A DNA stretch of 24,000 nucleotides from Treponema sp. Lineage in GTDB: Bacteria > Spirochaetota > Spirochaetia > Treponematales > Treponemataceae. The stretch lies in contig JAFLSN010000001.1 in assembly GCA_022510905.1 (NCBI GenBank), positions 181,001 through 205,000 of the forward strand, in the 5' to 3' direction. Under the pieces are notes generated by a model that was given only the letters and a program-made list of their open reading frames with translations, made no database searches and was not told where the DNA came from. Below are positions 1-24,000 of the stretch, piece after piece. A program made the position numbers and the translations under genes. How positions within the stretch are numbered: the stretch's first letter is position 1; each line of letters opens with the position of its first letter.

Positions 1-812
1 TGCTCGGCATCTATGCTGACTATGGTTACATCGGTACCTGCGTTTATATTGTGATGGTTGAGCGCGTCCAAAAGCCCAAGCGTCATGGCATCATTGTGTG
101 AAAAAATAATGTGAACGGGCTTGCTTCCTATTTTGAGTGCTCCGTTAAACTGTATAATCTGTTCGGTAACTTCTTGGCCACGAGAGCGCAAAAAATCAGC
201 AGACTCGCTATACACAATCGAAAATTTGGGATAGCCATTCAGCACTTCCCTAAAGCCTGCGCTTCGTTCCCGTGCCACCGAAGAATGCACGGTACCTGTT
301 ATTTCCATGATATTCAGTGGGCCGCGTACATCTTCATATTTCTGCAACAAAAAACGTGCGGCTTTTCGTCCTTCTTCAATGCTATCTTCGCCGATGTAAC
401 CGGCATACAGGCTTTCGTCAGAAGTTTTAATTTTCCTGTCAACAATCAGCACTGGAATGTGCGCTTCTTTTGCTTCGCGGAGCACATTATCCCATCCGTC
501 TTCCACAATTGGCACAAACGCAATCACATCAACGCGGTACACGATAAACGAACGAATCGCCTTTAGCTGGTTTGCCTGTTTTTGTTCGGCATCATCAAAA
601 ATAAGCTGAATGCCGTTCTGTTCCGCCGCCTCAAGAACAGATTGTGTGTTCCGTTTGCGCCATGCACTTTCAGCGCCAATCTGGGAAAAACCCATCAAAA
701 TCTGGGCACCAGAGCTGGAAGATTCACCGTCTTTGTTTTTGCATGCACACGGACAGAGTGCCATCAGAAGCATACACAATGCAATGCCGTTCAGGATATT
801 TTTTACGTTCAT
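1..812 (-). CDS. Sugar ABC transporter periplasmic substrate-binding lipoprotein, YtfQ (galactofuranose-binding)-like; 3' end runs off the window
   Basis: Absent from the ORF track because the window edge truncates it. Hand translation of the minus strand from ATG at 812 gives MNVKNILNGIALCMLLMALCPCACKNKDGESSSSGAQILMGFSQIGAESAWRKRNTQSVLEAAEQNGIQLIFDDAEQKQANQLKAIRSFIVYRVDVIAFVPIVEDGWDNVLREAKEAHIPVLIVDRKI..., open to position 1. It has a signal peptide with a Cys cluster. The blocks GFSQ.G.ES.WR, QKQ.NQ.KA.RSF and GW..VL.EAK.A.IPV..DR match what I recall of E. coli YtfQ and RbsB-type binding proteins. Plus-strand ORFs 111..566, 582..851, 610..876 and 644..862 are antisense shadows of this gene. 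Confidence 0.8.
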   Translation of the reverse strand, partial: MNVKNILNGIALCMLLMALCPCACKNKDGESSSSGAQILMGFSQIGAESAWRKRNTQSVLEAAEQNGIQLIFDDAEQKQANQLKAIRSFIVYRVDVIAFVPIVEDGWDNVLREAKEAHIPVLIVDRKIKTSDESLYAGYIGEDSIEEGRKAARFLLQKYEDVRGPLNIMEITGTVHSSVARERSAGFREVLNGYPKFSIVYSESADFLRSRGQEVTEQIIQFNGALKIGSKPVHIIFSHNDAMTLGLLDALNHHNINAGTDVTIVSIDAE

Positions 813-1188
813 GCTGTTCCACATGTTTCAAAACAAATATGCAATGCGTAAAAGCGGAATGACGGCTGCGCTATAGTTCAAGTCCGAATAAGCATACAAA
901 ACCCCATACACCCGAACACTTGCTATTCAGATTCAGCATAGCCGCTAATTTTGGCACAGCCTGCACCACCGAATCATTGCACAAAACTGCTGAAACGATA
1001 CGCTCACCTTTGTCCACAAGTTTCAGCCTTCATTAAAAGTATATAGCACCTTTTTTAATAATGCAAATGCTTTTGCTTTCTGCGCCATTCTTGCCATAAA
1101 AACCGAACATTCAGCATGAATGAAATGACAAAGTAAACACGCAGCAAAATGCAACCAATGAGCTGTTTTTATCTAATGCTGAATAATT

Positions 1189-1327
1189 GAATCGACACAC
1201 CCGATGCGGGAGATGGGTATTATTTTCTGAAACTTGGTAGCTGAGTGATAAAAATCTTTAGACTTTGTTGGGTGTATTGTTATTATAAAACATTGCAGGC
1301 AAGAGTACATCCCCTTTCCGCACGAAT
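1189..1327 (+). repeat. Intergenic repeat family, long-form copy D (139 nt)
   Basis: Hand alignment to the minus-strand copy at 21010-21237. 5' block gaatcgacacaccc vs gaatcaacacaccc: 13/14. ttttctgaaacttggtagctgagt vs ttttctgaaatttgataactgagt: 21/24. ctttagactttgttgggtgtattgttattataa vs ctttagcctttgccggatgtgttggtcttataa: 26/33. gcaggcaagagtacatcccctt vs gcagccaagggtacataccctt: 19/22. 3' block ctttccgcacgaat: 14/14. Confidence 0.7.
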
Positions 1328-1446
1328 AAAATCTTGTTTACGGTGCCATCAATATTGGCAAAACAACAATGCCGTGCTTTTGCGCACATGTTGCTTTAAT
1401 TTGCCATTCATTGTATTGTTTGTTTTAACAAAAGGATTATGTTTTT

Positions 1447-2466
1447 ATGGAAGCAAAAATAACCAAGTCAGATTTTTCGGACTGTGCCGATTCCATTCAA
1501 AAATGCCGCGCGGAAGCGGCCAAACGCTTGGTGGGACTTTCCTCCATTGTTGACGGAATTATCACTGCGTTTATTTCTGGTGGCCACGTGCTGCTTGAAG
1601 GCGTACCGGGACTTGCCAAAACACTTGCGGTCAAAACTTTTGCAGACCTTTCCGGGCTGGAATACAAACGCATTCAGTTTACACCCGATTTGCTTCCCGC
1701 AGATGTAACCGGCACATTGGTGTACGAACAGGCCACCGGAAATTTTTCAGTACGAAAAGGGCCCGTATTTGCAAACATCGTGCTTGCAGATGAAATAAAC
1801 CGAGCACCCGCAAAAGTGCAGTCTGCGCTACTTGAAGCCATGGCCGAAAAACAAGTTACCATCGGAGATGCCACCCATAAACTGCCACATCCGTTTTTTG
1901 TGCTTGCCACTCAAAATCCTATTGAACAGGAAGGCACATATGGATTGCCTGAAGCGGAATTAGATCGCTTTCTTTTAAAACTGCTTGTACCCTACCCTAC
2001 TCCAGAAGAAGAACTGGAGATTGTAAAAACCAACGGAAATGCCATCGACATCCCAGTAAAAAAAGTATTTCCTGAATCTGTCCTTGCAAAATGCCACGCA
2101 GCTGTTGAAGCCATAACCGTTGACGATGCCATACTGCGTTATATTGTTTCGCTAATAAATGTAACCCGTCCTGCACAAGACACGGAAGCTTCGCGCCACG
2201 CAGCATTTACCACCACGCAGCACCACAGCGACATCCTGCATTATATTTCATTCGGAGCTTCTCCACGGGCAGGCATCGCTCTGCTTAGGTGCGCAAAAGT
2301 ACAGGCCCTGTTCGCAAACCGAAGTTTTGTGTTACCTGAAGATGTGCAGGCTGTTGCAAAACCTGTTCTGCGCCATCGTCTGGTGCTTGGCTACGAAGCC
2401 GCCGCAGATGGTGTAAGCGCCGATGATTTGATTGGAAAAATTGTGGACGTGGTTCCAATTCCATAA
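1447..2466 (+). CDS. moxR: MoxR-family AAA+ ATPase (first gene of Bat-type operon)
   Basis: 339 aa ORF starting at ATG 1447. Walker A GHVLLEGVPGLAKT, Walker B/sensor region VLADEINRAPAKVQSALLEAMAE.QVTI, and FFVLATQNPIEQEGTYGLPEAELDRF, typical of the MoxR/RavA AAA_3 family. Followed 3 nt later by a DUF58 gene, the canonical MoxR partner. Confidence 0.95.
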   Translation: MEAKITKSDFSDCADSIQKCRAEAAKRLVGLSSIVDGIITAFISGGHVLLEGVPGLAKTLAVKTFADLSGLEYKRIQFTPDLLPADVTGTLVYEQATGNFSVRKGPVFANIVLADEINRAPAKVQSALLEAMAEKQVTIGDATHKLPHPFFVLATQNPIEQEGTYGLPEAELDRFLLKLLVPYPTPEEELEIVKTNGNAIDIPVKKVFPESVLAKCHAAVEAITVDDAILRYIVSLINVTRPAQDTEASRHAAFTTTQHHSDILHYISFGASPRAGIALLRCAKVQALFANRSFVLPEDVQAVAKPVLRHRLVLGYEAAADGVSADDLIGKIVDVVPIP

Positions 2467-2469
2467 GCC

Positions 2470-3345
2470 ATGAACAAAACATCGCTTGCAAAACGTGCCT
2501 ATCTTTTAAATCTCCATGCGCTGTCGTTGGCAGAAGGTATGCGTAGCGGAACATTCAAATCAGTATATCGCGGGCAAGGAGTTGAATTCAGCGGTGTACG
2601 AGAATACCTTCATGGCGATGATGTGCGCACTATCGACTGGAATGTTACTGCACGCATGGGAAGACCTTTCATAAAACAGTTTGAAGAAGAACGCGAGCTT
2701 TCGGTATTCCTTGTTGTTGACGCTTCATTTTCGATGGATGGCGGTTCTGGAAAGCAATCACGTTTTGAAACTGCATTCGAATGTGCATCGCTACTTGCAA
2801 TGGCCGCCACACAAAACAACAGCCCATTAGGAGCCGTTGTTTTTGACGGACGCATTTCATTCTTCTGCCCACAAAAAACAGGCAAAGATCATGCTCTCAT
2901 GATTCTATCTCGATTTGACCATGCAGCGCAAAACCGCATTTCTGGTTCGGTGCTGCAAACTGCATTGGAAGGCGTATGGAAAGTTCTAAAAAAACGCACA
3001 CTCGTTGTAGTTATTTCAGACTTTCGCACAAATGGTTGGGTGCAGCCATTGGCACGGCTGGCTTTGCATCACGATGTGCTTGCCGTGCGCATAACGGACG
3101 CGCTAGATAAACAGCTTCCCCGTATCGGCACCGTTCCATTTGCAGACCCGGAAACGCATTTTTTGGGTCTGTTACCAACTTCATCTGCAAGCTTTGCCCA
3201 GGAATGGCGTGAATATAATCACATGCATGTACAGCGCTGGCAAAAAGATTGTCTTCGCCATGGAGCAGTGCCGCTAATCATCGGAACCGAACATGATGTG
3301 GCCGCAGAACTTGGTGCATTTTTTGCCTCCAAGGAGTTTGCATGA
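2470..3345 (+). CDS. DUF58 domain protein (MoxR-associated, degenerate VWA-like)
   Basis: 291 aa ORF. Motifs GVEFSGVREYLHGDDVRTIDWNVTARMGRPFIKQFEEERELSVFLVVDASFSM are the signature DUF58 region as I recall it. The stop overlaps the next start (ATGA at 3342-3345). Confidence 0.9.
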   Translation: MNKTSLAKRAYLLNLHALSLAEGMRSGTFKSVYRGQGVEFSGVREYLHGDDVRTIDWNVTARMGRPFIKQFEEERELSVFLVVDASFSMDGGSGKQSRFETAFECASLLAMAATQNNSPLGAVVFDGRISFFCPQKTGKDHALMILSRFDHAAQNRISGSVLQTALEGVWKVLKKRTLVVVISDFRTNGWVQPLARLALHHDVLAVRITDALDKQLPRIGTVPFADPETHFLGLLPTSSASFAQEWREYNHMHVQRWQKDCLRHGAVPLIIGTEHDVAAELGAFFASKEFA

Positions 3346-4418
3346 AAAGTGCTACTTTTTTGCGGCTTGTGGTCTGGGCGCTGTTCTTTCTGAACTGTAT
3401 ATCAATCAATGCCCAGCAGATTGAAAACACCCGGCAAGTGCTTGTTCCTAAAGAAGTATTTGTTGGTGATTCCGCACATATCATATATTCATTCCGCTCA
3501 CCAGCTGATTTTTTTGACTGTGTTCCTTCTTCTCGCATCAAAAATGATTCGCTTATTCTTTCACCTGCATTACCAGCGTTTACTTCTGTGGCAAACCGTT
3601 GTACAATTTCCGAAGCCACAATCTCCCGCAACGGGCTGAACTATGTGCTCGACATCACCATAATTCCTTGGGAACCCGGTACCATACAGATTCCACCATT
3701 TGACTTGTACGCGGCCTGCCGTTTTTTACCCACTGAATCTGATTCACCAGAAACTTCACAACAACAGCCGCTTCCAACTTGCACCATTTTGCTCGAACCC
3801 ATAAACATCGCCTCGCTTGCTGAACGGCTGGGAGCCTCGCAGCTTCGTCCACCAGCCGCACCACTCATGTTGCCTGGCACAAAGTACATTGTATGGTCGC
3901 TGATTGTCATTGTAATTGCGATGCTATTGGGACTGGGATTCTTAGTTGTACACTTTTCGCTATTCATAAAAAAAATAAGGACGTTAAGAAACACGCTGAG
4001 CCGTCAATGGAATGTGAGACTTACAAAACACCGTTTGCGTTTGCTTTTAACCAAACAAACCACCGACAAAGAATTTGCGGCGCGGTGGCAGCAAACAATG
4101 CGCACTTATCTTACCAACCGATTCTGCGCTTCTTATCAATCGGTTGCGGTAAAGCATCTCGTCACGTTTACCAATGAGCTTACCGGAAACATGCTAAGCT
4201 CGTTCCAAGAAAACGCTGCGATACAAGTGTATTCACTTTTTGTCAGAACGGACTATATCCGATATGCACAAGGCTCTCTTGATTCCCGACAGATTCCACA
4301 AAGCAAACACGAAGCCTGTTTTGCAGAAGACGAACGGCAGCAAGTTGTAGACCAGACAATTCAGTGTGTTGCTGACTTTGAACGTAGCGATGAGCCAAAG
4401 GAGACAATGCATGATTGA
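3342..4418 (+). CDS. Bat-operon membrane protein: secreted BatD-like N-terminal domain + TM + DUF4381-like cytoplasmic tail (assignment tentative)
   Basis: 358 aa ORF with RBS AAGGAG at 3331-3336. Signal peptide MKSATFLRLVVWALFFLNCISINAQ and a single TM YIVWSLIVIVIAMLLGLGFLVVHF. The tail RLRLLLTKQTTDKEFAARWQQTMRTYLTNRF resembles the DUF4381 pattern found in the third gene of Bacteroides Bat operons. Translationally coupled to both neighbours. Confidence 0.75.
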   Translation: MKSATFLRLVVWALFFLNCISINAQQIENTRQVLVPKEVFVGDSAHIIYSFRSPADFFDCVPSSRIKNDSLILSPALPAFTSVANRCTISEATISRNGLNYVLDITIIPWEPGTIQIPPFDLYAACRFLPTESDSPETSQQQPLPTCTILLEPINIASLAERLGASQLRPPAAPLMLPGTKYIVWSLIVIVIAMLLGLGFLVVHFSLFIKKIRTLRNTLSRQWNVRLTKHRLRLLLTKQTTDKEFAARWQQTMRTYLTNRFCASYQSVAVKHLVTFTNELTGNMLSSFQENAAIQVYSLFVRTDYIRYAQGSLDSRQIPQSKHEACFAEDERQQVVDQTIQCVADFERSDEPKETMHD

Positions 4419-5412
4419 ATTTGAAAATCCTGCGGCGTTCTTTTTACTGCTGCTCATTCCTGCGCTGTATTTTTTGCGGGCAGCACATATTTTTACGCGC
4501 ATGACATTTCCGCTGGTACTTGCAGACTGGAACGGTTCCCAGTTTGAATGGAAAAACGGTCTACGTTCTTTTTTTTCAGGATTTGTTCAAGTGCTGATGA
4601 TATGCAGCTTTGTATGCACGATTATCGCCTGTGCAGAACCGGTAGTGCACCACCAAGAAAAAGTATATTCATCCCGAGGCGCAGACATCCTGTTTGTGAT
4701 TGATACAAGTCCTTCCATGGCGGCCCGCGACATTGCAGGCACCAGCAGGATTGAAGCCGCAAAGCAAGCCATTGCCGTGCTTGCGCAGCAAAACAGCGGT
4801 GCAACCGTAGGACTGGTTCAGATGGCAAAAGATGCGGCGCTTGTGGTTCCACCAACAATGGAACGTTCCGCATTTTTTACAAGGCTTGAATCGCTGATAG
4901 CAGGTGAACTGGGCGATGGCACAGCGATTGGCACCGGAATAAGCTATGCAGTCTATCATCTTGAATCATCGCAATCTCCCAAAAAAAGCATTGTGCTTAT
5001 CACTGATGGTGAAAATAACGCAGGAGCCATTCATCCACTTACGGCCGCACATCTTGCAAAAGAAAAAAATATTTCGTTGTATGTGCTTGGCATTGGAACC
5101 CGAGGACGTGTTTCAATTGAATATGTTGATCCAAAAACAGGCCGAGTTTATTCCGGGGATTTTGATTCAAACTATGATATTCATAAATTAGCCCAGATAG
5201 CGACAGAAGCCAACGGAAAATTTTTCACCATAGAAAACATGTCTGACCTTTCGCAGGCGCTTGAATCTGTGAGCAAAAACGAAAGCGTTGCACAAAGCTA
5301 CCACCTCAAAAATCATGACGCGCAATATTACAGGCAATTCTTGTATTTGGCGGGACTTCTTGCCATACTCGCATGGATCATACGAAGTTTGGTTCTTCGG
5401 GAGGTGCTATGA
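4411..5412 (+). CDS. batA: BatA-type VWA domain membrane protein
   Basis: The ORF track gives 4366..5412. I prefer ATG 4411 (MIEFENPAAFFLLLLIPALYFL, typical BatA N-terminus) with RBS AAGGAG at 4397-4402; it overlaps the upstream stop by 8 nt. MIDAS motif DTSPSM (DxSxS), ITDGENNAG, and a C-terminal TM YLAGLLAILAWIIRSLVL. Confidence 0.9.
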   Translation: MIEFENPAAFFLLLLIPALYFLRAAHIFTRMTFPLVLADWNGSQFEWKNGLRSFFSGFVQVLMICSFVCTIIACAEPVVHHQEKVYSSRGADILFVIDTSPSMAARDIAGTSRIEAAKQAIAVLAQQNSGATVGLVQMAKDAALVVPPTMERSAFFTRLESLIAGELGDGTAIGTGISYAVYHLESSQSPKKSIVLITDGENNAGAIHPLTAAHLAKEKNISLYVLGIGTRGRVSIEYVDPKTGRVYSGDFDSNYDIHKLAQIATEANGKFFTIENMSDLSQALESVSKNESVAQSYHLKNHDAQYYRQFLYLAGLLAILAWIIRSLVLREVL

Positions 5413-7028
5413 ATTTTTCTTGTGAACGCCCCGCAGTTTTTTATGCCTTGTTCCTGCTCATTCCTGCGCTGCTGTATGCGTTGCTTTCATACCGCCGTTT
5501 TGTTTTCAGCCTTGTGGAATACAACAGCATACAAAAAAAATCATATGCATTGCACAAGCTTCACTTGAGATTCACAATGCGCACCATATTGCGTAGCCTT
5601 TCATTTGCGTTGCTTGTGGTGGCAGCCTCCGGTATTTCTTGGGGAACAAATTTAGTACCCGTGCAAAAAAACGGACAGTCGATTTCCTTGGTGTTTGACA
5701 TTTCGTACAGCATGGAGGCAAAAGACGCGCCCGGCGGTATGTCACGGCTTGAATCTGTTGCAAGCTATGCCAACGAACTGCTTGACCATTTGCAAGGTAC
5801 AAGTATTTCGGTAGTGCTTGCAAAAGGCAACGGCATTATTGCGATTCCTCTCACCGAAGACCTGGAAGCCATTCGTTCTCTTTTGCCATCGCTTTCTCCG
5901 CTGCTTATGACTGCGGAAGGCTCCAGCCTTGGAAGCGGCATTTCCATGGCAATCAATTCATTTCCAACACAATCCGCAAACAGCTCGTGCATATGGCTGT
6001 TTACCGATGGTGAAGAAACAGACGGCACCCTTTTAGCTTCGTTACAAAATGCTGTCAAGTATGGCATTTCAGTAGTGATTGTCGGCTTTGGTTCAGAACG
6101 CGAAAGTGAAATCTTAGCTGGCGATGGAAAGACCGTGATAAAAACAGCGCTCCGTTCCAATGCACTGGAAAAATTGGTCGCCACTATTTCAAAAGAAACA
6201 GAAAAAAGCAAGCACGGCAGAGAAAGCGCCCAGGTTTCTTACATCGATGCCTCGGAGCCAAGTTCGGCATGGAAACTGCTGCACATGCTGCAAGAACCAA
6301 GCAAAAACGGACAACCTGCCATCGCATATGAAATAAAACAAGTGAGCCACCACACGCTTTTTATTGCGCTTGCAATCGTGTTTTTTGCAGCATCGTTTTT
6401 GTTCAGTGAACTTGACTTTGGAAAAAGAACAAAGCGGACTGCAATACTTTTTGTACTGTGCCTTGCGTTTACATCCTGCACACCCCGGCTAAAAGATGGT
6501 GAAAAAATACTCAAAGGCCGCCTTGAATGGAACCGAAAACATTACCAGCAGGCAGTGGTTTATTTTTTGCAGGCCGCCGACAATTCCGAACGGCGTGGCG
6601 ATTGGTTATGTGCCAACTATGCCCTGTACGGACTTGCAGTCACTTATCTTATGCAGGAAGAAGACGAAGCCGCCCAACAACGTTTTGAACAGATTGCAGC
6701 CAACGCCCCTCCTTCCGTGCAATTTGCCATTCTGTACAATTCTGGAATTATCGCACACAAAAAAGGTGACTACGCGCTGGCAGCTTCGTGTTTCCGAAAC
6801 GCTCTCAAAATCGATAGCTCAAGCAACAATGCAAAAATCAACCTGGAGCTTTCCTTGCGTGAAGATTCGCTGCAAAGTCGAGCGCAGGAACAGGAACTTC
6901 AGCCAATTTCAGAAAATTCAGAAGAGCACACTCTTGAACAGGTGCTGTTTTCAATCATCCGTGAAAACGAGGAAAATCAATGGAAAAACCAGCTTCAGCA
7001 TTCCGAGCATTCAGCCCGCGATTATTAA
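5409..7028 (+). CDS. batB: BatB-BatC fusion: VWA domain membrane protein with C-terminal TPR region
   Basis: The ORF track gives 5373..7028. I prefer ATG 5409 (MNFSCERPAVFYALFLLIPALLY) with RBS GGGAGG at 5398-5403 and an ATGA overlap with the batA stop. MIDAS DISYSM and FTDGEETDG, then TM HTLFIALAIVFFAASFLF, then TPR-like repeats (HYQQAVVYFLQA..., YALYGLAVTYLMQEEDEAAQQRFEQI, ILYNSGIIAHKKGDYALAASCFRNALKID). Confidence 0.9.
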   Translation: MNFSCERPAVFYALFLLIPALLYALLSYRRFVFSLVEYNSIQKKSYALHKLHLRFTMRTILRSLSFALLVVAASGISWGTNLVPVQKNGQSISLVFDISYSMEAKDAPGGMSRLESVASYANELLDHLQGTSISVVLAKGNGIIAIPLTEDLEAIRSLLPSLSPLLMTAEGSSLGSGISMAINSFPTQSANSSCIWLFTDGEETDGTLLASLQNAVKYGISVVIVGFGSERESEILAGDGKTVIKTALRSNALEKLVATISKETEKSKHGRESAQVSYIDASEPSSAWKLLHMLQEPSKNGQPAIAYEIKQVSHHTLFIALAIVFFAASFLFSELDFGKRTKRTAILFVLCLAFTSCTPRLKDGEKILKGRLEWNRKHYQQAVVYFLQAADNSERRGDWLCANYALYGLAVTYLMQEEDEAAQQRFEQIAANAPPSVQFAILYNSGIIAHKKGDYALAASCFRNALKIDSSSNNAKINLELSLREDSLQSRAQEQELQPISENSEEHTLEQVLFSIIRENEENQWKNQLQHSEHSARDY

Positions 7029-8353
7029 CCTGCACAGTGCTGGCAATTTTGTGCGGCACAAGTTTGAATGCACGACCTTCCGCAGAACAAATTCGTTCGC
7101 TTTTATTCAGAGCGGTGCAAAACCCTTTTTTTGTTGGTGCTGAAAACGAAGTCATGCTGGAAATCCCGGAACTTGCTCCAGATAAAGTGCAGATTGTCTC
7201 CGATTCACTTTCCGAAAATGTGGCGCTGCTTTCATCCCGAAAAGAAAAATCGCTTCTTGCAAATGGCACAGCCGGCACAACAATACATGTGTGGCTCAGG
7301 TTTTTAAAACCGGGTTCGTATGAACTTTCCCCGTTCAAGGTTCGCATTTACGGGAAGACCTACGACATTCCTGTTCAGCCTATAACGGTTTTTGAAAATC
7401 CGCAGTTGATTCAGCCAGAGCTTTTTGCAGTAGTGGAGCAACCGCATGCACACAATGCAAAACAGCGTTTTGAAGTTTCCGCAGCCACGCATATTATTTT
7501 TACGGTGTACATTCGCTATGCTGTTCAGATTGTAAGCTTTTCCTGGAACATTCCGCAGAATTCATTGTTTTCAGAAATTTGCCGCTACGAAATTACCGAA
7601 GGAATTCCCCGTGGCACAGAATTTTCGCAAAAGGCAGAGCCGGTCGCACGTTTTGACTGGCAGCCTCTTGTGCAGGGGGAATATGAAATTCCTTCGCTGT
7701 CTGTAACCGCAACAGCATACAATGGAAGCCGCATAGAACTAACACTTCCTCCGCAATCATTTTTTGTGGGGCCTATGAAAGAGCCTGATGAAAAACCACA
7801 AAAAACTGAACAGGTATTTGCCTATGCATTCAGCGAGCCACAGCCAGATGAAACACTAAAGTCTGTGAAGCCTGTTCAATTTGAAAATCTTGCAGAACTG
7901 CTTTCGTTACGCCAAAGTGAACGCCATTCTTTTCCTTTTAGCAAGCATTCCAAAAAACGCAGTGAATGGGAAACTGCCGCAGGACTCGCGCCGGGCCCTG
8001 CGGAACCAAGCGTTCCACTGTTTGCACTGTTCGAAGTGTTTTCTGCGGCAAGTCTTATTGCCACAGTGCTTTTATTTGTATTCAAAAAAAAACAGGCAGC
8101 CTTGTGGTGCCTGATATGCTGCCTGCCTTGCACCTGCGGCTCAATTTTGCTTGGAATGCAGGTGTGCACAAAAACCGCGCTATTTGCTGGCGGTGAAATA
8201 AACGCAATTCCAGAATTGCATCGGACATCCGATGTAACGGTGCAGGCAGGAAGCAGAGTGCTGGTAAAACAACAAGCAGGCAGCTGGGCCTACATAAAGT
8301 ACAACGACATTCTGGGCTGGGTTCCACAAAATACACTGTATATCATCCAGTAA
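6980..8353 (+). CDS. batD: BatD-BatE fusion: secreted oxygen-tolerance (BatD-like) repeats, two TM segments, C-terminal bacterial SH3 domain
   Basis: 457 aa ORF with RBS GAGGAA 5-6 nt upstream of ATG 6980; overlaps the batB/C end by 49 nt. Signal peptide LLTCTVLAILCGTSLNA. TMs VPLFALFEVFSAASLIATVLLFVF and ALWCLICCLPCTCGSILLGM. C-terminus VTVQAGSRVLVKQQAGSWAYIKYNDILGWVPQNTLYI is SH3b-like. Confidence 0.85.
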   Translation: MEKPASAFRAFSPRLLTCTVLAILCGTSLNARPSAEQIRSLLFRAVQNPFFVGAENEVMLEIPELAPDKVQIVSDSLSENVALLSSRKEKSLLANGTAGTTIHVWLRFLKPGSYELSPFKVRIYGKTYDIPVQPITVFENPQLIQPELFAVVEQPHAHNAKQRFEVSAATHIIFTVYIRYAVQIVSFSWNIPQNSLFSEICRYEITEGIPRGTEFSQKAEPVARFDWQPLVQGEYEIPSLSVTATAYNGSRIELTLPPQSFFVGPMKEPDEKPQKTEQVFAYAFSEPQPDETLKSVKPVQFENLAELLSLRQSERHSFPFSKHSKKRSEWETAAGLAPGPAEPSVPLFALFEVFSAASLIATVLLFVFKKKQAALWCLICCLPCTCGSILLGMQVCTKTALFAGGEINAIPELHRTSDVTVQAGSRVLVKQQAGSWAYIKYNDILGWVPQNTLYIIQ

Positions 8354-8532
8354 AATAATTTTGAATGTGGCAGAACATAAGCAAATGTTTAACCCAAACG
8401 CTTTTATAAAAGCAGCCCGAATTATGGAACGCATAATGAATCACGAGCCACAGCGCACAACTGCGGCACAAAATATTTGAGGCGGCATTATGTATGCCGT
8501 TAGAAGATCCTACATGTTGGAGGAACGGAAAT

Positions 8533-9087
8533 ATGGACTTTGGAGATATTTTGAACCAGTGGGATGCTGCACAAAAGAAAGTGCCGCAAAAAAAATCATA
8601 CCCGCAGAAATCGCACAAAAAAGCAAATGCACCAACAAAAGAGGAAAAAGAAGCGCTACGCCAAGGCTACACCTTTGAACAGCAGATGCAGAAAGATAAC
8701 CAGCAGCGCATAAATCCTATAGAATTATGGCTCAACCGATACGGCACAGTTGACAAAGACAAAATCGCCGATGAAGCAGCAGAACGGGCCCTCCTGCACA
8801 ACCTCGAATATCTGCGTTCTTTAAAACCGCAAGCCATCCTGGACTTGCATGGCCTCACCCGCGACGAAGCCTGGGCAAGGGTCAACTTGTTTGTAGGAGA
8901 CTGCAAACGGCGCGGACTCCGCAAAATCATGATTATTCACGGAAAAGGCAACCACAGCCACGGCTCAGATCCTGTGCTGGGACCAATGGTCAAACAGTTC
9001 ATTGAACAGGATGCGCGACTTGGCACCAGCGGCCACCCCGACCGAAACAACGGTGGGTCTGGTGCAACATGGGTGCTTTTAAAATAA
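8533..9087 (+). CDS. Smr (MutS2 C-terminal-like) domain protein
   Basis: The ORF track gives 8494..9087. ATG 8533 (MDFGDILNQWD) is preceded by GGAGGA at 8519-8524. Smr signature LDLHGLTRDEAWARVNLFVGDCKRRGLRKIMIIHGKGNHS. Confidence 0.85.
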   Translation: MDFGDILNQWDAAQKKVPQKKSYPQKSHKKANAPTKEEKEALRQGYTFEQQMQKDNQQRINPIELWLNRYGTVDKDKIADEAAERALLHNLEYLRSLKPQAILDLHGLTRDEAWARVNLFVGDCKRRGLRKIMIIHGKGNHSHGSDPVLGPMVKQFIEQDARLGTSGHPDRNNGGSGATWVLLK

Positions 9088-9147
9088 TTTGCTGTTTTTC
9101 TTGCATAAGCCTTGTAATTACCATGATTTTTGAGTATTTTTTTACTG

Positions 9148-9747
9148 ATGGAAGATTTATACCAAACACTCGGGGTTTCAAAAACAGCCACCGCAGAAGA
9201 AATCAAAAAAGCATACCGCAACCTCGCATTCAAATACCACCCCGACCGAAACTCAGGCGATAAAGCAGCTGAAGAAAAATTCAAGCAAGTCAATTCCGCA
9301 TATTCTGTCCTGGGAGATGAAACAAAACGACGCCAATATGACCTTTACGGCTCCACGCAATCCTATCAGCAATATCAGCGGAATGGAAGTGATTTCCAAC
9401 AAACAGAAAAAGAGTCAGGATTCTACGGAACAGGCACTTATGGTTCATGGAATAGCGGCGGAGATCCATTCTGGGAATTCTTCAACAATCAAGAAAACAG
9501 CCAACATCAATCCCGATACAACCAGCAGTATTCCTACACATGGACTTCGCGCAATACAGAAAAACCAACACGCAAACAGGCTTGGAACATGCTGGGAAGA
9601 AGCGTTTTACAAAGCCTGTTTTCAATTATGGCGCTAAGGCTTTTTTTGCTGTTCTTTCCAATCAACATAATCTGCCTGTATTCAACATTCCGTGGCATTG
9701 CAAATGTGTTTCGTTCATTTAAATACATAGTCGCCAGTGAAAAATAA
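9148..9747 (+). CDS. J-domain (DnaJ-like) protein with low-complexity linker and C-terminal membrane anchor
   Basis: The track ORF begins at TTG 9130; the first ATG is 9148 ([12 protein letters not shown]...). J domain with HPD motif: [69 protein letters not shown]-rich linker, then hydrophobic [30 protein letters not shown]. Confidence 0.85.
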
Positions 9748-9793
9748 CTTCGGTGGCACCTGGAATTGTTAAGGATGATTTTACAAGTGAATT

Positions 9794-10015
9794 TTAACGC
9801 TCACGGAAAATAATACGCCCACGGTTCAAATCATATGGTGAAAGCTCAACTTTCACACTGTCACCGGGAACAATCTTGATATAGTGTTTCCGCATTTTGC
9901 CGCTCAAGTGTGCCAGGATAATATGCTGATTTTTTAATTCCACACGAAACATTGTGTTGGGTAATGCTTCCTTTACAATGCCCTCCACTTCTATAGCGTC
10001 ATCTTTGTTAGCCAC
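9794..10015 (-). CDS. infA: Translation initiation factor IF-1
   Basis: 73 aa with a GTG start preceded by GGAGGA. (M)[70 protein letters not shown] is an unmistakable IF-1 S1-fold sequence. Confidence 0.97.
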
Positions 10016-10034
10016 GATTCCTCCAAAAATTTAT

Positions 10035-10063
10035 TTGCCTTTTTAATAAATTATTCGTATACT
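10035..10063 (+). promoter_or_regulatory. Candidate sigma70-type promoter for the DksA/TraR gene (TTGCCT-17-TATACT)
   Basis: TTGCCT at 10035-10040, a 17 nt spacer, TATACT at 10058-10063. The predicted TSS near 10070 lies after ATG 10067 and therefore favours the 10106 start. The -10 overlaps a perfect 10 bp palindrome ATACTAGTAT (10059-10068). Confidence 0.4.
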
Positions 10064-10105
10064 AGTATGTACAAAACAGATAAAATTGTCAACAAGGGGC
10101 TTGAT

Positions 10106-10462
10106 ATGAAAAAGGACTTTGTAGAAAAACAGAAAAAAAAGCTCATAACACAGCGTAATCAGATTTTGGAAACTTTGGCCGACCACAGCGAACAATCCCG
10201 CAAACTTGACGAAACAAAAGATTCAGGCGATATTGTTGACATTGCCTCCGGCACCATAGATCGTGCTCTGCTGGATTCATTGGGCTACCAAGACCAGCAG
10301 CGGCTCACCATGATTAACGGTGCGCTTGACCGTATCCAGCAGGGAAATTATGGTCTGTGCCTACGCTGCGGAAAATCAATACCTGAAGGACGGCTTGAAG
10401 CCATTCCTTATGCGGCGCTTTGTGTTACTTGTCAGCAGCAGCTTGAACACGAAAACAAATGA
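10106..10462 (+). CDS. DksA/TraR-family C4-type zinc-finger protein
   Basis: The ORF track gives 10067..10462. ATG 10106 (MKKDFVEKQKKKL) has AAGGGG 6 nt upstream. Coiled-coil N-terminal part and the four-Cys finger CLRCGKSIPEGRLEAIPYAALCVTC. Confidence 0.9.
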   Translation: MKKDFVEKQKKKLITQRNQILETLADHSEQSRKLDETKDSGDIVDIASGTIDRALLDSLGYQDQQRLTMINGALDRIQQGNYGLCLRCGKSIPEGRLEAIPYAALCVTCQQQLEHENK

Positions 10463-11355
10463 TTGTAAAGCACATCAATATTTTGTGAATGGAGCTGGCC
10501 GGCACTAAAGAACAGCAGTTCTTTGTAGCCGGCTTTTTTTGCAAACAGGAGCGCTTCGCAAAAAGCATAGTCCAAGGTTTCCGGGCGATGTGCGTCAGCG
10601 TTTAGCGTTATTGGAACATTTCTTTCATGCAGAAGCTCCAGCAAATCCAAAGAAGGATATGGGCTTTGCATGATGCCACGGGCCATACCTCCCATGTTCA
10701 GCTCAACGCAAACGTCTGCATGTGCAATACTGTTTGCCAGATCCACAAGCTCCTGCCGATACCAGCTGTCATTTTCATTGAACAGGGGCTCTATTCTAAT
10801 ATTCGGGCCGTTCTGTCTGCGAATTAAATCAGCATGTCCTAAAAATGTAAAGGAGCATTTTCTGAGCATATCGCGTTCTGCGGAAAAATAGGCTTGCACT
10901 GCCTGTTTTGTGTTTCCGTTAAAATACTGTTTGATTGCCGTGCGCACCTGAGGCGGGTCGCCGTCAGCTGTAAAAAATCCCTTTGAGCCAGGAACGTAAT
11001 GCACGGAACCAATCAGAAAATCAGGCTTAAACCGACCATAGCTTTCAAGATCAGGGGCACAAACGCCGTCTACAAAATCAGATTCAAATCCCAGAACAAT
11101 TTCTATTGAATCGCGGTACTGTTCCGCCACATGCTGAATCGCGGCACAATATGCTTCGTGTTCGCGTGGCGCAATATGCCAGTCACTTGCAAAAGGATAC
11201 ATGGAATGGCCGCTGAAACCCAAAATATCAAACCGCTTTTGTATCGCGACACGTACTATGGTTTCTGGATCCGCTTTACCATCGCAGAACGTGGTATGGG
11301 TATGATAGTTCGTTTTTTTTGCAGAATCGTTCATCATAAAGCCACTACTGTTCAT
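10432..11355 (-). CDS. PHP-family histidinol-phosphatase-like metal-dependent phosphoesterase
   Basis: 307 aa. N-terminal YHTHTTFCDGK (PHP motif 1), GFSGHS, GSVHYV, LGHADLIRR. The start is uncertain (11355, or the ATGATG at 11337/11334). Its 3' end overlaps the convergent DksA/TraR gene by 31 nt. Confidence 0.85.
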   Translation of the reverse strand: MNSSGFMMNDSAKKTNYHTHTTFCDGKADPETIVRVAIQKRFDILGFSGHSMYPFASDWHIAPREHEAYCAAIQHVAEQYRDSIEIVLGFESDFVDGVCAPDLESYGRFKPDFLIGSVHYVPGSKGFFTADGDPPQVRTAIKQYFNGNTKQAVQAYFSAERDMLRKCSFTFLGHADLIRRQNGPNIRIEPLFNENDSWYRQELVDLANSIAHADVCVELNMGGMARGIMQSPYPSLDLLELLHERNVPITLNADAHRPETLDYAFCEALLFAKKAGYKELLFFSAGQLHSQNIDVLYNHLFSCSSCC

Positions 11356-12595
11356 GCGAAATAATATCCAGCACTTTCCGTATGATTGTACCAGGTTTTT
11401 GCGGTTTGATTAAAAAACTGCTTGCGCCCAATGTCATAGACGTAACGATGGTTTCTTTTTCAACTGCCTGCGAATATATAAGAATCGGCGTTGAAAAATT
11501 GACCCGTTGTAAATTCTTAAGCACATCGGTGCCTGTCATACCAACCAAATCCAAGTTAAGAATAACGGCATCAAATTTCTGTCCGTTAGAAACAGCGTCC
11601 ATAAAATCAGTGCCGTTTGAAAATGCCAGCACTTTTCCACCGATTGCGGCAAATGCTTCTTGCAATGTTTTTCTAGTTATACCATCACCATCAATCACGG
11701 CAATTTCCATGAGCAGGCCGCGGTCTGAATCTGAAATTCTTCGGGAACCCAAATCTTTTACAAAGCGCATTCCCACTTCACCTGTTTCAACCTGACCATT
11801 TGCATCGAGTATTCTGTTTGCAACAAGTTCCGCGAGGTTTGTGTTAGTGCTGCTATCTACCAGCGTTTCAAGCACATCGCTAAGCCGAGTTGCAACAGTA
11901 ATACCCACATAGGATGGATGGCCCTCAATCAACTCTTTTGTAAATGTATCAAATGAAAGCACTTTTACATTTTTGTTTTGCACCCGGTTGTCCGCAATCA
12001 CGTTGTCCAACAACTGCTCAAGATTTGCGCCGTCCATAAACGAAAGCTGCAAGGCAGTCATCATTATAATGATTTTCGGATGGTTGATGTTGTTGCTGTT
12101 CATCACCTGGGGGAGCTTGTATTTGAGCAGCGAGATTTTTTCTTTATTCAGCCCTTGGGCAATTTCTATAAAAATGATATTTTCATTTATATGCATCTGC
12201 AAAATGCAAGGTGTGGTGTCCATAGAAAATGGCTTTTTTAAAATCTTTGAAACAGAGGCAAAATAAATATCAAATTTTATGGGCTTGGTGAAATATTTCA
12301 TAACACCATAATGCGCAAGAAGTGCCACTTTTTTGCGTTCAATCACAGGGCCGCTTATAATAATGGGAATACCATGGGCATTCGGGTCACTCCGTTTTTT
12401 TTCCAGAAAATCATCAAGCTCATCTAGGTCTTTGGCAATATTGATAATCACCAAATCGGGCAAAATATTGATAAGACGTGTATAGGCATCACGTTTACCC
12501 GATGCAGTTTCAACATGTACGTGTTCAGCTTCAAGTTTCTCCTTTAAAAAATCGGTGAACATCGGAGAGGCATCTATCAAGAGCACAGATTTCAT
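11345..12595 (-). CDS. REC-STAS-REC three-domain protein (both receiver domains atypical at the phospho-acceptor position)
   Basis: 416 aa starting at ATG 12595. REC1 spans residues 1-120 (VLLIDAS, DLVIINIAKD, PIIISG, YFTKP). The central region, about 131-245, resembles SpoIIAA-type STAS (IIFIEIAQGLNKEKISLLKYKL...KIIIMMTALQLSFMDGANLEQLL...VKVLSF). REC2 spans about 297-410 (IAVIDGDG, DAVILNLDLVGMTG, PILIYSQ, SFLIKPQ). Confidence 0.85.
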   Translation of the reverse strand: MKSVLLIDASPMFTDFLKEKLEAEHVHVETASGKRDAYTRLINILPDLVIINIAKDLDELDDFLEKKRSDPNAHGIPIIISGPVIERKKVALLAHYGVMKYFTKPIKFDIYFASVSKILKKPFSMDTTPCILQMHINENIIFIEIAQGLNKEKISLLKYKLPQVMNSNNINHPKIIIMMTALQLSFMDGANLEQLLDNVIADNRVQNKNVKVLSFDTFTKELIEGHPSYVGITVATRLSDVLETLVDSSTNTNLAELVANRILDANGQVETGEVGMRFVKDLGSRRISDSDRGLLMEIAVIDGDGITRKTLQEAFAAIGGKVLAFSNGTDFMDAVSNGQKFDAVILNLDLVGMTGTDVLKNLQRVNFSTPILIYSQAVEKETIVTSMTLGASSFLIKPQKPGTIIRKVLDIISHEQ

Positions 12596-12702
12596 GCATA
12601 CATTTTACAATTTTAGTTGTATAATTTCAACAGGAATGGTTCCTTGGCAAGAGCCTATTCAGCACATTGTTTGGCAGATAAAATACTGAAGCCGGGCGCT
12701 AC

Positions 12703-12758
12703 GGTTCGTTTTGCGGAATGCTGAAGACCAAGTTTTTATCAGTCAAATCTGAAACAAC
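12703..12758 (-). repeat. Degenerate copy E of the intergenic repeat family
   Basis: The minus strand reads gttgtttcagatttgactgataaaaacttggtcttcagcattccgcaaaacgaacc. It shares tttc.ga..ttg..tgataaaaa with the core of copies D/B, and cttcagca / ttccgcaaaacgaacc with the 3' block (compare ctttcagcacaaacc in A and ttccgcacaaacc in C). Similarity is weak outside these blocks. Confidence 0.3.
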
Positions 12759-12948
12759 TTGCCAAACTGCCGTCAACGTGTCCGTTCACACGGACAAGCG
12801 CGACATCTTTGGAAGTCAAGACTTTATGTGGTGCCGCGTTTTTAGGAACGTTTAAAATCAGTGTCGAAATACCGCCGCTGATTTTAACTCCGACTTTTTC
12901 AAAACTCGGTTATCTACTGCCGTTTTTCACTCCGTTACTAAATGGCGT

Positions 12949-12990
12949 TTCCTGCACTGAAAAAACTTGATATTTTTTTTAGTGCAGGAA
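12949..12990. repeat. Perfect 10 bp inverted repeat (TTCCTGCACT / AGTGCAGGAA) with a 22 nt A6...T8 loop that can extend the stem
   Basis: Read directly: ttcctgcact (12949-12958), gaaaaaacttgatatttttttt, agtgcaggaa (12981-12990). Lies about 80 nt upstream of the DJ-1 pseudogene start. Confidence 0.6.
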
Positions 12991-13072
12991 GCATATGAAC
13001 CAAAAATTTTACCGTAGACAGTGTGAATGCGATAAATACACATGCCACACGGCATTTTTTAGGAGGATAAAC

Positions 13073-13578
13073 ATGAAAAAGCACTCGTATCTTTGGCAGA
13101 AGGATTTGAAGAAATAGAAACGGTAACGCCCATCGACTACTTGCGATGCGCCGGTGCCGAAGTAACGTTTGCAGCCACAGGCAGTGTGAATCGTACCGTT
13201 ATGGGAGCACATGGAATACCGGTCACGGCAGACACAACACTTGATGCATATCTTGCCAGACGCGGTAATTGTTCCCGGAGGACTGCCAGGAACCGCAAAC
13301 ATTGCAAAATGCCAGCCGGCACTTTCTTTTCATATATGAAATGATGGCACAGAATAAAGTGGTTGCGGCAATCTGTGCGGCCTCTTCAAGTGCCCGCAAA
13401 CACACAGGCACCACAACACGCATCAACACATGTAAGCGGTGTGCCGTTTATCCATGACGACACCGTTATTACTGGACGCAGCTCTGGTGCCGCCGAAGAA
13501 TTTTCCATGGAACTGGTGCGTACCCTGTTTGACCAAAAAACAGCGGAAAATATCAAACAGGCCTCTTGCCAACGATAG
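13073..13578 (+). pseudogene. DJ-1/PfpI (ThiJ) family gene disrupted by at least four frame changes
   Basis: AGGAGG then ATG 13073 opens a frame that stops after 14 codons (MKKHSYLWQKDLKK*). Family-typical sequence then continues in other frames: (K)ALVSLAEGFEEIETVTPIDYLRCAGAEVTFAATGS...GIPVTADTTLDAYL (track ORF 13093..), PDAVIVPGGLPGTANIAKCQPALSF (another frame), IYEMMAQNKVVAAICAA (track ORF 13269..), and DDTVITGRSSGAAEEFSMELVRTLFDQKTAENI (track ORF 13363..13578). The first shift coincides with the A5 run in atgaaaaagc; one extra A would restore MKKALVSLAEGFEE. The usual GPG motif reads SSG. Confidence 0.7.
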
Positions 13579-13583
13579 CGCCG

Positions 13584-14120
13584 TTATCGTTTGTCAATCA
13601 TCACCTTTACAATTTCTCCAATATACATGGTGTGAAAATCATCGTTGCGGTAATTCTGCTTGCACAGCCTTTCTTCAACAAAGCTGTACGGGCTGAATTC
13701 CTGCGCATACAGTTTTTGGCAAAACAGCACCAACCGGGCTTGCGCAATCCACGGCGTTCCGTTCATGTATTCAACGTCCAGCTTTGCTTCTTTTAGCTTG
13801 TTCACGGTGCGCCCGCTGTGACTTCCGCAGTAATCAAGAGCTGTCTTGAATTTCTGCGGCAACACGCTCAAAGAAAATCTATCGGTGCTGTCAATAATTT
13901 CTTTTGTATACCTGGATGGACGAAGATAAATTGTTGCAACCGGCTTGTTCCACAATACACCTAACCCACCCCAACTTGCAGTCATTGTATTCACTCTGCC
14001 CGTGCGGATTTCTCCGTTTGAATCGGTTTCTCTTGTACATGCAGTAACAAGCAGCCAGTCCTTTCCGATAAGTTTAAAAGGATTGTCTGTGAGAGCTTCC
14101 GGGGAAATTGTTTTAAACAT
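13584..14120 (-). CDS. Flavin reductase-like (FMN-binding split-barrel) domain protein
   Basis: The track ORF 13584..14159 starts at TTG. I prefer ATG 14120 (MFKTISPEALTDNPFKLIGKDWLLVTA), with GAGG 7 nt upstream and a candidate promoter whose -10 lies at 14148-14153. NTMTASWGGLGVLWNKPVATIYLRPSRYT is typical of the flavin reductase-like domain family as I recall it. Confidence 0.85.
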   Translation of the reverse strand: MFKTISPEALTDNPFKLIGKDWLLVTACTRETDSNGEIRTGRVNTMTASWGGLGVLWNKPVATIYLRPSRYTKEIIDSTDRFSLSVLPQKFKTALDYCGSHSGRTVNKLKEAKLDVEYMNGTPWIAQARLVLFCQKLYAQEFSPYSFVEERLCKQNYRNDDFHTMYIGEIVKVMIDKR

Positions 14121-14147
14121 GAACATACCTCGCGTAGTGATAGATGC

Positions 14148-14176
14148 AGTATAACTCAAACCGCCTGCAAGGTAAA
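14148..14176 (-). promoter_or_regulatory. Candidate sigma70-type promoter for the flavin reductase-like gene (TTTACC-17-TATACT on the minus strand)
   Basis: The minus strand reads tttacc (14176-14171), a 17 nt spacer, tatact (14153-14148), about 28 nt upstream of ATG 14120. Confidence 0.35.
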
Positions 14177-14187
14177 TGCCGATTCTT

Positions 14188-14297
14188 GGTTCATGCGGAA
14201 AAGAGCTAACAATGCCGTTTGAAAATAGTCCAGAAGCGTTTTTTATGCTTAAGCATTCTTAACCTGCGCAGTGCCGCTTGAATGCGTTGCAAGTAGT
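14188..14297 (-). repeat. Degenerate copy F of the intergenic repeat family
   Basis: The minus strand reads actacttgcaacgcattcaagcgg...cattgttagctcttttccgcatgaacc. It retains caacgca..(t)tc..gcgg of the 5' block, the cattg spacer motif, and the 3' block cttttccgcatgaacc (compare cttttccgcacaaacc in copy C). It also holds a perfect 12 bp palindrome ATGCTTAAGCAT at 14246-14257. Confidence 0.4.
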
Positions 14298-14350
14298 TTT
14301 CATGCTTAATTCTATCGCTCCTGGATATTTCAGCTTCAAAATTCCAGAAA

Positions 14351-15715
14351 TTATATTTCTGGTTGTGTTGGAATTTTCAGATTGCCAGAAGAAACAACAT
14401 TCCGTGGATCGGTTAAATCCGTGCCGTTTTGTTCTTCCGCAGATTGTATTTTTGACACATGAAATGCATTCCAGTCAACCTTTCGCGTAAAAAACATAAC
14501 AGCCGCCAAAATAATAAACGCAAACAGCGAGCCAATCAAAAATGCATAATCTTCGGATTTGAGCGAAAAATACAGATAGGCATACAGCAACACAAACACG
14601 CCGCTCATTATTATTCCACTGCGTATGCGTTTTGTGACAGATGCAAGATAGCTGCTGACCAAAAGCGATGCAGCGCTGGCAGCCAAAAGATATGAAGCAA
14701 AAAATGAAATGTGTTCTGAAAAAGAAAGCAAAAGCAAAAAGAAAATAATGCACGCCGCGCCACTAAGCAAATAGTGCATGGGATGCAAATGAATGTGTGC
14801 AAACAGTTCTGACAAAAATAAAACCAAAAATGGAACAAGGATGAACAAAAAACCATATGTGCATGCTCGGTTCAACTGTTTATACAAATCAACCGGCCGA
14901 ACATATCTGAATCCAATTTTAGAAGATGTATTTGCAAAAGGAATGTTCCAGCTTGCAGTAAATCCGTTGGCGGTAATTGCGTGTGTATCGGGCAGATAAT
15001 CAAAACCGGCAAAACCCGGTGAAGGCCAATCGGCAGTTACAGTGACCGATGTTTCTTTTGCAGCAGGAACGACTATAAATTTATCGGCTCCGCGAAAATT
15101 CACACTTGTGCTAAATGTGTTTTTTCCTTTTTTGATGACACATGGAACACCAATGCAGTCCCCTATTGATCCATACTCGTGGGATTCTTTTAAATCAGCA
15201 CTCTGCGAGAAACCATTCACATCAAACACTGGATGTTTTGTAAGATTTTTTTTGTCAGCATTGATATACAACATGGCTTTATCAAGTTGATATTCATAAC
15301 CGTCTGCATTTTCAAAATCAATATCAAATGTTGCGTCAAGATTCAATGTGCCTGTGTATATGGGTGCAGAATATATGCCGACACTGCGCATCTGCGACTC
15401 CAGTTCGCCTTGCATCAAAAGTGACGATGCTCTAACAGTTTCATAAACAAGCTCAACATTTTTATCGCGGACAGTTTTATTGTCCACGGTTCGCTCAACA
15501 TACCAAGTGTGTACTACCGGTATCTCAAGATATGGGCCGTCCATGCGCATTGCACCACCCGCCGAGTGCTCAATGGTGTATTTTGCATCTTCATATGTAT
15601 GCTCGCGGCTTTTACGCTGTCCCTGTATGCAAAACAAGCCAACAAGCAATATGCAAAAAATTACGCCAATAAAAAATAATTTTGAACCAATTCCATTCCA
15701 TTTTTTCTGTTTCAT
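14351..15715 (-). CDS. creD: CreD-family inner membrane (cell envelope integrity) protein
   Basis: The track ORF starts at TTG 15766. ATG 15715 (MKQKKWNGIGSKLFFIGVIFCILLV) has GGAGG 7 nt upstream. Architecture is an N-terminal TM, a roughly 280 aa exported domain, then a polytopic C-terminus with PVDLYKQLNRACTYGFLFILVPFLVLFLSE...HPMHYLLSGAACIIFFLLLLSFSEHISF, matching the CreD signature as I recall it. Confidence 0.9.
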   Translation of the reverse strand: MKQKKWNGIGSKLFFIGVIFCILLVGLFCIQGQRKSREHTYEDAKYTIEHSAGGAMRMDGPYLEIPVVHTWYVERTVDNKTVRDKNVELVYETVRASSLLMQGELESQMRSVGIYSAPIYTGTLNLDATFDIDFENADGYEYQLDKAMLYINADKKNLTKHPVFDVNGFSQSADLKESHEYGSIGDCIGVPCVIKKGKNTFSTSVNFRGADKFIVVPAAKETSVTVTADWPSPGFAGFDYLPDTHAITANGFTASWNIPFANTSSKIGFRYVRPVDLYKQLNRACTYGFLFILVPFLVLFLSELFAHIHLHPMHYLLSGAACIIFFLLLLSFSEHISFFASYLLAASAASLLVSSYLASVTKRIRSGIIMSGVFVLLYAYLYFSLKSEDYAFLIGSLFAFIILAAVMFFTRKVDWNAFHVSKIQSAEEQNGTDLTDPRNVVSSGNLKIPTQPEI

Positions 15716-15827
15716 AAAAATGCCTCCATTTATTTGTAAGCAGACCATACAAAACAACTGTGGCAAAATTATGGCATAAATGTGTTTTTTAAGAATCTTT
15801 AGTTCTAAGCTTCACAGAACAAAACCG

Positions 15828-17441
15828 TTATGCCATATACGGCAAGTGGACTACAAACTGCGCGCCGCCAAGTTTTGCGCTTTGCCCAACAGCAATGGTG
15901 CCTTCCGAAGCGTCAACTATAGCTTTCACAATCGAAAGACCAAGGCCTGTATGTGCATGTATGGTGCCGGCATTCGGTTCACGGCGGTTAGAATAAAAAC
16001 GGTCGAAGATTTTTTTTGACTCTTCGTATGTTATACCAGGACCGTTATCTTCAACGGTCAGCACAAGCAGATGGCGCTTTACCTGCACGGTGCGCTCAAG
16101 AGTTATGCACACCTGATCTGCAAGGCTTGCGGCATTTTCCACCAGATTGGTAAGAAGCCTGTCAAAATGATCAGGATTACACAGCGCAACAATCTGCGAA
16201 TCAGGAACAGCCACGGTAATATTTGTTTCTGGATATGCGCGGCGAATGCGTAACGCAACATTCTGAACAAATTCTGCAAGAGGAATACTCTCCATGTTTT
16301 CGGCTTCCAAAGCACTGTCAATTTTTGAAATTCCCCGCACACCCGAAAGCACCGTTTGCAAGTGCGTTACTTCATCAGTGATTGTGCGCACAAGCATTTG
16401 CCGTTCTTGTGTTGAACTCGGTTTCGTCTCAAGCAGTTCTGCGGAAGAGCGGATTGCGGCCAACGGATTTTTGAATTCATGCGAAATGTCCGCAGAGAAT
16501 GCCTGGGTATATCGAATGCGCTGGTTCAATTTTTTTATGAGCAAAGTAAATGAACGGGAAAGATCGCCGATTTCATCATGCCGATTTTGGCCGATAAATT
16601 CCGTTGAAACAATGCCACCTTTTTTATCAGCACATTCACCGGTTTGCCATGAAAGTTTTTTGAGCGGCCGACTTATTCTGAATGCCAGAAACAGCGCAAC
16701 AAAAACCACAACAAGCAACGACCATAAAAATATTCTGCCCAAATCCACGCGAAGTTCGTACAGATTCTGCAAAATACGGTATGTTGAACGCGACACAAGC
16801 ACCACGCCGATAACCTGCTCACCATTTATAACAGGCACCGCAGAATAAAGTGTAACAGAAACCTGGCCCCCAGAAGAAATACGGGTCACAGCACCATACC
16901 GGCCACGCAGTGCAGCCTGAATTTCTGCACCATCATATATCGCCTTGCCTGTGTAATAATCCGCACTTGTATAACTTGCCAACGGAGGACGCAGCTTTCG
17001 ATAAAGCCGAACAGGAATTGAAAACAGTTTGTAAACAAACGTTTCACTTGCTTTGACTGAAGTTCCGTTCTGCTGGCCACGAGCATACACACTCAGCGTT
17101 TCAGCATCTTCTTCCGCAACATGCATCCTACTTGAATCTGCAAGCAGTGCGCCACTGCCATCAAGTATGCGAATACGTGAATCAAACTGCCCCCTCATAT
17201 TCTGCAAAATACCAAGCGCATCCTGTTTTAAAACCTGTTCTTTATTTGTATACGAAAGGCCTGCCGCAAGCAACCGCGCCTGTTGCACGTTTGAATGTTC
17301 CGTAAGTGAAAGCAGTTGATTTTCATATGTTTTTAACATTAGCACTGCCGCAATAGGAATGAATGCAACAATCACCAAAAAAATTGAAATTTGTACGCTG
17401 ATAGGAAACCGAAACTGCATACCGTCATTATACCATGACAT
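15828..17441 (-). CDS. Two-component sensor histidine kinase (periplasmic sensor, HAMP, HisKA, HATPase_c)
   Basis: Track ORF 15828..17555. The longest start would overlap the divergent regulator gene, so ATG 17441 (MSWYNDGMQFRFPISVQISIFLVIV) or 17420 is more plausible; neither has a strong RBS. H-box FSADISHEFKNPLAAI, N-box LLTNLVENAAS, G1 VEDNGPGI, G2 GLGLSIVKAI. TM1 is around residues 50-72, TM2 is IFLWSLLVVVFVALFLAF, followed by HAMP. Confidence 0.9.
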   Translation of the reverse strand: MSWYNDGMQFRFPISVQISIFLVIVAFIPIAAVLMLKTYENQLLSLTEHSNVQQARLLAAGLSYTNKEQVLKQDALGILQNMRGQFDSRIRILDGSGALLADSSRMHVAEEDAETLSVYARGQQNGTSVKASETFVYKLFSIPVRLYRKLRPPLASYTSADYYTGKAIYDGAEIQAALRGRYGAVTRISSGGQVSVTLYSAVPVINGEQVIGVVLVSRSTYRILQNLYELRVDLGRIFLWSLLVVVFVALFLAFRISRPLKKLSWQTGECADKKGGIVSTEFIGQNRHDEIGDLSRSFTLLIKKLNQRIRYTQAFSADISHEFKNPLAAIRSSAELLETKPSSTQERQMLVRTITDEVTHLQTVLSGVRGISKIDSALEAENMESIPLAEFVQNVALRIRRAYPETNITVAVPDSQIVALCNPDHFDRLLTNLVENAASLADQVCITLERTVQVKRHLLVLTVEDNGPGITYEESKKIFDRFYSNRREPNAGTIHAHTGLGLSIVKAIVDASEGTIAVGQSAKLGGAQFVVHLPYMA

Positions 17442-17507
17442 GGCGCACTGCACCACAACCCGCATCTGCAAAACGCCGTGCCCCACTTCCGCATGTACAA
17501 AAAACTG

Positions 17508-17516
17508 TGATATAAT
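17508..17516 (+). promoter_or_regulatory. Extended -10 element (TGATATAAT) in the kinase/regulator divergent region
   Basis: tga tataat at 17508-17516, 58 nt upstream of ATG 17574. The position 17-18 nt upstream carries cacttccgcatg, i.e. the TTCCGCA motif also seen in the repeat family's 3' block. Confidence 0.3.
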
Positions 17517-17573
17517 TTTGCATGACCAATGTAAACCGCCCTGCATATGGTGCATGGGCCAAATAAAACTGCC

Positions 17574-18269
17574 ATGACGATTGCCGTTGTTGATGACGAA
17601 AAGAACATCCGCCTTACTTTAAAAACCGCATTGGAACGGGAAGGCTTTACCGTGCACGTTTTTCCAAACGGTGCAGAAGCTGAAAAAGAAATCGTTCATG
17701 CCAAAACACATTTTGATCTTTGCATTTTCGATATCATCATGCCATCCATGGATGGACTCACACTGCTGCGAAGACTGCGTGAACATGCAATCTTGACACC
17801 AGTGATGTTCCTTACTTCAAAAGACGAAGAATTTGACAGAGTGCTCGGTTTGGAACTTGGAGCAGACGATTACCTGTGCAAGCCGTTTTCGTTGCGAGAA
17901 CTGATTGCCCGCATCCGTGTTATTTTACGCCGATACGCCGCCAATAATCATGCAGAGCAGGAACAAACCCCGTCAGCTTTGAATATTTTAAAAAGCAACA
18001 ATGGAATTGTTCTCAATAAAATCGCATACAATGTAAATTTAAACGGAACGGCGCTTTCGTTGACTGTTACCGAATTCCGTCTGCTCGAAGCGTTTTTAAG
18101 TAATAAAAACCAAGTGCTGTCTAGGGAGCAACTGATTGCCGCCGCATATCCATACGATACATATCTAAACGACCGTGCCATCGACTGCCACATAAAACGA
18201 CTTCGCAAAAAAGTAGGAAGCACCTGCATTGAAACAGTGTATGGCTTAGGATACAAATTTGTTGAATGA
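17574..18269 (+). CDS. OmpR/PhoB-family response regulator (REC + winged-helix DNA-binding domain)
   Basis: Track ORF 17547..18269; I prefer ATG 17574 (MTIAVVDDEKNIRLTL). Canonical DD pair, acceptor context LCIFDIIMPSMDG, LTSKDEE, ELGADDYLCKPF, and a C-terminal trans_reg_C pattern LTVTEFRLLEAFLSNKNQVLSREQL...DRAIDCHIKRLRKK...IETVYGLGYKF. Confidence 0.9.
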   Translation: MTIAVVDDEKNIRLTLKTALEREGFTVHVFPNGAEAEKEIVHAKTHFDLCIFDIIMPSMDGLTLLRRLREHAILTPVMFLTSKDEEFDRVLGLELGADDYLCKPFSLRELIARIRVILRRYAANNHAEQEQTPSALNILKSNNGIVLNKIAYNVNLNGTALSLTVTEFRLLEAFLSNKNQVLSREQLIAAAYPYDTYLNDRAIDCHIKRLRKKVGSTCIETVYGLGYKFVE

Positions 18270-18307
18270 TGAATTCACATATGCAACATCAGCCGCCGCA
18301 TGTGTAT

Positions 18308-18359
18308 AAACAGTGCATGGCATATAACAAGCAATACATCCACGCGCCATGCACTGTTT
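18308..18359. terminator. 14 bp inverted repeat between convergent regulator and ackA genes (possible bidirectional terminator, large loop)
   Basis: aaacagtgcatggc (18308-18321), a 24 nt loop, gccatgcactgttt (18346-18359). The repeat ends in TTT, followed by aaaaaa on the plus strand. The loop is larger than in a textbook intrinsic terminator. Confidence 0.4.
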
Positions 18360-18375
18360 AAAAAAGGAGAACCGT

Positions 18376-19713
18376 TTATGGACGCACAATCACCTTGGCA
18401 AGGTTTGGCCGCTTCTCCAAATCAGTTTTAAGACCTTCTTCCCGTGCCTTGTTTACATAATCGGAGCTTTGGAAACTGTAAGTAAAATTGGTGTGCACAT
18501 CGTAGGTGCCTTTCATAAGCGCGTAGGCATCCTCCGTCATCACAAGTTCCTCGTCAGTAGGAATCACGAAAATCTTTGTGGCAGAATCATCCGCACTGAT
18601 ACAGGTTTCAGCGTTTGTGGTAAAACTCCATTCATTTTTTTGTGCATCGATTTTAATGCCAAAATTTTCAAGGCCAGAACATGCCTTGCTTCTGATAACG
18701 GGGCCACGTTCACCAACACCAGCCGTCCATACGATTGCATCAACACGACCCAACTCTGCTGCAAACGCACCAATGTATTTTTTAATGCGAAGTGATTCCA
18801 TCTCAATGCACAATTGCGAAAGCTTGTCACCATCCTTTGCGGCGATTTCAATATCGCGGCGGTCGGAATATTTTTCTGTGATACCGAGACAACCGCATTT
18901 CTTGTTGAGCGCACTGTCCATCTCATCGGCAGTCATACCCGTTTTGCGCATTATGTAAAACGGAAGCGCAGGGTCAAGATCCCCGCTCCGAGTGCCCATC
19001 ACCAGGCCTTCAAGCGGAGTGATTCCCATGGTGGTATCATAGCATACACCGTTTTTTACAGCGCACATGCTGGCACCGTTTCCGATGTGGCAGATAATCA
19101 CATTGGTGTCCTCGGGCTTTTTGTGTAACAGCACCGACGCACGCTTAGCCGTGTAAAGAAACGAAGTGCCGTGGAAACCATAGCGACGGGCCGCATATTT
19201 AGTATACCATTCGCGCGGAATGGCATATTGAAAAGTTTCTTCTGGCATAGTTTGATGCCAGGCGGTATCCATTATCGCGGAATGCGGAACATTAGGCATA
19301 ACTTTCTGCGCCGCTTCAATACCCATAATGTTCGCAGGCATATGGAGCGGGCCAAGGTCAATTACCTCGCGGAAACCATCAAGCACTTCTGGCGTAATGA
19401 GCACACTCTTAGTGAATTTCTCTCCACCGTGCAGCACACGATGCCCCACCGCGCTGATTTCATCCATCGATTTAATCACGCCCACCTCGGGATCTGTGAT
19501 TTCACTGATAATCAGCTCAATCGCTTCTTTGTGTGTTGGGCACGGACTTTCCAACTCGACCTTTTTTCCTTTTGCTTTGTGCGTAATGCAGCTTCCTTCA
19601 ATTCCTATTCGCTCGACAACGCCATTTGCCATAACCTCTTTGTTGTCCCAGTCATACACCTGATACTTTGCAGACGACGAGCCGCAATTCAATGTAAGGA
19701 TTACCATTGCCAT
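18376..19713 (-). CDS. ackA: Acetate kinase
   Basis: The track ORF extends to 19773. ATG 19713 ([22 protein letters not shown]) has GAGG 6 nt upstream. Classic motifs [62 protein letters not shown]. Confidence 0.95.
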
Positions 19714-19864
19714 AAAATGCCTCTGAAAAAATGGATGAAAGTCAGGAAAAACTGATGGCACTCCACACTGCATGGTGGCGCGTCATACGGTGGTTCCAAA
19801 ATTATAAAACCAGTATACAAGAAAACCTCTTTTTTTGGAAGTAGGAGGTTAATTCCAATGCGAG

Positions 19865-19967
19865 CAGAATCAACACACCCCAACGCAGAATTCGGGTATG
19901 TTTTTTTTGGAACTTGGCAGTTGAACGGTAAAAAACATTGAAATATGTGCCCTTTCAGCACAAACCA
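19865..19967 (+). repeat. Intergenic repeat family, medium-form copy A
   Basis: cagaatcaacacaccccaacgcagaa matches copy B 24/26. gggtatgttttttttggaacttggcagttgaacggtaaaaa aligns with D gggtattattttctgaaacttggtagctgagtgataaaaa. aacattg, then a variant 3' block ccctttcagcacaaacc. Confidence 0.6.
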
Positions 19968-19986
19968 ATTTACAAGCTCCGTGTGC

Positions 19987-20015
19987 TTGACGAGTTCCAT
20001 TCACTTTACTATAGT
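19987..20015 (+). promoter_or_regulatory. Candidate sigma70-type promoter for the substrate-binding protein gene (TTGACG-17-TATAGT)
   Basis: TTGACG at 19987-19992, a 17 nt spacer, TATAGT at 20010-20015. RBS GAGGA at 20038-20042 and ATG at 20051. A second perfect TATAAT at 20029-20034 has a poor -35 and would truncate the RBS. Confidence 0.5.
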
Positions 20016-20050
20016 TTAAAAAGATTTTTATAATCAATGAGGACATAATT

Positions 20051-21001
20051 ATGAGAAAATTTGTATCTGTTTTTGCCGCAGTATCGCTGGCCGTATTGTG
20101 TGCCAGCTGTTCTGACAACAAAAAAATCAAGATTGGCATTGTGCAGCTTGTTGAGCACCCTGCGCTTGACGCTTCGTACCAAGGTTTTGTTGACGGCCTT
20201 GCTGAAGCCGGCTATATTGACAAAAAAAATATCAAGCTTGATTATCAAAACGCCCAAGGCGAACCTTCAAACTGTGTGACCATAGCACAAAAACTTGTAG
20301 CAGACCGTGATGATCTTATCCTTGCAATTGCGACTCCCGCTGCGCAGGCCGTAGCAAACTTGACCACCACCATTCCAATTGTTATCACCGCCGTGACAGA
20401 TCCGGAAACATCGCAGTTGGTAAAAAGCAACGCCAATCCACAAACAAACGTGACCGGAACTTCTGACCTTACCCCGGTTTCGGCCCAGATTGATTTGCTC
20501 AAACAGATTTTTCCAGATGCACAAAAGGTGGGGCTTTTGTATTGTTCAAGTGAAGAAAATTCCCGCTTCCAGATTAACATGGCAAAAGAAGCATGTGACC
20601 GCGTGGGACTTCAATATGTTGATGCCACAGTTTCCAATACAAACGAAGTCCAGCAGGTAGTGCAAAGTCTCGTGGGAAAAATTGACGTCCTTTATTCACC
20701 TACAGACAATATGATTGCAAGCTGCATGGCCACCGTAAGCATGGTCGCAAACGAAAATAAAATTCCCATGATTTGCGGCGAAGACGGCATGGTGCAGGGA
20801 GGAGGGCTGGCCACATATGGCATAAACTATTATGCGCTCGGCAAACAGACTGCAAAAATGGCTGTTGAAATTTTGCGCGACGGAAAGAATCCCGCAGACA
20901 TGCCCATCCAGTATGTTGAAGAATGTGTCTTTTCTTACAATAAAGACACCGCGGAGCAGCTTGGAATAACCATTCCACAGGAACTGCTTGATTCAATATA
21001 A
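20051..21001 (+). CDS. ABC transporter substrate-binding lipoprotein, COG2984/ABC_sub_bind type; no permease or ATPase gene adjacent
   Basis: 316 aa with signal peptide MRKFVSVFAAVSLAVLCASC. KIGIVQLVEHPALDASYQGFVDGLAEAGY, ILAIATPAAQAVAN, IPIVITAVTDP and NVTGTSDL are the hallmark blocks of this family as I recall them. Confidence 0.9.
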   Translation: MRKFVSVFAAVSLAVLCASCSDNKKIKIGIVQLVEHPALDASYQGFVDGLAEAGYIDKKNIKLDYQNAQGEPSNCVTIAQKLVADRDDLILAIATPAAQAVANLTTTIPIVITAVTDPETSQLVKSNANPQTNVTGTSDLTPVSAQIDLLKQIFPDAQKVGLLYCSSEENSRFQINMAKEACDRVGLQYVDATVSNTNEVQQVVQSLVGKIDVLYSPTDNMIASCMATVSMVANENKIPMICGEDGMVQGGGLATYGINYYALGKQTAKMAVEILRDGKNPADMPIQYVEECVFSYNKDTAEQLGITIPQELLDSI

Positions 21002-21009
21002 TTATTCTG

Positions 21010-21237
21010 ATTCGTGCGGAAAGAGTACATAACGTACTTCTGCGAAGCCAGCCCCCGGCTTGAAGCCTTGCTGCTACAAGTATGGGGGAGGGGCAAAATG
21101 AAGGGTATGTACCCTTGGCTGCGATACCTTATAAGACCAACACATCCGGCAAAGGCTAAAGGGTTCTTTATCACGACTCAGTTATCAAATTTCAGAAAAA
21201 TCATATCCGCCTTTTGCGTTAGGGTGTGTTGATTCTG
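21010..21237 (-). repeat. Intergenic repeat family, long-form copy B (inverted orientation, with an internal insertion of about 85 nt)
   Basis: The reverse complement reads cagaatcaacacaccctaacgcaaaaggcggatatgatttttctgaaatttgataactgagtcgtgataaagaaccctttagcctttgccggatgtgttggtcttataaggtatcgcagccaagggtacatacccttc, then [about 85 nt], then gttatgtactctttccgcacgaat. It is collinear with copy D (see that feature). The 3' block is present 1.5 times: gggtacataccctt, then atgtactctttccgcacgaat. Its 3' end lies 8 nt from the stop codon of the convergent binding-protein gene. Confidence 0.7.
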
Positions 21238-21245
21238 TTGCGTAC

Positions 21246-21280
21246 AAGCCGCCATGCAATTTTATGGCGGCTTTATTCAT
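21246..21280 (+). terminator. Rho-independent terminator-like hairpin
   Basis: aagccgccat (21246-21255), an 8 nt loop gcaatttt, atggcggctt (21264-21273), followed by tattcatttt. GC-rich 10 bp stem with a U-rich tail on the plus strand only. Confidence 0.55.
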
Positions 21281-21337
21281 TTTACCTTATTCAGCCCACC
21301 ACTTAACTTTTGAACCAACGCATGGTATGATGTGGCC

Positions 21338-21673
21338 ATGAACGCAATGCCAGCTTTTTTTGTGCAGAAAAAAAATCAGCTGATATTTGTATATGCGCTG
21401 CTTTATACCGGACTTACCGCCCAGGAAGCGGAACATGTTGCCGACCAAACAGTTGGCGATTTAGGTAGCGATTTACGTTTGGCACTGGCAGATGTGCTCT
21501 CTGATTTTTCGTTTAAGATAAACGGCGTTCTAAAGTTATTTAAGGCAATTCGTATTGTATTTATTGTGCTCGGCTGCATTGCGACAGTCGCCATACTTTT
21601 TATGCTGGTACAGATGTTGCTGAAAATTCGGACACGACGTCTCCAGGCATCGCAATTCAAAAAAAATGATTGA
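21338..21673 (+). CDS. Hypothetical small membrane protein (N-terminal signal/TM and C-terminal TM)
   Basis: Track ORF 21332 (GTG)..21673; the first ATG is at 21338. MNAMPAFFVQKKNQLIFVYALLYTGLTAQEAE..., and a C-terminal IRIVFIVLGCIATVAILFMLVQMLL followed by a basic tail. No convincing RBS and no recognisable family. Confidence 0.4.
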   Translation: MNAMPAFFVQKKNQLIFVYALLYTGLTAQEAEHVADQTVGDLGSDLRLALADVLSDFSFKINGVLKLFKAIRIVFIVLGCIATVAILFMLVQMLLKIRTRRLQASQFKKND

Positions 21674-22049
21674 GCGTGCAAGAGTCGTTTGCGCTACAGT
21701 CAATAATAAAAAAATCTGAAGTCGTGCTTCAAAATACAGAATCGTTTCAGTAATTGTGAAAGCCGGCCATAGTTTGCAAAAAATTGACAACAAACTGATA
21801 TGCGATCAAAGCCAAAAACAATTCCAGATAAATTGGCAAAGCGATATTCAGAATTGCAAATGAACTCTACCCAGCATGAACCTGCCAGCGGTTTACATCA
21901 AAGTTTTGTGGCTTTGCAGTTCTGCCTACATTAGCTGGAAACAATCTGTTTGACTTTTCATGCAAGCGGCATTTTTAAAAGAAATGCTGCACGCCCGCGC
22001 TGTTCCTGGCCAGCATTCGGCTTTCAAAAATTTTATCCAGCTTCTTTCT

Positions 22050-22123
22050 CAAAATCAACACATCCCAACGCAAAATCAAGACTTTATTTCATGAAACGGA
22101 GTATGTACTTTTCCGCACAAACC
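22050..22123 (+). repeat. Intergenic repeat family, short-form copy C (5' block joined almost directly to 3' block)
   Basis: aatcaacacatcccaacgcaaaa matches copy B 21/23. After about 25 nt comes ggagtatgtacttttccgcacaaacc, which aligns with the 3' blocks of D (agagtacatcccctttccgcacgaat) and B (gttatgtactctttccgcacgaat). Confidence 0.5.
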
Positions 22124-22231
22124 AAACATTAGATTTGCTTTTTCAAGTTGATTTTGGACTGGCGCCCGTCTGCTGTACTATCGGTTCATACCCCTTTGCA
22201 TTCTGTGCGTTTTGTTTTATAATCGTAACAG

Positions 22232-23404
22232 GTGTTTTGCGGCAGGAGAGGAAACCGCGCAAGCACTCTGGGCAAGTGCGGCAGTTCCGTGCTACTCAAA
22301 TTCAAAACCAGACAGGTGCAATACGCAGAGGGTGCTGTGTACACACGACCAATAACGGAACTTCCCAAAGCGCTTGTCAAAGACGGCAAACCCGTGTTTG
22401 GCACTTTTGCGGGACATCCGATGCGGCTGGATATTCGGGGGGTAAAAAATCCCCTTGGGCCCATGCCGCTTCCAACATTTATCACAAACCTACGCATAAA
22501 AAGCAGGCTGAGTTTTTTTTTCAGTCTTGATGAGTACATCGGGTGCATAGATTTTTTTGATGCGAAAATTTTTGGTTTTGCGGAAGTGAATTTTTGGCAC
22601 ACAGGAACCAAGCAAAGATTTACCTACCGTTCCGTGATGGGACCCAGAAAACGCTTTGTGCCCCATAAGCTGAATGCAGCCGCCACTTCCAGTTTAAAAA
22701 AAAGCCGCTACATCAGAATCAGCTGGGATCGTGACCACGACCGTCTTTCTGTAATTTTTAATCTTGCCGGCAATAGGGTGCGCCCTTCTGCCAATGCAGC
22801 CATGATTGCACATTTTTCAGACAATTCCTGTGCAGAACTAACCTCCGTTATTCCTTCGCCAACTTCACGGAGGTGCAGCGCATGCACTGTTGTTGCCCTG
22901 CCAGTGCACGGTGCGATCACATTGGTGCCACACCACGAACATCCCAAAACAATGAAAGACACTGAAGGCTTTGCCTTTTTAGACATAAACCGCACCTACA
23001 TGCGTTTCCGTACCCACGGAGAATTTGTAACTGCATTTGGCATGGTAGGGCAAAAACAGGTGTGGTTCCGTATAGCGGCCAGTTCCCAAGATGCCGTTGA
23101 CACAGAATCATACAACAGCAACGTGCTGTTTTTTGAAGGCACCACTACACCACTGCCACCGGTAGTCATAACCCATCCGTACGGCATTATGAACAAGTGG
23201 ATTATTCAAGACACGGAAAACATGATTGACCTTACCTTTACGCCACTTTCAGAAAGTCTGCACAAGCTGAGCATTTTTGTATTGCGTACCCAATACCACA
23301 CTATCTACGGAACTTTTGAAGGAACACTGCTAACCGCTGACGGTGAAAAAATCAGTTTTAAAGCGCTGCCAGGACTTACCAAAAAATATCTCATCAGATT
23401 GTAG
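22232..23404 (+). CDS. DUF2804-like protein (assignment tentative); start codon uncertain
   Basis: 390 aa ORF beginning at GTG 22232. An alternative GTG lies at 22289, and the first ATG is only at residue 64. No clear RBS apart from AGGAGAGG at 22243-22250, which is inside the ORF. Size and pattern (LVKDGKPVFGTFAGHP..., WHTGTKQRFTYRSV, FLDINRTYMRFRTHGEF, YHTIYGTFEGTL) fit my recollection of DUF2804 beta-rich proteins, but I cannot verify this. Confidence 0.75.
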   Translation: MFCGRRGNRASTLGKCGSSVLLKFKTRQVQYAEGAVYTRPITELPKALVKDGKPVFGTFAGHPMRLDIRGVKNPLGPMPLPTFITNLRIKSRLSFFFSLDEYIGCIDFFDAKIFGFAEVNFWHTGTKQRFTYRSVMGPRKRFVPHKLNAAATSSLKKSRYIRISWDRDHDRLSVIFNLAGNRVRPSANAAMIAHFSDNSCAELTSVIPSPTSRRCSACTVVALPVHGAITLVPHHEHPKTMKDTEGFAFLDINRTYMRFRTHGEFVTAFGMVGQKQVWFRIAASSQDAVDTESYNSNVLFFEGTTTPLPPVVITHPYGIMNKWIIQDTENMIDLTFTPLSESLHKLSIFVLRTQYHTIYGTFEGTLLTADGEKISFKALPGLTKKYLIRL

Positions 23405-23417
23405 GGGGAATATTATA

Positions 23418-24000
23418 ATGGACGAAAAAACTGAAAAACCAAAGACTGCACGCTCATTGGCACCGGGAACCATAGACAATACACGAAAAAACATCGGTCC
23501 CATCGACCCGCAAGAAGCAATGGTGCTTTCAAAAAAACTGGGCGGCGAAGTGCTTCCCGAACGTTCGGTGCCGCCAAACCCGTCCACACTGCCTAAACGC
23601 CACTCCCGCCCGGAAGTCATACGCGCATCAGGACGTTCCGCATCGGACATTGCAGCACAGAGCGCCTCTTTGTCTGCTATTTCAAGCCACCAGAAATCTA
23701 GTCCCTCCGTAAATCAAATGATGAGCGGTGATGCAAAAAAACAAAAAACCAGCGGAGATTTGCCCGCCATCAGCGCAAAAGAAATCAAACTGATGAACAA
23801 AGCCATGATGTCTTCGGAATATGCTATCAAACCGGATTTTGGTCTGTTTAACTTTATTTACCATTTGAACGTAAAAAACCGAGAACGGGTCTCAAAAGCA
23901 TTTACCGAATATTCTGTAAAAAAACACGTGGAGCACATGCAGGCATTTATCACCACAATAAAGTCTTTCATTCAGCTTTCTCCTGATGTTTACAAGAGCA
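23418..24000 (+). CDS. Hypothetical protein, 5' partial view (continues beyond the window)
   Basis: Absent from the ORF track because it is truncated. ATG 23418 lies 13 nt after the upstream stop, with GGGGGAA 7 nt upstream. Hand translation MDEKTEKPKTARSLAPGTIDNTRKNIGPIDPQEAMVLSKKLGGEVLPERSVPPNPSTLPKRHSRPEVIRASGRSASDIAAQSASLSAISSHQKSSPSVNQMMSGDAKKQKTSGDLPAISAKEIKLMNKAMMSSEYAIKPDFGLFNFIYHLNVKNRERVSKAFTEYSVKKHVEHMQAFITTIKSFIQLSPDVYKS is open to position 24000. The N-terminal roughly 110 aa look disordered (P/S/K-rich). Confidence 0.7.
   Translation, partial: MDEKTEKPKTARSLAPGTIDNTRKNIGPIDPQEAMVLSKKLGGEVLPERSVPPNPSTLPKRHSRPEVIRASGRSASDIAAQSASLSAISSHQKSSPSVNQMMSGDAKKQKTSGDLPAISAKEIKLMNKAMMSSEYAIKPDFGLFNFIYHLNVKNRERVSKAFTEYSVKKHVEHMQAFITTIKSFIQLSPDVYKS

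What the first reader, a model, noticed from the sequence alone, without database searches (positions are those of the whole stretch)
1189..1327. Dispersed, apparently structured intergenic repeat family (4 clear and 2-3 degenerate copies in 24 kb); this is the cleanest long form
A sequence family recurs only in intergenic DNA, on both strands.

Copies:
- D: 1189-1327 (+).
- A: 19865-19967 (+).
- B: 21010-21237 (-).
- C: 22050-22123 (+).
- Degenerate copies at 12703-12758 (-) and 14188-14297 (-).
- Possibly 905-1020 (+).

Shared blocks:
- 5' block: GAATCAACACACCCYAACGCARAA.
- Core (long and medium forms): TTTCTGAAAYTTGRTARCTGAGT..GATAAA.
- CTTTAGMCTTTG..GGRTGTRTTG.
- 3' block: GTAC.YCTTTCCGCACRAAY.

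By-eye identities are 13/14, 21/24, 26/33, 19/22 and 14/14 between D and B, 24/26 between A and B, and 21/23 between C and B. These are far beyond chance for a 24 kb window.

The 5' block can pair with an internal block. In D, ACACCC 1197-1202 pairs with GGGTGT 1270-1275, extendable to about 9 of 10 positions. In B, CAACACACCC pairs with GGATGTGTTG, again about 9 of 10, with different positions mismatched. That is what a conserved helix would look like.

I see no terminal inverted repeats, no target-site duplication and no conserved peptide, so it is not a classical MITE or a small ORF. Candidates are a paralogous sRNA or 5'-leader family, a REP/ERIC/Correia-like element, or a recombination or protein-binding module. 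I do not recognise it as any known RNA family.
Basis: seen in the sequence. Interest (0 to 1): 0.7.

Follow-up and report, generated by a model that had tools for sequence, protein, structure and literature searches.

The report
Small dispersed intergenic repeat in Treponema
The window, from an uncultured gut-type Treponema, carries a real family of short non-coding repeats (about 60-230 bases) scattered in the gaps between genes; it looks like a lineage-specific selfish repeat of the MITE/BOX/ERIC kind, not a structured RNA or a gene leader.

Summary
The repeat family is real. Four copies in the window are confirmed statistically: D 1186-1332+, A 19863-19972+, B 21240-21004-, C 22047-22129+. 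The other two (12703-12758 and 905-1020) are no better than chance.

Walking into flanking contigs of the same organism found two more complete copies. That makes 6 complete and 1 degenerate copy in 51.5 kb, all in the 11% that is intergenic.

Every copy has the same 5' block (CAGAATCAACACACCCYAACGCARAA) and the same 3' block (GTAYRTRCCCTTTCCGCACGAATCA), on one strand and in one order. The interior varies from about 15 to 180 nt.

Copies lie in convergent, divergent and co-directional gaps, on both strands. A and C lie upstream of the predicted promoters. B lies between a stop codon and its terminator. A leader or promoter role is therefore excluded.

The RNA-structure idea finds no support. 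Rfam gives no hit, fold z-scores are ordinary, and there is no consensus fold and no compensatory pair.

No copy was found in about 106 kb from related Treponema, nor in the genome, metagenome, viral, plasmid or phage collections.

Best reading: a lineage-specific, decaying, non-autonomous dispersed repeat without terminal inverted repeats, mobilisation unknown. It is ordinary in kind and modest in interest.

The parts
1186..1332 (+). Copy D, medium-long form (about 145 nt). 5' block at 1186-1228. Internal inverted-repeat partner GGGTGTATTG at 1270-1279. Degenerate sub-terminal palindrome AAGAGTACATCCCCTT. 3' block at 1300-1334. Lies in the divergent gap, 120 nt upstream of the MoxR/Bat operon ATG (1447).
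   Evidence: blastn D-B E=1e-18; nhmmer E=3e-47 (a member of the model); block HMMs E=1.9e-8 and 6.3e-8; present in all 3 strains
14185..14297 (-). Copy F, degenerate. The 3' block TTTTCCGCATGAACCA is recognisable and there are remnants of the middle block. Lies in the co-directional gap between CreD and the flavin reductase gene. This is the most strain-variable intergenic stretch.
   Evidence: 3'-block HMM E=0.006; local score above 300/300 shuffles; sister strain L002 retains GACTTTGCAACTTG, which matches D; 34 variable columns in 230 nt
19863..19972 (+). Copy A (about 105 nt): 5' block, core TTGGAACTTGGCAGTTGAACGGTAAAAAA, then directly the 3' block (CCCTTTCAGCACAAACCA). Lies in the divergent gap between ackA and the orphan ABC substrate-binding gene, upstream of the predicted promoter of that gene.
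   Evidence: (I1); promoter-like site TTGACG-17-TATAGT at 19987-20015
21004..21240 (-). Copy B, the longest form (about 235 nt). It holds the 5' block, the core, the inverted-repeat partner GGATGTGTTG, the palindrome AAGGGTACATACCCTT, an extra block of about 85 nt with the hairpin AAGCCGGGGGCTGGCTT (shared only with copy E), and the 3' block. It lies antisense, between the stop codon of the substrate-binding gene (21001) and that gene's terminator.
   Evidence: terminator-like hairpin at 21246-21273 on the + strand; B positions 182-248 match copy E at 84%, E=2e-13
22047..22129 (+). Copy C, short form (about 80 nt): 5' block, about 24 nt, then GTATGTACTTTTCCGCACAAACCA. Lies upstream of the predicted promoter of the DUF2804 gene.
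   Evidence: (D16, I4); promoter-like site at 22195-22223
19987..20015 (+). Context, not part of the family: sigma-70-like promoter of the substrate-binding gene, downstream of copy A.
   Evidence: consensus match only
21246..21273 (+). Context: intrinsic-terminator-like hairpin (11 bp, then a T-rich tail) of the substrate-binding gene. Copy B sits between the stop codon and this hairpin.
12703..12758 (-). Not supported as a family member.
   Evidence: not found by nhmmer at E<10; local score p about 0.07-0.19, like the controls
905..1020 (+). Not supported.
   Evidence: p about 0.6-0.8 against shuffles; no HMM hit

Best explanation
This is a lineage-specific family of small, non-coding, dispersed DNA repeats in an uncultured Treponema. 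Its acetate kinase is 87% identical to those named T. bryantii and T. porcinum.

**Anatomy (shown).** Each unit is polar. It has a fixed left end (CAGAATCA-ACACACCC-YAACGCARAA) and a different fixed right end (GGTAYRTACC-CTTTCCGCAC-GAATCA). The interior is optional and modular, so units range from 62 to about 235 nt.

**Origin (inferred).** Most likely these are old, decaying copies of a non-autonomous selfish element. It would have spread into intergenic DNA through an enzyme encoded elsewhere in the genome.

**Size variation (inferred).** Deletions between short internal direct repeats (GGGTATG / GGTATGTACC and GTAC..CCCTT) and a nested extra block would then have produced the size classes.

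**Mobilisation (speculative).** The ends are not inverted repeats and the unit has polarity. The hexamer GAATCA, or a near variant, stands at both termini. The mobilising activity is therefore more likely a strand- or site-specific one (HUH/IS200-IS605/RAYT-like, IS110-like, or a site-specific recombinase using GAATCA as cleavage or crossover core) than a classical DDE cut-and-paste transposase.

**Effects on neighbours.** Any effect on neighbouring genes, such as B inside a 3' UTR, would be incidental.
For: - **Always complete units.** Six units were found in 51.5 kb of the host genome. Each 5' block is paired with a 3' block on the same strand and in the same order, and there are no solo ends. 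Sizes are 62, about 80, 105, 125, 145 and 235 nt.
- **Spread beyond the window.** Copies were found at -10.7 kb (H, L021:7314-7378) and +4 kb (E, L003:18020-18149).
- **Intergenic only.** All 7 copies are intergenic, p about 2e-7. Together they make up about 15% of the intergenic DNA.
- **Placement is indifferent to transcription.** Two copies lie in convergent gaps, two in divergent gaps and three in co-directional gaps (two sense, one antisense).
- **Homology stops at the ends.** Flanks score at the null level.
- **Not coding.** All six frames are full of stops.
- **Lineage-specific.** There are 0 copies in about 106 kb from 7 related Treponema loci, where about 12 would be expected at the host density. 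Only chance matches turned up in 185,579 species-representative genomes, JGI metagenomes, IMG/VR, plasmids and phages.
- **No sign of constraint.** Among three strains (98.7% identical), 5.3% of element columns vary, against 3.9% for other intergenic DNA and 1.4% for coding DNA.
- **Deletion junctions fall at short direct repeats.** This is read from the alignments.
Against: - No terminal inverted repeats and no variable target-site duplication.
- No empty site or presence/absence polymorphism was seen. All copies are fixed in the three strains available.
- No autonomous parent element or transposase lies in the 51.5 kb sampled.
- Only about 2% of a genome could be read, so genome-wide copy number is an extrapolation.
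- Copies are 25-35% diverged and none are near-identical, so recent mobility is not shown.
- A, B and C cluster within 2.3 kb, and A and C share end variants. That could reflect local duplication or gene conversion.
Confidence: 0.6

Rival explanations
1. A family of paralogous small RNAs or cis-acting RNA elements. The conserved 5' and 3' blocks would be functional RNA segments, and the long forms would fold through the 5'-block/GGRTGTRTTG helix.
For: - The unit has polarity and conserved ends.
- In the two long copies the first roughly 100 nt can form an extended imperfect hairpin. In strain L001 this folds with z=-3.5.
- Five of seven copies point the same way as the next gene downstream.
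Against: - No Rfam match overlaps an element, even at E<=10.
- Other folds give z from +0.2 to -1.9 on either strand.
- There is no consensus fold (-1.36 kcal/mol) and there are 0 compensatory pairs.
Five of seven copies lack the partner block altogether.
- The alternative 5' hairpin is 70.6% paired, against 67.5% in shuffles.
- No conserved promoter precedes the units and no terminator follows them.
- Strain variation is as high as in other intergenic DNA.
- The family is absent from related species.
Confidence: 0.12
2. DNA-level protein-binding or recombination modules. The blocks would be sites for a regulator, a nucleoid protein or a site-specific recombinase. One example is invertible segments bounded by oppositely oriented copies: A/B around the substrate-binding gene, and B/C around the 113-aa ORF.
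For: - A near-perfect 16-bp palindrome, AAGGGTACATACCCTT (B), sits just before the 3' block. Variants are AAGGTATATGCCTT (H) and GGTATGTACC (E).
- The 5' block contains AATCAA, which resembles an IHF half-site. This resemblance rests on my own knowledge of the consensus and was not tested.
- A and B form 71-nt inverted arms around one gene. B and C form 26-nt arms at 88% (I1 and I4).
Against: - Copies occur where there is nothing to regulate, namely in convergent gaps.
- Spacing between the blocks varies about tenfold.
- Flanking genes are functionally unrelated: Bat/MoxR operon, ABC binding protein, DUF2804, flavin reductase, proC.
- All assemblies show the same orientation of the A-B and B-C segments.
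- The palindrome is degenerate in D and A.
- Sequence variation shows no constraint.
Confidence: 0.13
3. Purely local history. A few segmental duplications or gene-conversion events within this roughly 40-kb neighbourhood copied one intergenic sequence, with no dedicated mobility or function.
For: - A, B and C lie within 2.3 kb.
- A and C share the right-end variant CACAAACCAA, and A, B and C share the best-matching 5' blocks.
- No copies were detected anywhere outside this organism.
- Only 51.5 kb of the genome could be examined.
Against: - Seven separate intergenic sites over 39 kb, on both strands.
- Each copy has sharp ends and flanks that are not homologous. Segmental duplication would carry flanking sequence along.
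- Every new stretch of flank examined on the left added a copy at about the same density.
Confidence: 0.1

Closest known systems
Pneumococcal BOX elements (boxA-boxB(n)-boxC)
   Same: Both are short, non-coding and intergenic. Both have a fixed 5' module and a different fixed 3' module with a variable modular interior, so the size is variable. Both are lineage-restricted, occur on either strand, and have no associated transposase nearby.
   Different: There is no sequence relationship that I could test. BOX boxA and boxC are partly complementary and fold together, whereas here the 5' and 3' blocks do not pair. BOX variability is copy number of one module, whereas here it is deletion or insertion of different blocks. 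The host phylum differs (Spirochaetota versus Bacillota).
ERIC/IRU and Correia (NEMIS) elements, i.e. bacterial MITE-like repeats
   Same: Size of 60-230 nt, intergenic restriction, size classes produced by internal deletions or insertions at fixed points, and occurrence inside 3' UTRs. In the long forms there is an imperfect palindrome of about 100 nt (5' block against the GGGTGTGTTG block).
   Different: ERIC and Correia are defined by terminal inverted repeats, and Correia also by a TA duplication. Here the true termini are not inverted repeats, and the inverted partner is internal and missing from most copies. There is no variable target duplication.
IS200/IS605-derived PATEs and REP/RAYT systems (HUH single-strand transposition)
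   Same: No terminal inverted repeats, no target duplication, a polar unit with different left and right ends, sub-terminal palindromes, and a short conserved sequence at the left junction that resembles the right terminus (GAATCA).
   Different: The left and right hairpins are not alike, as they would need to be for one TnpA. The left-end hairpin is weak. There is no GTAG or CGTC tag as in REPs. No TnpA or RAYT gene is seen in 51.5 kb. The Rfam families for IS605-type RNAs gave no hit.
Integron attC sites (Treponema denticola has a chromosomal integron; from my own knowledge)
   Same: Variable-length imperfect palindromes with conserved ends, in a Treponema. YYYAAC occurs in the 5' block.
   Different: Copies lie on both strands and among housekeeping genes, not in a one-directional cassette array. 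The core sites RYYYAAC and GTTRRRY are not both present. No integrase lies nearby.

Membership tests
Classical MITE | Terminal inverted repeats at the two ends of the unit | tested here: not met
   Left end CAGAATCAACACACCC against the reverse complement of the right end TGATTCGTGCGGAAAG: only GAWTC is shared. The only inverted partner of the 5' block is internal, and it is present in only 2 of 7 copies.
Classical MITE | Target-site duplication that differs from copy to copy | tested here: not met
   Flanks of six copies were aligned on the ends and show no copy-specific direct repeat. Instead a constant hexamer, GAATCA or a variant, stands at both termini.
Classical MITE | Multiple short (<300 nt) non-coding copies, mostly intergenic | tested here: met
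   Seven copies of 62-235 nt, all intergenic, with stops in all frames.
Classical MITE | An autonomous IS with the same ends in the genome | not testable with these tools
   Only 51.5 kb of the host genome could be reached, and it holds no transposase. The host is not among the species-representative genomes scanned.
Mobile element in general | Empty sites (presence/absence) in strains or sister species | tested here: inconclusive
   All copies are present in 3 strains at 98.7% identity. Relatives with ackA at 87-91% identity are not syntenic at these sites, so no orthologous empty site could be read.
Structured non-coding RNA family | Match to a described family | tested here: not met
   Rfam 15 gives 0 hits at gathering scores on the whole window. 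No hit overlaps an element at E<=10. As a positive control, tRNAs and SRP RNA were found in the flank.
Structured non-coding RNA family | Conserved secondary structure with compensatory changes | tested here: not met
RNAalifold consensus is -1.36 kcal/mol with 0 compensatory pairs. The 5' hairpin is no better than shuffles, 76/500. Power is low with only 6-7 copies.
Structured non-coding RNA family | Thermodynamic stability beyond composition | tested here: not met
   z-scores run from +0.2 to -1.9 for the whole units on both strands. Only one strain variant of the left arm of B reaches -3.5.
5' leader / promoter-linked cis element | Constant position and orientation upstream of genes, inside the transcript | tested here: not met
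   H and E lie between convergent genes or RNAs. B is antisense, between a stop codon and its terminator. The promoter-like sites for the genes next to A and C lie downstream of the elements.
REP/BIME | 20-40 nt GC-rich palindromes with a GTAG or CGTC head, often in alternating pairs (as described in PMC3733652 and PMC2817692, abstracts seen) | tested here: not met
   The units are 62-235 nt, AT-rich and not simple palindromes, and they carry no GTAG or CGTC tag at the ends.
IS200/IS605-type PATE | Similar sub-terminal hairpins at both ends on one strand, and insertion 3' of a fixed short target | tested here: inconclusive
   A right sub-terminal palindrome is present in B, H and E. The left hairpin is weak and of a different topology. 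A GAATCA-like hexamer at the left junction could be a target, but it cannot be told apart from element sequence.
Integron attC array | Same-orientation sites after each promoterless cassette, with paired core sites | tested here: not met
   Copies lie on both strands, between housekeeping genes that have their own promoter-like sites.

The most novel reading that the evidence does not exclude
The family may be the footprint of a mobilisation system that does not use terminal inverted repeats. That would be a polar mini-element with asymmetric ends and a GAATCA hexamer at both termini, moved by a strand- or site-specific enzyme (HUH-, IS110- or recombinase-type) not yet described in Spirochaetota. 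Alternatively, oppositely oriented copies (A/B, B/C) may serve as substrates for programmed inversions around small genes.
Probability: 0.12. Interest if true: 0.6.

Novelty: new member of a known kind. Interest (0 to 1): 0.3.

Why it matters
Small dispersed repeats are common in bacteria, but I found none described for Treponema in the paper library.

If the family is genome-wide at the observed density (about 1 per 7 kb), it would occupy a sizeable share of this organism's scarce intergenic DNA.

Practical consequences:
- It would be a useful strain or species marker.
- It is a source of assembly breaks and spurious ORF calls.
- It is a possible substrate for rearrangements. Synteny around these genes is poorly conserved among related Treponema.

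Its asymmetric, non-inverted ends make it a slightly unusual example. It might point to a non-DDE mobilising enzyme. None of this is established here.

Tried and rejected
- **Rfam**, at gathering and permissive thresholds: nothing on the elements.
- **Exact-pattern scans.** The 5' block was scanned against species-representative genomes, JGI metagenomes and IMG/VR. The 3' block was scanned against JGI metagenomes. Only a handful of hits appeared, at about the number I estimated for chance. They match the HMM only over the forced pattern. The apparently longer match in L028/L030 adds only about 1.7 bits over a plain chance hit, so I rejected it.
- **blastn of copy B** against plasmids and phages: one 42-nt chance hit and none, respectively.
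- **Orthologous empty sites.** I looked through homologues of the two substrate-binding proteins and of acetate kinase. Relatives are not syntenic at these sites, so no empty site could be read. They do show absence of the family.
- **tRNA-derived (SINE-like) origin.** I considered this because tRNA-Ser 3' ends share CTCTTTCCGC with B. ARAGORN and Rfam see no tRNA in the elements, and a 10-mer match is within chance.
- **ECF-sigma, sigma-54 or sigma-70 promoter inside the unit.** By-eye inspection found no consistently spaced -35/-10 pair across copies.
- **Group II intron ends.** The reverse complement of the 3' block contains GTGCG, but the units are far too short and there is no Rfam intron hit.
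- **Composite transposon A-gene-B.** The flanks share only TGCG, and no permease or ATPase remnant is present. Left as a note.
- **Translated-ORF trick to find more copies.** Abandoned because all frames carry stops.
- **The two 48-aa ORFs** called in intergenic DNA are unrelated to each other.

Full report
**Where the window comes from.** The window matches metagenome contigs (ENA ERZ27293308 and Logan SRR13619861, 100% identical). Homologues of its proteins are labelled Treponema. Its acetate kinase is 87% identical to proteins named T. bryantii and T. porcinum. Two further assemblies, ERZ27293309 and ERZ27293317, are strains 98.7% identical. By looking up window proteins, and one protein reached through a homologue search, I assembled a 51.5-kb composite of the host genome: 18 kb to the left, the window, and 9.5 kb to the right.

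- blastn within the window gives D-B 135 nt at 73% (E=1e-18), A-B 71 nt at 75% (E=4e-10), A-D 82 nt (E=5e-8), and C-A and C-B 26-27 nt at 88-89% (E about 3e-4 to 8e-4). The repeat finder reports the same pairs.
- The 20-nt 5' block occurs three times exactly, against 0.02 expected.
- The 3' block gives 12 matches at up to 3 mismatches, against 3.3 expected. The best five are at D, A, B, C and 14188-14202.
Its score beats 300/300 shuffles. The 3'-block HMM gives E=0.006. A sister strain keeps more of the middle block.
- 12703-12758 and 905-1020 score like control intergenic DNA, and I reject them.

**More copies outside the window.** I found two.
- Copy E lies 4 kb beyond the right end (L003:18020-18149, +). 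It sits after a cluster of four tRNA-Ser genes, one tRNA-Arg gene and the SRP RNA, and before the stop codon of a convergent M48 peptidase gene.
- Copy H lies 10.7 kb to the left (L021:7314-7378, +). It is only 62 nt long and fills most of the 99-nt gap between the stop codons of the convergent proC and acetyltransferase genes.
- HMMs built separately for the two end blocks find six 5' blocks and six 3' blocks. They are always paired on the same strand and in the same order, with no solo ends.
- All seven copies are intergenic, although only 10.9% of the composite is (p about 2e-7).

**Anatomy.**
- The left end reads CAGAATCA(A/G)CACACCCYAAYGCARAA, usually followed by CGGGTATGATTTTT.
- The right end reads GGTAYRTACC-CTTTCCGCAC-GAATCA.
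- Homology between copies stops there. Flank comparisons score at the null level.
- The ends are not inverted repeats of each other. No copy-specific target duplication is seen. Instead a GAATCA-like hexamer stands at both termini.
- The interior is modular.
  - H has almost none.
  - C has about 24 nt.
  - A has a 'core' (TTTCTGAAAYTTGRTARCTGAGT..ATAAA).
  - D adds a block whose GGGTGTATTG is the inverted complement of the 5' block.
  - B adds a further block of about 85 nt with a GC-rich hairpin. The second half of that block recurs only in E (84% over 67 nt).
- Deletion junctions coincide with short direct repeats: GGGTATG against GGTATGTACC, and GTACATACCCTT against GTACTCTTTCC. This is read from the alignments. 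I infer that slippage or recombination made the size classes.
- All six reading frames carry stops.

**Is it an RNA?** I find no support.
- Rfam has no match at gathering scores, and no match overlapping an element at E<=10.
- Minimum free energies are ordinary for the composition: z from +0.2 to -1.9 on both strands.
- RNAalifold finds essentially no consensus fold (-1.36 kcal/mol) and no compensatory pair.
It shows no change on both sides. Two pairs simply break, in different copies, and the G-to-A change that breaks one pair in B is absent from two sister strains. That is how a decaying inverted repeat looks, not a selected helix. Five of seven copies lack the partner block.
- A second candidate hairpin (ACACACCC/GGGTATGT) is paired in 70.6% of cells, against 67.5% in shuffles.
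- With so few copies, the power of these tests is low.

**Is it a leader or promoter element?** No.
- H and E lie between convergent genes.
- B lies antisense between the stop codon of the substrate-binding gene (21001) and a strong terminator-like hairpin (21246-21273).
- The best sigma-70-like sites for the genes next to A and C lie downstream of the elements, at 19987-20015 and 22195-22223.
- The neighbouring genes are functionally unrelated.

**Distribution.**
- The family HMMs find nothing in about 106 kb from seven related Treponema loci. These include lineages whose acetate kinase is 90-91% identical, and the complete genome of T. peruense around one shared operon. At the host's density, about 12 copies would be expected.
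- Exact-pattern scans of one genome per species (185,579 species), JGI metagenomes and IMG/VR, and blastn against plasmids and phages, returned only a handful of hits, about the number I estimated for chance.
- Among the three strains, all copies are present at the same sites. Element columns vary at 5.3%, against 3.9% for other intergenic DNA and 1.4% for coding DNA. So there is no sign of purifying selection and no sign of recent movement.

**Interpretation.** The simplest account is a lineage-specific, old and decaying family of non-autonomous dispersed repeats. In lifestyle it is of the same general kind as BOX, ERIC, Correia and REP elements. It is not a member of any of them, because the defining features I could test (terminal inverted repeats, variable target duplication, REP tags) are not met.

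The polarity of the unit, its unlike ends and the shared terminal hexamer suggest a strand- or site-specific mobilising activity rather than a DDE transposase. This step is inference only. No enzyme, empty site or parent element was seen.

Rivals that remain are an RNA family (0.12), protein-binding or inversion sites (0.13) and purely local duplication (0.10).

**Verdict.** The repeat family is confirmed, smaller in membership than claimed inside the window and larger outside it. 'Structured' is not supported. In kind it is ordinary. It is a new family in a poorly studied, uncultured Treponema, of modest interest unless a complete genome reveals an unusual mobilisation system.

Noticed in passing
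window 19865-21237: The ABC substrate-binding gene (20051-21001) is an orphan, bracketed by oppositely oriented copies A and B (71-nt arms, 75%). Its closest homologues in other Treponema sit in binding-protein/permease/ATPase operons. No permease or ATPase remnant is found nearby. The geometry resembles a composite transposon, but only a TGCG is shared by the outer flanks.
   Followed up: partly
window 21212-22075: The 5' blocks of B(-) and C(+) face each other head-to-head (26 nt, 88%, 812 nt apart) around a 113-aa ORF with no Pfam match and its promoter-like site. The geometry is inverton-like. The orientation is the same in all assemblies.
   Followed up: no
window 14121-14350: This is the most strain-variable intergenic stretch of the region: 34 variable columns in 230 nt, with indels, among strains that are 98.7% identical overall. 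It holds the degenerate copy F.
   Followed up: partly
L018:14896-15666 (about 3.2-4 kb right of the window end): A cluster of four tRNA-Ser genes, one tRNA-Arg gene and the SRP RNA. One gene caller placed a spurious 148-aa ORF across it. The tRNA-Ser 3' ends (CCCCCTCTTTCCGC) share a 10-mer with the 3' block of copy B, probably by chance.
   Followed up: partly
L018:20647-21089: The contigs of three independent assemblies all end within about 1-2.5 kb of the same place. In the one read to its end (L018), that is just after a RelB antitoxin gene. This suggests a repeat or a mobile island at that boundary.
   Followed up: no
L018: about 20130-20460: A tandem repeat with a period of about 41 nt (82-88% between units) inside a 192-aa hypothetical gene.
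   Followed up: no
window 21246-21290 and L021:7284-7312: The left flanks of copies B and H share a hairpin-like stretch, GCCATAAAA..GCAT.G (local score 11, against a null 99th percentile of 9). It may be an additional optional module of the family. In B it doubles as the terminator of the substrate-binding gene. The match is not robust after correction for multiple comparisons.
   Followed up: partly
L020:7362-7381: One strain carries a 10-nt tandem duplication (TTCAGATTCA) immediately after copy H.
   Followed up: no
window 1447-8353: A Bat-like operon: MoxR AAA+ ATPase, DUF58, VWA proteins and a TPR protein, with two members that have no Pfam match (3342-4418 and 6980-8353).
   Followed up: no
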